NCBI GenBank assembly: GCA_001303545.1
Contig: LJUA01000002.1
Coordinates: forward strand, 1-53,467
DNA length: 53,467 nt
Origin: Dehalococcoidia bacterium SM23_28_2
GTDB lineage: Bacteria > Chloroflexota > Dehalococcoidia > SM23-28-2
Direction: 5' to 3'
Shown: positions 1 to 53,467 of the stretch, in pieces
Layout: every line of letters begins with the position of its first letter
Position numbering within the stretch: the first letter of the stretch is position 1
Program-made: the position numbers and the translations under genes
Notes under the pieces: model-generated
The model's input: the letters and a program-made list of their open reading frames with translations, nothing else
What the model was told of the DNA's origin: nothing
The model's database searches: none

Positions 1-324
1 GAGCTGGAGGAGGCAATCGCTGTTGAGGCAGCGCTGGTCGAGGAAGAGGCACCGCCAGCGGAGGAAGTAGCGGCGGTTGAGGAGGCGGAGGAGGCAGCGC
101 CGGTCGAGGAAGAGGCGCCGCCAGCAGAGGAAGTAGCGGCGGTTGAGGAGGCGGAGGAGGCACCGCCAGCAGAGGAGGCGCCGGCCGAAGAGGAGCAGCC
201 AGCGGCGGTTGAGGAGGCTGAGAAGGTCGAAGAGGCGCCGGAGGCCGTCGAGGAAGAGAAGCCGCCCGCGGAAGAAGAAGAATCGCAGGCCGAGGAAAAG
301 AAGCCTGAGGAAGAAAAAACCTAG
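1..324 (+). CDS. 3' end of a CDS entering from upstream, with a Glu/Ala/Pro-rich low-complexity C-terminal tail. By spc-operon synteny the gene before rplN would be rpsQ/S17, which cannot be verified here.
   Basis: Frame 1 is open from nt 1 to TAG at 322-324 and translates [107 protein letters not shown]. The stop lies 5 nt before the rplN ATG. It is absent from the ORF track because no start codon falls in the window. Confidence 0.55.
37..168 (+). repeat. Direct tandem repeat of 66 nt (22 codons). There are two near-identical copies (37-102 and 103-168), with degenerate copies continuing to about nt 230.
   Basis: gtcgaggaagaggcRccgccagcRgaggaagtagcggcggttgaggaggcggaggaggcaScgccR occurs twice head to tail. 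The unit encodes [20 protein letters not shown](A/P)P. Confidence 0.85.
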
Positions 325-329
325 GAATC

Positions 330-655
330 ATGATCCAGTCGTTTACACGTCTCAAGGTGGCCGACAACACCGGCGCCCGCCAGATCATGTGCATTCGGGT
401 GCTGTGGGCACGGTCAAGCAGGCGGTGCCCGGCTCTTCGGTGAAGAAGGGCGAGGTGGTTAGAGCGGTGGTGGTGCGAGTGGCCAAGACCTACGGTCGGC
501 CCGACGGCAGTCACATCCGCTTCGATGACAACGCCGCTGTCATCCTGGCCGATAGCCTCAATCCCAGGGGGACCCGCATCTTCGGGCCGGTGGCTCGCGA
601 GTTGCGAGAGAAGAACTTCATGAAGATTGTGTCCTTGGCGCCGGAGGTGGTGTAG
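330..655 (+). pseudogene. rplN: 50S ribosomal protein L14 (rplN), with the reading frame broken by an internal deletion of about 43 nt (or an assembly artefact).
   Basis: ATG at 330 gives [25 protein letters not shown], then runs to a TGA within 12 codons. The rest of L14 ([47 protein letters not shown]...[25 protein letters not shown]) is in the +2 frame from about 407 to 655. The total is 326 nt against about 369 nt for a 122-aa L14. The segment equivalent to GGSxRRYAxxGDxIxx is missing. Confidence 0.8.
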
Positions 656-657
656 GT

Positions 658-969
658 ATGGCCAAGATCAGACGCGAGGACACAGTACTGGTCATTAAGG
701 GCAAGGAGAGAGGCAAGACGGGCGTGGTCCGTCAGGTGGTTCCTCGACAGAGCCGGATCATTGTCACCGGCGTGAACATGGTGAAGCGGCACATGCAACC
801 GCGCGCCGACCGCCCGGGAGGGATCATCGAGAAGGAGGCGCCCATCCACGTGTCCAACGTGATGCTCGTCTGCAAGAGTTGCAGCAAGCCAACGCGGGTG
901 AGCTTCCGGCTGGGTAAGGGCGGCAGCAAGGTGCGCTACTGCCGCCACTGCGATCAGCCTCTGGACTAG
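658..969 (+). CDS. rplX: 50S ribosomal protein L24
   Basis: 103 aa, [24 protein letters not shown]... (KOW motif). Position is between rplN and rplE. Confidence 0.93.
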
Positions 970-980
970 GAGCGATAGTG

Positions 981-1526
981 ATGTTGCCCAGGCTCAAGGA
1001 ACGATATCGAGAGGAAGTGGTGCCGGCCCTTATGAAGGAGTTCAGCTACAAGAACGTGATGCAGGCGCCTCGTCTGGAGAAGATCACGGTGAACGTGGGC
1101 CTGGGAGAGGCCATCCAGAACCCGAAGGCCCTGGACGCGGCGGCTGACGATGTGGCGACTATCACTGGCCAGAAGCCGGTGATCACCCGCGCCAAGAAAT
1201 CTATCGCTGCCTTCAAGATACGCAAGGGTATGTCCATCGGCCTGACGGTGACGGTGCGGGGCGACCGTATGTATGAGCTGTTCGACCGGATGGTGAACGC
1301 TGCCCTGCCCCGCATTCGCGACTTTCAGGGGGTCTCCCCCTACTCCTTCGATGGCCGTGGCAACTACAGCTTGGGCATCAAGGAGCAACTGATCTTCCCA
1401 GAAGTGGAATACGACAAGATCGACCGCATTCGCGGCTTTCAGATGACAGTGGTGACTACGGCTAGGACCGATGAGGAGGGCAAGCGTCTGTTGGAGCTGT
1501 TGGGCATGCCCTTCGCCCGTAGCTGA
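981..1526 (+). CDS. rplE: 50S ribosomal protein L5
   Basis: [44 protein letters not shown]... is a typical L5. The track ORF starts at GTG 978, but ATG 981 is better spaced from AGGAG at 967-971. Confidence 0.92.
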
Positions 1527-1561
1527 GCCTGCTTGGGAGCAGGCAGGGCAAGGAGGGAACG

Positions 1562-1750
1562 TTGACCCGCAAGGCCCTTTACAACAAGGCCTTCTATAAG
1601 GAGCCGAAGTACAAGGTGCGGCAGAGGAATCGCTGCAGGCTGTGCGGGCGGCCGCGGGCCTACATGCGCTGGTTCGGTCTCTGCCGAATCTGCTTCCGCG
1701 AGCTAGCATTAGAGGGCAAATTGCCCGGGGTCAAGAAATCCAGTTGGTAG
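1562..1750 (+). CDS. rpsZ: 30S ribosomal protein S14 type Z (zinc-binding, 61 aa)
   Basis: TTG start. Sequence is ...[41 protein letters not shown], with two CxxC pairs. Confidence 0.93.
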
Positions 1751-1762
1751 GGAGTGATGCAT

Positions 1763-2158
1763 ATGGTGACTGACCCCATTGCCGATATGCTCACGCGCAT
1801 TCGCAATGCGCTGGTGGCTGGGCATGAGACTGTGCAGGTACCGGCCTCCAAGATGAAGATCGCTATCGCCGAGGTACTCAAGGAAGAGGGCTTTGTCAGG
1901 GATTTCGAGGTGTCGCAGGACGGCATCAGGAAGACCATCAGCATCGACCTGGCCTACGGCGGTAAGAAGGAGTCGGTGATAAGCGGCCTGCGGCGGGTGA
2001 GCAAGCCCGGCCTGAGAGTATATGTGCAGAAGCGGGAGATCCCCCGCGTCTACGGCGGCCTGGGCATCGCCATCCTCTCCACCCCTCAGGGGGTGATGAC
2101 CGGGCAGGAGGCCTGGCGTCGGCAGGTGGGCGGCGAGGTCCTCTGCTACGTGTGGTAG
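1763..2158 (+). CDS. rpsH: 30S ribosomal protein S8
   Basis: [16 protein letters not shown]... is the canonical S8 N-terminus. The track ORF begins at GTG 1754. ATG 1763 is preferred because of its spacing from GGGAG at 1750-1754. Confidence 0.92.
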
Positions 2159-2171
2159 GGGGTAGGAGTAG

Positions 2172-2720
2172 ATGTCCCGCGTAGGCAAGCAGCCCATAGC
2201 AGTTCCCTCGGGGGTGAGTGTGAACATCGAGGGAAGGCGGGTGACCGTCACCGGTCCCAAGGGAGAGCTAAGCCGAGAGTTCCACCCTGACATTGCGGTT
2301 CGTCTGGACGACGGACAGCTCCTGGTCAGCCGACCCACCGACCGGCCGGAGCATCGCTCGCTGCACGGGCTGACGCGCAGCCTGCTGGCCAACATGGTGA
2401 CCGGTGTCAGCACAGGCTTCACCAAGATGCTGGAACTGCACGGCGTGGGCTATCGAGCCCAGATGCAAGGGCAGAATCTGGTGCTTCAGGTGGGCTACTC
2501 GCGGCCGGTGGAGGTGAAGCCACCGGCGGGGATCATTCTGGCGGTGGAGGGCACCAGTCGGGTGATGGTCCAGGGCATGAGCAGGGAGCTGGTGGGCCAG
2601 GTGGCGGCCGATATACGTGCTGTGCGCCCGCCCGATCCCTACAAGGGCAAGGGCATCCGTTACGAGGGCGAGAGGGTCCGCCACAAGGCAGGCAAGGCGG
2701 GCAAGGCCATTAAGCACTAG
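2172..2720 (+). CDS. rplF: 50S ribosomal protein L6
   Basis: [37 protein letters not shown]..., 182 aa. Confidence 0.94.
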
Positions 2721-2722
2721 TC

Positions 2723-3091
2723 ATGAAGGGTAGGAAGACAGCGCGAGCAGCCCGAGTGCGCCGCCATCGGCGGGTGCGCCGAAACGTAGTGGGCACCCCC
2801 GAGAGGCCGCGTTTGTGCGTCTTTCGCAGCGTTAATCACATCTATGCCCAGGTCATCAATGATGAGCAGGGGCATACCTTGGCGGCCGCTTCCGACCTGG
2901 AGGCGGACATCCGGCAGCAGGCCAACGGCAAGCGCAAGACCGAGGTAGCCAGCCTCGTGGGTCAGCGACTGGCCGAGCGTGCCCTGGAAAAGGGGATCGG
3001 GACGGTGGTGTTCGACCGCGGCGGCTACAAGTTTCACGGCCGGGTCAAGGCGCTGGCCGATGCCGCTCGCAAGGGCGGGCTGGTGTTCTAG
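2723..3091 (+). CDS. rplR: 50S ribosomal protein L18
   Basis: 122 aa, ...[28 protein letters not shown]...[28 protein letters not shown]. Confidence 0.94.
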
Positions 3092-3104
3092 GGACGGGGG
3101 AGAG

Positions 3105-3632
3105 ATGTCCAATCCAAGAAGATACGTAGCCACTGCCAAGAAGATCGACCCCCTGGAGATGGAGCTCGCCGAGAAGGTGGTGTTCATCAACCGAGTGGCC
3201 AAGGTGGTCAAGGGCGGTCGCCGCTTTCACTTCACCGCCGTGGTGGTGGTTGGCGATGGCGAGGGACACGTAGGAGCGGCCATCGGCAAGGCCAAGGAGG
3301 TGCCGGAGGCCATCCGTAAGGCGACCACAATAGCTCGCAAGAACCTGATAAAGGTTCCCATGAAGGGGACCACCGTTCCCCACGAGGTTTGGGAGCGCTT
3401 TGGCGCTGCCAAGGTGCTCATCAAGCCGGCGCCGGCGGGTACCGGCGTCATCGCCGGCGGGGGCGTGCGAGCAGTTTTGCAGATGGCGGGCATCAAGGAC
3501 GTGGTAGCCAAGTCCTTGGGCAGCGATAACGCGGTCAACGTGGTCAAGGCCACCATGCTTGGCCTTTCTCGGATGAGGAACGTGAAAAAGGCGGTGGCCG
3601 GACGTCGTGAGCTGGCTACGACCGAGGCGTAG
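3105..3632 (+). CDS. rpsE: 30S ribosomal protein S5
   Basis: ATG 3105 gives MSNPRRYV...[48 protein letters not shown]. The track ORF 2979..3632 has a spurious N-terminal extension that overlaps rplR. Confidence 0.92.
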
Positions 3633-3638
3633 GAAGCG

Positions 3639-3824
3639 ATGGTCAAGCTGAGGGTCACTTGGAGGAAGAGCGCCATCGGCTACCCGCCGAAACAGCGGCG
3701 GACCATCCGCGCCCTGGGCCTGCGGCGGCTGGGCCAGGCGGTTCAACATAGCGATTCGCCAGTTGTGCGTGGTATGATACTCAAAGTGCGCCATCTGGTA
3801 GAGGTGGAGGAGGTAGAGGAGTAG
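3639..3824 (+). CDS. rpmD: 50S ribosomal protein L30
   Basis: [35 protein letters not shown]...; ends in the acidic EVEEVEE. Confidence 0.9.
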
Positions 3825-3826
3825 GG

Positions 3827-4276
3827 ATGGAAGCCCACGACCTAAGGCCCCCTAAAGGCGCTCGCCACAAGCGAAAGCGGGTGGGGCGCGGCGACGGCAG
3901 CGGTCACGGCACCTATTCTGGACGCGGCTCGAAAGGCCAGAAATCACGTTCCGGCGGCGGGCCTCGCTTGGGCTTCGAGGGCGGCCAGACGCCTCTCATC
4001 AAGCGTCTGCCCCGGCGGCGGGGCTTCACCAACATCTTCCGGGTGGAGTATGCGTCGGTGAACGTGAAGCAGTTGGAACGTTTCGAGGAGGGCACAGAGG
4101 TGACGCCCGAGCTCCTGCGGGAGGTGGGCATCATTAAGACCTTGAGGCAGCCGGTGAAGGTTCTGGGCGACGGCGAGATAACCAAGGCCCTGATCGTGCG
4201 GGCCCACAGGTTCTCGACGGTGGCCAAGGGGAAGATCGAGGCGGCCGGAGGAAGTGTCGAGGAGGTGGCGCCATGA
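3827..4276 (+). CDS. rplO: 50S ribosomal protein L15
   Basis: 149 aa, ...[43 protein letters not shown]... Confidence 0.93.
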
Positions 4277-5637
4277 TGCGGGCGCCCACCGTCGCTAGGC
4301 CGCGCCTTCTCCAGGCGGTCATCGACGCCTTCCAGCAGGCGGACGTGCGGCGGAAGATCGTATTCACGCTGTCTGTGCTGGTGATCTTCCGCTTCGTGGC
4401 CAACCTGCCGCTTCCCGGCATCGACTCAGCTACCTTGGCAGACATATTCAAGAGCAATGCCGTCCTCGGCTTTCTAAACATCTTCAGCGGGGGTGCCCTG
4501 CGGAACATGAGCGTCGCTGCCCTGGGCGTCTACCCCTACGTGACGGCCTCCATCGTCATGCAGCTACTCGTTCCCATGGTGCCTCGGCTTCAGGCCCTGA
4601 CCAAGGAGGGGGAGCAGGGCCGCCGCCAGATCCAGATCTACACCCACTGGCTGACAATACCCATGTGCGTCGTCCAGGGCTACGGACAGCTCATCCTCAT
4701 CAACAACCTGGGCGGCTTTGGAGGAGAGACAAAGATCGGTCTCACCGGCGATGCTCTGTTGCCCACCCTGTCCATGCTCACCACCCTGACGGCCGGCACT
4801 ATGTTCCTGGTCTGGCTGGGCGAACTGATCACGGAGAAGGGCATCGGCAACGGGGTATCGGTGCTCATTTTCGCCGGCATTGTCGCCAACATACCGCGGA
4901 TGATCTGGACCGAGGTCTACACCTCGACCGCCATGACCGGCGTCGTGATGCTGGTCCTGTTTATTGCAGTCATCCTTGCTGTCATTGTCTTCTTCCAGGA
5001 AGCGCAGAGGCGCATCCCGGTTCAGTACTCCCGCAGCCTGTTCCGAGGCGGGCGGATGTACCGCCAGTCGGGTCAGACTCACATCCCCCTGCGGGTGAAC
5101 TCGGCGGGGATGATCCCTCTCATCTTCGCCTTCTCTATCGTTATCTTCCCCGCCTACATCGCCAGCATGGTGGAGTCGGGCCGCACCGGCTGGGTAGCCG
5201 ACTTGGCGGGCACGGTCCAGGCGGTCTTCGATCCTTCGAACTGGGGCTACTGGATATTTCTCTTCTTCCTGGTGGTGATCTTTGCCTTCTTCTATACGAT
5301 GGTTATCTTTCAGCAGCAGAACCTGGCGGAGAACCTGCAGCGGCAGGGAGGTTTCATCCCCGGCATCCGGCCGGGGCGCCCTACGGCGGAGTATATAACG
5401 CGGGTGCTCATTCGCATCACCTGGGCTGGTGCTCTCTTCCTTGGCGTTATTGCGGTGATACCCTACTTCGCGGCCGCCGCCACGGGGGAGCAATCCCTTA
5501 GTCTGGGCCGCGGAGGGGGATTATCCTTCGGCATCACCAGCGCCGGCTTGATCATCGTGGTCGGCGTGGTGCTGGACACCATGCGCCAGCTAGAGGCCCA
5601 GTTGCTGATGCGTCAGTATGAAGGATTCATCCGCTAG
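4273..5637 (+). CDS. secY: Preprotein translocase subunit SecY
   Basis: 454 aa polytopic membrane protein, ...[26 protein letters not shown]...; the ATGA junction overlaps the rplO stop. Confidence 0.94.
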
Positions 5638-5654
5638 GGGGTAGAAGAAGGCCC

Positions 5655-6302
5655 TTGTACGTTATCCTCTTTGGTGGCCCAGGCGCTGGTAAAGGAACCC
5701 AGGCAGCAATTCTGGGCGAGAAGACAGGTTTGGTGCACATCACAACAGGGGAGCTGTTCAGGGAGGCTATTAGACAGGAGACGGAACTGGGGAAACAGGC
5801 CAAACCCTATTACGATCGAGGCCAGTTGGTGCCCGACCATCTGACCATCGCCATGCTGCTGGAGCGCCTGTCCCAGAGCGATTGTGCTCGCGGATGTATG
5901 TTGGATGGCTTCCCTCGCACGCTGGAGCAGGCCACCGCCCTCGACGAGGCTTTGACTCGCGAGGGCAAGGGCATCAACCGGGTTCTGTACATCAAGGTGC
6001 CGGAAGACGAGCTACTGAGTCGTCTCTCAGGCCGCTGGAACTGCCGTCAGTGCGGTAGCGTCTATCATCAGCGCTTCCAGCCGCCGCGCCAGGCCGGTCG
6101 TTGCGACCAGTGCGGCGGCGAGCTCTACCAGCGAGATGACGATAGGCCGGAGACGGTGCGAAAGCGACTGGAGGTCTATTTCCAGCAGACGGCGCCCCTC
6201 ATCGACTACTACCGGGAGAGGGGCAAGCTGGTGGAGATAGACGGCAACAAATCGGTGGAGGAGGTTGCTGAGGAGTTACTGGCCGCTGTCGATGTTCCTT
6301 AG
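5655..6302 (+). CDS. adk: Adenylate kinase with a four-Cys zinc lid
   Basis: TTG start. P-loop is ILFGGPGAGKGTQA. The lid is CRQCGSVYH...CDQCGGELYQRDDD. Confidence 0.93.
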   Translation: MYVILFGGPGAGKGTQAAILGEKTGLVHITTGELFREAIRQETELGKQAKPYYDRGQLVPDHLTIAMLLERLSQSDCARGCMLDGFPRTLEQATALDEALTREGKGINRVLYIKVPEDELLSRLSGRWNCRQCGSVYHQRFQPPRQAGRCDQCGGELYQRDDDRPETVRKRLEVYFQQTAPLIDYYRERGKLVEIDGNKSVEEVAEELLAAVDVP

Positions 6303-6322
6303 GGAGGAGTCCAGGATAGTCC

Positions 6323-7072
6323 ATGCCTATCGTGCTGAAGGGGCCCGAAGAGATAGCCCTGATGCGGCAGGCGGGCCGGGCTGTGGCCGAGGTATTGGGC
6401 ATCCTGCGACAGGAGATTCGGCCGGGGCTGATGCTCAAGAGGCTGGACGAGGTTGTGCGACGGGAGTTCGCCAAAAGGAAGGTGGTTCCTACCTTCCTGG
6501 ACTATCAGGGCTATCCGGCGCGCGTCTGCGTCTCGGTGAACGATGAGATTGTGCATGGCATACCCAATAGCCGCATCCTTCAGGAGGGCGACATCGTGAG
6601 CCTCGACCTGGGAGCCACTCACAGAGGCTTCGTGGGCGATGCCGCCATCACTGTGGCCGTAGGGAGGATAAGCCCCGAGGCCGAGCGCCTTGTGCGGGTA
6701 ACCGAAGAGGCGCTGTGGGAAGGCATCAGAGCAGCGAAGGCCGGCGTTCGCCTGGGACAGATATCGGCGGCTATTCAGGCTCATGCCGAAGGGAACGGCT
6801 TCTCTGTCGTGCGGGAGTACGTGGGGCATGGCGTCGGTCGCAGCATGCACGAGGAACCTCAGGTGCCCAACTTCGGCCTGCCCGACCGGGGGCTGTTGCT
6901 CCAGAAGGGGATGACCCTGGCCCTGGAGCCGATGGTTACCGCCGGCGATTGGAAAACCGAGAAGGATCCCGACGGCTGGACCGTTCGCACAGCCGACGGT
7001 AGCCTTGCCGCGCATTTTGAGCACACGATAGCGATCATCGAGGGCGGAGCGGAGGTGCTGACGCTTCCTTGA
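6323..7072 (+). CDS. map: Type I methionine aminopeptidase
   Basis: 249 aa, ...CVSVNDEIVHGIP...GDIVSLDLGA...GHGVGRSMHEEP...EPM...EHT... Confidence 0.93.
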   Translation: MPIVLKGPEEIALMRQAGRAVAEVLGILRQEIRPGLMLKRLDEVVRREFAKRKVVPTFLDYQGYPARVCVSVNDEIVHGIPNSRILQEGDIVSLDLGATHRGFVGDAAITVAVGRISPEAERLVRVTEEALWEGIRAAKAGVRLGQISAAIQAHAEGNGFSVVREYVGHGVGRSMHEEPQVPNFGLPDRGLLLQKGMTLALEPMVTAGDWKTEKDPDGWTVRTADGSLAAHFEHTIAIIEGGAEVLTLP

Positions 7073-7117
7073 GGATGTTGGTAAACTGTCTGGGGGTGGT
7101 CGGTCTGCGGGCCGTTT

Positions 7118-7336
7118 ATGCCTAAGAAAGAGAGCATAGAGGTCGAAGGCGTAGTCAAAGAAGCATTGCCCAATGCCGTGTTTCGGGTAGAGCTACCCAA
7201 TGGGCATAAGGTTCTTGCCCATGCGTCCGGCAAGATTCGAGTGCACTTTATCCGTATACTGCCCGGAGACAGGGTGCTGGTGGAACTGTCGCCATACGAC
7301 CTCAGTCGTGGTAGGATTACTTATCGACTTCGTTAG
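7118..7336 (+). CDS. infA: Translation initiation factor IF-1
   Basis: [70 protein letters not shown]. Confidence 0.95.
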
Positions 7337-7362
7337 AGTTTTCAGTGACAGAGTGATTGACG

Positions 7363-7476
7363 ATGAAGGTACGAGCTTCGGTTAAGCGGCGGTGCGATAA
7401 GTGCAAGATCGTCCGTCGCAAGGGCGTGGTGAGGGTGATCTGCGAAAACCCGCGGCACAAGCAGCGCCAAGGGTAG
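7363..7476 (+). CDS. rpmJ: 50S ribosomal protein L36 (zinc-ribbon form)
   Basis: Translated by hand, because it is below the ORF-track size cutoff: [37 protein letters not shown], with TAG at 7474-7476. It sits in the expected infA-rpmJ-rpsM position. Confidence 0.93.
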
Positions 7477-7486
7477 AGGAGGCATC

Positions 7487-7870
7487 ATGGCGCGTATCGC
7501 TGGCGTAGACATTCCCAGGGACAAGCGGGTGGATGTGTCTCTCCGCTACATCTACGGCATAGGGCCCACTCTGGCCCACACCATCTGCGACAGCACCAAA
7601 GTGGAGCCCTCAACCAAGGTGCGGGATCTGACTGACGACGAGATCAGCCGCATCCGTGAGTTCATCGATCGCAACTACACGGTGGAGGGCGAGCTGCGCA
7701 AAGGAATGCGGCAGAACGTCCAGCGCCTTATCGAGATCAACTGCTATCGGGGGGTGCGCCATCGACGTGGCCTGCCCGTGCATGGGCAGCGCACTCGCAC
7801 CAACGCTCGTTGCAAGCGAGGCCCGCGCAAGACGGTTGCCGGCAAGCGGCGGGCGATGGCCAAGAAGTAG
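7487..7870 (+). CDS. rpsM: 30S ribosomal protein S13
   Basis: [30 protein letters not shown]... Confidence 0.95.
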
Positions 7871-7904
7871 GAAGTCCAGATACACCTGACCAGCGAGGAG
7901 AGTT

Positions 7905-8300
7905 ATGGCTGAAAAGAAGGGCTCAGGTCGGGTACGGCGGCGGGAGCGCAAGAACATCCCCGTCGGTCGTGCCTACGTTCAGTCCACCTTCAATAACACG
8001 ATCATTACTCTCACCGATCCCAACGGCAATGTCATCGCCTGGGCCAGCGGGGGCACGGTGGGGTTCAAGGGCTCCCGCAAGAGCACTCCCTACGCCGCTC
8101 AGATAGCGGCCGATAGGGTAGCCAAGCGGGGAATGGAACACGGCCTGCGCCAGGTAGATGTCTACGTGAGAGGCCCGGGCAGCGGTCGGGAGGCAGCTAT
8201 TCGCTCCCTGCAGGGGGCGGGCATTCAGGTGATGAGCATCCGCGACGTAACCCCTATTCCCCACAACGGCTGTCGCCCACCCAAACGGCGGCGGGTGTAA
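7905..8300 (+). CDS. rpsK: 30S ribosomal protein S11
   Basis: ...[46 protein letters not shown]... Confidence 0.95.
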
Positions 8301-8339
8301 GCTGGGGATGTTGCGCTCTTAGCCAGTGAGGGAGAGCTA

Positions 8340-8966
8340 GTGGCACGCTATAGAGGACCCGCCTGCCGAATATGTCGGCGCCTGGCCGAAAAGCTCTATC
8401 TTAAAGGGGAGAAGTGTTACTCTCCCAAGTGCCCCTTTGAGCGTCGGCCGTACGCTCCCGGGCAGCGCTCCATGCGCCGCCGCAAAGTATCCGACCGCGG
8501 CCTTCAGCTGCGGGAGAAGCAGAAGGGGCGCTCCACCTACGGGCTGCTGGAGCGCCAGTTCCGCCGCTACTACAGGGAGGCGGTGCGACGCAAGGGGATC
8601 ACCGGCGAGGATCTGCTGCGTATTCTCGAGATGCGCCTGGACAACGTCGTCTATCGTCTGGGCTTCGCCGATTCGCGCAACCAGGCGCGCCAGTTGGTGC
8701 GCCATGGACACATCAGCCTGAATGGCCGAAAGGCCGATATCCCCTCTCACGTGATCAAAGTGAACGATGTCATCGGTTGGACGGCGAGAGGGCAGGCGAG
8801 CGAGATCTTCAAGATAGTCAAAGAGCAGGTGGCTGAGCGGTCCGTCCCCTCGTGGCTGAACCTGGATGCCGAACAGATGACGGGGCGGGTACTATCGCCG
8901 CCGCCTATGGAAGACATTGGGGCCAAATTCGACCCGGCCACTATTGTTGAGTTCTACTCTCGTTAG
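8340..8966 (+). CDS. rpsD: 30S ribosomal protein S4
   Basis: GTG start, MARYRGPACRICRRLAEKLYLKGEKCYSPKCPFERR..., 208 aa. Confidence 0.94.
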   Translation: MARYRGPACRICRRLAEKLYLKGEKCYSPKCPFERRPYAPGQRSMRRRKVSDRGLQLREKQKGRSTYGLLERQFRRYYREAVRRKGITGEDLLRILEMRLDNVVYRLGFADSRNQARQLVRHGHISLNGRKADIPSHVIKVNDVIGWTARGQASEIFKIVKEQVAERSVPSWLNLDAEQMTGRVLSPPPMEDIGAKFDPATIVEFYSR

Positions 8967-9002
8967 CTACCACTTGTTGTTAGAGTGAGGAGGTGGGTCT
9001 CG

Positions 9003-10295
9003 GTGACCCAGTTGGTCGTCCCCCAGGTTGAGATCGTGGAGAGCGACGACAACTACGTGCGCGTCGTTGCCGAGCCCCTGGAGCCGGGCTTCGGCACTAC
9101 AGTGGGCAACGCCTTGAGGAGAGTCCTTCTCAGCTCCCTGCCGGGCGCTGCCGTCACCTCTGTGCAAATCGACGGCGTACAGCACGAGTTCTCTACCATC
9201 CCTCATATGAAGGAGGACACCATCGAGTTCCTTCTGAATGTGAAGGGACTCCGCCTGCGCGCCCTGTCCGACCGACCAGGCAAGCTGTTATTGGAGGTGA
9301 GCGGTCGCGAAGGGGGAATAACCGCCGCCGATATCCAGGGGCCGCCGGACTATGAGATCGTCAATCCCGATCTGCACTTGGCTACGCTGGATTCGGCGGA
9401 GGGCGAGCTAAGGGTGGAGTTCAACGTGGAGCAGGGCCACGGCTACGTCCCGGCGGGGGAAAGCGATGGCCTGCCCATTGGGGTGATCCCCTTGGACGCC
9501 ATCTTCACGCCTGTGCGCAAGGTGAACTACAAGGTGGAGCGCACCCGCGTGGGCCAGATCAGCAACTATGACCGCCTGGTGCTGGAGGTGTGGACCGACG
9601 GCACCATCACCGGCGTGGAGGCCATAAGCCGGAGCGCCGATATCATCTTGGAGCAGCTCTCGCTGTTCAGCCAGTTGGGCAAGCCAGCGCCGCCGATGGT
9701 GGAACGCGGCCTGGGAGCGGGAGCCGTCCTCACGCCGGAACGCTATAACACGCCGATTGAAGACCTGAACCTGTCGGTGCGGGCCTACAACTGCCTCAAG
9801 CGCAGCGGCCTCATGACGGTCGGTCAGGTCTTGGAGAAGAGCGAGGACGAGCTTCTTACCCTGCGCAACTTCGGCCGCAAGTCCTACGATGAGCTCAAGA
9901 CGCGCTTGCGGGAGGGGGACTTCCTGCCCTCTGAGACGGTGGAGGAAGAGCCGATGGCCGAGGTTCCCTCGGTCATCGAGGAGGAGGAGCTGCCGGCGGT
10001 GGTCAGACGCCGCGGGAAGGCAGCGGCCGTGACGCCAGAGCCGCTGGCTGTCGAGGAGCAGCCTGCGGAAGTCGCCGAGGCGCCAGCGCCGGCGGAGGAG
10101 GCCAAGGCGGCAGTGGCCGCAAAGGCTGAGAAGGAGGAGGCTGAGGCGGAGGCGGCAACGGCAGCTCCCGTTGCTGAAGGAGGAGGAGAGGGAGAAGAGC
10201 TGGCCGAGTGGCAGCGCATGCTTATGAAGTTGAAGGGAGAGGTCGGCGAAGAAGACCAGGAAGGCGAGGAAGGCGAGAAGGGGGACGAGGGCTAG
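9003..10295 (+). CDS. rpoA: DNA-directed RNA polymerase alpha subunit with an acidic C-terminal extension of about 110 aa
   Basis: GTG 9003 lies 7 nt after AGGAGGTG (8988-8995); the track ORF begins at GTG 8985. The N-terminal domain reads ...EPLEPGFGTTVGNALRRVLLSSLPGAAV... and the alpha-CTD reads ...LNLSVRAYNCLKRSGLMTVGQVL...LRNFGRKSYDELK. An E/A-rich tail follows, to ...EEGEKGDEG. Confidence 0.9.
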   Translation: MTQLVVPQVEIVESDDNYVRVVAEPLEPGFGTTVGNALRRVLLSSLPGAAVTSVQIDGVQHEFSTIPHMKEDTIEFLLNVKGLRLRALSDRPGKLLLEVSGREGGITAADIQGPPDYEIVNPDLHLATLDSAEGELRVEFNVEQGHGYVPAGESDGLPIGVIPLDAIFTPVRKVNYKVERTRVGQISNYDRLVLEVWTDGTITGVEAISRSADIILEQLSLFSQLGKPAPPMVERGLGAGAVLTPERYNTPIEDLNLSVRAYNCLKRSGLMTVGQVLEKSEDELLTLRNFGRKSYDELKTRLREGDFLPSETVEEEPMAEVPSVIEEEELPAVVRRRGKAAAVTPEPLAVEEQPAEVAEAPAPAEEAKAAVAAKAEKEEAEAEAATAAPVAEGGGEGEELAEWQRMLMKLKGEVGEEDQEGEEGEKGDEG

Positions 10296-10301
10296 ACCGA
10301 C

Positions 10302-10673
10302 ATGGCACATCGTATAGCCGGACGCAGGCTGGGTCGCTCCGCAAGCCATCGGCTGGCCATGTTCCGCAACCAGGTTACAGATCTTCTACGGCACGAGAAG
10401 ATCGTCACCACCGAGGCTAAGGCCAAGGAGGTGCGGAGTATCGCCGAGAAGGTGATCACGCTGGGCAGGCAGGGAACTCTTCACGCTCGCCGAAGGGCTC
10501 TGCGGATCGTCAGCGACAAGGATGTGGTGAAGAAGATATTTGACGACCTCGGGCCTCGCTATGCCGATCGGCCCGGTGGCTATACTCGGATCATCAAGCT
10601 GGGGCCGCGTCAGGGCGATGGCGCTTCCATGGCCCAACTGGAGCTGGTGGTGGAGGAAGAGGAGGAGGAGTAG
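10302..10673 (+). CDS. rplQ: 50S ribosomal protein L17
   Basis: [45 protein letters not shown]...; ends VVEEEEEE. Confidence 0.94.
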
Positions 10674-10692
10674 GAAGCCTGCCGGCCGGCAG

Positions 10693-11517
10693 GTGGCGGG
10701 TGTCATCGTGGTGGTGGTCGAGCAGGATGAGGAGGGGAAGGCCCTTCGAAGAGTTGTCCTGGTGGTGGAGTACGACGGAGCGGCTTATGCCGGCTCTCAG
10801 TATCAGAAGAACGCATCCACCATCCAGGGGGAACTGGAGAAAGCGCTGAACAAGCTGACGGGCGAACGAACAAGGCTGGCGCTGGCTGGTCGTACCGACG
10901 CTGGTGTGCATGCCAGGGGGCAGGTGGCCTCCTTTCGGACGCGGGTGCCCTACGAGGTGGAGGTGTTCGTGCGGGCCCTGAACGCTCACCTTCCTGAGGA
11001 CATCGCCGTGCGTTCGGCGCGTGAGGTACCGCTGAGCTTTCAGGTGCGCCGCCAGGCCAAAAGGCGCTGGTATCGCTACGTCATCCATAACGGGCGGCAG
11101 CGGCCGGTCCTCTTCCGCGGCCACTGCTGGCACATTGCCCAGCCGCTGGACATAACGGCAATGCGGGAGGCAGCCACACATCTTGTGGGCGAGCACGACC
11201 TGGCCGCCTTCGCTGCGCCATCCGCTCCCGCTAGGACTGTGCGAAAGGTGTACAGGGCGGAGGTGAGGCGCCGTCGTTCTTGGCTGGTGTTCGACATCGA
11301 AGCCAACTCCTTCCTGCCGCAGCAGGTGCGGCGAACGATGGGGGCGCTGGTGCAGGTGGGCCTGGGCAATCAGACGGTGGAGGACTTCCGCCGCCTGCTG
11401 GCGTCGGCTCAGAGAGGGGCAGTCACTCTGGCAGCGCCGCCGCAGGGGCTTTGTCTGATGGCTGTAGAGTATGAGGGTTTGAACGGAAGTGGTTACGAAG
11501 AGGGCACGGACCTTTAG
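10693..11517 (+). CDS. truA: tRNA pseudouridine(38-40) synthase TruA. The start is uncertain, with in-frame GTG codons at 10693, 10708, 10711 and 10714.
   Basis: ...[34 protein letters not shown]...[15 protein letters not shown].... The track ORF 10540..11517 overlaps rplQ, so it was trimmed to the first in-frame GTG after the rplQ stop. Confidence 0.85.
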
Positions 11518-11962
11518 TCTGAAGGGCGGCGACATCAGCCGCGACTGGCTGGTGATCGATGCCGCCGACCAGACCCTGGGGCGTCTGGCGGCACGCATAG
11601 CCCGATTCTTGCGGGGCAAGCATAAGCCCACCTATTCGCCTCATCTGGAGATGGGCGACTACGTCATCGTGGTGAACGCCGCCCGCGTGCGGGTCACCGG
11701 CAGGAAGCTAAGCGATAAGGTCTACTATCGCCATTCTGGCTATCACGGCGGGCTGAAGAGCGTTACCCTGGGGGAGCTGATGGCCACCAGGCCCACGCGG
11801 GTCATCGAGATGGCGGTGCGAGGTATGCTCCCTCACAATCGCCTGGGGCGAAAGCTGCTGCGCAACCTGAAGGTGTACGCCGGCCCGGAGCATCCTCATG
11901 AGGCCCAGGTGAAGGCCTCTCAGAAGGGGAAAGAGGCGCCCGGCGAGGCGGCTTCCGGCTAG
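11489..11962 (+). CDS. rplM: 50S ribosomal protein L13
   Basis: ...[46 protein letters not shown]...; the GTG start overlaps the truA 3' end by 29 nt. Confidence 0.9.
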
Positions 11963-11976
11963 GAGGACGAAGGAAA

Positions 11977-12390
11977 GTGGTAGAAGAGCAGGTTATCGAG
12001 GGGCAGCACTACTACTACGGGACGGGTCGGCGCAAGGCGGCGGTGGCCAGGGTCCGCTTGTATCCGGGCACGGGCACCATCGTCGTCAACGGCAAGCCTG
12101 TCGAGGAGGTGCTCAACCGGCCGGTCTACCAGACCATCATCCGACAGCCGCTGCTCCTCACGGAGACGCTGGACAAGTTCAACGTCCAGGTGAAGATAAA
12201 CGGCGGCGGCAGCACCGGCTGGGCGGGGGCTATCGCCCACGGCGTTGCGCGGGCGCTGGTGGCCGCCGACGAGAAGTATAAGCCGGTCCTCCGCAAGGCT
12301 GGTTTCCTCACCCGCGACCCACGGGTGAAAGAGCGCAAGAAGTACGGCCTCAAGCGAGCCCGCAAGGCGCCTCAGTACACCAAGCGCTAA
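11977..12390 (+). CDS. rpsI: 30S ribosomal protein S9
   Basis: ...[28 protein letters not shown]...[19 protein letters not shown]. Confidence 0.94.
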
Positions 12391-13448
12391 CGACCGGCCA
12401 GCCGCTCCTTCAGCTTGGCGATGGGCGGAGTGGGCGCAGGCGCCACCCCGCTCAGAATCGCCAGGTATAAGCTCACCCAGTCGCCGAACAGGATGGCGCT
12501 CATCATCTGGGCCAGAGGGCTCTTCCCCTCGGCGTCGACTATCGCGCTCTCCACGCCTGCCTCATCCAGCGCCGTTCGAGTCAGGTCGTAGCGCAGGAGA
12601 ACGCGCGGGTGGAGGGATGGCGCTTGCAGGAAGACCACCAGGGCCTTCGCTGCTATCTCCTCGGGCAGGCCAAAGCCGACCACGGCGTTATGATTGGCCT
12701 CGGGCAGCTCCTCGAAGAAGCACCACATCTTGCTGGTCTCGTTGATCTGGCCCTTCCAGCGGCGGGCCACCGGAGCGAGGATGCCTGCCCCGTAGACCAC
12801 GGGCAGCCGCTCATGCAGCCTCTCGGCGAGCTGCTTGGCCGGGTTGTCTGCTAGAGACACCTTCTCGCTGATGCGGGTCGCCAGGCCGACCATGACGGCG
12901 ATGGCCTCCTCCACGTTCGCGCTCATGTCGGCCACTACCCCCGTCTTCTGGGCGATGGCCAGCAGGGGCATGAGGCTGTAGCCCAGAGCAGCGCGCGGCT
13001 CCGCCTCGTAGGCGAAGACGAAGGTGGGGACGCCATTGGCGCGAGCGGCGGCCAGGATCCTGCCGCCGGTGGTGACCACCACCTTCTTGGCGCCGGTGCC
13101 CAGCCCTCGCTCGAAGCAGGAGAGCACCTCCTCGGTGTTGCCGCTGTAGCTGGAGGCTATCAGGAGTGTCCTGCCGTCCACTACAAGGGGCAGATCGTAG
13201 TCACGATGGCTGAAGACGGATATGGGGCTCTCCAGGGCTACCAGCGACCGGAAGAGATCGCCGGCGATGGCCGAGCCGCCCATGCCCAGGATGACCACCT
13301 TGTCGATGTCCCAGTAGTCGTCCGGCAGCTCCAGGTCCTGGGCTTCCTCCCAGGCGGCGCGGCACTGGCGGGGCAGATCGCGGATGCGGTCTAGCATCCC
13401 CTGGGGGTCGATCCTCTGATAGGCGGCGAGGTCGTCTAGTACGCTCAT
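12387..13448 (-). CDS. Bifunctional phosphoglucose/phosphomannose isomerase (SIS-domain PGI/PMI family)
   Basis: 353 aa, ...[20 protein letters not shown]...[15 protein letters not shown].... The overall layout matches the archaeal/bacterial bifunctional PGI/PMI family. Confidence 0.8.
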
Positions 13449-13470
13449 GGCTACAGTCCCTTCGGCAGGC

Positions 13471-14895
13471 TCAGGGCAGGCCTACCAGTTCCTTTCCGGC
13501 GGCCAGAAGCTTCTGCACCAGGCTTTGCTCTTGAACCTCCGTATAGATGCGCAGCAGGGGCTCCGTGCCCGAGAAGCGGATCAGCAGCCAGTCGCCGCCC
13601 TCTACGTGAAAGCGAAAGCCGTCGGTGGTATCCACGTCGGTCACCTTCAGGCCGGCCAGTCGCTCGGGCCGAGCGTGCGATAGGCGCTCCATGAGCTGCG
13701 CCTTCTGCTCGGGCTCCAGGCGGATGTCGATGCGGTCGTAGTAGTGGGGCCCCACCTTCTCGTATAGCTCGGCCACTAGCTCTGAAGGGCGGCGGCCGCG
13801 GCGGGCCATGAGGTCTAGGAAGTAGAGAGAGGAGATGACGCCGTCGCGGTCGGGCGGGTGATGGCGGAAGGCGAAGCCGCCGCTCTCCTCGCCGGCTATG
13901 AGGGCGTTCTCGGCGATCATCTTGGGCCCCAGGAACTTGAAGCCGACCGGCGTCTCGTGCACGGCCACGTTGTACAGCTCGCCCAGGCGATAGATCATGC
14001 TGGTGCTGGTCAGGGACTTGACCATCGCCCCCCGCTGGCCGCGCACCTCCAGCAGGTAGTAGGCGAGGAGGGCGAACACCTGGTGCTGGTTGATGAACTC
14101 GCCCCGCTCGTCGATGATGCCTACACGATCGCCATCGCCGTCCGTGGCCACGCCAACGTCGGCGCCGGTTGCTTTGACAATATCGATGAGCGCCCCCAGG
14201 TGGCGGGCGATGGGCTCCGGCTGAAGGCCGGGGAAGAGGGGATTGCGCTCGCCGTGCAGCTCCTGCACCTGGGTAGCTCCGCCGGACAGGACCTCCGCCA
14301 GCCAACCGGCGGCCGCCCCGTACATGGAATCGATGACCACTCGCAGGCCGGCGGCTCGCAGCGCCTTCAGGTCGATCAGCTCGCCCAGGTGCGCCAGGTA
14401 GGGCTGGCGGGGGCTGATGATCTCCACTAGGCCCTGCTTCTGGGCTTCGGCCAGGGGCAGGTGGGGCACATCGGAGGCGAGGATGGCCGGCAGGGCCTCC
14501 TCCAGGCGGGCGATGGTCTCCGGCGAGGCGCTGCTGGCGTACTCCGGCTTGTACTTGAAGCCCGACCAGCGAGCGTCGTTGTGGCTGGCGGTGATGATCA
14601 CTCCGCCGCCGGCCTTCTTCTGGAGGAGGGCGTAGCTGACTACCGGCGTGGGCGTCGGCGAGTCGCAGAGGTAGGCGTGGATGCCGTTGGCGGCCGCCAC
14701 CTCGGCCACGGCCGCCGCGAAGTCCTCGGAGGCGAAGCGCGTGTCGTAGCCCACCACCAGCCCTCGCTGGGCGAGGCCCGTCTCCTTCAAGTAGAGGGCG
14801 ACGCTGTGGGCGCAGGCCCGCACGTTGTCGAATGTGAAGTCCTCGGCGATGATGGCCCGCCAGCCGTCGGTGCCGAACTTGATCTCGGTAGTCAT
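13471..14895 (-). CDS. Alpha-D-phosphohexomutase (phosphomannomutase/phosphoglucomutase)
   Basis: 474 aa. The catalytic Ser loop is TASHNDARWSGFKY and the metal loop is GVATDGDGDRVG. Confidence 0.9.
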   Translation of the reverse strand: MTTEIKFGTDGWRAIIAEDFTFDNVRACAHSVALYLKETGLAQRGLVVGYDTRFASEDFAAAVAEVAAANGIHAYLCDSPTPTPVVSYALLQKKAGGGVIITASHNDARWSGFKYKPEYASSASPETIARLEEALPAILASDVPHLPLAEAQKQGLVEIISPRQPYLAHLGELIDLKALRAAGLRVVIDSMYGAAAGWLAEVLSGGATQVQELHGERNPLFPGLQPEPIARHLGALIDIVKATGADVGVATDGDGDRVGIIDERGEFINQHQVFALLAYYLLEVRGQRGAMVKSLTSTSMIYRLGELYNVAVHETPVGFKFLGPKMIAENALIAGEESGGFAFRHHPPDRDGVISSLYFLDLMARRGRRPSELVAELYEKVGPHYYDRIDIRLEPEQKAQLMERLSHARPERLAGLKVTDVDTTDGFRFHVEGGDWLLIRFSGTEPLLRIYTEVQEQSLVQKLLAAGKELVGLP

Positions 14896-14911
14896 TGCTC
14901 GAAGCCCTTTC

Positions 14912-15625
14912 TCAGCGATCTGGTCCTGCCGCCGCCGGGGCGAACAGGGGCAGATCGCGGGTCGCCTCCGTTATGTCTTTCATGGTGTCGATGGCGCGCC
15001 AGTAGCCGCGGGCGCGATAGGCCCGCAACTGGCCCCTCTCGGCCAGCAGGGGGAAGGCGCTGTCCTCGTGGTCGCCCACGTCCGGCAGGAGGTCGAAGAA
15101 GGGGCGGGAGAGAACATACAGGCCGGCGTTGATCCAGTAGGGCAGGCGCGGCTTCTCCTCGAAGCGGCGAATGCGCCCGTCGCGGGCCACCCGCACGACG
15201 CCAAAAGGGCTGACGAAGGGGGCCAGCATGACGGTGGCTACCGCCCCCGAGGCGCGATGGGTGCGCACTATGGGCGCCAGGGGCTGGTTGCAGAGAACGT
15301 CGCCGTTGGTGCCGATGAACAGCTCTTCCGTTTCCGGCACCCGAGAGAAGGCGAGCTTGAAGGCTCCCCCTCTTCCCAGAGGCTGCTCCTCCAGCGAGTA
15401 CTCGATGGCCAGTCCCCAGCGGCGGCCATCGCCGAAGTAGCCCTGGATCACATCCGCCCGGTAGCCGCAGAGGAGAACGGCGTGGGTGACGCCGTTGTCG
15501 CGCAGCCAGGTCAGGTGGTACTCCAGGATGGGCTTGCCGGCCAGGAGGACCATCGGCTTGGGCCGGTCTTCGGAGAGGGGCCGCAGGCGTTCGCCCTTGC
15601 CGCCAGCCAGAACCAGGGCATACAT
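14912..15625 (-). CDS. Sugar-1-phosphate nucleotidyltransferase (mannose-1-P guanylyl- or glucose-1-P nucleotidyl-transferase type)
   Basis: MYALVLAGGKGERLRPLSEDRPKPMVLLAGKPILEYHL... is the NTP-transferase signature. Confidence 0.85.
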   Translation of the reverse strand: MYALVLAGGKGERLRPLSEDRPKPMVLLAGKPILEYHLTWLRDNGVTHAVLLCGYRADVIQGYFGDGRRWGLAIEYSLEEQPLGRGGAFKLAFSRVPETEELFIGTNGDVLCNQPLAPIVRTHRASGAVATVMLAPFVSPFGVVRVARDGRIRRFEEKPRLPYWINAGLYVLSRPFFDLLPDVGDHEDSAFPLLAERGQLRAYRARGYWRAIDTMKDITEATRDLPLFAPAAAGPDR

Positions 15626-15629
15626 GGGG

Positions 15630-16759
<1,130 letters not shown>

Positions 16760-16782
16760 GGGTTCTATACCTCCTTTGGGTC

Positions 16783-18060
<1,278 letters not shown>

Positions 18061-19011
18061 TTATTGGCCTCCTTCCGGAGCCTTTCCTTCCGTCTGCTGA
18101 TCGAGCACCACGACTTCCTTTCCGGCCTCGGCGCGGCAGCGGGCGAGAACACGGCGCAGCAGGGCGGCGACGCCGAGCATGTCCTTGCGTCGCGCCCCTG
18201 ACTCGATTAGGCGGCACTTCTCTCGATAGCCCAGCCGTTCGTAGATGCGGATGGCGGCCTGGTTCTTGGTGCTCACCGTCAGCAGCACATCGGGGCAGGT
18301 CTTGAGCAGCTCGGCGGTGACGGCGCTGGTGGCGATGCTGCCGTAGCCCTGCCCTCGATAGCGGGAGTGGGTCATGACGTTGCCCACCAGGGCCAGGCCC
18401 TGAGAGGGGGCCACCACGTGGGTGCCGGCCATGGCCACCAGCGTTCGGCCGACGAAGACGCCGTGGTACACTCCCTCGTCCAGCACTGCGGCCGAATAGA
18501 AGGCGAAGCCATCGGCGCGCTGGAGGGCGTTCACTGCTCCGATATCCTGCCGCCTGAGGCGGCGTGCGGTGCCCTGCGCCGGCCGAAAGGTCTCGGCCGA
18601 CACCGACATGCGCAGGGAAGGCTCCGGCCGCGATAGGACGAAGTGGCGCTGGGCAACGTCCAGATGGTCGAGCTGGAAGGTGGCGAAGGTGAACCGCGGG
18701 CCCGGGTGAAGGCGAATGAGGGCATCCAGCGCCTGCGGATCGCCGATGGTCACCAGAGCAGGGCCCAGCCCGCTGCGGGTATGGGCGACGATCGCCTGGC
18801 CTTGAGGGCCGTGGGCCTGCCACCACTCGCTGTAGGGGAACAGGCGTGGCTCCAGGTAGGCCAGGGCGTAGGCGGCATAGGCCCGCTGTCCTTCCAGCAG
18901 GGGCCGAATGGCCTCGGGATCCGTGAGCCGCTCGATGACATACTCGGTCCTCTGTTTGGCCGCTGCCTTGGCCCCGAAGATGGTCGCCTTCAGCCTATCG
19001 GTCAGCATCAT
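18061..19011 (-). CDS. GNAT-family N-acetyltransferase of 316 aa, with an uncharacterised N-terminal half
   Basis: The start is MMLTDRLK..., and its ATG at 19011 overlaps the mtnP stop (TAATG). The C-terminal half has the acetyl-CoA motif ...VMTHSRYRGQGYGSIATSAVTAELL...NQAAIRIYERLGY. The track ORF 18061..19137 over-extends into mtnP. Confidence 0.8.
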   Translation of the reverse strand: MMLTDRLKATIFGAKAAAKQRTEYVIERLTDPEAIRPLLEGQRAYAAYALAYLEPRLFPYSEWWQAHGPQGQAIVAHTRSGLGPALVTIGDPQALDALIRLHPGPRFTFATFQLDHLDVAQRHFVLSRPEPSLRMSVSAETFRPAQGTARRLRRQDIGAVNALQRADGFAFYSAAVLDEGVYHGVFVGRTLVAMAGTHVVAPSQGLALVGNVMTHSRYRGQGYGSIATSAVTAELLKTCPDVLLTVSTKNQAAIRIYERLGYREKCRLIESGARRKDMLGVAALLRRVLARCRAEAGKEVVVLDQQTEGKAPEGGQ

Positions 19012-19884
19012 TAGCTTCCAGTCGACTCGCTCGTCACATACCTGCCGATGATCGGCGCCAGGTTCCTCTTCGTTTCCTCGGGCACCATGTCCAGGGGCGT
19101 CACCAGGGCGTCCTGGAGGGCGCTGGCGCAGAGGCAATCGCGGCGGGCGGGCAGCCCGGACAGCGCCAGACGCACCGTCCGCTGGGCGGCCTCCACCGTC
19201 TTGGTCAGGTTCGACAGAATCATCTCGGCGGTCACCGATTCCTGACCCTCGTACCAGCAGTCGTAGTCGGTGACGCAGGCCAGGGTTGCGTAGCAGATCT
19301 CCGCCTCGCGGGCCAGCTTGGCCTCCGGCAGGGCGGTCATCACGATGAGGTCGGCTCCCCAGGCGCGATAGAGGTTGGACTCAGCCCTGGTGGAGAAGGC
19401 CGGGCCCTCCATGACCAGCAGGGTGCCGCCGTTGTGAGCGGTGCCACCGGCCTCCTGCGCCGATCGCCAGAGGGCGTCTCGCAGGACAGGGCAGAAGGGA
19501 TCGGCGAAGGCGATGTGGGCGGTCAAGCCCTGGCCGAAGAAGGTGGACGGCCGGCCTTTGGTGCGGTCGATGAGCTGGTCGGGCACCGCCAGCTGGCGGG
19601 GCTCGATCTCCCGGCGGAGGCTGCCCACAGCGCACACGGCGATGATGAACTCCACCCCCAGGGTCTTGAGGGCGTACACGTTGGCCTGCGATGGCAGCTC
19701 CGAGGGGAGGATGCGATGGCCACGGCCGTGGCGAGGCAGGAAGGCCACTCGCACGCCGTCCAGCGTGCCGATGACGATGGCGTCGCTGGGCGGGCCGAAG
19801 GGCGTCCGTTCGATGCGGACCTCCTCCATGTCGGTCAGGCCCATCTGATAGAAGCCGCTGCCGCCGATGATCGCCACCCGCGCT

Positions 19885-19892
<8 letters not shown>
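19011..19892 (-). CDS. mtnP: S-methyl-5'-thioadenosine phosphorylase
   Basis: MPEARVAIIGGSGFYQM...FGPPSDAIVIGTLDGVRVAFLPRHGRGHRILPSELPSQANVYALKTLGVE.... The start overlaps the mtnA 3' end by 8 nt. Confidence 0.9.
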
Positions 19893-20943
<1,051 letters not shown>

Positions 20944-20970
20944 GCTATGCTCTCACCTTCGGCGGGGCAT

Positions 20971-21000
20971 AACAAAAAACCTCTCGTGGTGTGAGAAGTT
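20971..21000 (-). terminator. Intrinsic terminator forming the expression platform of the SAM-I riboswitch
   Basis: The minus strand reads ...CTTCTCACACCACGAGAGGTTTTTTGTT, a short hairpin plus a U-tract. It lies between the aptamer and the mtnA start. Confidence 0.6.
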
Positions 21001-21015
21001 CTTTTCGTCTACCCG

Positions 21016-21144
21016 CTCTCATCTTTCCCTTCGGTGCAGCCGAAGGGTCGGACTTGGCACCGTATCCAGCTATAGCGAATCGCTCTGGCGCGGACCGGTT
21101 GCCGGGTTTCCTCGGGCCGTTCCCTCCACCACTCGCGATAAGAG
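21016..21144 (-). promoter_or_regulatory. SAM-I (S-box) riboswitch aptamer
   Basis: The minus strand reads CTCTTATCGCGAGTGGTGGAGGGAACGGCCCGAGGAAACCCGGCAACCGG...CGGTGCCAAGTCCGACC...GAAGGGAAAGATGAGAG. This matches the S-box core (CUCUUAUC..GAG.GGUGGAGGGA..GGCCC..GAA.CCCGGCAACC...GGUGCCAA.UCC...AGAUGAGAG), including the P1 halves. Confidence 0.9.
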
Positions 21145-21206
21145 CGTCTTCAGCCCGTATTCGATTTCCTAATTGATGTTAGCCCAGCGGTCTGACAGGT
21201 GTCAAG

Positions 21207-22439
21207 CTATTCCGATAGGGGCTCTTCCTTGACATCGAGGTCGTCCAGGCGCCAGCCCTCCTGGCTCTGGACGAGCTCATAGGTCACGCGAAACTGCCGC
21301 TGGACCAGATCCGGCCCCTCGCGGCTGAAGGCGATGATGACCACCTGTACGAAGGTTATCTCGTCTTCTTGACTGGGCGTCAGCATCTCTAATACCTGGG
21401 CGCCGACGGAGCTGCGAAATCCGTTCACGAAGTCTGGCCAGGGCTGGAGCTTCTGGCGATCAAGCGACTGGAGGTCGTAGGCCTCGCTGAACAGCCGGCG
21501 GGTGGCCTCCAGCTTTCGGCGGGCGGCTGCCAGTGCGGTCTCGCTGTTGTCGGCGGCGACCTCCTGCAGCACTTCTTCGGGGATCGATTCTTCATCGCCG
21601 GTTAACCACTGCCAGGCGTAAAAGCGCTGGAGGTCTTGCCAGGGCTCGGCGGTGGAGGTGGCGGCTGCTACGGCCGCCAGATAGTCCAGAACGGCCTGGG
21701 TGGGCAGATCGGCCGAGTCGCCCTCCAGGGGCGGCGCTACTCGTTGCCAGTGGAGGCCGGAGCCCGTCCAGCGGAAGGTGAGATAGAGTACGGCGCCGAT
21801 GCCATGGGCGAGGCCGCTGTCCAGAAGGACCAGTTCATCCAGCCCATCGTTGTCGGTGTCCACCGACAGGGCGGGCGACATGAGACCTTCGGGTGCCAGG
21901 TTGTCGAGACCCTGGCGGAAGGGGACGCGGCCATCCTCCAGAGCTGGCGAGGCCTCCAGGAGTTCGGCCGCTGCGGAATCGAGAAGGCTCAGGCCAGCCA
22001 GGGCGGGCCGATCGCGGCTGTCCAGCTCGATGAGGGTCATGAACAGCCCTTCCGGCAGGTCCAGGACCTGCGATTGGGACGGCGCTCCTTCGTCTGTAGC
22101 CGTGTCGTCGAGGTAGAGGAAGGCGGCCAGTTGAGGCCGATCGCGGCGGGTGAAGTGATCGATGAGGCGTCCCATTGGCTCGATCTGCCAGGAGGGGTCG
22201 TCCTCTAGGACGTAGAGGGTGAGTTCTTCGCTGGGAGATAGCGGGGTCAGGGCGACGCCGGGGAAGGTCAGGGCGAGGAGGTCGTCGGTGGATAGCTCCT
22301 CTAGCTGCTGGCGGACTTGGGCCTCCAGCGACGGCGTAGGGGATGGCGTCGCTCTGTCTTCCTCGCCCTGGCAGGCGGCAAAGGCAGCGGCGAACGCCAG
22401 GACGATAAGGGCTGCTAGCGTTTTTCCGCGCATGAACAC
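21207..22439 (-). CDS. Hypothetical lipoprotein or exported protein
   Basis: 410 aa. The N-terminus MFMRGKTLAALIVLAFAAAFAACQGEE is a signal peptide with a lipobox-like FAAC. One DxDxDG-like segment is present (VDTDNDGLDELVLLD). No family was recognised. Confidence 0.6.
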   Translation of the reverse strand: MFMRGKTLAALIVLAFAAAFAACQGEEDRATPSPTPSLEAQVRQQLEELSTDDLLALTFPGVALTPLSPSEELTLYVLEDDPSWQIEPMGRLIDHFTRRDRPQLAAFLYLDDTATDEGAPSQSQVLDLPEGLFMTLIELDSRDRPALAGLSLLDSAAAELLEASPALEDGRVPFRQGLDNLAPEGLMSPALSVDTDNDGLDELVLLDSGLAHGIGAVLYLTFRWTGSGLHWQRVAPPLEGDSADLPTQAVLDYLAAVAAATSTAEPWQDLQRFYAWQWLTGDEESIPEEVLQEVAADNSETALAAARRKLEATRRLFSEAYDLQSLDRQKLQPWPDFVNGFRSSVGAQVLEMLTPSQEDEITFVQVVIIAFSREGPDLVQRQFRVTYELVQSQEGWRLDDLDVKEEPLSE

Positions 22440-22574
22440 CGGACCCTGGTTGGCTACTGCCGGTCTACTTCTCTAGCTAGAAGGCCTCTGGGAGCTAGTA
22501 TAGAACAGGATGAGGGCGAAGTGGGAGTGGCACTGCTGGCGGCAGGCAGCGCCAGCGAGCGAATAGGGCTCTCC

Positions 22575-22604
22575 TTGACCGCCTTCGTTGGCGACGGCTA
22601 CAAT
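22575..22604 (+). promoter_or_regulatory. Sigma-70-type promoter candidate for the M20 amidohydrolase gene
   Basis: TTGACC (22575-22580), an 18-nt spacer, then TACAAT (22599-22604), about 47 nt before ATG 22652. Confidence 0.5.
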
Positions 22605-22651
22605 GGAATCGTGCTTCCCCTCAAGTTATCTTCCAGAGGATAACCCCAGGT

Positions 22652-23830
22652 ATGAATCGCCTCGATGATCTGAAGAAGAGAGCGGTAGAAGAGATAGACG
22701 CCCATCGCGACCAGCTCATCGAACTCAGCCTGCGCATCCATGCCAATCCGGAGACGGCCTTTCAGGAAGCGAAGGCGGCTGGCTGGCTGAGCGACTACCT
22801 GGAGGCTGAGGGGTTCGCTGTGGAGCGAGGCATCTGCCGGCTGGATACCGCTTTCCGCGCCAGCTACGGCGATGGACGGCCGCGAGTAGCCTTCCTCGCC
22901 GAGTACGATGCCCTGGCGGGCATCGGCCACGGCTGTGGCCACAACATCATCGCTGCCGCTTCGGTGGGGGCAGCCGTCGCCGTCAAAAGCATCATTCCGG
23001 AAACGGGGGGGACGGTGGCGGTCATCGGCACGCCGGCCGAGGAAGCGGCGGGGGGTAAGGTGTTCATGGCCAGCCGGGGCGCCTTCGACGACCTGGACGT
23101 GGCCATGCTGGTGCATCCGGGCAATCGCGACGCAGCGGTGACCTACGCCCTGGCCTGCCTTGAGCTGAGCGTGCAGTACTTCGGGAGGGCAGCGCATGCC
23201 GCCGCTCGCCCCGAGGCGGGGATCAATGCTCTGGACGCCCTGGTCATCGCCTACAACAGCGTCAGCGCCCTCCGTCAGCACATCCGCGAGTCCGCGCGCA
23301 TTCACGGCATCATTACCGACGGCGGGCAGGCTGTGAACGTGGTGCCGGAGCGGTCGGCGGCCTCCTTTCTGCTCAGGGCTGAGGATGACGACTATCTGGA
23401 GGAGTTGAAGGAGAAGGTGTTAGCATGCTTTCGGGCGGGGGCAGAGGCCACCGGCGCCCGCCTGGAGTACCGCTGGGGGGAGGAGGCCCGCTATCGGGCC
23501 ATGCGTAGCAATCGTGCGCTGGCCGAGGCCTTTCGCTGCAACATGGAGACCTTGGGCCGGCAGGTGCAGGAATCGGACAGCCGCCGCTCGCTGGGCAGCA
23601 CGGACATGGGGAACGTCAGCGTCCTGGTGCCGGCCATCCATCCCACGGTGGCCATCGCGCCGCCGGACATACCCGTCCACACCCCCGAGTTCCGGGAACT
23701 CTCGGCGTCGGAGGCCGGTCATCGCGGCCTTCTGGACGCGGCCAAGGCCATGGCGATGACGGCGGTGGACGTGTTGCTGGACGCCGACCTCCGCCGCCGG
23801 ATCGAGGAGGAGTTCCGTGGCGGCGAGTGA
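22652..23830 (+). CDS. M20-family metallo-amidohydrolase (AbgB/aminoacylase-like)
   Basis: 392 aa, ...LSLRIHANPETAFQEAKAAGWLSDYLEAEGFAV...VAFLAEYDALAGIGHGCGHNIIAAA... Confidence 0.8.
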   Translation: MNRLDDLKKRAVEEIDAHRDQLIELSLRIHANPETAFQEAKAAGWLSDYLEAEGFAVERGICRLDTAFRASYGDGRPRVAFLAEYDALAGIGHGCGHNIIAAASVGAAVAVKSIIPETGGTVAVIGTPAEEAAGGKVFMASRGAFDDLDVAMLVHPGNRDAAVTYALACLELSVQYFGRAAHAAARPEAGINALDALVIAYNSVSALRQHIRESARIHGIITDGGQAVNVVPERSAASFLLRAEDDDYLEELKEKVLACFRAGAEATGARLEYRWGEEARYRAMRSNRALAEAFRCNMETLGRQVQESDSRRSLGSTDMGNVSVLVPAIHPTVAIAPPDIPVHTPEFRELSASEAGHRGLLDAAKAMAMTAVDVLLDADLRRRIEEEFRGGE

Positions 23831-24857
23831 TCCTGTCATCGCCCTGGACGCCATGGGCGGCGATCATGCTCCCCAGGAGATCGTGAAGGGAGCGGTGCTG
23901 GCCGCTCGTGAGCTGGGGGTGCGGGTGGCTCTGGTGGGGCCGTCATCCCTGGTGGAGGAAGAACTGGCGAAGGAGGGACCGCGGCCGGAGGGCATTCGCC
24001 TGGTGGAGGCCAGCGAGGTCATCGCCATGGATGAGCACCCCGCCAAGGCCGCTCGGCGCAAGAAGGATTCCTCCATCGTCGTAGGGCTGAAGCTGCTCAA
24101 GCAGGGAGAGGCCGACGCATTCGTCTCTGCCGGCAATACGGGGGCGGTCCTGGCGGCCTCCATCATGTACCTGGGGCGCCTCAGGGGCATCGCCAGGCCA
24201 TCGCTGGTAGCCCTGCTTCCCCTGTCGGGTCGGCTGACCGTTCTCCTCGATGTTGGGGCGAACGCCGACTGCAAGCCGAAGTACCTGTTACAGTTCGCTG
24301 AGATGGGCAGCGCCTATATGGAGCGAGTGTGGAAGGTGGAGAGGCCGCGGGTGGCTCTCCTGAGCATCGGCGAGGAGGAGACGAAGGGCAGCATGTTGAC
24401 CCAGGAGGCCTACGAGCTGCTGAAGAACGCCAGCCACCTGAACTTCATCGGCAACGTGGAAGGGAGAGACGTCCCCACCGACGCCGCCGATGTCATAGTC
24501 ACCGATGGGTTTACCGGCAACGTGGTGGTCAAGACGATGGAGGGCATGGGCTCTTTCATCGGGAGCCAGATTGAGGGGGCGATCAGGAGCAGGTGGTACT
24601 ACATGCTGCCGGGTCTGCTCTTAAGGGGGGCTTTGCGCGGCATGCGAAAGCGCACCGACCCTCGGGAGTACGGCGCAGGGCCTCTCCTGGGCGTCAAGGG
24701 GTTGGTCTTCGTGGGCCACGGCCGCAGCGATGCTGTGGCCATCAAGAGCGCCCTGAGGGTGGCTAGGGAGGCCGTCGTGTCCGGCATGCTGGAGGCTATG
24801 CGACCACCGCCGGAGCCGGCCCAGCCGCTGGCTGAGGGGTCAGGAAAGGGCGCCTAG
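23817..24857 (+). CDS. plsX: Phosphate acyltransferase PlsX
   Basis: ...VIALDAMGGDHAPQEIVKGAV...FVSAGNTGAVLAAS...DGFTGNVVVKTMEG...; the GTG start overlaps the upstream gene by 14 nt. Confidence 0.9.
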   Translation: MAASDPVIALDAMGGDHAPQEIVKGAVLAARELGVRVALVGPSSLVEEELAKEGPRPEGIRLVEASEVIAMDEHPAKAARRKKDSSIVVGLKLLKQGEADAFVSAGNTGAVLAASIMYLGRLRGIARPSLVALLPLSGRLTVLLDVGANADCKPKYLLQFAEMGSAYMERVWKVERPRVALLSIGEEETKGSMLTQEAYELLKNASHLNFIGNVEGRDVPTDAADVIVTDGFTGNVVVKTMEGMGSFIGSQIEGAIRSRWYYMLPGLLLRGALRGMRKRTDPREYGAGPLLGVKGLVFVGHGRSDAVAIKSALRVAREAVVSGMLEAMRPPPEPAQPLAEGSGKGA

Positions 24858-24903
24858 TCAGGGGCCTTCTGGCGCACTGAGGAAGCTGGGAAAGGAGTGA
24901 TTG

Positions 24904-25233
24904 ATGGCGAAGCCTGGTAATGTTAACGATTCTCAATTCGAAAGCGAAGTGCTGAAGGCGAACGTGCCGGTGCTGGTGGACTTCTGGGCGCCCTGGTGCG
25001 GCCCCTGTCGGATGGTGGAACCCATTGTGGAGGAACTGGCCGATGAATACGGCGATAAGGTCAAGTTCCTCCGGATGAACACCGATGACAATATGAATAC
25101 AGCGATCCAGTACGGCATTCGCGCCATTCCTACCCTTCTCGTGTTCAACGGCGGCCAGCCGGTCGGTCAGGTCATCGGCTTTCGGCCTAAGAGCGACCTG
25201 AAGAGGGTCATCGACCAGGCTCTGTCCTCGTAG
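24904..25233 (+). CDS. trxA: Thioredoxin
   Basis: ...VLVDFWAPWCGPCRMVEPIVEELADEYGDKVKFLRMNTDDN...GIRAIPTLLVFNGGQ...; a TTG at 24901 is also possible as the start. Confidence 0.93.
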   Translation: MAKPGNVNDSQFESEVLKANVPVLVDFWAPWCGPCRMVEPIVEELADEYGDKVKFLRMNTDDNMNTAIQYGIRAIPTLLVFNGGQPVGQVIGFRPKSDLKRVIDQALSS

Positions 25234-25263
25234 AGCAGGTCCTGGCTAGCGACAGTCAAATGC

Positions 25264-25360
25264 GGGAGTGGATGGGCCCCGGTGGGCCTCTCGGTCTTCA
25301 AAACCGATGCGGGGCGGTAGGACCGTCCCGGGTGGGTTCGACTCCCATGCACTCCCGCCA
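25264..25360 (+). tRNA. selC: tRNA-Sec (anticodon UCA), 97 nt including an encoded CCA
   Basis: GGGAGTGGATGGGCCCCGGTGGGCCTCTCGGTCTTCAAAACCGATGCGGGGCGGTAGGACCGTCCCGGGTGGGTTCGACTCCCATGCACTCCCGCCA. Acceptor GGGAGTG pairs with CACTCCC. The D-stem has 6 bp (GGGCCC/GGGCCT) with a 4-nt loop. The anticodon arm is TCGGT-CTTCAAA-ACCGA. The long variable arm has 8 bp (GGGGCGGT/ACCGTCCC). The T-loop is GGTTCGACTCC. Confidence 0.9.
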
Positions 25361-25462
25361 AGATCTCTGAATCCGAAGAGCTTTCTCTCTCCTCAAACGT
25401 GTGCGGCTGGCGGCGGCGATGGTGGTGTTCGCTGAGATCAAAGCAGACTGGGAGCAGACGCG

Positions 25463-26842
25463 ATGACGATCGAGCAGTCGCTGTTTTTTGGCGACACGAT
25501 GATAGAGGTGAGCCTTCCCGATCGCACCCAACTGGTGGGCGGCGACCGTGAGGGGCTTCGTCTGGATCCGGTGGCAGATCAGGAGGCGGCCGTTCGGGCT
25601 GCGCTGGCAGAGCCGCTCGGTCTGCCTCGCGTGGGGCGGTTAGTGAGGCCGGGGGCGCAGGTGCTCATCGCCTTCGATGACCCGACAGCGCCGTCGTTCG
25701 GCCCCATCAGGCGATTGGCCATCGAAGCGATCTTGGAGGAGCTGGCGGAGGCTGGCGTGTCGGAGGAGAACGTCACTCTCGTCTGCGCCAACGGGCTTCA
25801 CCGCAAATGGACGCACCAGGAGCTGACGGCCATCCTCGGGCAGGATCTGGTGCAGCGCTTCGGGCCGCGCTTGACCTGTCAGGATGCCGAAGACCCGGAC
25901 AACCTCGTGTACATGGGGACTACAGCCAATGGCTATGATGTCGAGGTTCACCGCCTGGTAAAGGAAGCGGACTTGACCGTGTATGTCAACGCCGCCTGCT
26001 ACCTGGGCTTCAACGGCGGCTGGAAGTCGGTCTGCGTTGGGCTATCCACCTGGCGCTCCATTCGTTGGACGCACACGCCCGACGGCATGACGATGTCCGT
26101 GCGTGGCAACCGGATGCACGACGTCTTCGATGAGATGGGCCGGCATCTGGAGTCGAAGCTGGGCAGGCGCGTGTTCAAAGTGGAGACGCTGCTGGCCAAC
26201 GCGGCGACCATCGGGCGGGTGTTTGCCGGCGGCGTAGACGAGACGCGGGCGGCGGCGGTTGAGGTGCAGGCTTCTCTGTACCAGCCGCGACGGGCGGCAG
26301 CTGAGCCCGCCGACGTGGTGATCTACGGGGTTCCAGCCTGGAGCCCGTACGCCACCTTCGCCCGGATGAACCCGATACTAACCCTGCTCTCTTCAGGGCT
26401 TGGCTACCTGGGGGGCTACATCGAGGCTCTGGGCAAGCCAGGCTGCTCGGTGATCATGGCCACGCCCTGCCCGGAGGACTGGGACCTGGAGCACCATCCT
26501 TCGTACCCGGAGGTGTGGGAGCGAGTCCTGACGGAAAGCCTCGACCCGTACGAGATCACTGCCCGGTTCATGGACGAGTTCGCCACTCGAGCGGACTACA
26601 TCGAGCGCTATCGCAACGGCAATGCCTTCCATCCAGTGCACGGGATACTGGCGACGCATCCGCTGAAGCGCCTGCGGCACGCGGCTCGCGTATTCGTGGC
26701 CGGGGCGAAGGACCCGGCGGTGCCACGACACCTGGGGTTCATTCCAACCGCCAGCGTGGAGGAGGCCGTAGCCGAGGCGGAGCGGATCCACGGCCGCGAT
26801 TGCTCCATCGTCTGCATCAGGCAATTCGTGGGGATGATGTAG
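25463..26842 (+). CDS. LarA-like (DUF2088, nickel-pincer-dependent racemase/epimerase family) protein
   Basis: 459 aa. ...VLIAFDDPTAPSFGP...LVCANGLHRKWTHQEL...YVNAACYLGFNGGWKSVCVGL... resembles the LarA N-terminal domain and core. This assignment is from memory of the family motifs. Confidence 0.6.
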   Translation: MTIEQSLFFGDTMIEVSLPDRTQLVGGDREGLRLDPVADQEAAVRAALAEPLGLPRVGRLVRPGAQVLIAFDDPTAPSFGPIRRLAIEAILEELAEAGVSEENVTLVCANGLHRKWTHQELTAILGQDLVQRFGPRLTCQDAEDPDNLVYMGTTANGYDVEVHRLVKEADLTVYVNAACYLGFNGGWKSVCVGLSTWRSIRWTHTPDGMTMSVRGNRMHDVFDEMGRHLESKLGRRVFKVETLLANAATIGRVFAGGVDETRAAAVEVQASLYQPRRAAAEPADVVIYGVPAWSPYATFARMNPILTLLSSGLGYLGGYIEALGKPGCSVIMATPCPEDWDLEHHPSYPEVWERVLTESLDPYEITARFMDEFATRADYIERYRNGNAFHPVHGILATHPLKRLRHAARVFVAGAKDPAVPRHLGFIPTASVEEAVAEAERIHGRDCSIVCIRQFVGMM

Positions 26843-27032
26843 GCCGCCGCCGGGCGACCTGCGACAACCTTTCGGCGGCTCTCCAAGGCCGTCCCAACCA
26901 CAATCCGATCGCTCAGGGTAGGGGACTGCTGCGCGCTTTCTTGACGAGTGGAGCATAGGCTGCATTGTAACGTAAGGCGTACTGCAGCGTCCTACAAGAA
27001 AAGGGAAAAAAAGAAAGGCCGGGGCCATCTTC

Positions 27033-27893
27033 ATGCAAAACGTTGAACAGGAGACCCCCACCGAGGTGACGGTGTCCGGGAACACGCGGCGTGCCGTTCG
27101 CAGAATCGCTCCCCCGGGCGACCTGAACCGCTTACGCTGGGGGCTACGGGCCGGCGGGACGATATTCGCCATTGCTGGCGCTTTCATACTATCGCTAGCT
27201 TACGCTTCTGACGTAGGCTGGAAGTTCCACCTCCTGAACGGCCTCATCTTCTTGGCCGTCATCCTCATGGCCCAAACGCTTGCCACCTTCTCTCGTAGAA
27301 CGCACGTAGAGCAGGAGCAGCGCTACCCAACGCAGCTGTTCACCGACAGTTGCGGGTTGGAAGAGGCGGACGCGCGCGATTATCTGACCCAGCTCTTCAG
27401 CCAGGCCTATTTCCTAGAACGGTTGGAGTGGGAGCTGGAGCGGGCCCGCAGGTTGCGGATGCCCCTGGCCGTCATGGTACTGGACATCAACCAACTCGAC
27501 GCTGTCAACGACGCTTACGGGCAGAAGGTGGGAGATGTGGCACTGGCCGAACTGAGCAAGGTAATACTGAAGTGTACCCGTAGCAGTGACGTCCCTGCTC
27601 GCTTGGGCGACGACGAGTTCGGCGTGATCATGCCAGAAACCGATAGGCGTGGGGCTTTCGTGGTGGCCACGCGCATCCGGCGAACCCTGGAGGTTACCTC
27701 CGTCTACGAGCACGATGGGCAGTCCGTCAACCTGACCGTGGCGTTGGGGGTATCGGGCTTTCCTTGGGACGGCGAGAACGGCGACGAGTTGATGCAGAAG
27801 GCGGATGCCGCCATGTACGTCGTCAAGGCCACTCGCCACGCCGGCAACGATATCGAAGGCCGCGTTCCCTCCGAGTCCGGGCTGACCAGCTGA
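27033..27893 (+). CDS. Membrane-anchored GGDEF-domain protein with a variant GDDEF active-site motif
   Basis: Two N-terminal hydrophobic helices. The domain reads ...LAVMVLDINQLDAVNDAYGQKVGDVALAELSKVILKCTRSSDVPARLGDDEFGVIMPETD... Confidence 0.85.
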   Translation: MQNVEQETPTEVTVSGNTRRAVRRIAPPGDLNRLRWGLRAGGTIFAIAGAFILSLAYASDVGWKFHLLNGLIFLAVILMAQTLATFSRRTHVEQEQRYPTQLFTDSCGLEEADARDYLTQLFSQAYFLERLEWELERARRLRMPLAVMVLDINQLDAVNDAYGQKVGDVALAELSKVILKCTRSSDVPARLGDDEFGVIMPETDRRGAFVVATRIRRTLEVTSVYEHDGQSVNLTVALGVSGFPWDGENGDELMQKADAAMYVVKATRHAGNDIEGRVPSESGLTS

Positions 27894-27907
27894 CGCGCCT
27901 CAACCAA

Positions 27908-28279
27908 CTAAGGCTCGATCGGCGTGCCCACGCACTGAGTGCCGCTGTCAGTGATCAGCACCAGCAGCAGGTCGTACTTGTTGAGGCTTCGCATATCGGA
28001 CATGGCGGGCCTGCCTGGGATCCACCGCTCGAAAGGCTCGCTGCTGTCCATCCAGCGGTAGGCGATGGCGTAGCCCCCCTCGATGCAGGCCAGGGCCGTC
28101 CCCGGCTCGGTCCCTGAGGGGCCCGTCCATACGAGGTTGTGCCAGCCAGACGGCCCAAGGTCGAAGCTGCGGGTGGTCTCCGGCGGCGGATAGACAGAGC
28201 CCAGGGCGTCTGGCAGCGTTGCCGCCAGAGCCAGAACCAGGGCGGCACTAATGGCTGTCGCTGCCAGCCGGCCTTTCAT
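27908..28279 (-). CDS. Small exported hypothetical protein (123 aa)
   Basis: The internal start MKGRLAATAISAALVLALAATLPDALG is a signal peptide. The track ORF extends to 28354, but that extra N-terminus is hydrophilic and implausible. Confidence 0.5.
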   Translation of the reverse strand: MKGRLAATAISAALVLALAATLPDALGSVYPPPETTRSFDLGPSGWHNLVWTGPSGTEPGTALACIEGGYAIAYRWMDSSEPFERWIPGRPAMSDMRSLNKYDLLLVLITDSGTQCVGTPIEP

Positions 28280-28405
28280 CGCTGGTCTTTTCCCTCCCCA
28301 TGGGCGGCGGGCATCATAGCACCGAGCGGCGGTTGGCTCAAGAGGCGCGGCCAAACCTCGGCAACACTTGCTCGGTGGTGTTGAGGGCTGCCCCTCGTCT
28401 GGTAT

Positions 28406-29425
28406 ATGCTCGCAGCGGCTATGCTGTACGTCCTCTACGGCCGCGACGATTTTTCCCTGCGGGAGGAACTGGCTCGCATCAAGGGCGAGCTGGACTCCGA
28501 CGGTATGCTTTCTTCCAATACGGACGTGCTCGATGGCCGTGAGGTTAGCCCCGAGCAGCTCATGGCCATCTGCGACACGATGCCCTTCCTCAGCGCTAAT
28601 CGGCTGGTGGTTGTGGAGGGCCTGCTCAAGCGGTTCGACTCGCCGGGGCGGCCGCGTCGGGGCGCTCGCGGCGCCAGACGTGAGAACACGGAGGCTTTGG
28701 AGCGCTGGCTGGGCCTGGCTGAGTACGCCCAGCGCATGCCGAGCACCGCGACTCTGGTTCTGGTGGACGAGGAGCTGTCGGACGGCAATCCCTTGTTGAA
28801 GGCCATCGGCTCGGTGGGGCAGGTGCGAGAGTTCCGGCCGCTAAGGCCGGGGGCCGTCCTTAAGTGGATCCTGGAGCGGGCGCAGAACCAGGGCGTCGAT
28901 ATCTCGCCGGCGGCGGCTCGCCTGCTGGCCGACCTGGTGGGAAACAACCTGTGGTTGCTGGCCAGCGAGCTTGACAAGCTGACAGCCTACGCTCAGGGCC
29001 GACGCATCGAGGGGGCGGATGTGAGGGCGCTGGTCAGCGAGGCGCGGCAGGTGAGCATCTTCGCCATGGTGGACGCCATCGTCGAGAAGCGGGCGGCTGT
29101 GGCTCTGCGCCTCTTACGCCAGTTGAGGACGGCCGGAGCGGAGGGAGGCTACCTTCTGGCCATGGTGGTCCGCCAGTATCGGCTGATCATCCAGGCCAGG
29201 GAGATGATGACAGCCGGTCTTTCCGCTCGGGAGATGGGCCAGCGGTTGGGTATCACCTCCGACTTCGTTCTCCAGCGGATTCTCGATCAGGCGCAGCGCT
29301 ACTCTCTGCCTCGTCTGAAGACAGCCTATCGGCGGTTGCTGGAGGCCGATGTCGGGGTGAAGCGGGGGCACTACGACGAGGAGGTAGCCCTGGAGCTGCT
29401 GGTGCACGACCTGGCCAGGATATGA
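28406..29425 (+). CDS. holA: DNA polymerase III delta subunit
   Basis: 339 aa, ...LYVLYGRDDFSLREELARIK...LVVVEGLLKRF...NNLWLLASELDKLTAYAQGRRIEGADV... Confidence 0.8.
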   Translation: MLAAAMLYVLYGRDDFSLREELARIKGELDSDGMLSSNTDVLDGREVSPEQLMAICDTMPFLSANRLVVVEGLLKRFDSPGRPRRGARGARRENTEALERWLGLAEYAQRMPSTATLVLVDEELSDGNPLLKAIGSVGQVREFRPLRPGAVLKWILERAQNQGVDISPAAARLLADLVGNNLWLLASELDKLTAYAQGRRIEGADVRALVSEARQVSIFAMVDAIVEKRAAVALRLLRQLRTAGAEGGYLLAMVVRQYRLIIQAREMMTAGLSAREMGQRLGITSDFVLQRILDQAQRYSLPRLKTAYRRLLEADVGVKRGHYDEEVALELLVHDLARI

Positions 29426-29465
29426 GCGCGGCCGGCGGAGCGCCTTTCTGCTAGTCAGTTGTCTT

Positions 29466-30107
29466 CTAGGACGAGCGGATGGCTCCCAGGACCTTCCCCT
29501 GCACCTCCACGTTGGCGGGGTCGGTGTAGATGGGGGCCATGGCGTCGTTGGCCGGCTGAAGGCGGATGCGGCCGCTCTCCTGGTAGAAGCGCTTAAGGGT
29601 GGCCTCCTGCTCCCGCTTGAGCCAGGCGGCAACCATGTCGCCGTTGTCGGCGGTGGTGGCGGCCTCCATGAGCACGATATCGCCGTCATTCACCAGGGCG
29701 TCGATCATGGAGGAGCCCTTCACCCGCAGGCCGTAGACATTCGGGCGGCCGCCGACCATGTCGCGGGTGATCTCTATGGATTCGGAGTAGTCTATGTTGC
29801 TCCAGGTGTCGGCGGTGGGTACCGGTATCGGCTCGCCGGCGGCGATCTGGCCGATGATGGGCACGGCCACCGTCCGCGGGCGGCGACCGCCGCGCTCCAG
29901 GAGCTCGATGGCGCGCGATACCTCGCGGTCGCGGCGGATGTAGCCGTCGCCCTCCAGCTTCTTCAGGTTGTAGTCCACCACCGAGGTGGAGCTGATACCG
30001 CAGCCGTCCTGGATCTGGCGGATGCTGGGGGGATAGTCGTGTTCATCGATGAACTGGCGAATGAAACGCAGGATGCTCTGCTGTTTGGGCGAGAGGTTCT
30101 TGGCCAT
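29466..30107 (-). CDS. lexA: LexA repressor
   Basis: MAKNLSPKQQSILRFIRQFIDEHDYPPSIRQIQDGCGISSTSVVDYNLKKLEGDGYIRR...VKGSSMIDALVNDGDIVLM... Confidence 0.93.
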   Translation of the reverse strand: MAKNLSPKQQSILRFIRQFIDEHDYPPSIRQIQDGCGISSTSVVDYNLKKLEGDGYIRRDREVSRAIELLERGGRRPRTVAVPIIGQIAAGEPIPVPTADTWSNIDYSESIEITRDMVGGRPNVYGLRVKGSSMIDALVNDGDIVLMEAATTADNGDMVAAWLKREQEATLKRFYQESGRIRLQPANDAMAPIYTDPANVEVQGKVLGAIRSS

Positions 30108-30126
30108 ACGCCCCTCCTTATGTCAT

Positions 30127-30156
30127 CGAACTTGTGTTCTGTCGAACAAGTATACT
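30127..30156. promoter_or_regulatory. SOS (LexA) box of the GAAC-N4-GTTC type, plus an adjacent degenerate second box
   Basis: CGAACTTGTGTTCT at 30127-30140 lies 20-33 nt upstream of the lexA ATG. The overlapping GTTCTGTCGAAC and downstream GAACAAGTATAC (30144-30155) form a second, weaker site. Confidence 0.8.
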
Positions 30157-30234
30157 GGCCTGGGGGCAAGTTGTCAATCCCTGTCGTCCGCTAGTACAAT
30201 CGCGTTTACAAGAAATGAGCAGGATAGACATGCC

Positions 30235-31014
30235 GTGAAGCCCTCTTCTCTGCGATTCGCCCGATTTCGCTACGGCCGTCGCCGGGGGTATGCCCTGGTG
30301 GAGGGCGATCTGCTCAGGCCCATAGTCGGCAGCCCCTTCGGCGCCTGGCGATCGGCTGAGGAGAGCGTGCCCCTATCGCGGGTGAGGCTGCTGGCTCCGG
30401 TGAGGCCGTCCAAGATCCTGGCGGTGGCCCTCAACTACCGTAGCCATCTGCAGCAGTTCGACCAGAGCGCGGCGCCGCCCAATCCTGAGCTGTTCCTGAA
30501 GCCGCCCTCAGCGGCTATCGGGCCGGAGGAGGCGATCGTTCTGCCCGCCGCTGCCGGACGGGTGGACTACGAAGGCGAGCTGGTAGCCGTTATCGGCCGC
30601 CGAGCCAGAGACCTGACGCCCGATGAGGCCTTAGCCCACGTGCTGGGCTATACCTGCGGCAATGATGTCAGTGCGCGCGACTGGCAGCAAGGCGACCTCC
30701 AGTGGTGGCGGGCAAAGGGCTGCGATACCTTCGCTCCCATCGGCCCCTGGATCGTCACCGGGCTCGATCCGACCAACCTGGAGCTCCGGACCCGTGTCAA
30801 CGGAGAAGTCGTTCAGAGCATCAACACTTCGCTTCTGATCTACGACGTGGCCCGGCTGGTGAGCTTCGCCAGCCAGGCGATGACCCTGGAGCCAGGCGAT
30901 ATCCTCTTCACGGGCACGCCGGGGACAACCGCGCCGCTGAAGGCAGGCGAGGTGGTGGAGGTGGACATCGGCGGCATCGGCGTCCTGCGCAATCCCGTAG
31001 AAACAGCGCTCTAG
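30235..31014 (+). CDS. Fumarylacetoacetate hydrolase (FAH) family protein
   Basis: GTG 30235 gives VKPSSLRFARFRYG...KILAVALNYRSHLQ...VDYEGELVAVIGRRARD...GDILFTGTPGT.... The track ORF 30049..31014 over-extends across the lexA start. Confidence 0.8.
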   Translation: MKPSSLRFARFRYGRRRGYALVEGDLLRPIVGSPFGAWRSAEESVPLSRVRLLAPVRPSKILAVALNYRSHLQQFDQSAAPPNPELFLKPPSAAIGPEEAIVLPAAAGRVDYEGELVAVIGRRARDLTPDEALAHVLGYTCGNDVSARDWQQGDLQWWRAKGCDTFAPIGPWIVTGLDPTNLELRTRVNGEVVQSINTSLLIYDVARLVSFASQAMTLEPGDILFTGTPGTTAPLKAGEVVEVDIGGIGVLRNPVETAL

Positions 31015-31106
31015 CAGTTCTCCTCGACAGTGGAGAAGGGGGGAACGGCGAGCGCTCCAATGGGTCTCGCAGCTGGACAGGAGCCAGCGAGGGCAGCACA
31101 TAACAA

Positions 31107-31131
31107 GAACATCCCGGCGACCGGGATGTTC
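31107..31131. terminator. Perfect 11-bp hairpin between convergent genes
   Basis: GAACATCCCGG-cga-CCGGGATGTTC, between the FAH gene (+) and the 110-aa ORF (-). Confidence 0.7.
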
Positions 31132-31155
31132 TAAACCTTGGCTAAGGGTTTCTCT

Positions 31156-31488
31156 CTAGTTCTCGCTGCCCCCTGCCGAGGTACGGCTCTCCACGGACTG
31201 GACCACTTTCTGGGCCTCGGCCGACACACCTGCCGCCGCACAGTCGCGGTAGGTGGCGAAGATAGCCCTGTCGAGGAAACGCACGCCCTCCGGCTTGAGT
31301 TGGGCCCTCTGTTGCTGGCGCAGGCTCAGCAAACCATTCAGCCGCCGCAGGAAGTGAAGCTGCAGGCTTGAATAGCGATCCTCCGCCCCTTCCAGCAAGG
31401 CGGCTAGATCATCTTTGATCTCATGCCGCGCACCCAAGTACTCCATGCCAGCCTTAACCTCGCTTGGAACAACCGCCACTAATAGCAT
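31156..31488 (-). CDS. Hypothetical protein of 110 aa, predicted helical
   Basis: ATG 31488 is preceded by GGGAGGTGA with 7-nt spacing, giving MLLVAVVPSEVKAGMEYLGARHEIKDDLAALLEGAEDRYSSLQLHFLRRLNGLL.... The track ORF 31156..31632 over-extends. Confidence 0.55.
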   Translation of the reverse strand: MLLVAVVPSEVKAGMEYLGARHEIKDDLAALLEGAEDRYSSLQLHFLRRLNGLLSLRQQQRAQLKPEGVRFLDRAIFATYRDCAAAGVSAEAQKVVQSVESRTSAGGSEN

Positions 31489-31946
31489 AGACCTTTCACC
31501 TCCCAAGGGGCAAGAGTATGTTGACAGACTATCGGTGAGAATTTGGTTGATAAGGGGAGAACATAGGAGGCAGAAAGCCCCTGTTGGCGGTAGCGATAAT
31601 ATGCCTCGTAGGCGTTGGCCACAGCCGTGCATGGGGCCTTCTGCGAAGGACAGACGTAGCGCTGCCTGATCTCCTCCACCGCTTCATGAGGGCCATCGCC
31701 TATGCTTCGACCGGCCAGCACTTCGTCGAGAAGCTTGGTCCCCAGGGATAGAACGCCTTTGACGGAGGTAATCAGGATGCTCCCGCTAGCTACTTCCGCT
31801 TCTAGCTCCACTGAGACCACGGATGAGGAGTCGCGCGGCGCCAGGCTGTGGGGCAGGCGGGCGTGACCCACGAAGATGACGGTTGTCTCGGTTCTCCGCG
31901 GCGAAACTCGGCCTTCCTGGGTGGGCGCGCGAGTTTTTATCTGCAT
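31479..31946 (-). CDS. DUF3870-like protein
   Basis: ...TVIFVGHARLPHSL...VELEAEVASGSILITSVKGVLSLGTKLLDEVLAGRSIGDG...AVEEIRQRYVCPSQKAPCTAVANAYEAYYRY... resembles DUF3870 family members (from memory). It has about 30 extra C-terminal residues and overlaps the next ORF by 10 nt. Confidence 0.55.
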   Translation of the reverse strand: MQIKTRAPTQEGRVSPRRTETTVIFVGHARLPHSLAPRDSSSVVSVELEAEVASGSILITSVKGVLSLGTKLLDEVLAGRSIGDGPHEAVEEIRQRYVCPSQKAPCTAVANAYEAYYRYRQQGLSASYVLPLSTKFSPIVCQHTLAPWEVKGLCY

Positions 31947-32124
31947 TCGCCCATCACCTTCCTTCCACCGTCAGGGTTGTCGGGATGCAACAGCGACGGC
32001 GCTGAGGCAACTTCTGTGAAGTACGTGAAAGGCCAGGGTCGGGCTGGTGGGATGGCCGCCGCTGACGGCTCGGCGGAGGGAGTGCTCGAGGTCCCCTTGC
32101 GCTTGGGATTCCGGACGCGATCTT

Positions 32125-35100
32125 CTAGCGTTCTGCTGGTTGCCCGCTCAAGCGACGGCGCCAGTCGTCCACCAGGCTGTAGACCACCGGGATCACCAGC
32201 AGGGTGAGGATGGTAGAGGTGAACAGCCCGCCGATGACTACCGTGCCCAGCTCGGCGGCGATGAGGACGCCCTCGTTGAGGCCCAGGGAGAGGGGGATGA
32301 GAGCGAAGATGGTGGCTATGGCGGTCATCAGGATGGGTCGGGCTCGGGCGCGTCCGCTGCGGATGAGGGCCTCGCGGGTGGGAAGGCCGCGCGCTCGTTG
32401 TTGCTCCACGAAGGTGATGAGGACGATGGCGTTGGTTACCACAATGCCGATGAGCATCAGGAAGCCGATCATCGCCGGCAGGCCGATCTCGCGCTGGGTG
32501 ATGAACAGGGCGAAGAAGCAGCCGATGGTGGCGAAGGGTAGGCTGGCCATGATGATCAAGGGGTTCACAACCGAGCCCAGGCTGGCAACCATGACGATGT
32601 AGACAACCAGGATGGCGAAGGCGAGGATAATGTACAGAGAAGCGAAGGCCTCCTCCTGCTCCTCGAAGATGCCACCCTTGCTGATTTCCACGCCGGCGGC
32701 CTTTTCCGCTTGAGCGATGGCGTCGTCTACCTTGCCGGAGACAGCGTTCAGGTTGTCGCTGGTGATGGTGCCGTAGATGGTGGCCGCTCGCCTCTGGTCG
32801 ACGCGGCTCACCTGTGCCCGTCTGTCGGTCACCGCTACCGTGGCCACGTCGCCCAGGGTGGGCGTTCCGCCTGGGGCCAGGGGCAGGGCGAGCAGATCGC
32901 CGTCGCTGCCGCTGCTGTCGTAGGCCACGCGCACGTAGACGTCGGTTGTGCGACCGTTTAGCTGCGCCTGAGTGGCCTCCTGGCCGAACAGGGCATCCCT
33001 CACCCGCTGCGACACGTCCTCGGCGCTGAGGCCGTAGGCTGAGGCCTTCTGGGAATCTACCTGCACCTCTATTTCGGGACGGGCAGACACCAGGTCACTG
33101 CTGACATTGGTCAGGTCTTCGATGGCCTTCAGGTTCAGGAGAAGCTGGTCATTAGCGTCCTGTAGGTCATCCAGGCTGTCGGCGGTGATGGTGATGTCCA
33201 CTTGGTCGGTCCCCGACACGCCGGACACCCGCTCCACGCTCACCTCTTTCTCGCCGGGCAGGGCGTTGAACTCGTCCCGCAGGCGCTCTACCTCTTCGTC
33301 CATGTCCACGCCGTCGGAGTAGCTGAGCCACATGTCGATGGTGCCGCTGGTGGGAAGGCGTCCGGAGCTCAGTTGGGCGGAGGCCAGTGCCCCACTGGGG
33401 TCAGGTTGCCCTATGATCAGGTCATAGGTCTCCAGGCCCTCTACCTGGCCCAAGATCTGCTCGATCTCCTGGGCCTTGGCGTCGGTGGTGGCCAGGCTGG
33501 TGCCGGCCGGCAGCTCGACTCTAGCGCTGATGGCATTGGGCCCTCCGCCCGGCAGGAAGCTGATGCCGATGAAGGGCAGAAGGGCAAAGCTGCCGATGAA
33601 CAAGATGATGCCGCCGGTGAGGGTGGCGAGGCGATGCCCCAAGGCCCAGCGGAGTATGGGGGTGTACATGCGTTGCAGCCAAATCTCTTCCTCCTCGTCC
33701 GGGCCGGGCGATGGGCGGGGTTGCTTGGAGGCAAAGGGAAGCAGCCGTCGCAGCCAGTCGGGGCGGCCGCGCTTCTCGGCTGCTACAGCCAGGAGGTAGC
33801 GGGCCAGGAGGGGCACCACCGTCAGGGCCACCAGCAGGGAGGCCAGCAGGGCGATGGTTACGGTGATGGCGAAGGAGAAGAAGACCTCGCCCACCAGCCC
33901 TCCGGCCAGGGCCAGGGGCAGGAAGACGGCCACCGTAGTGAGGGTGGAGGCGAAGACGGCTGTACCCACCTCGCGGGTGGCGGTGTAAGCAGCCTCCGAT
34001 AGCTTCTCGCCCTGACGGCTGTGGCGGTAGATGTTCTCCAGGACGACGATGCTATCGTCGACCACGCGGCCGATGGCCACCGTCAGGCCGGCCATGGTGA
34101 TTATGTTGAGGGTCATGCCCTGCCAGGCCAGAATGATGAGCGCTATGATGATGCTCAGGGGGATGGAGATGGCGGTCACCATAGTGGTGCGCAGGCCGGT
34201 GAGAAAGATGTAGATGACGATGACGGCAAAAAGAAACCCCAGGAGCCCCTCTCGTAGCAGGGCGTTGATTGACTCCTCGATGTAGTCTGACTGATCGAAC
34301 AGGGTGGCGATCTCTATGTCGTCGGCCAGCCGCTCGTTGAGTTGCTCGAGCTTATCCTGAACGTTGTTGGCCACCTCCACGGTGTTAGCATCGGCCTCTT
34401 TCACCACCGAGATGGCCAGACTGGGACGGCCGTTGGTGCGGCTGATGCTGGCGAAGGGGTCGGTGGCTATCTCAACCTGGCTGATGTCGCCCAGGAGAAC
34501 GGGCGACGCAGCCTCAGAGCTGGCCACCGCCAGGCCGCTGATGTCTTCCAGGGAAGTGTAGCGAGAGGTGGTGCGCACCGGCAGCACCTGCCCTTCGCTG
34601 TCGAAGATGATGCCGCTGGGGCTGGAGACGTTGTTCTCCTGCAGGGCCGTGACCACCTGCTCTGTGGTGAGCCCGTACTGGGCGAGCTCCTGGGGGTCTA
34701 GGGTGACCCAGACCTGCTGGGCGGCTGCACCCTCGATGGCCACGCGGGCGACACCGCCTACTTGCGCTATGAAGGGCAGCACGTCGCTGCGGGTTATCGT
34801 CTCCAGCTCGGAAACATCTCGCTCGCCGAAGACGGTGAAGAAGATGATGGGGAAGTCAGCAAGGTCGATGCGGTCAACGTTGGGCTGACTGGCGCCGCTG
34901 GGCAGGACAAGGTTGTCGACGCTGGCCGCGATCTCTTGCTCCATTTTATCCATGTCGGTGCCGTAGTCGAACTCGGCGATGACCACGGATAGGTTCTCGG
35001 TGGAGACGGATTGGAGCTCTTTGATCTCGCTGACGCCGGCGACGGCGTTCTCTACGGGTACGGTCACGTCGTCGAGGATGGCGTCGGGGCTGGCGCCGGG

Positions 35101-35265
35101 GTAGCTGGTAGCCACGGTGACCACCGGAAAGTCGATGTCGGGGAAGAGCTCCATCTTGAGGCGAAATACGGCGAGGACGCCTGCCACGATCACCAGAAGG
35201 GTGGCCAGGAAGACAACGGCCGGTCTGCTCAGGGCCAAACGGGTGATGCCGGTTATCCAGTCCAC
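32125..35265 (-). CDS. RND-superfamily efflux transporter (AcrB/HAE-like), about 1046 aa
   Basis: GTG 35265 gives VDWITGITRLALSRPAVVFLATLLVIVAGVLAVFRLKMELFPDIDFPVVTVATSYPGASP.... It has 12-TM architecture with two large loops. The track ORF start at 35388 lies inside marR. Confidence 0.88.
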   Translation of the reverse strand: MDWITGITRLALSRPAVVFLATLLVIVAGVLAVFRLKMELFPDIDFPVVTVATSYPGASPDAILDDVTVPVENAVAGVSEIKELQSVSTENLSVVIAEFDYGTDMDKMEQEIAASVDNLVLPSGASQPNVDRIDLADFPIIFFTVFGERDVSELETITRSDVLPFIAQVGGVARVAIEGAAAQQVWVTLDPQELAQYGLTTEQVVTALQENNVSSPSGIIFDSEGQVLPVRTTSRYTSLEDISGLAVASSEAASPVLLGDISQVEIATDPFASISRTNGRPSLAISVVKEADANTVEVANNVQDKLEQLNERLADDIEIATLFDQSDYIEESINALLREGLLGFLFAVIVIYIFLTGLRTTMVTAISIPLSIIIALIILAWQGMTLNIITMAGLTVAIGRVVDDSIVVLENIYRHSRQGEKLSEAAYTATREVGTAVFASTLTTVAVFLPLALAGGLVGEVFFSFAITVTIALLASLLVALTVVPLLARYLLAVAAEKRGRPDWLRRLLPFASKQPRPSPGPDEEEEIWLQRMYTPILRWALGHRLATLTGGIILFIGSFALLPFIGISFLPGGGPNAISARVELPAGTSLATTDAKAQEIEQILGQVEGLETYDLIIGQPDPSGALASAQLSSGRLPTSGTIDMWLSYSDGVDMDEEVERLRDEFNALPGEKEVSVERVSGVSGTDQVDITITADSLDDLQDANDQLLLNLKAIEDLTNVSSDLVSARPEIEVQVDSQKASAYGLSAEDVSQRVRDALFGQEATQAQLNGRTTDVYVRVAYDSSGSDGDLLALPLAPGGTPTLGDVATVAVTDRRAQVSRVDQRRAATIYGTITSDNLNAVSGKVDDAIAQAEKAAGVEISKGGIFEEQEEAFASLYIILAFAILVVYIVMVASLGSVVNPLIIMASLPFATIGCFFALFITQREIGLPAMIGFLMLIGIVVTNAIVLITFVEQQRARGLPTREALIRSGRARARPILMTAIATIFALIPLSLGLNEGVLIAAELGTVVIGGLFTSTILTLLVIPVVYSLVDDWRRRLSGQPAER

Positions 35266-35720
35266 GCGTATTGCTCCTGGCGGCGCAGGGCCCCGACGAT
35301 GATGGTCAGGGCCTGCTCGATGGTCTGCAGGTCGGCGCTGTCCATGCGGTCGAGGAGCTCGGACAGCCAGTCCTGGTGCGAGGCCCATAGCCTTTCGATG
35401 AGCTGATGGCCGTGGGTGGTCAGGCTGTTGACGATGCGGCGATGGTCGTGGCGGTCATGTCGGCGAGCGATGAGGCCTCGCTCCTTCAGCCGCTCGAGCA
35501 CGCCGTTCATGGTGGGCAGGGAGACGCCCACGGCCTCGGCCAGGCTGCTGCAGTCGAGAGAGCCGTCGACAAAGAGGGAGAAGAGCACCTTGAGCTGGGG
35601 CATGGTCAAGTCGACGCGGTTCCAATCGCGGGGGACCTGGTTGCGGGACGCCTTGAAGACCTCCTCGGAGAGGGACAGGATGCGCTCCGTTCGGTCGCGG
35701 TCTTGGACGGTCATCGGCAT
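35253..35720 (-). CDS. MarR-family transcriptional regulator
   Basis: 155 aa, ...LTMPQLKVLFSLFVDGSLDCSSLAEAVGVSLPTMNGVLERLKERGLIARRHDRHDHRRIVNSLTTHG...; the 3' end overlaps the RND start by 13 nt. Confidence 0.88.
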   Translation of the reverse strand: MPMTVQDRDRTERILSLSEEVFKASRNQVPRDWNRVDLTMPQLKVLFSLFVDGSLDCSSLAEAVGVSLPTMNGVLERLKERGLIARRHDRHDHRRIVNSLTTHGHQLIERLWASHQDWLSELLDRMDSADLQTIEQALTIIVGALRRQEQYAWTG

Positions 35721-35733
35721 TTATGGCGGCAAT

Positions 35734-35752
35734 ACTTAGGATTGTGCTAAGT
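35734..35752. promoter_or_regulatory. Inverted repeat, a candidate MarR operator
   Basis: ACTTAG-gattgtg-CTAAGT, 14-32 nt upstream of the marR ATG. Confidence 0.5.
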
Positions 35753-35828
35753 GTATTCGTCGGTCTTGGTGGAAGTCAAGCCCTCACAGCTTGAATTGCC
35801 CTGCGCGAAGGCGCCTTAGGCGGAGGCA

Positions 35829-35865
35829 ATAAGGAAGGCAGCCAGAGCGTGGCTGCCTTCCTTAT
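35829..35865 (-). terminator. 15-bp perfect hairpin downstream of the zinc-ribbon gene
   Basis: ATAAGGAAGGCAGCC-agagcgt-GGCTGCCTTCCTTAT. Confidence 0.65.
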
Positions 35866-35898
35866 CGTTACGGCGCAGGTGCCAGTAGGTGATCGATT

Positions 35899-36108
35899 CT
35901 ATAGCCGCAGCTTGCCGTGCGATGGCTGCCTTCGACGCTGGCGATGAGGTGCACCCTCTTCGGCCCGAAGCTCTTCGGCAGCCATAGCTCCGAACTCATG
36001 GACGTAGCCACAGCAGAGGCAAGAACTGTACGAACCGTACCAGTCCTCTTCCATGATCATGGAGCCACGACAGCGGGGACAGACTCTGGGAGGCGCAGAC
36101 TGCACCAC
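35899..36108 (-). CDS. Small C4 zinc-ribbon protein (69 aa), function unknown
   Basis: GTG start after GGGAAGGGGG. Sequence is VQSAPPRVCPRCRGSMIMEEDWYGSYSSCLCCGYVHEF..., with a basic tail RQRRRQPSHGKLRL. Confidence 0.55.
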   Translation of the reverse strand: MVQSAPPRVCPRCRGSMIMEEDWYGSYSSCLCCGYVHEFGAMAAEELRAEEGAPHRQRRRQPSHGKLRL

Positions 36109-36185
36109 TACTTCGACCCCCTTCCCTCAACCGCGTCGCCCAGAGGCTGATTCCTGCCTGGCCAAAGCAGGGCCTCGGGCGGCGC

Positions 36186-36358
36186 AAAAAAAGGCCTTTT
36201 GCCAGTAACCGCCGGCAAGGCCTTTCGTGCGCCTCCGAGGTTAGTTGACGGATTCGGGTTGAAAGGCTAACCCTACCCCGACGCTGTCGGGGATTCACCC
36301 CAGTATTTGGTCCCCCGTGTCGCCTGTGGCGACTTCGGCGCGGGCGATCGTGACTTCA
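36186..36358 (-). ncRNA. Candidate structured leader or small RNA of about 170 nt, class unknown, ending in an intrinsic terminator
   Basis: The minus strand carries consecutive hairpins GTCGCC-acag-GCGAC, CCCCGAC-agc-GTCGGGG and GGGTT-agcctttca-AACCC. A terminator GGCCTTGCC-ggcggttact-GGCAAAAGGCC follows, with TTTTTTT at 36186-36222. Confidence 0.45.
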
Positions 36359-36364
36359 ATCACA

Positions 36365-36393
36365 ATATTATCGCAATTGCAAAAACCTGTCAA
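36365..36393 (-). promoter_or_regulatory. Near-consensus sigma-70 promoter driving the structured RNA
   Basis: The minus strand has TTGACA (36393-36388), a 17-nt spacer and TAATAT (36370-36365). Confidence 0.6.
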
Positions 36394-36536
36394 GCAGATG
36401 CAAATAATCGGCTGTTGGCGGCCTTTGTGCGCCTATGGGCTGACCCTTGACTGAGCAAGGAGCGGATGATAACTTCAGCCCACCGATAACATCCTGGCGA
36501 CAGTCGGGCCCAGGCGCTAGGGGAGCAAGGCCAGCC

Positions 36537-37496
36537 GTGCAGCATTACATCGTCCGTCGCTCTCTTCTCAACGTCCTGGTGATCTTCATGGTCATCACCA
36601 TGGTCTTCCTTGCTCTGCGGGTGACGCCGGGCGACTTCGCCGTGCGTCAGGCGGGGGCCCAGATCCCCGACCGTTCAGCGGAAGAGGCGGAAGATATCGT
36701 CCGTCACGACCTGGGCCTGGATAAGCCCATGCCCAAGCAGTACTGGGACTTCGTGAGCGGTCTCTTTCGGGGGGATCTGGGCGACTCCTTCGTCAGCGGG
36801 CAGCCTGTCATGGTAGAGCTGAGGGAGCGATTGGCTCCCTCGATTGAGCTGGCGATCCTCCAGGTGGCGGTGGCAGTGCTGGTAGCTGTGCCCATAGGCA
36901 TTATCTCCGCCGTTCGGCAGGATACGTGGCTGGACTACGCTCTTCGCTTGTTCGCCATCTTCTGGCTGGCCGTACCGTCCTTCTTTGTGGGGGTGTTGCT
37001 CCTCTACGGTTTGGCCCGTTGGGCTCACTGGAGTCCGCCCATCACCAACTACAAGGGCTTCTTTGATGATCCTTTTCTGAACGTGCAGGCCATGGTTCTC
37101 CCAGCCGTAGCGGGGGGGCTAGCCATCGGCGCTATAATAATGCGGTTCTTGCGTTCGCAGATGCTGGAGGTGCTCCGTCAGGACTACATACGTACCGCTT
37201 GGGCGAAAGGCCTGCGGGAGCGAGTGGTAATTATGAGGCATGCCCTCAAGAATGCTCTTATTCCTGTTATTACCGTTATCTCCCTCCTCCTCGCCACCAT
37301 CGCCAGCGCCAATGTAGTCCTGGAGACCCTCTTTCAGCTGCCGGGCATTGGCTTCTACGTGGTCAATGCCATTCAGCAGTACGACTATCCGGTGGTCCAG
37401 GGAGTAGTGCTTCTGGTGGCCGCAGGTCTGGTGTTTGTCAACCTGCTGGTGGATGTCGCCTACGCCTGGCTGGACCCCCGGATTCGCTACGGCTAG
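36537..37496 (+). CDS. ABC transporter permease, peptide/nickel (DppB/OppB) family
   Basis: GTG 36537 follows GGGGAG, giving VQHYIVRRSLLNVLVIFMVITMVFLALRVTPGDF...RQDYIRTAWAKGLRERVVIMRHALKNALIPVITV.... The track ORF starts at 36447. Confidence 0.85.
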   Translation: MQHYIVRRSLLNVLVIFMVITMVFLALRVTPGDFAVRQAGAQIPDRSAEEAEDIVRHDLGLDKPMPKQYWDFVSGLFRGDLGDSFVSGQPVMVELRERLAPSIELAILQVAVAVLVAVPIGIISAVRQDTWLDYALRLFAIFWLAVPSFFVGVLLLYGLARWAHWSPPITNYKGFFDDPFLNVQAMVLPAVAGGLAIGAIIMRFLRSQMLEVLRQDYIRTAWAKGLRERVVIMRHALKNALIPVITVISLLLATIASANVVLETLFQLPGIGFYVVNAIQQYDYPVVQGVVLLVAAGLVFVNLLVDVAYAWLDPRIRYG

Positions 37497-37547
37497 CAGT
37501 CCGCTGAAAGGAGGTGTCCCCTGCTGGCGGGACACGAAGGGGCCGAG

Positions 37548-38483
37548 GTGGAGGTCCTCGTTGCCGCGGCGGCGGAGGTTGCTCCGCCGCGACGGCTCGG
37601 CTGGCTTTTCCTCGTCGGGCGCTTCATCCGGCGCAAGCCTCTGGGCGCCTTTGGGGTGGCGGTCGTCTTGCTGATGGCAGCGCTCGCCGCCGGTGCGCCC
37701 TGGCTCTCTCGGTACGATGCTGAGGAGACATTTCGGGTTGCCAACCCCAGCTATGTGCCTGGTTCGATGCAGCCGGCGGAGAGGTTGGACAGCCGCTCGG
37801 GCCCCAGCTTGAAGCACTGGTTTGGCACCGACCAGTTCGGCCGTGACAACTACTCGCGAGTGGTCTGGGGCGCCCGCCGCTCCCTGGGAGTGGGGCTGGG
37901 CGCGCTGCTGTTCGCCATCATCTTCGGCACAACCATTGGCATCGTCTCCGCCTACTTCCGCGGCTGGTTCGACATGCTCGTCCAGCGGGTCATGGACTCT
38001 ATCCAGGCCTTTCCTGCCATCCTGATCCTGCTGCTGCTGGTGAGCCTCACCGAGCGGAATCTGATCACGCTGACCATGGGCTTGGGCTTCGTGGTCATCA
38101 CCGGCGCCCAGCGTATTGTGCGCAGCGCCGTCCTTTCCGCTCGCGAGGACCCGCACGTGGAGGCAGCCAGGGCCATCGGCTGCTCTCCCTTCCGCCTGAT
38201 GGCTGTGCACATCCTGCCCAATGTGGCGGCGCCGATAATCATCATCTTCTCTATCGGCATTGCCGGTGTTATCCTGGCGGAGGCCGCTCTGGCCTTCCTG
38301 GGCCTGGCGCCTATCGAGCCGCCGTCTTGGGGCATGATGCTGGACGAAGGGCGGCGATACATGACCAGTCAGCCCTCGACCATGCTTGCCGGCGGAGCGG
38401 CGATAACCCTGACGGTGATGGGCTTCAACCTGGCGGGGGATGCCCTGCGCGATATCCTTGACCCTCGCATTCGCCTTACCTAG
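37548..38483 (+). CDS. ABC transporter permease, peptide/nickel (DppC/OppC) family
   Basis: 311 aa, ...HWFGTDQFGRDNYSRVVWGARRSL...HVEAARAIGCSPFRLMAVHILPNVAAPIII... Confidence 0.85.
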   Translation: MEVLVAAAAEVAPPRRLGWLFLVGRFIRRKPLGAFGVAVVLLMAALAAGAPWLSRYDAEETFRVANPSYVPGSMQPAERLDSRSGPSLKHWFGTDQFGRDNYSRVVWGARRSLGVGLGALLFAIIFGTTIGIVSAYFRGWFDMLVQRVMDSIQAFPAILILLLLVSLTERNLITLTMGLGFVVITGAQRIVRSAVLSAREDPHVEAARAIGCSPFRLMAVHILPNVAAPIIIIFSIGIAGVILAEAALAFLGLAPIEPPSWGMMLDEGRRYMTSQPSTMLAGGAAITLTVMGFNLAGDALRDILDPRIRLT

Positions 38484-38510
38484 AAGGCTTCTGGATAGGC
38501 GAAAGGAGGT

Positions 38511-40334
38511 GTGACCGTGGCCGACTCGGACTATTGGCGGCGCTTCTGGACTCGGCGGATGTCGCGACGGCGGGTGCTGCGAGCGGCTGCCCTGGGCGGT
38601 GCCGGTCTTGCGGCGGCCGCCGTCGTCGGCTGCGGGCAGGAGGAAAAGGAAGCCACGCCAACGGCGCTGGCCAGTCCAACCCCTCCCGCTACTCCCACGC
38701 CCTATGTCTACGAGCCCGCGGCCTATCGCGGCGGCACCCTCCACCTGCCGGGCTTAGAAGCCTTTGGGGCCGATACCTTGGACCCCCACCATACCGAGTT
38801 CGGGCCGGTCTTCAGTTCGCATTCTGCGGTTTTCAGCAAGGTTCTGAGGTACGAAGACATCGAGCGGGGGGTCATCGTTCCTGACCTGGCAGAGAGCTGG
38901 GAGACGCCCGACCCCGACGGACTGACTTACATCATCCGCCTGAGGTCGGGGGTGCGCTTTCAGCAGCCGAGCACCGTCCTGGGAGGCTCGCCCACCGCCG
39001 AGGAGAAGGCTGTGGGCGGCCGCGAGCTTACGGCGGAGGATGTGAAGTACAGCTTTGAGCGACAGATGAACGAGGAGAGCCCCCGGCGGGCCCTCTTCAA
39101 GCACGCCCATCACTATGAAACCATCGATACCATAGAGGTGGTGGACCCACTCACCCTCAAGATCCGCACCAAGCGGCCTACGGCTCCCTTCCTCCACTTC
39201 CTGGCCGATAGCAACGCCTTCATCATCGCCAAGGAGCTGGTGGACGACACCGACCAGATGAACCAGCCGGAGGCGATGCTGGGCACCGGCCCCTTTATGT
39301 GGGACGAGCTGAAGCCGCTGGTGAAGTCGTCCTTTGTCAGGAACCCTGACTGGTTCGGCTGGGACGAGCCGGAGCTTGGCAGGCCCTACATCGATGGCTA
39401 CCAGTCTCATTTCATCTATGACGATGCCGCCATTGAGGCCGTCTTTCGCACCAAGAAGCTGGACGTGGCCTTTCAGGTGAACAACCCCGAGTGGGTGACC
39501 AAGCTCAGGGAGGACGAACCTGACCTGATCAGCTACGATATGGGCTTTGCGGCCTGGGTCAAGGCTACCTTCATGGTAGACCAGCCGCCCTACAATGACA
39601 TCAGGCTGCGGCGGGCGATCCACCTGGCCAGCGACCGGCAGCAGATGCTGGACGCCTTCTGGCAGGGCTACGGCAAGATGCAGGGGCCCGTAGGCTGGGT
39701 CCTCAAGCAGTGGGCCCTGCCGCAGGAGGAGCTGCTCAAGAAGCCCGGCTATCGGCTGAGCAAGGAGGAGCGGGAGGAGGACGAGCAGGAGGCCCGTCGA
39801 CTGTACGAAGCGGCGGGAAGCCCCGACCTAAAGATCACCTTCGCCGATAACCCGCCCTACATCCCTCAGTTCGCTCCCCAGTACAAGCGACAGCTAGAGA
39901 AGGTCCTGGGGGCCAAGGTGGAATACGACATATGGACCTACGCTCAGCTTGCGGAAGGTGGGCTCCGGGGCACCGTCCCCTTTGCCTTCGCCTATGACAA
40001 CGGCTGGATCGACCTGGACGACTGGCTCTATCCGTACTTCCACACCGGCGGACCCAAGAATTCGTTCCACCTGTCGGATCTCACGCTGGACAGTATGCTG
40101 GAGGCCCAGAGGGAGGAGTTCGACTTCGAGGAGCGACAGCGGCTTGGCTATGAGATCCAGCACTACCTGCTGGACAACGTTCTCGCTCGTCTGGACTTCG
40201 TTTCCGCTATCTGGCTATGGGTGGCCTGGCCTTACTACCGGAATTTCCGGCCGACGCCCTTCTTCGGGAACTCTTTCCTGATGGCCAACGCCTGGCTCGA
40301 CCAGTCGAATTCCGTTTGGGGAAGCAGGCCGTAA
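38511..40334 (+). CDS. ABC transporter substrate-binding protein (family 5, peptide/nickel type), a Tat-signal lipoprotein
   Basis: 607 aa. The N-terminus ...MSRRRVLRAAALGGAGLAAAAVVGCGQEEK has a twin-arginine motif and a lipobox Cys. Confidence 0.85.
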   Translation: MTVADSDYWRRFWTRRMSRRRVLRAAALGGAGLAAAAVVGCGQEEKEATPTALASPTPPATPTPYVYEPAAYRGGTLHLPGLEAFGADTLDPHHTEFGPVFSSHSAVFSKVLRYEDIERGVIVPDLAESWETPDPDGLTYIIRLRSGVRFQQPSTVLGGSPTAEEKAVGGRELTAEDVKYSFERQMNEESPRRALFKHAHHYETIDTIEVVDPLTLKIRTKRPTAPFLHFLADSNAFIIAKELVDDTDQMNQPEAMLGTGPFMWDELKPLVKSSFVRNPDWFGWDEPELGRPYIDGYQSHFIYDDAAIEAVFRTKKLDVAFQVNNPEWVTKLREDEPDLISYDMGFAAWVKATFMVDQPPYNDIRLRRAIHLASDRQQMLDAFWQGYGKMQGPVGWVLKQWALPQEELLKKPGYRLSKEEREEDEQEARRLYEAAGSPDLKITFADNPPYIPQFAPQYKRQLEKVLGAKVEYDIWTYAQLAEGGLRGTVPFAFAYDNGWIDLDDWLYPYFHTGGPKNSFHLSDLTLDSMLEAQREEFDFEERQRLGYEIQHYLLDNVLARLDFVSAIWLWVAWPYYRNFRPTPFFGNSFLMANAWLDQSNSVWGSRP

Positions 40335-40345
40335 GGCGCCGGGCT

Positions 40346-41134
40346 CTAGAAGACGGCGGTGGTGCTGCCGCCATCCACCTGGATGGTGGCGCCGCTGATG
40401 TAGCGGGCCTTCTCCGAAGCCAGGAAGACAACGAGGGCAGCGATGTCCGCGGGCTCGCCAAGGAAGCCGGTGGGCGTCCTGCTCTCTTCCTCCTTGAGTA
40501 CCTCCTGGAAGGGGCGACCCTCTCTCTGGGCGCGTGCCTCGAACAGGGACAGGAGCCGCTGGGTGGCGATGTTGCCCGGGCAGATGTTGTTGACGGTGAT
40601 GCCGTCCTTGGCCACCTCCCGCGATAGCGTCTTGGCCATGCCCACTACCCCCATGCGCACGGAGTTAGAGAGGATCAGGCTATCGATGGGCTGCTTCACG
40701 GCCACGGAGGTAATGTTGATGATCCGTCCGCCTTGCTTCCGCAGGTGGGGGAGAGCCTGGCGGATGGTGCGCACGGCGCTGAGGAAGTTCTGATCGACGG
40801 CCTTCTGCCACTCCTCCTCGGAGAAGTCGTCGAAGGTGCCCACGGGGGGGCCGCCGGCGTTGTTCACCACGATGTCGATGCGGCCGAAGGTCTCCGCCGT
40901 CCGGCGAACCAGGGCCTGGATGTCCTTGTAGCTGGACATGTCGCAGACCGCCGGCAGGACGCGGGCCCCCGTCTGCGAGCGGATCTCCTCGGCGGTGGCC
41001 TCGAGGTCTGATTTGCCGCGGGCGCAGATCGCAACGTGGCACCCCTCCTGGGCGAGGGCAAGGGCGATCGCCTTGCCGATGCCGCGGCTGGCCCCGCCCA
41101 CTATCGCTACCTTTCCGGTCAGTCCTAGCTCCAT
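40346..41134 (-). CDS. SDR-family oxidoreductase (FabG-like)
   Basis: MELGLTGKVAIVGGASRGIGKAIALALAQEGCHVAI...NNAG... and a C-terminal ...YISGATIQVDGG. Confidence 0.88.
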   Translation of the reverse strand: MELGLTGKVAIVGGASRGIGKAIALALAQEGCHVAICARGKSDLEATAEEIRSQTGARVLPAVCDMSSYKDIQALVRRTAETFGRIDIVVNNAGGPPVGTFDDFSEEEWQKAVDQNFLSAVRTIRQALPHLRKQGGRIINITSVAVKQPIDSLILSNSVRMGVVGMAKTLSREVAKDGITVNNICPGNIATQRLLSLFEARAQREGRPFQEVLKEEESRTPTGFLGEPADIAALVVFLASEKARYISGATIQVDGGSTTAVF

Positions 41135-41220
41135 TTCTCTGACACCTTGCCTTCCAGCGAACGCTGCTCTCCAGGTATGGTATTCGATCTGGCGTCAGTG
41201 TCAAATGGCTGGCTCTTTCT

Positions 41221-41249
41221 TTGACAGGCGAGGGGGCGCTTGCTATAGT
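41221..41249 (+). promoter_or_regulatory. Near-consensus sigma-70 promoter upstream of cobO
   Basis: TTGACA (41221-41226), a 17-nt spacer and TATAGT (41244-41249). Confidence 0.6.
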
Positions 41250-41320
41250 CCAGGTGCTTTTATCAGAGGCCACCCATCTGGAGGCGAGGGGAAGCATCGG
41301 GCACATCGGGGTCCTGAAGG

Positions 41321-41857
41321 ATGTCGACAGGGGACGCTAAGCGGCAGGCGCTGGTCATTGTCTTCACCGGCCACGGGAAGGGCAAGACCACCGCTGCTCT
41401 GGGGGTGATCCTGCGGGCCTGGGGCCGCGGCATGCGAGTGGCCGTGCTCCAGTTCATGAAGGCCAGGACGAGCAACTATGGGGAGGAACGGGCGGCCAAG
41501 AAGCTGGGGATCGAGATGATTCCCCTGGGCGAAGGGTTCACTTGGCGCTCCGAGGACATCGAGAAGGACAAGGCCGCTGCCCGTGAGTGCTGGGAGCTGG
41601 CCCGCCAGAAGATCGACTCCGGTCAGTACGACATCGTTGTCCTGGACGAGATGGCCTATCCCCTGAGCTACGGCTGGATCCCCGTCGAAGAGGTGGTCGA
41701 TGCCCTGCGCCGACGGCCGAAGGGCCTGCACGTGATCATCACCGGCCGCGATGCTCCCCAGGAGCTGATCGACTTCGCCGACCTGGTGACGGAGATGCGG
41801 GAGGTCAAGCATCCCTATCGGAAGGGGATCAAGGCCCAGCCGGGCATCGACTTCTAA
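41321..41857 (+). CDS. cobO: Cob(I)yrinic acid a,c-diamide / cob(I)alamin adenosyltransferase (CobO/BtuR type)
   Basis: ...[37 protein letters not shown]...[18 protein letters not shown]...[38 protein letters not shown]. Confidence 0.88.
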
Positions 41858-41902
41858 GACGGCGATGATCCGAAGCTGGTCTGGCCAGGACGTGACCCTG
41901 CC

Positions 41903-42604
41903 ATGATACCCATCGGCGATAGCCTGCGCGCTCGCACCTTCCCCTACGTGAACATCGCCATCATCATCGCCTGCTTCCTAGTGTTCCTCTACGAGGTGGC
42001 CTTCGAGAGCAACATCGACAGGCTCTTCTTCGACTGGGCGGTGGTGCCCGCTGAGCTCACCGAATATCTGGGCAACCCCGGCGATCACCCCCTGCGCGTT
42101 CTGTTCACGCCGATCACCGCTATGTTCCTCCACGGCGGCTGGTTTCACATCATGGGCAACATGATCTTTCTGTGGGTGTTCGGCGACAATGTGGAGGATG
42201 CCCTGGGGCATTTGCGTTACCTGGCGTTCTACTTGCTTTGCGGTATCGCGGCGACGGCGGCTCAGGTGTGGATAGACCCTAACTCGCCGGTGCCGATGTT
42301 GGGGGCCAGCGGAGCGATCGCTGGTGTCCTGGGGGCCTACCTAGTGCTCTATCCTCGGGCTACCATAGCCGCCCTGATAATGCCCTTCTTCTTCTGGACG
42401 GCCTACGTACCGGCCTTCGTGCTCATCGGCTTCTGGTTTCTCATTCAGGTCTTCAACGGCGTGGCCTCAATCGGCTATGCCGTGGGAGCCAGTGAGGGCG
42501 TGGCCTGGTGGGCACACGTGGGCGGCTTTTTGGCCGGCTTCCTGCTGCTCTGGTTCTTCCGCCCTCGCCGTCCGAGCGCTCGTATCGGCCGGTCGATGTG
42601 GTAG
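41903..42604 (+). CDS. Rhomboid-family intramembrane serine protease
   Basis: ...MFLHGGWFHIMGNMIFLWVFGDNVED...GASGAIAGVLGAYL...AHVGGFLAG... Confidence 0.9.
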   Translation: MIPIGDSLRARTFPYVNIAIIIACFLVFLYEVAFESNIDRLFFDWAVVPAELTEYLGNPGDHPLRVLFTPITAMFLHGGWFHIMGNMIFLWVFGDNVEDALGHLRYLAFYLLCGIAATAAQVWIDPNSPVPMLGASGAIAGVLGAYLVLYPRATIAALIMPFFFWTAYVPAFVLIGFWFLIQVFNGVASIGYAVGASEGVAWWAHVGGFLAGFLLLWFFRPRRPSARIGRSMW

Positions 42605-42666
42605 GCGGCTCCTACCCCTGATGCTTGGCTGACTCTCCGCTACGCCTCAAACCGGCAGACGGCACT

Positions 42667-42924
42667 TCACTTGAGCGAGCGGTCTTTGGAAACGCTCTGC
42701 TCTGCGGAAGATGCGGCCGATTTGCCGGCGCGAGAAGCTGATGCTTGGGTCTGGCCCCGTTTTGAGTAGGAGAAATCGTTGGAAAACTGCCGGCGAGCGC
42801 CGCACCACCTGCAAATGCCCTCGGTCGTGGAGCCATTTGGGTTTCCAAGCACCCAGTGATGGGCGGCGTGTGAACAGGCCGGAGTGGTTGTGGGAATGGC
42901 TGCTGCGCTATCTTCGTCTACCAT
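42667..42924 (-). CDS. Small Cys/His-containing hypothetical protein (85 aa), translationally coupled to the RRM gene
   Basis: The ATG overlaps the RRM-gene stop (cgATGGTAG). Sequence includes ...CSHAAHHWVLGNPNGSTTEGICRWCGARRQF.... Confidence 0.4.
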   Translation of the reverse strand: MVDEDSAAAIPTTTPACSHAAHHWVLGNPNGSTTEGICRWCGARRQFSNDFSYSKRGQTQASASRAGKSAASSAEQSVSKDRSLK

Positions 42925-43229
42925 CGTCCACGACCGTAGCCCGATCCGCCTGAACGGCCCCCTGGCCTGCCGCCGCTCTGACGGGGAGGACGTGCTTCAT
43001 CGACGGTAATGGTGCGCCCGCCGAGCGTCTTGCCGTTTAACTCGCTGATCGCCTGTCGGGCCTCGGCATTGGTGGACATCTCCACGAACCCAAATCCCTT
43101 CGAGCGGCCCGAGAATCTGTCCGTGACGACAACCGCTGACTCCACTTTGCCTGCCTGCTCAAACAAGGTCCTAAGTTCGTCCTCCGTGGTCTCGAAGGAA
43201 AGGCCCCCCACGTAAAGCTTGTGCGCCAT
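42918..43229 (-). CDS. RRM-type RNA-binding protein with a Gly/Arg-rich tail
   Basis: MAHKLYVGGLSFETTEDELRTLFEQAGKVESAVVVTDRFSGRSKGFGFVEM... carries the RNP2 and RNP1 motifs. The tail is ...RQSGGRPGGRSGGSGYGRGRW. Confidence 0.92.
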   Translation of the reverse strand: MAHKLYVGGLSFETTEDELRTLFEQAGKVESAVVVTDRFSGRSKGFGFVEMSTNAEARQAISELNGKTLGGRTITVDEARPPRQSGGRPGGRSGGSGYGRGRW

Positions 43230-43317
43230 GGATGCTTCTCCCCCTTCGCCGCTTGCGCAGCCAGTAAACAGTCTCGTCTAGTTCCGTATGCGGATCGCGC
43301 GACTTCCCCAGCCCGCT

Positions 43318-43357
43318 GGAAAGGAAAGAGGGGGGCACAGCCCCCCTCTTTCCTTTC
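43318..43357. terminator. Long perfect hairpin (about 17 bp) after the zinc-ribbon gene and ahead of the RRM gene
   Basis: GGAAAGGAAAGAGGGGGG-cacag-CCCCCCTCTTTCCTTTC. Confidence 0.65.
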
Positions 43358-43362
43358 GATAC

Positions 43363-43668
43363 CTAGTAACGGTGCGAGGTGCCGGCGGGTTGCCGCCGGA
43401 AGCAATCGCTACAGTATACTGGGCGGTCGCCACGGGGCTGGAACGGCACTTCCGTATCCTTGCCGCATTGGGCGCAGACCGTTGGATACATCTGTCGTGG
43501 GGACTGTCCGTAGTCGCCGCGTTCGGAACGACGCGCTTGACGGCAGGATGGGCAGCGCTTGGGCTCGTTAGTATAGCCCTTTTCAGCGTGGTAGGCTTGG
43601 TCGTCGGCGCTGAAGGTAAAGGACTGACCGCAGTCCTGGCAAGTAAGGGTTCTGTCCTGGTAGCTCAT
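43363..43668 (-). CDS. Double zinc-ribbon protein (101 aa), function unknown
   Basis: ATG 43668 lies 6 nt after AAGGAGG, giving MSYQDRTLTCQDCGQSFTFSADDQAYHAEKGYTNEPKRCPSCRQARR...VCAQCGKDTEVPFQPRGDRPVYCSDCFRR. Confidence 0.7.
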   Translation of the reverse strand: MSYQDRTLTCQDCGQSFTFSADDQAYHAEKGYTNEPKRCPSCRQARRSERGDYGQSPRQMYPTVCAQCGKDTEVPFQPRGDRPVYCSDCFRRQPAGTSHRY

Positions 43669-43818
43669 CGGTAACCTCCTTTCGCTCAAAAGTTGGCGAT
43701 GGCTTGGTCACCGGAGTCCAGGACGCTGAAGGGCGATCCCACGGAAGACTAAACGATCACCACTAGCACAAGGGTATCACAAACGGAAGAAATGGGCAAT
43801 ACTGTTTTGCTGCCCAGC

Positions 43819-44688
43819 CTAAGCCCGGAACTCGATGCGGGTGAGCAGGCGCCGCTCTACCTCGGCGGTCACCTCTTGCACCAGTGTGCCGGCCGCGCGG
43901 CCGAGCAGCCGCTCCAAGATAGCCCGCCGCGGGCGCACGTAGGCCAGCCGTCGCGGGACCTTGCCCAACTCGGTGGCCATGTCGATGGCTGTGTCCAGGT
44001 CGCCTAGCTCATCCACCAGGCCTAGCTCCTTGGCCTTGCTGGCGGTGAACATCTCGCCGGTGGCGATGCTGCGCACCTTCTTCGGCTCCAGGTGGCGGGT
44101 GCGGGCCACAGCGTCCACGAACCAGGCGTAGTACTCGTCCATGAGGGTCTGAAGCTTCTTCTGCTCCTCTTCGGTGGGCTCGCGGAAGGGCTGGAACATG
44201 TCCTTGAAGGCGCCGGCCTTGGTCACGAACACCTTCACTCCCAGGCGTTGCATGAGCTCAGTGACCACCGGTCGGATGGAGATGACGCCGATGGAGCCCA
44301 CCATCGCCGTGGGGATGGCCACCACCTTGTTGGCGGCGCAGCCCGCCAGGTAGCCGCCGGAGAGGCCCGAGCCGCGGATGAAGGCGATGGTCGGTTTCCT
44401 GGCTGCTATCTTGGCTATCCCTCGGTGGATCTGCTCGGCGGCCGCCGCCGAGCCGCCCGGCGAGTCGATATCCACCACTACCGCCTTCACCCGCGCGTCG
44501 TCACGCAGGGCGGTGAGTATGCGGTCGTAATCGGGGCTGCGGATGGTCGTCCCCAGGACGCCAAACAGTTCCACGATGGCGATCCTGGGGACCAGCCAAG
44601 GCAGACCTATCGGAGGAATCTGGCTCACGTCTCCAACCTCGCAGAACTGGCAATGCCTTGGCCCGCCCTCGGGCGGGCTCTCCAGCAA
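43819..44688 (-). CDS. sppA: Signal peptide peptidase SppA (S49 family, short form). The start is uncertain.
   Basis: ...RVKAVVVDIDSPGGSAAAAEQIH...IAFIRGSGLSGGYLAGCAANKVVAIPTAMVGSIGV... Confidence 0.85.
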   Translation of the reverse strand: MLESPPEGGPRHCQFCEVGDVSQIPPIGLPWLVPRIAIVELFGVLGTTIRSPDYDRILTALRDDARVKAVVVDIDSPGGSAAAAEQIHRGIAKIAARKPTIAFIRGSGLSGGYLAGCAANKVVAIPTAMVGSIGVISIRPVVTELMQRLGVKVFVTKAGAFKDMFQPFREPTEEEQKKLQTLMDEYYAWFVDAVARTRHLEPKKVRSIATGEMFTASKAKELGLVDELGDLDTAIDMATELGKVPRRLAYVRPRRAILERLLGRAAGTLVQEVTAEVERRLLTRIEFRA

Positions 44689-44916
44689 GTATAGCGCTGA
44701 CGGACCGGAAATGAAACCGAATCCTGTCGCACATCCTCCATGGCCTGAGCACGCCGGAGGATAAGCCCGATGGCAACAAGCTGCGAATCGTCTTCGGAGA
44801 GGCCTCGCGGGAAGAGGGTTCGTCGTGATCGGCGAGACGGGATCGGTGGTGTCAGGCGGCAGGCAGCGATAGGGCGTTCAGCCCTTCGTGCCTTGGCCAG
44901 CCCGACCTGTTGGTCG

Positions 44917-45207
44917 CTAGCTAGACTGGGCTGCTTCGCAGATGATCTTGCCGACGTCTATTACCGTAACCTTGCCGTAGACGGGGTGGCCCAGGATGGC
45001 CTTCTGATTGAGGGTGTAGGTGTTGCGTCGCCCCACCTTGCGCTTGCGGATAAAGTCGCCCTCCTCCAGCTCTCGCACGATCTGATAGACCGCGCGCTCT
45101 GTCAGGCCTGTGCTCAGGGCGATCTCCCGCAGGGTGGCCTGGCGGTTCTGGACGATGTGGAGGATCACCAGGCCGTGGTTGCTGAGGAAGTTCCACTTCT
45201 TGGCCAT
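44917..45207 (-). CDS. Small winged-helix (MarR/ArsR-like) DNA-binding protein
   Basis: 96 aa, ...LVILHIVQNRQATLREIALSTGLTERAVYQIVRELEEGDFIRKRKVGRRNTYTL.... Confidence 0.7.
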   Translation of the reverse strand: MAKKWNFLSNHGLVILHIVQNRQATLREIALSTGLTERAVYQIVRELEEGDFIRKRKVGRRNTYTLNQKAILGHPVYGKVTVIDVGKIICEAAQSS

Positions 45208-45329
45208 AGCCCACTCACCCTTCCCTAGAGGCGAAGACAGCGCTTCGCCTCTCTACACCTGCAGCGCCTCCAGAGGGCCAGCGCGAACGTCCCCCGATCC
45301 CCGAGTAGCTGGGCCATAGCCAGGGAGCC

Positions 45330-45680
45330 GAGAAGACACCGCCCGAGGAGGATGACATCGTTCATTAGATAAGCACCATGACCGACATAGGTTTGGTCAT
45401 ATGTTCACCGTACATTCAAGATTTTTCACCATTTTTTCATCGTAGGTATTGACAACCGGTGCCAGGGCTGCTATCTTTGTCTAGTCAATATAGAATTCCA
45501 ACTCTATATTAAGAGAGTAAAAAACCTGTATTAGTAAGCTAATATTCACCTAGAGAGTTGAACCAATCGATTTCATTATGCAGAAGCAGTACGGCTGTTG
45601 TCTAGTGGCACGGTTCTATAGAGGGACTTCTAGGAAAAGCAATCGGGATTTTTTGATGAGAGGATAAGGGGAGACATTTC
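45330..45680. other. AT-rich intergenic island of about 350 bp, with inverted repeats and a promoter-like element
   Basis: It contains runs such as atttttcaccattttttcat and gtaaaaaacctgtattagtaagctaatatt. A promoter-like element is TTGACA (45449-45454), 17 nt, then TATCTT (45472-45477). Inverted repeats are ATGACC-N11-GGTCAT (45378-45400) and ATATAGA-N8-TCTATAT (45488-45509). Confidence 0.7.
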
Positions 45681-46241
45681 TTGAAAGGCGTCGGCGTGCA
45701 CGAGCCTCTCAGCCGGCCGGGAGACGTGAGCGTCGGTGAGCGCATCTTCCAGGACTTTGCCGAGCGCTACCGTCAGTACTTCCCACGAGTGTTTGCCTAT
45801 GTCTACGGGCGAATACGGGATTCCCAAGCGGCTGAAGACATAGCATCAGAGGTCTTTGAAAAGGCTTTCGTTAAGGCCGATACCCTCCGTCACGAAGAAG
45901 CCTTTGGCACCTGGTTGTTCACCATCGCCAGGAATCTCCTTATCTCCTACTGCCGCAGACGCAATCGCTTTGGCGGCCCGGTCAACTACGAGCTGGTAGA
46001 CTCCTTGGGCGGAGAGGGCGCTCCTGAGGACAGCCTTCTGGAGCGCGAAGAAGTGGCCAAGATCATGGACCACGTGCGGCGCTTCCCGCGCAGAGAGCAG
46101 GACATCATCGCTCTCAAGTTCGACGCCGAGCTGACCAACGCTCAGATCGCCGAGATAATGAACCTGAGCGAGAGCAATGTGCGGGTTATCCTCTGCCGCA
46201 CGCTGCAAAAGCTAAGGAAAGCCCTCCAGGAAGAGATGTAG
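45681..46241 (+). CDS. ECF-type sigma-70 family factor. The start is uncertain (TTG at 45681).
   Basis: Region 2 reads ...RVFAYVYGRIRDSQAAEDIASEVFEKAF...WLFTIARNLLISYCRRR. Region 4 reads ...LTNAQIAEIMNLSESNVRVILCRTLQKLRKAL. Confidence 0.85.
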   Translation: MKGVGVHEPLSRPGDVSVGERIFQDFAERYRQYFPRVFAYVYGRIRDSQAAEDIASEVFEKAFVKADTLRHEEAFGTWLFTIARNLLISYCRRRNRFGGPVNYELVDSLGGEGAPEDSLLEREEVAKIMDHVRRFPRREQDIIALKFDAELTNAQIAEIMNLSESNVRVILCRTLQKLRKALQEEM

Positions 46242-46325
46242 CTCTCCTCATCCGTCCTCAGTCCGAATCGCGTATTTCAGCAGCCTCGCATCAGGGCATA
46301 GCCATGCCCAGCGTGCGGCTGTGCT

Positions 46326-47114
46326 CTAGGCCGCTGTAAGCTGACGAACGCACTGGACCAGAGTCGGCAGGGAGGTACCTGTCGGCGCCCGCAGGACGAT
46401 ATCGCAGAGTGGGGTCAGGGCTGTCTCGTTGAGGTTGAACTCGATCAGTCTGCCGCCCTTCATCTTCACGTCCTGGGGAAAGCCGGCCGCCGGGTACACT
46501 ACCCCCGAGGTGCCCACCAGGAGCATGCAGTCGCACATGCCGGACTGGCGGATGCATTCCTCCAGGGCGTCGCGGGGGATGGGCTCGCCGAACATCACGG
46601 TGTCGGTCTTGACTATGCCGCCGCACTCCGGGCACCTGGGCGGCAGTTCCTCGATGGCGAAGTCGTCGACGGGCCAGCGGGTGTTGCAGCCGATGCAGCG
46701 CAGCTTCACGCGGCTGCCATGGATCTCGGTGATTGCGATGCTGCCCGCTTGCTGGTGGAGGTTATCGATGTTCTGGGTGATGATGTGCTGAAGCTGGCCC
46801 ATTTGCTCCAGCTCAGCCAGGGCGTAGTGGCCGGGGTTGGGCTTGGCCTGGGCCAGGGCATCGATGAGTTCCCGCATGGGGCCGCTGCTGTCTGACATCT
46901 CTTCCCACCACTTCTTGGGGTCGCGTGTGAAGCGTTCGTAGCCTAGCATGTCCGGCTCGCCGTACTTGGTCCACAGGCCATCCGGCCCGCGGAAGGGGGG
47001 TATGCCGCTCTCCACCGAATGGCCTGCCCCCACCAGGGCCACAACGTGCTTGGAGTCCACCACCAGGCGGGCTGCTGTCTCTATGGCTTCCTCAACTACA
47101 TCTTCGCCGGTCAT
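46326..47114 (-). CDS. cobB: NAD-dependent protein deacylase (Sir2/CobB family)
   Basis: ATG 47114 follows GGAGGCAGGAGG. Sequence includes ...VALVGAGHSVESGIPPFRGPDGLW...ITQNIDNLH... and the Zn site CIGC...CPECGG. Confidence 0.88.
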   Translation of the reverse strand: MTGEDVVEEAIETAARLVVDSKHVVALVGAGHSVESGIPPFRGPDGLWTKYGEPDMLGYERFTRDPKKWWEEMSDSSGPMRELIDALAQAKPNPGHYALAELEQMGQLQHIITQNIDNLHQQAGSIAITEIHGSRVKLRCIGCNTRWPVDDFAIEELPPRCPECGGIVKTDTVMFGEPIPRDALEECIRQSGMCDCMLLVGTSGVVYPAAGFPQDVKMKGGRLIEFNLNETALTPLCDIVLRAPTGTSLPTLVQCVRQLTAA

Positions 47115-47148
47115 CTCTTCCTCCTGCCTCCCAGGGCCGCGTCCTCTC

Positions 47149-47577
47149 TCACTCCGGCGGTTCACCTGTCCCGCCGCTCCGAGCCGGAAGCACCTGCACG
47201 ACGATGGTCCTGTCGCGCGGGCCGTCGAACTCGCACAGGAACACGCCCTGCCACTGGCCGAGGGCTAGGCGTCCCTCGTCGATGGGCACGGTCAGGGATA
47301 GGCCCGTCAGGGTGGACTTGATGTGGGCGGGAGCGTTGCCCTCCAGATGCTGGTAGCTGCCCTTGTTGGGGACCAGGGCCTCCAGCCGGTCCAGGATGTC
47401 TCGTGCCACCGAGGGGTCGGCGTTCTCGTTGATGATGATGCCGGCAGTGGTGTGCGGCACGTACAGGTAGCAGACGCCATCCTCGACGCCGCTGCGGCGG
47501 ATGACATCGTTGACCCTATGGGTGATCTCCTCCAGTACTTCCCTGCCCCTGGTGAAGACCTTTATACGCGATAGCAC
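47149..47577 (-). CDS. yjbQ: YjbQ/UPF0047 family protein (secondary thiamine-phosphate synthase family)
   Basis: 142 aa, ...[37 protein letters not shown]...[38 protein letters not shown].... Confidence 0.85.
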
Positions 47578-47694
47578 GATCGCCGCTCCTTCCCTTGTGC
47601 TGCTCTCCCATTATAGCGTGAACTTCCCTTACCGGCGCTAGCGTCGCTTTCTTGACGCCTGTGAAGCTGTCTGCTACGTTGCCGGCGAGAAGCG

Positions 47695-48498
47695 ATGAAA
47701 AGAACGGTGCTGACCATCGCCGGCTCCGATTCCAGCGGCGGCGCTGGCATCCAGGCCGACCTCAAGACCTTCGCCGCCCTGGGCGTGTACGGGACCTGCG
47801 CCATAACCGCCGTCACCGCCCAGGATAGCAGGGGGGTGCAGGCCATCCACGAGCTTCCGCCGGAGCTGGTGGCCGCCCAGATCGATGCCGTCGTCGGGGA
47901 CATGGGCGTGGACGCTGTGAAGACGGGGATGCTGGCCAACGCCGGGATCGTTCGGGTGGTGGCGGAGAGAATGCGACGGCATGACCTGCCGAACCTGGTG
48001 ATCGATCCGGTGCTTGTCGCCAAGAGCGGCGACCGCCTGCTGAGGGAGGAGGCCGTGGACGTTCTCAGGGGAGAGCTGCTTCCCCTGTGTACCGTCGTCA
48101 CGCCCAACATACCCGAGGCGGAGGCGCTGGTGGGCCGTCGTCTGGAGACCGACGCGGATCTTCAACGGGCGGCGCAGGAGATAGCGGCGCTGGGGGCGAG
48201 GAGCGTGGTGATCACCGGCGGCCACGCCTCGGGGCCGGATGCGGTGGACCTGCTGTACGACGGCAAGAGCATTCGGCGCTTCTCGGCGCCGCGACTGGCC
48301 ACTCGCCACGGGCGTGGCACCGGCTGCACCTTCGCCTCCGCTATTACCGCCTGGCTGGCGCAGGGCGCGGCCATCGACGAGGCGGTGGCGCGGGCCAAGG
48401 AGTACGTGACGGCGGCTCTGGAGCATGCCCTCGCGTTGGGTAAGGGGCCGGGGCCGGTGCATCACTTCTACAGGTTGTGGGAGGGCGGCGATCGTTGA
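47695..48498 (+). CDS. thiD: Hydroxymethylpyrimidine/phosphomethylpyrimidine kinase
   Basis: [33 protein letters not shown]...VKTGML...TPN.PEA..L...[10 protein letters not shown]... Confidence 0.93.
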
Positions 48499-48542
48499 CA
48501 TTTGTTCGCCTGCCTGCTAACCTGGAAGTGCCAATCGAATAA

Positions 48543-50079
<1,537 letters not shown>

Positions 50080-50100
50080 GGCTCGGCTGGAAGGAGAACC

Positions 50101-50895
50101 GTGGCCATGGAAGACTATCTGGAGATCGCTGGCAAGAAGTTCCGCTCGCGGCTGATGGCGGGCACCGGGAAGTACCGCAGCACGGAGGACATGCTGGCCG
50201 CCCTGGAGGCCTCAGGCACCGAGATCGTGACCGTGGCTATCCGCCGGCTGAACCTGGACAACCCCAAGGAGAAGACCCTCCTGGACCTCATCGACTGGAG
50301 CAAATACACCATCCTGCCCAATACCGCCGGTTGCCGGACGGTGGAGGACGCCCTGTTCACGGCCCGCCTGGCGCGGGAGGTCACCGGCTCCGACTGGATC
50401 AAGCTGGAGGTGATCCCCGACCCCAAGTACCTCCTCCCCGACGCGGCGGGCACGCTGGAGGCCGCCAAGGTGCTCGTCGGCGAGGGCTTCACCGTCCTGC
50501 CCTACATCCACGCCGACCCCATCCTCGCCCGCCGGCTGGAGGAAGTGGGCTGCGCCACCGTCATGCCCCTGGGCTCGCCCATCGGCTCCGGGCGGGGCAT
50601 TTTCACCCTGGAAGAGATCCAGATAATCGTGGAGGAGGCCAAGGTACCGGTGGTGGTCGACGCTGGCCTGGGGGTGCCCTCCGAGGCCTCGCTGTCCATG
50701 GAGATCGGGGCGGACGCCGTGCTGGTCAATACAGCCATCGCCGAGGCGGCGAACCCGGCCATGATGGCCGAGGCCTTCCGCCTGGGGGTGGAGGCCGGTC
50801 GACGCGCCTACCTGGCGGGGCGCATCCCCAAGAAGGCCTACGCCTCCGCCAGCAGCCCCATCGAGGGAGTGGCCCGGCCGGCCGCCGGTTCCTGA
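50101..50895 (+). CDS. thiG: Thiazole synthase ThiG
   Basis: ...[21 protein letters not shown]...ILPNTAGC.T...A...AR......WIKLEVI.D...LLPD...[14 protein letters not shown]... Confidence 0.93.
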
Positions 50896-51545
50896 TGAGG
50901 CTGCCCATCCCCTGCCTGACGCTGATCACCGACCGCCGTCTGTGCGAAGGCCTATCGCTGGAGGAGGCGGTGGCGCAAGCGGTCGACGGCGGCGTGAACG
51001 TGGTGCAGTTGCGGGAGAAGGACCTGACGGCGGCCCAGCTCATCCCTCTGGCCGACCGTCTGCGGGCGATAACGGAGGACAAGGCTCTGCTGATCGTGAA
51101 CACTCATCTCGATGTGGCCCTGGTCTGCGCCGCCGATGGCGTTCATCTGCCGGAGAGGGGCCCGTCGGTGGCCGCGATGCGCCGGCTGGCGGGCGATGGC
51201 TTCATCATAGGGCGCTCCGTGCACAGCGCGGAGGAGGCGGTGAGGGCCGAGGAGGAAGGCGCGGACTACGTGCAGGTGGGGGCCATCTTTCCTACCCGCT
51301 CCCATCGAGGCCTGCCTGCCGCCGGCCTGGCGCTTCTGAAGAGCGTGGCCGCGATGCTGGCGATCCCCATCGTGGCCGTGGGGGGCATCACCGCCGGGAA
51401 CGTGGAGCAGGTGATGCGAGCGGGCGCCGAGGGCGCCGCCGTCATCTCCGCCATCCTCGATTCGTCCTCGCCGGGGGCGGCGGCCCGACGGCTGGCCGAA
51501 GCGGTGTCCGAGGCGGCGGTGCCTGCGCGGAGGAGGAGGGCGTGA
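50895..51545 (+). CDS. thiE: Thiamine-phosphate synthase ThiE
   Basis: The ATG overlaps the thiG stop (TGATG). Sequence is [16 protein letters not shown]...VNVVQLREKDL...LIVNTHLDVALVCAADGVHL...YVQVGAIFPT.SH...PIVAVGGIT.... It is the C-terminal part of track ORF 50076..51545. Confidence 0.9.
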   Translation: MRLPIPCLTLITDRRLCEGLSLEEAVAQAVDGGVNVVQLREKDLTAAQLIPLADRLRAITEDKALLIVNTHLDVALVCAADGVHLPERGPSVAAMRRLAGDGFIIGRSVHSAEEAVRAEEEGADYVQVGAIFPTRSHRGLPAAGLALLKSVAAMLAIPIVAVGGITAGNVEQVMRAGAEGAAVISAILDSSSPGAAARRLAEAVSEAAVPARRRRA

Positions 51546-51742
51546 TCACCGTCACCGTCAACGGCGAGAAGCGAGAGGCGGAGGGCCCCACTGAGCTCAT
51601 CGCTTTTCTGGAGACCCTGGGAATCAATGTCCGCCATGTGGCCGTGGCCCACAACGGGACCGTGCTCCAGCGCCAGAGGTGGCCGGAGGTTGTCCTTCAG
51701 GACGGCGACGTCTTGGAGGTCGTGCGCATGGTAGGCGGGGGC
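51542..51742 (+). CDS. thiS: Sulfur-carrier protein ThiS domain (67 codons ending VGGG). No stop codon follows, and the frame stays open into the next gene.
   Basis: The GTG overlaps the thiE stop (GTGA). Sequence is VITVTVNGEKREAEGPTELIAFLETLGINVRHVAVAHNGTVLQRQRWPEVVLQDGDVLEVVRMVGGG. Codons 51743-51775 (AQARTRKEPLV) continue in frame to ATG 51776. Checked codon by codon. Confidence 0.8.
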
Positions 51743-51775
51743 GCTCAAGCCAGGACGAGAAAGGAGCCTTTAGTC

Positions 51776-52288
51776 ATGGACGCTCTGCTTCTCTTGCTCG
51801 CCTTCGGCGCCGGAATAGCTGCTGCTATCCAGATACTGGTCAACGGTGCCTTGGGGGAGGAGCGGGGCGTACCGGAGGCGCTGATGGTGTCCGTGACGGT
51901 GACCTACGGCTCCGTCGTGCTGTTCATGCTGGTCCGCTTCGCCTTTATGGGTGAGCTGAACCTGAACACCCCAGGCAGGCCACTGTTCTACCTGCTGCCG
52001 CTGGCGTTCGTCGCCCTGCTCGCCTTCCTGGGCTTGATGGGCGGCCTGCAGTGGTACTACTTCCTGGGCGGCCTGGCTGGCGCGCTCATCGTCTCTACGC
52101 TGGCCTTTGCGGGTCCCCGTATCGGCATCGCGACCAGCAGCGCCGCCCTCATCGCCGGGCAGATGGCCGGCGCCATCCTGTGGGACCACCTGGGGCTCCT
52201 GGCCCAACCCAAGGACCCCATCGATGCCCTCAAGGTTATCGGCGCGCTCCTCATCGTCGGCGGTGTCGTACTCGTGCGGGGGGTGTGA
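51776..52288 (+). CDS. DUF606/YdcZ-like small membrane protein (DMT-superfamily half-transporter), 170 aa
   Basis: ATG 51776 is preceded by AAAGGAG at 9 nt. MDALLLLLAFGAGIAAAIQILVNGALG...LAGALIVSTLAFAGPRIGIATSSAALIAGQMAGAILWDHLGLL...LIVGGVVLV has about 5 TM segments. The stop overlaps the thiO ATG (TGATG). Confidence 0.7.
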   Translation: MDALLLLLAFGAGIAAAIQILVNGALGEERGVPEALMVSVTVTYGSVVLFMLVRFAFMGELNLNTPGRPLFYLLPLAFVALLAFLGLMGGLQWYYFLGGLAGALIVSTLAFAGPRIGIATSSAALIAGQMAGAILWDHLGLLAQPKDPIDALKVIGALLIVGGVVLVRGV

Positions 52289-53397
52289 TGGCAGACGTGG
52301 TTATCGTTGGCGGCGGGGTCATCGGCTGCTCCATCGCCTATCATCTAGCCGAGGCTGGCGTCCCGGTGACCATCCTCGAGCGAGGGGAGATCGGCGGCGA
52401 GGCATCGGGGGCCTCGGCGGGCATCCTGGCCCCTGTAGAGGTGTCCCCGGGGCCGGACGCTCTCCACGAGCTCTACCTGGCCAGTCTGCGGCTGTTTCCA
52501 TCCCTGGCGGACAGGCTGCCGGAGGAGACGGGGATCGACATCGAGTACCTGCGATCGGGCGTCCTGCGGCTGGCCCTCAGCGACGCGGATGTCGACGAGC
52601 TGCGGGCCCTCGCGGAACGCGAACCGCTGGGGCAAGGGATGGAGCGGGTGGATCGAGACGCGTTGCGCCGCCTGGAGCCGCGGCTGGCATCGACTTGCGG
52701 CGGCGTGCACTTTCCCGACCTCTGCCAGGTGAACCCCCATCGGCTGGCTCAGGCCCTGGCCCAGGCGGCGGTCGCCCGCGGCGCGGCGCTACGCCAGGGC
52801 GTGACCGTGAGGGGGTTCGTGACCAGCAGTGCGCGGGTGACCGGCGTGCGCACCAGCGAGGGCAGGGTGACGGCCGGGCAGGTGGTTATCGCCGCCGGCT
52901 CCTGGACGGCGGCCCTCGGCCGCCGATTGGGTGCGAACCTGCCGGTGAGGCCCATGCGAGGGCAGATGCTGGCCTTCCCCAACTTCTCCTCGCCGATAAG
53001 GCACATCGTCTTCTGGCACGATGCCTACCTGGTGCCCAAGGCCAACGGCTTTATCTTCGCTGGCTCGACGGTGGAGGATGTGGGCTTCCGCAGGAACACC
53101 ACGGCGAAGGGCCTGGCCGGCCTGCGGAGAATGGCCGCCACGCTGGTGCCCAGCCTGGCCTACTCTGAGGTGTCCTCCGACTGGGCTGGCCTGCGGCCGG
53201 GCTCTCCGGATGGGCTGCCCATGCTTGGGCCGGTCCCCGGCTGGGAAGGGCTGAGCGTGGCCAGCGGCCACTTCCGCAAGGGGATCCTGCTGGCGCCGAT
53301 CACCGGTCGACTGATGGCCCAATTGCTGACGGAAGGCAGAATGGAGGTCTCTCTGGGGCCGTTCAGCCCGTCGCGGTTCGCCGCCGGTGCTCGCTGA
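52288..53397 (+). CDS. thiO: Glycine oxidase ThiO (FAD-dependent)
   Basis: MADVVIVGGGVIGCSIAYHLAEAGVPVTILERGEIGGEASGASAGIL...GHFRKGILLAPITG.... It is the C-terminal part of track ORF 52051..53397. Confidence 0.85.
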   Translation: MADVVIVGGGVIGCSIAYHLAEAGVPVTILERGEIGGEASGASAGILAPVEVSPGPDALHELYLASLRLFPSLADRLPEETGIDIEYLRSGVLRLALSDADVDELRALAEREPLGQGMERVDRDALRRLEPRLASTCGGVHFPDLCQVNPHRLAQALAQAAVARGAALRQGVTVRGFVTSSARVTGVRTSEGRVTAGQVVIAAGSWTAALGRRLGANLPVRPMRGQMLAFPNFSSPIRHIVFWHDAYLVPKANGFIFAGSTVEDVGFRRNTTAKGLAGLRRMAATLVPSLAYSEVSSDWAGLRPGSPDGLPMLGPVPGWEGLSVASGHFRKGILLAPITGRLMAQLLTEGRMEVSLGPFSPSRFAAGAR

Positions 53398-53467
53398 TCC
53401 TTTCGGCTAACCGCCGCGCCGCCTCGCGCACGTCGGCCGCGGCGACCACCGCCCCGATTACCGCCAC

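Follow-up and report, generated by a model that had tools for sequence, protein, structure and literature searches.

A c-di-AMP riboswitch upstream from a zinc-ribbon mini-protein gene in Chloroflexota, with a terminator layout that may make it an ON switch

INTRODUCTION

The messenger c-di-AMP is essential in many bacteria, in which it controls potassium and osmolyte balance. The riboswitch class that senses it has, to our knowledge, been described only as turning off genes for transporters and cell-wall enzymes. In the window analyzed here (the whole stretch of 53,467 nucleotides from Dehalococcoidia bacterium SM23_28_2), a promoter, a multi-hairpin RNA, and an intrinsic terminator precede a small zinc-ribbon gene on the minus strand, and an original prediction, made by eye, left the RNA as an unassigned riboswitch or small RNA. 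The locus thus raises the questions of which ligand the RNA senses, in which direction it controls the gene behind it, and what the product of that gene may do.

RESULTS

Identity of the RNA

An Rfam scan of the whole window, a check that the original prediction had proposed, gave a full-length match to the c-di-AMP (ydaO/yuaA) riboswitch family RF00379 at 36350-36217 on the minus strand (83.6 bits, with a gathering cutoff of 38 bits; E = 4.7e-18; all 134 model positions). The RNA is a member of this known class, and the description "unassigned" was wrong; the prediction had named a confident hit to a known family as the outcome that would overturn it, and RF00379 is such a hit. Its exclusion of known families had taken in c-di-GMP and passed over c-di-AMP, and the segment said to recall ykkC and B12 elements loosely is the conserved c-di-AMP core. 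The three hairpins it described (GUCGCC/GGCGAC, CCCCGAC/GUCGGGG, and GGGUU/AACCC) are all present on the minus strand.

The nested helices of RF00379 (outer P1, two three-way junctions, and hairpins) are all present and kept by compensatory change. Across 53 related leaders, 90.1% of cells of the family's 39 pairs were paired, compared with 42 to 55% in slid controls; 19 pairs had changed on both sides, and the covariation score was reached by none of 500 shuffles, so that the conservation looked for by the original prediction is found. The pseudoknot helix (helix 11) was paired in 97.2% of cells. Its 5' strand, GCCUUUC (36267-36261), is loop sequence of the GGGU(U)/(A)ACCC hairpin, and its 3' strand, GAAAGGC (36226-36220), is a purine-rich tail, both on the minus strand. 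A new riboswitch or small-RNA class had nothing behind it beyond a failed match by eye; set against a full-length match scoring over double the gathering cutoff and the conservation of all RF00379 helices and the pseudoknot among relatives, it has virtually no chance of being correct, and we dropped it as refuted.

The same genome (1.46 Mb, 74% complete) carries five c-di-AMP riboswitches. It also encodes a diadenylate cyclase (DAC-domain gene, 150 bits), which lends indirect support to the prediction that the window RNA binds c-di-AMP. Other Rfam matches above the gathering score in the window were a SAM-I riboswitch at 21016-21144 (minus strand, 76.2 bits), a TPP riboswitch at 48540-48654 (plus strand, 66.7 bits), and a tRNA-Sec at 25264-25356 (plus strand, 81.7 bits).

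Layout of the locus

The sigma-70-type promoter that had been predicted is present on the minus strand at 36393-36365, where TTGACA (36393-36388) and TAATAT (36370-36365) are separated by 17 nt (10 of 12 matches), and transcription is expected to start near 36360-36356. The 1.5-kb region holds three promoter-like sites, against 0.3 expected from shuffles; near-consensus promoters also precede the other four c-di-AMP leaders of the genome. The predicted terminator is likewise found at 36222-36186 (minus strand): an 11-bp, G+C-rich hairpin with an AA bulge (GGCCUUGCCGG...CUGGCAAAAGGCC, 36222-36193) stands directly before a U7 run (36192-36186), as expected of an intrinsic terminator, and folds at -16.3 kcal/mol for the GC stem and at -21.6 kcal/mol with its A:U extension (z = -3.6). 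It escaped a simple terminator scan on account of its 2-nt bulge.

A Shine-Dalgarno (SD)-like sequence, GGGAAGGGGG, follows at 36126-36117, where relatives have GGAGG-type sites, and precedes the C4 zinc-ribbon open reading frame (ORF) at 36108-35899 (minus strand). Since relatives have an ATG start codon where this ORF has its second GTG (36105), the product is more likely a 68-residue protein (MQSAPPR...) than the 69-residue one read from the GTG at 36108. The 15-bp terminator that had been placed behind the ORF stands as a hairpin at 35867-35827 (minus strand; 18 bp, 15 of them perfect Watson-Crick; -32.1 kcal/mol, z = -9.5), but its stem is not followed by the U run of a textbook intrinsic terminator. 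The transcript probably has its 3' end at this hairpin, which would also part the zinc-ribbon gene from a marR-RND unit, for which the promoter scan gave a promoter-like site at 35779-35750; with both elements lying before marR-RND, we read the zinc-ribbon gene as monocistronic here.

On the other side, the intergenic region that holds the riboswitch promoter also borders a divergent Dpp/Opp-type ABC unit (36447-40334, plus strand) coding for two permeases and a binding protein. At 43 of 80 loci a homologous permease is found upstream, its identity as low as about 50%, and this unit may be functionally linked to the mini-protein. An extra hairpin (CCCGAGGC...GCCUCUGGG, at about 36180-36138 on the minus strand) sits between terminator and SD sequence. 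It is limited to the window's close clade (L006 to L014, L056, and L057), in which the base of the stem is kept and the inner part varies; in the window, the terminator-to-SD region (36185-36095) is no more stable when folded than its shuffled versions (z = 0.30).

Linkage of riboswitch and gene

The zinc-ribbon gene, here called type 1, lies almost always behind this riboswitch in Chloroflexota. Among the 80 best loci encoding a relative, 76 have a c-di-AMP aptamer just upstream on the same strand, and an Rfam check of sampled loci confirmed 16 of 16 positives and found the family in none of four negatives. An independent, genome-based sample gave the type-1 gene in all 31 related genomes (14 genera, six families, one order), with an RF00379 match 60 to 315 nt upstream on the same strand in all 30 that have a full-length assembled copy. 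The four loci without an upstream riboswitch are L060, L065, L077, and L079; genome G025, which has a riboswitch-linked copy, also carries a second type-1 copy without one (C2:1491649-1491852).

This linkage bears on whether the promoter-aptamer-terminator unit is mainly a stand-alone RNA of about 170 nt (a c-di-AMP-binding small RNA or sponge), the zinc-ribbon gene being expressed independently. Such an RNA would agree with the strong promoter and the terminator that the unit possesses, and with the roughly 75 to 85 nt, including a further hairpin, that lie between terminator and ORF in the window's clade. However, most relatives have only about 25 to 35 nt from the U-tract to the start codon, and the promoter scan of the window found no promoter-like site between terminator and ORF; because of these two features, and with the RNA tied to the gene as it is, we consider an independent RNA very improbable. 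The part of the original prediction that read the architecture as a ligand-sensing leader, with its promoter and an intrinsic terminator gating the zinc-ribbon gene, therefore holds up, while its option of an independent small RNA fares poorly.

The type-1 mini-protein

The type-1 ORF is a real gene under strong purifying selection: among 80 homologues, substitutions at codon positions 1, 2, and 3 numbered 617, 494, and 1,721, and the C-terminal 14 residues, RQRRRQPSHGKLRL, showed 583 synonymous codon differences and not one nonsynonymous difference. The alignment gives a C4 ribbon, CP(R)C-x8-DWYG-x-Y-x2-C-x2-CGY (CPRC...CLCC in the window protein), followed by this invariant basic C terminus. 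A word-based search returned 116 clusters of homologues, and a full HMM search returned 100 representatives at E <= 1e-10 and 1,935 at E <= 0.001; the named sources are all Chloroflexota metagenome-assembled genomes (MAGs) (Dehalococcoidia, Tepidiformales, and others), and the protein of locus L006 is 99% identical to that of the window.

The assignment as a zinc ribbon comes from the cysteine pattern and the predicted fold. For the window protein and its relatives, Pfam and NCBIfam gave only subthreshold, generic zinc-ribbon matches, and the cutoffs of the TFIIB, RPB9, and Lar families (PF08271, PF02150, and PF14354) were not reached, the best being Lar at 22.1 against 28.6 bits. The AlphaFold model (pLDDT 74) predicts a three-stranded C4 ribbon at about residues 9 to 41, a short helix, and a low-confidence tail (pLDDT 59 to 65). 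A Foldseek search with this model returned generic ribbons only (E >= 0.08), and a PDB profile search with the mini-protein gave no significant match. The best structural matches, none of them significant, were the ribbons of TFIIB, RPB9, and RPC10, Lar, and Thermus ZifS (PDB 8yoz), which resemble the predicted C4 ribbon of the mini-protein but lack its tail; a literature search for Thermus ZifS/TTHA0897 found no paper. A resemblance of the tail to the N terminus of ribosomal protein bL34 (QPS...HG) was dropped as unconvincing, as it needs a 7-residue gap. Our best guess is that the mini-protein is a small factor that binds nucleic acid or else the machinery of transcription or translation.

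The ribbon with a tail like that of type 1 also ends proteins of 190 to 740 residues (P0124, P0127, P0128, P0132, P0175, P0176, P0189, and others), which have one to three N-terminal "NPW..L..E.T.L...KE.A" modules, similar by eye to HTH or sigma-70 region 4 domains. Against Pfam, these modules reached E values of 0.03 to 0.045 in 2 of 10 proteins, and an HMM search of the window's genome with them gave nothing significant. Two fusion genes that could be located (L115 and L116) lie on MAG contigs of 42% GC and have no riboswitch.

Overlap of terminator and pseudoknot

The terminator stem begins at 36222, within the pseudoknot tail, whose GGC forms the terminator base and whose A residues can pair with the first U residues of the U-tract. 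With the tail locked in the pseudoknot, the window hairpin drops from -16.3 to -9.4 kcal/mol, and 6 unpaired nt come to lie between stem and U-tract. A terminator was called in 52 of 74 relatives, the remaining 22 having none by the criteria used, some of them through missed calls; in 50 of the 52, the tail overlaps the GC base of the terminator by at least 2 nt, mostly 2 to 3. Among 46 distinct haplotypes, the pseudoknot loop and the terminator 3' strand compete in nearly all for the same 6 to 7 nt of the tail (range, 3 to 8), and for both helices (loop with tail and tail with terminator) matched partners beat shuffled ones in 2,000 of 2,000 permutations, a figure that overstates independence, as the sequences are related.

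When the leader was folded length by length, in a simulation of transcription, the only upstream partner of the tail was the pseudoknot loop (p = 0.9 to 0.99), and the tail moved from this loop to the terminator once the terminator 3' strand had been made. Because the tail has this one upstream partner and then switches to the terminator, the pseudoknot is itself the antiterminator, and ligand binding should therefore favor read-through. The layout changes at the far end of the family: the distant type-1 loci L063 to L084 keep the aptamer and a GGAAGG tail, many have no U-tract after the following hairpin, and a second hairpin (for example, UUCGAGG...CCUCGAA) stands ahead of a distant SD sequence. 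These leaders probably use a different expression platform, and since the more distant type-1 leaders truly lack a U-tract, the proposed ON mechanism is not uniform across the family.

OFF-type leaders as an internal control

The same RNA could instead be a conventional OFF switch, in which c-di-AMP would promote termination and keep the zinc-ribbon gene repressed, like the switches of Bacillus kimA, ktrAB, and kdpFABC. All characterized members of the class are OFF switches, and the 7-bp pseudoknot duplex by itself (-8.9 kcal/mol) is less stable than the terminator (-16 to -21 kcal/mol), which might therefore form in any ligand state. For such a switch, however, we found no antiterminator that the free aptamer could use, the pseudoknot loop being the sole upstream partner of the tail, and the pseudoknot and the terminator base share nucleotides in nearly all of the 46 haplotypes.

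A comparison within the same and related genomes speaks to this directly. We took 26 c-di-AMP leaders that do not precede a type-1 gene, together with 7 type-1 leaders in the same sample. In 20 of the 26, the terminator starts 4 to 26 nt after the tail without overlapping it, and a separate antiterminator of 5 to 9 bp has a 5' strand that overlaps the tail (GAGGCAUA/UAUGCCUC or GAGAGGCUA/UAGCCUCUC), which is the classic OFF layout. The other six comprise one separate terminator without a called antiterminator, one miscalled long hairpin, and four leaders without a called terminator. None of the 26 shares its pseudoknot tail with a terminator, whereas tail and terminator overlap directly in all 7 type-1 leaders. 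In the folding series of an OFF leader from the window's genome, an early antiterminator is later replaced by the terminator. The window and these OFF-type leaders (C6:7013-7150, C85:8286-8428, and C106:13874-14028 in its own genome; L086 to L113 in relatives) have in common the RNA family, the style of promoter, the pseudoknot, and an intrinsic terminator; the OFF-type leaders differ in that the terminator lies 4 to 26 nt beyond the tail and that most have a separate antiterminator overlapping the tail. As this obvious separate antiterminator of the same-genome OFF-type leaders is absent from type-1 leaders, we regard OFF control of the type-1 gene as unlikely, though a serious alternative.

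The OFF-type leaders precede genes for a radical-SAM enzyme and a VTT/DedA-type membrane protein and, in relatives, also a zinc-ribbon paralogue. On the plus strand of contig C85, riboswitch-gene units stand in tandem, with the leader at 6680-6810, the layout of which could not be parsed, preceding a class-III aminotransferase and that at 8286-8428 preceding a radical-SAM enzyme, putatively lysine-2,3-aminomutase-like; the tandem could be a compatible-solute pathway under c-di-AMP control.

The type-2 paralogue

The paralogue, here called type 2, is a protein of about 91 residues encoded 3' of many OFF-type leaders in relatives (L087, L090, L091, L094, L095, L097, and L098). It has the ribbon CPHC-x8-DMWG-x-FYAC-x2-CGYE (CPHC..DMWGPFYACEECGYE), which is homologous to the type-1 ribbon (hhalign probability, 95%; E = 3e-8), and a different tail (...WQASGAVPGLP), so that the two mini-proteins share the ribbon and differ in their tails. 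Among the 31 genomes, 12 of about 21 type-2-like matches lie directly behind RF00379, and in nine genomes type 1 and type 2 each have a riboswitch-linked unit. In the window's own genome, type 2 is present once (C82:13392-13661, minus strand; equivalent to L119:593-862), and no riboswitch or other Rfam match was found upstream from this copy.

DISCUSSION

Our results identify the leader as a c-di-AMP riboswitch and point, with slightly better than even confidence, to an RF00379 element that is transcribed from its own sigma-70 promoter, governs terminator read-through into a monocistronic gene for a 68-residue zinc-ribbon protein, and is wired as an ON switch. Binding of c-di-AMP to the aptamer would let the pseudoknot lock the tail GAAAGGC at 36226-36220, the proposed switching sequence; the terminator would thereby lose its base next to the U-tract, and the weakened hairpin would allow RNA polymerase to read through and the mini-protein to be made. 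Without c-di-AMP, the terminator would form. The argument is that ligand binding should block termination because the 3' strand of the aptamer pseudoknot is the 5' base of the terminator. It is architectural and not kinetic, since nested-only folding cannot model pseudoknot and ligand together, and the fact that the overlap relevant at termination amounts to only 2 to 3 G-C pairs counts against it. According to a review, the c-di-AMP class belongs with riboswitches whose expression platform is recruited by the aptamer once ligand is bound.

The position of type 2 behind OFF-type switches in relatives suggests reciprocal control, in which c-di-AMP, if the leaders are wired as we propose, would raise type 1 and lower type 2, and the type-1 mini-protein may work against this paralogue. 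We offer, more tentatively than the ON wiring itself and at somewhat below even confidence, the idea that a natural ON riboswitch, together with OFF riboswitches before the paralogue, lets c-di-AMP, in this order of Chloroflexota, exchange the one mini-protein for the other on a shared target, which might be RNA polymerase, the ribosome, or a transporter. The invariant tail, the presence of the gene in 31 of 31 genomes, and the riboswitch in 30 of 30 point to an unstudied output of c-di-AMP signaling in Chloroflexota, possibly a pair of antagonistic mini-proteins. An ON-type member, if confirmed, would mean that a shift of the terminator onto the pseudoknot strand is enough to reverse the control exerted by one and the same aptamer, and it would provide a ready-made c-di-AMP-inducible genetic part. 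Searches of the literature available to us found no ON-type c-di-AMP riboswitch and no zinc-ribbon cargo.

Several known systems resemble this leader in part. Like the ydaO/yuaA motif leaders, it has its own promoter, an intrinsic terminator, and a host that encodes a diadenylate cyclase, and it shares with the Bacillus subtilis ydaO/kimA and Bacillus thuringiensis kdpFABC leaders the aptamer, its helices, the pseudoknot between loop and 3' tail, and the conserved core nucleotides. The cargo differs: known members of the class are described as controlling K+, osmolyte, and amino-acid transporters and cell-wall enzymes, whereas the window's is a 68-residue zinc-ribbon protein without a curated family. 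The experimentally characterized c-di-AMP riboswitches, those of Bacillus included, are described as OFF switches (PMC6488665; PMC9960051); in the window, by contrast, the 5' base of the terminator is the 3' strand of the pseudoknot and a separate antiterminator is absent, an arrangement that predicts activation by c-di-AMP. A further parallel is the "interdomain docking" group of c-di-AMP riboswitches, which act on translation by docking of the pseudoknot to the ribosome-binding site (PMC10907184). There, as proposed here, the ligand-bound aptamer captures a purine-rich 3' strand of the expression platform; the captured strand is the ribosome-binding site in the translational group and the left arm of the terminator in the window, so that capture should turn expression on and not off.

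What the first reader, a model, noticed from the sequence alone, without database searches (positions are those of the whole stretch)
51542..52288. thiS lacks a stop codon after its Gly-Gly terminus and reads in frame into a DUF606 membrane protein
ThiS begins at GTG 51542, overlapping the thiE stop. It ends with the expected ...VLEVVRMVGGG at codon 67. The next codons are GCT CAA GCC AGG ACG AGA AAG GAG CCT TTA GTC ATG..., with no stop until 52286-52288. I checked every codon from 51542 to 51781.

The sulfur-carrier function requires a free C-terminal Gly-Gly for adenylation and thiocarboxylation. As written, ThiS would be made as a ThiS-linker-membrane-protein fusion and would need proteolytic release. 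A precedent for such processing exists in JAMM-protease-dependent carriers such as QbsE and CysO-type systems.

An AAAGGAG sequence 9 nt before ATG 51776 indicates the membrane protein is also made on its own. Shifting the G-run by one base does not create a stop right after GG, so a simple homopolymer error does not explain this.
Basis: partly seen in the sequence, partly recalled or inferred. Interest (0 to 1): 0.7.

Follow-up and report, generated by a model that had tools for sequence, protein, structure and literature searches.

The report
Conserved ThiS–membrane protein gene fusion
In one group of uncultured Chloroflexota bacteria, the small sulfur-carrier protein needed to make vitamin B1 is encoded with no stop codon and fused in frame to a membrane transporter-like protein, so it probably has to be cut free after its Gly-Gly end, much as ubiquitin is cut from its precursors.

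Summary
From GTG 51542 to TGA 52286-52288 there is one 248-codon ORF: ThiS (codons 1-67, ending VGGG), an 11-codon linker, then a 170-residue DMT_YdcZ (DUF606) membrane protein. It lies in a TPP-riboswitch operon, thiC-thiG-thiE-[thiS~ydcZ]-thiO.

It is not a sequencing error. In scans keyed only on YdcZ, 70 of 71 loci carrying both parts are fused in frame. More than 120 protein clusters (65-98% identity) have the same 248-aa architecture. All named sources are Dehalococcoidia/Chloroflexota MAGs.

GGG is invariant (dN=0 despite synonymous change). Residue 68 is Ala or Ser. AAGGAG and a start codon (ATG/GTG) at codon 78/79 are always present. Pro76 and Leu77 are conserved through synonymous codon changes, so both the read-through product and an internally initiated YdcZ appear to matter.

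Best explanation: a ThiS precursor is released by cleavage after Gly67, as in MoaD-MoaE/MoaX, QbsE and CxnE. Supporting this, 27 of 70 neighbouring unfused ThiS genes carry 1-23-residue tails after GG. No protease or ThiF was found nearby, and cleavage is inferred, not shown.

Verdict: new variant of a known kind; moderate interest.

The parts
48540..48654 (+). TPP riboswitch at the head of the operon
   Evidence: Rfam RF00059, 66.7 bits, above the gathering score.
48724..50079 (+). thiC
   Evidence: ORF list. Orthologues carry PF01964 in the same position.
50101..50895 (+). thiG (thiazole synthase, the enzyme that uses ThiS thiocarboxylate)
   Evidence: Pfam PF05690, E=4.9e-112.
50895..51545 (+). 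thiE (thiamine-phosphate synthase); its stop overlaps the thiS start (GTGA)
   Evidence: Pfam PF02581, E=7.7e-55; sequence.
51542..51742 (+). ThiS domain, codons 1-67, ending VGGG (GGG = 51734-51742), with no stop codon
   Evidence: TIGR01683 equivalog at 70.3 bits, with the profile end at Gly67. AF2 pLDDT is 81-86. The GGG is invariant in 51 unique junction DNAs, with dN=0.
51743..51775 (+). 11-codon in-frame linker AQARTRKEPLV. Ala68 is the putative P1' residue. Codons 69-73 are variable and A-rich. KEPL is conserved.
   Evidence: Codon table; composition GC3 0.62 and A 0.30, against 0.84-0.88 and 0.12-0.14 in the flanks; AF2 pLDDT below 50 for residues 64-76.
51760..51766 (+). AAAGGAG Shine-Dalgarno sequence for internal initiation of ydcZ, also read as codons K74-E75
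   Evidence: AAG GAG is present in 50 of 51 unique junctions. The same SD sits before ydcZ in the one unfused locus, L013.
51776..52288 (+). YdcZ/DUF606 membrane domain (170 aa, six predicted helices). ATG 51776 is the internal start and TGA 52286-52288 is the stop.
   Evidence: Pfam PF04657, E=3.5e-23. AF2 model pLDDT 89. Start-codon conservation.
52288..53397 (+). thiO (glycine oxidase type FAD oxidoreductase); its ATG overlaps the ydcZ stop (TGATG)
   Evidence: Pfam PF01266, E=1.7e-82; sequence.

Best explanation
This is a real, evolutionarily conserved gene fusion in a clade of Dehalococcoidia-like Chloroflexota. The operon's only thiS has no stop codon and is translated straight into a YdcZ/DUF606 six-helix membrane protein.

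Two products are made from the one ORF.

1. A ThiS-linker-YdcZ precursor, initiated at GTG 51542. Its soluble beta-grasp ThiS domain and positively charged linker face the cytoplasm.
2. YdcZ alone, initiated at the conserved AAGGAG-N9-ATG (51776).

For ThiS to serve ThiG as sulfur carrier, its Gly67 carboxylate must be free. The precursor is therefore most likely cut between Gly67 and Ala68 by a peptidase encoded elsewhere; a JAMM/MPN+ enzyme is the obvious candidate. That would yield ThiS-GG plus YdcZ carrying an 11-residue N-terminal tail. Such processing seems to be routine in this part of the tree, because many neighbouring lineages encode ThiS with short tails after GG.

- **Shown:** the open frame, its conservation, the invariant GGG, the conserved internal start signals, and protein-level constraint on part of the linker.
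- **Inferred:** cleavage, its position, the protease, and what YdcZ transports (a thiamine-related compound is suggested only by operon membership).
For: - **Open frame and domains.**
- **Conservation.** More than 120 clusters at 65-98% identity carry PF02597+PF04657, and nearly all are 248 aa. In YdcZ-keyed scans of GTDB genomes and JGI metagenomes, 70 loci are fused in frame, 1 is unfused, and 5 are uninformative.
- **Only one thiS.** The gene order thiC-thiG-thiE-thiS~ydcZ-thiO has a single thiS in every locus, and there is no second ThiS in the 53-kb window.
- **The ThiS domain is still under selection.** GGG has dN=0 with dS about 0.43. The ThiS domain has dN/dS about 0.41, against 0.25-0.30 for unfused relatives.
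- **Residue 68.** It is Ala in 48 of 51 junctions (four codons) and Ser in 3. This parallels the Gly82|Ser83 cleavage site of MoaX (PMC4326299).
- **Linker translated in this frame.** Pro76 is kept in 48 of 51 with all four codons. Leu77 is kept in 43 of 51 through CTG, TTA, CTA and TTG.
- **Internal start.** AAG GAG is present in 50 of 51. Codon 79 is ATG (45) or GTG (3); the 3 GTT cases have GTG at codon 78. The leader-like A-rich composition of codons 68-73 agrees.
- **Flexible linker.** AF2 gives a confident ThiS fold and a disordered linker.
- **Tails after GG are common nearby.** 27 of 70 unfused ThiS genes have 1-23 extra residues. ThiS+ThiO and ThiS+DUF952 read-through fusions also exist.
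- **Precedents for GG processing of sulfur-carrier precursors.** PMC4326299, PMC8832034, PMC5925218.
Against: - No experiment or proteomic data shows cleavage.
- No JAMM, ThiF/MoeB or other candidate peptidase is in the window. None lies within +-10 kb of any related locus by precomputed Pfam. A strict JAMM motif scan of 1.59 Mb found none.
- The complete genomes of fused organisms could not be searched, so a second, free ThiS elsewhere is not excluded.
- ThiS dN/dS is somewhat higher in fused than in unfused genes.
- The absence of nonsense codons in the linker is not significant on its own (about 2.1 events expected, P=0.12). Only 2-3 independent linker indels are seen. Selection for the fusion as such therefore rests mainly on the Pro76/Leu77/Ala68 codon patterns.
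Confidence: 0.62

Rival explanations
1. The fusion is permanent. The ThiS-like beta-grasp domain stays attached as a cytoplasmic domain of the YdcZ transporter, with a regulatory, tethering or topology-fixing role. The sulfur carrier for ThiG is a different ThiS/MoaD paralogue encoded elsewhere.
For: - The linker residues next to TM1 (KEPL) are under protein-level constraint.
- ThiS dN/dS is slightly relaxed: 0.41 against 0.25-0.30.
- No processing protease is seen nearby.
- Whole genomes could not be checked for a second thiS.
Against: - GGG is absolutely invariant across sequences whose ThiS domains have diverged to about 41-60% identity. A mere domain linker would not need that.
- The fused gene occupies exactly the thiS slot of a complete thiC-G-E-S-O operon, and no other thiS lies within 20 kb in any locus.
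- The protein still scores as the thiS equivalog, well above the cut-off.
Confidence: 0.2
2. The product is processed as a precursor, but the fusion itself has no function. In a lineage that already trims ThiS tails, loss of the stop codon was neutral, and the in-frame state persists only by descent.
For: - Tails after GG are common in neighbouring lineages, and other read-through fusions occur.
- The lack of nonsense codons in the linker is not statistically significant.
- One lineage (L013) is unfused, apparently through a 2-nt indel, and keeps the same SD and ATG.
- Close relatives of the window organism do without ydcZ altogether.
Against: - 70 of 71 loci keep the frame over a linker dS of about 0.9.
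- Pro76, Leu77 and Ala68 are conserved through synonymous codon changes. This implies selection on a peptide that is translated only by read-through.
Confidence: 0.15
3. The feature is a sequencing or assembly error, a pseudogene, or a recoding event (frameshift or unusual termination) that yields a normal free ThiS.
For: A G-run (GGCGGGGGC) sits at the junction.
Against: - The same open junction is found in dozens of independent assemblies that use different Gly codons.
- No out-of-frame stop is conserved after the GGG, and any shifted product would not end in GG.
- Both halves are under purifying selection.
Confidence: 0.02

Closest known systems
MoaD-MoaE fused molybdopterin synthases (M. 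tuberculosis MoaX; D. radiodurans DR2607 cut by DRJAMM; archaeal SAMP1-MoaE cut by HvJAMM1)
   Same: A ThiS/MoaD-family beta-grasp sulfur carrier is encoded with no stop after its Gly-Gly and fused to the next protein. Cleavage after GG is required for activity. In MoaX the cut is Gly82|Ser83, a small P1' residue like the Ala/Ser68 seen here (PMC4326299, PMC8832034).
   Different: There the partner is the carrier's own soluble catalytic subunit. Here it is an integral membrane DMT/YdcZ protein with no known role in the ThiS cycle, and a conserved internal start also makes the partner on its own. Cleavage has been demonstrated for those fusions but not for this one.
Sulfur-carrier proteins with short C-terminal tails removed by JAMM peptidases (QbsE/QbsD, CxnE/CxnF)
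   Same: The GG motif is followed by extra residues (CF; SEAARAEESR) that must be removed before adenylation (PMC5925218). Here, 27 of 70 neighbouring ThiS genes show such tails.
   Different: In those systems the JAMM gene sits in the same cluster. No JAMM is present in or near these thi operons. The 'tail' here is a whole 181-residue membrane protein.
Ubiquitin fusion precursors (Ub-ribosomal protein fusions in eukaryotes; the Caldiarchaeum Ub precursor processed by Rpn11)
   Same: A beta-grasp protein ending in GG is synthesised as an N-terminal fusion and released by a dedicated peptidase (PMC6043591 for the archaeal case; eukaryotic cases from general knowledge).
   Different: Those are protein modifiers. 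ThiS here is a cofactor-biosynthesis sulfur carrier, and no conjugation machinery is implied.
Canonical bacterial ThiS (B. subtilis 1TYG, E. coli 1F0Z/1ZUD, T. thermophilus 2CU3/2HTM)
   Same: Same family and length, and the C-terminal GG aligns with the chain end of the solved ThiS proteins. The operon partners ThiG, ThiE and ThiO are the same.
   Different: Canonical genes stop right after GG. This one does not.

Membership tests
ThiS sulfur carrier (TIGR01683 / PF02597) | Sequence matches the ThiS profile above the curated cut-off | tested here: met
   TIGR01683 equivalog scores 66-70 bits against a cut-off of 37.45. PF02597 scores 49 bits against a cut-off of 22.5.
ThiS sulfur carrier (TIGR01683 / PF02597) | Beta-grasp fold | tested here: met
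   The AF2 model has pLDDT 81-86 over residues 1-63, with a strand/helix order typical of beta-grasp. There are sequence matches to solved ThiS chains.
ThiS sulfur carrier (TIGR01683 / PF02597) | Gly-Gly motif at the position of the C-terminus | tested here: met
   G65-G66-G67 is invariant in 100 proteins and 51 unique DNAs.
ThiS sulfur carrier (TIGR01683 / PF02597) | Free C-terminal carboxylate at the last Gly in the primary translation product | tested here: not met
   There is no stop until 52286-52288. A free end would need proteolysis, which cannot be tested with these tools.
ThiS sulfur carrier (TIGR01683 / PF02597) | Genomic association with thiG, thiE, and thiO or thiH | tested here: met
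   The operon thiC-thiG-thiE-thiS~ydcZ-thiO lies behind a TPP riboswitch.
ThiS sulfur carrier (TIGR01683 / PF02597) | Adenylation and thiocarboxylation by ThiF/MoeB | not testable with these tools
   No ThiF was found in the window or within +-10 kb of related loci.
DMT_YdcZ / DUF606 (PF04657) | Sequence matches the family profile above the cut-off | tested here: met
   82.9 bits against a cut-off of 24, covering profile positions 1-140 of 140.
DMT_YdcZ / DUF606 (PF04657) | Five-TM half-transporter architecture | tested here: inconclusive
   The AF2 model (pLDDT 89) and hydropathy give six helices. A ~25-residue insertion adds a helix relative to 140-149-aa members. Foldseek puts DMT and SMR structures at the top, but with E>0.1.
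GG-processed sulfur-carrier fusion precursors (MoaX type) | In-frame fusion directly after the GG of a ThiS/MoaD-family domain | tested here: met
GG-processed sulfur-carrier fusion precursors (MoaX type) | Post-translational cleavage after GG | not testable with these tools
   Inferred only, from the invariant GGG and the small residue at position 68.
GG-processed sulfur-carrier fusion precursors (MoaX type) | JAMM/MPN+ peptidase encoded in the genome | tested here: inconclusive
   None was found in the window or in 1.59 Mb of related thi neighbourhoods, using a strict motif plus Pfam on neighbours. The rest of the genomes was not available.

The most novel reading that the evidence does not exclude
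The fusion may be selected as a fusion. Under this reading one ORF deliberately yields two YdcZ isoforms. One is forced N-in by the folded ThiS domain and the Arg/Lys-rich linker. The other is made from the internal start and has almost no charge bias. The two would assemble into the active transporter, while a dedicated deubiquitinase-like peptidase releases ThiS at the membrane. Supply of sulfur carrier would then be tied stoichiometrically to a thiamine-related transport step. That would be a bacterial primary-metabolism counterpart of ubiquitin-fusion precursors, combined with topology control through alternative initiation.
Probability: 0.12. Interest if true: 0.75.

Novelty: new variant of a known kind. 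Interest (0 to 1): 0.5.

Why it matters
- If ThiS is made as a membrane-protein fusion and must be cut free, thiamine biosynthesis in this Chloroflexota clade depends on an unidentified GG-specific processing peptidase. The short tails on 39% of neighbouring ThiS genes suggest the same may hold more widely.
- It would extend the precursor logic known for ubiquitin, MoaD-MoaE and some secondary-metabolite carriers to the core ThiS of vitamin B1 synthesis.
- It gives a first functional handle on a DUF606/YdcZ subfamily: membership of a TPP-riboswitch operon.
- For annotation, these 248-aa genes are currently named either 'ThiS' or 'transporter family-2 protein'. Neither name captures the two-product architecture.

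Tried and rejected
- rejected, because many independent assemblies with different Gly codons show the same open junction.
- **Programmed frameshift or alternative termination:** rejected. There is no conserved out-of-frame stop, and shifted products would not end in GG.
- **Nearby protease.** A conserved membrane alpha/beta-hydrolase (weak Peptidase_S9 hits) lies downstream of tenI and looked like a candidate. It is equally present at unfused loci, so it is not specific to the fusion.
- **JAMM and ThiF searches:** nothing was found by motif scan, by Pfam on unassigned window ORFs, or by precomputed Pfam of neighbours.
- **Function of YdcZ from standalone relatives:** the nearest 170-aa standalone homologues (about 37% identity) are not in thiamine loci, so they give no support.
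- **AF2 of the whole fusion with a shallow alignment:** this gave an unusable membrane part. A more diverse alignment fixed that, but Foldseek matches to PDB were not significant.
- **Statistical test for avoidance of nonsense codons in the linker:** not significant. The indel evidence is too sparse to use.
- **Literature:** no paper combines DUF606 with thiamine, and none of the 15 listed of 21 YdcZ papers is titled on thiamine or ThiS. Searches with 'ThiS' are swamped by the English word 'this'.
- **Direction of evolution:** I could not resolve whether ydcZ was lost in L014-L019 or regained in the window lineage.
Full report
**1. The observation**

GTG 51542 overlaps the thiE stop (GTGA). 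Codons 65-67 (51734-51742) are GGC GGG GGC at the end of ...VLEVVRMVGGG. The next codons are GCT CAA GCC AGG ACG AGA AAG GAG CCT TTA GTC ATG, and the first in-frame stop is TGA 52286-52288.

The NCBIfam thiS equivalog TIGR01683 matches residues 4-67, and its last profile position falls on Gly67. Pfam finds ThiS (PF02597) and DMT_YdcZ (PF04657, the former DUF606) in the same 248-residue ORF.

The surrounding genes form a thiamine operon behind a TPP riboswitch at 48540-48654:
- thiC 48724-50079
- thiG 50101-50895
- thiE 50895-51545
- thiS~ydcZ 51542-52288
- thiO 52288-53397

**2. It is not an artefact**

- The identical protein is encoded on an independent ENA contig.
- A search of 5.8 billion proteins returned more than 120 clusters at 65-98% identity. 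Nearly all are exactly 248 aa and carry both Pfam domains. The one that carries a name is called 'sulfur carrier protein ThiS [Dehalococcoidia bacterium]'.
- To avoid bias towards fused genes, I scanned GTDB species genomes and JGI metagenomes with patterns that included (GTDB scan) or consisted only of (metagenome scan) YdcZ motifs. I then examined what lies upstream of each hit.

| Upstream state of the 76 loci examined | Loci |
|---|---|
| thiS fused in frame | 70 |
| Contig ends before the junction (two of these still show ...GGGA...KE..M in frame) | 4 |
| Probable chimeric contig end (L142) | 1 |
| Unfused (L013) | 1 |

In L013 thiS ends GGGCA-TAG, and ydcZ follows in another frame with the same AAGGAG and ATG. 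The junction looks like a 2-nt indel relative to its fused relatives.

All named sources are Dehalococcoidia/Chloroflexota MAGs. In the 1.84-billion-representative library the fused proteins collapse into a single 50%-identity cluster, and the next YdcZ relatives are at most 37% identical.

**3. Anatomy of the junction** (51 unique DNA sequences)

| Codon(s) | Pattern |
|---|---|
| G65-G67 | Invariant in protein but variable in codon (NG86 dN=0, dS about 0.43) |
| 68 | Ala in 48 (GCT/GCG/GCC/GCA), Ser in 3 |
| 69-73 | Up to 11 different residues per position; A-rich with low GC3 (0.62 against 0.84-0.88 in the flanks; A 0.30 against 0.12-0.14), like a translation-initiation leader |
| 74-75 | AAG GAG in 50 of 51 |
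| 76 | Pro in 48 of 51, using all four codons |
| 77 | Leu in 43 of 51, via CTG, TTA, CTA and TTG |
| 79 | ATG in 45, GTG in 3, GTT in 3; the GTT cases have GTG at codon 78 |

A start codon is therefore always present 6-9 nt after the SD. This supports an internally initiated YdcZ.

The synonymous-only variation at Ala68, Pro76 and Leu77 indicates selection on a peptide that can only be made by read-through from thiS, because no upstream start exists in the linker.

NG86 dN/dS values (dS is near saturation, so these are rough):

| Region | dN/dS |
|---|---|
| ThiS domain, fused genes | 0.41 |
| ThiS, unfused relatives | 0.25-0.30 |
| Linker codons 68-73 | 0.53 |
| Linker codons 74-78 | 0.21 |
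| YdcZ | 0.23 |

No out-of-frame stop is conserved after the GGG, so recoding does not explain the junction.

**4. Structure**

With 100 fused sequences, AF2 gives a confident ThiS beta-grasp (pLDDT 81-86), a disordered linker (residues 64-76, below 50) and an unreliable membrane part.

With a more diverse alignment, the YdcZ part alone reaches pLDDT 89 and pTM 0.78 and shows six helices, in agreement with hydropathy. A ~25-residue insertion adds a helix compared with 140-149-aa family members.

Foldseek places DMT and SMR transporters at the top, but not significantly. No PDB sequence relative exists for the membrane part. Solved ThiS chains end at the residue aligned with Gly67. The Arg71/Arg73/Lys74 linker fits a cytoplasmic N-terminus for helix 1.

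**5. Context and evolution**

Every fused locus has the order thiC-thiG-thiE-thiS~ydcZ-thiO. Upstream lie thiD, YjbQ and SIR2, and downstream is a tenI-like gene. Each locus has only one thiS, and the window has no second ThiS.

By flanking genes, the window's closest relatives are:
- L014: thiE 92%, thiS 91%, thiO 89%.
- L015-L019: thiG 92-95%.

These relatives have no ydcZ at all, and their thiS stops immediately after GGG. The next relatives are fused loci with thiG about 85% and ydcZ 85-92% identical. The linker+ydcZ unit is therefore present or absent among close relatives. Whenever it is present (apart from L013) it is joined in frame exactly at Gly67. I could not resolve the direction of change (loss or regain).

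**6. Why processing is the best explanation**

Established ThiS chemistry requires adenylation and thiocarboxylation of the terminal Gly carboxylate by ThiF, and insertion of the tail into ThiG. A peptide-bonded Gly67 therefore cannot serve.

Four observations argue that this domain is still the working carrier:
- The GGG is invariant.
- The protein retains the equivalog-level thiS signature.
- It occupies the thiS slot of an otherwise complete operon.
- A small residue at position 68 is conserved.

Precedents exist:
- MoaX must be cleaved between Gly82 and Ser83, by an unidentified protease (PMC4326299).
- DR2607 MoaD-MoaE is cut by DRJAMM, and SAMP1-MoaE by HvJAMM1 (PMC8832034).
- QbsE (GG-CF) and CxnE (GG plus a decapeptide) are proposed to be trimmed by cluster-encoded JAMM enzymes (PMC5925218).

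In this phylogenetic neighbourhood, 27 of 70 unfused ThiS genes carry 1-23 residues after GGG. ThiS+ThiO and ThiS+DUF952 read-through fusions also occur. This suggests that ThiS tail-trimming is routine in these lineages.

**7. What is missing**

- No JAMM, ThiF/MoeB or other specific peptidase was found in the window, within +-10 kb of related loci, or by a strict JAMM-motif scan of 1.59 Mb.
- A conserved membrane alpha/beta-hydrolase downstream is also present at unfused loci.
- Whole genomes could not be searched, so a second free ThiS is not excluded.
- The absence of nonsense codons in the linker is not significant by itself (about 2.1 expected, P=0.12).
- The nearest standalone YdcZ relatives are not in thiamine loci. 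The substrate of YdcZ therefore rests only on operon membership.

**8. Novelty and verdict**

I found no paper linking DUF606/YdcZ with thiamine or ThiS. The principle, a GG-ending sulfur carrier made as a precursor, is known. Three things are new:
- the carrier is ThiS of primary thiamine synthesis;
- the partner is an integral membrane protein;
- the one ORF appears to have two conserved translation starts.

I rate this a new variant of a known kind, with moderate interest (0.5). Confidence that the fusion is real and conserved is about 0.97. Confidence that ThiS is released by cleavage after Gly67 is about 0.6.

Noticed in passing
L013-L082 (thiS 3' ends); proteins P0196, P0189: 27 of 70 unfused ThiS genes in Chloroflexota, Dormibacterota and neighbouring lineages have 1-23 extra residues after GGG. 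Separate read-through fusions ThiS+ThiO(DAO) and ThiS+DUF952 exist. This suggests a widespread ThiS C-terminal processing activity.
   Followed up: partly
window 51776-52285; alignment A4; model m56de588e3fc5: The 170-aa YdcZ subfamily, both fused and standalone, has a ~25-residue insertion that forms a sixth hydrophobic helix between canonical TM2 and TM3. This should invert the topology of the last three helices relative to 5-TM family members.
   Followed up: partly
L014-L019 versus window 51743-52288: The closest relatives by thiC/G/E/O identity lack linker+ydcZ entirely and have TAA/TAG/TGA directly after GGG. The cassette is therefore polymorphic among close relatives, and the direction of change (loss or regain by recombination) is unresolved.
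   Followed up: partly
L013 3441-4189: This is the only unfused thiS/ydcZ pair. thiS ends GGGCA-TAG, apparently through a 2-nt indel just after GGA. ydcZ keeps the same AAGGAG and ATG. It could be a real reversion or an assembly error.
   Followed up: no
window 47152-47610 (-), 47665-48495 (+): A YjbQ/UPF0047 gene (a family linked to secondary thiamine-phosphate synthase activity) sits next to thiD, just upstream of the riboswitch. The SIR2-YjbQ-ThiD arrangement is conserved in related loci.
   Followed up: no
L145 13905-15116 and homologues in L007, L008, L012, L015-L017, L062, L146, L147: A conserved ~400-aa membrane-anchored alpha/beta-hydrolase (weak DLH/Peptidase_S9 hits) follows the tenI-like gene downstream of thiO, at both fused and unfused loci. 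Its function is unknown.
   Followed up: partly
window 25264-25356 (+), 21016-21144 (-), 36217-36350 (-): A tRNA-Sec gene, a SAM riboswitch (upstream of the methionine-salvage/SAM-cycle genes) and a c-di-AMP riboswitch are also present in the window.
   Followed up: no
L005, L007, L008, L012, L119, L121, L145, L146 (between thiC and thiG): Many A-type fused loci carry a CN_hydrolase (nitrilase-superfamily) gene inserted between thiC and thiG. L146 additionally has a HEPN_AbiU2 gene, and an acetyltransferase between thiE and thiS.
   Followed up: no
L142 2150-2449: A ydcZ fragment starting at about residue 13 is joined abruptly to a PotD-like substrate-binding protein gene at a contig end. This is probably a chimeric assembly.
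   Followed up: partly
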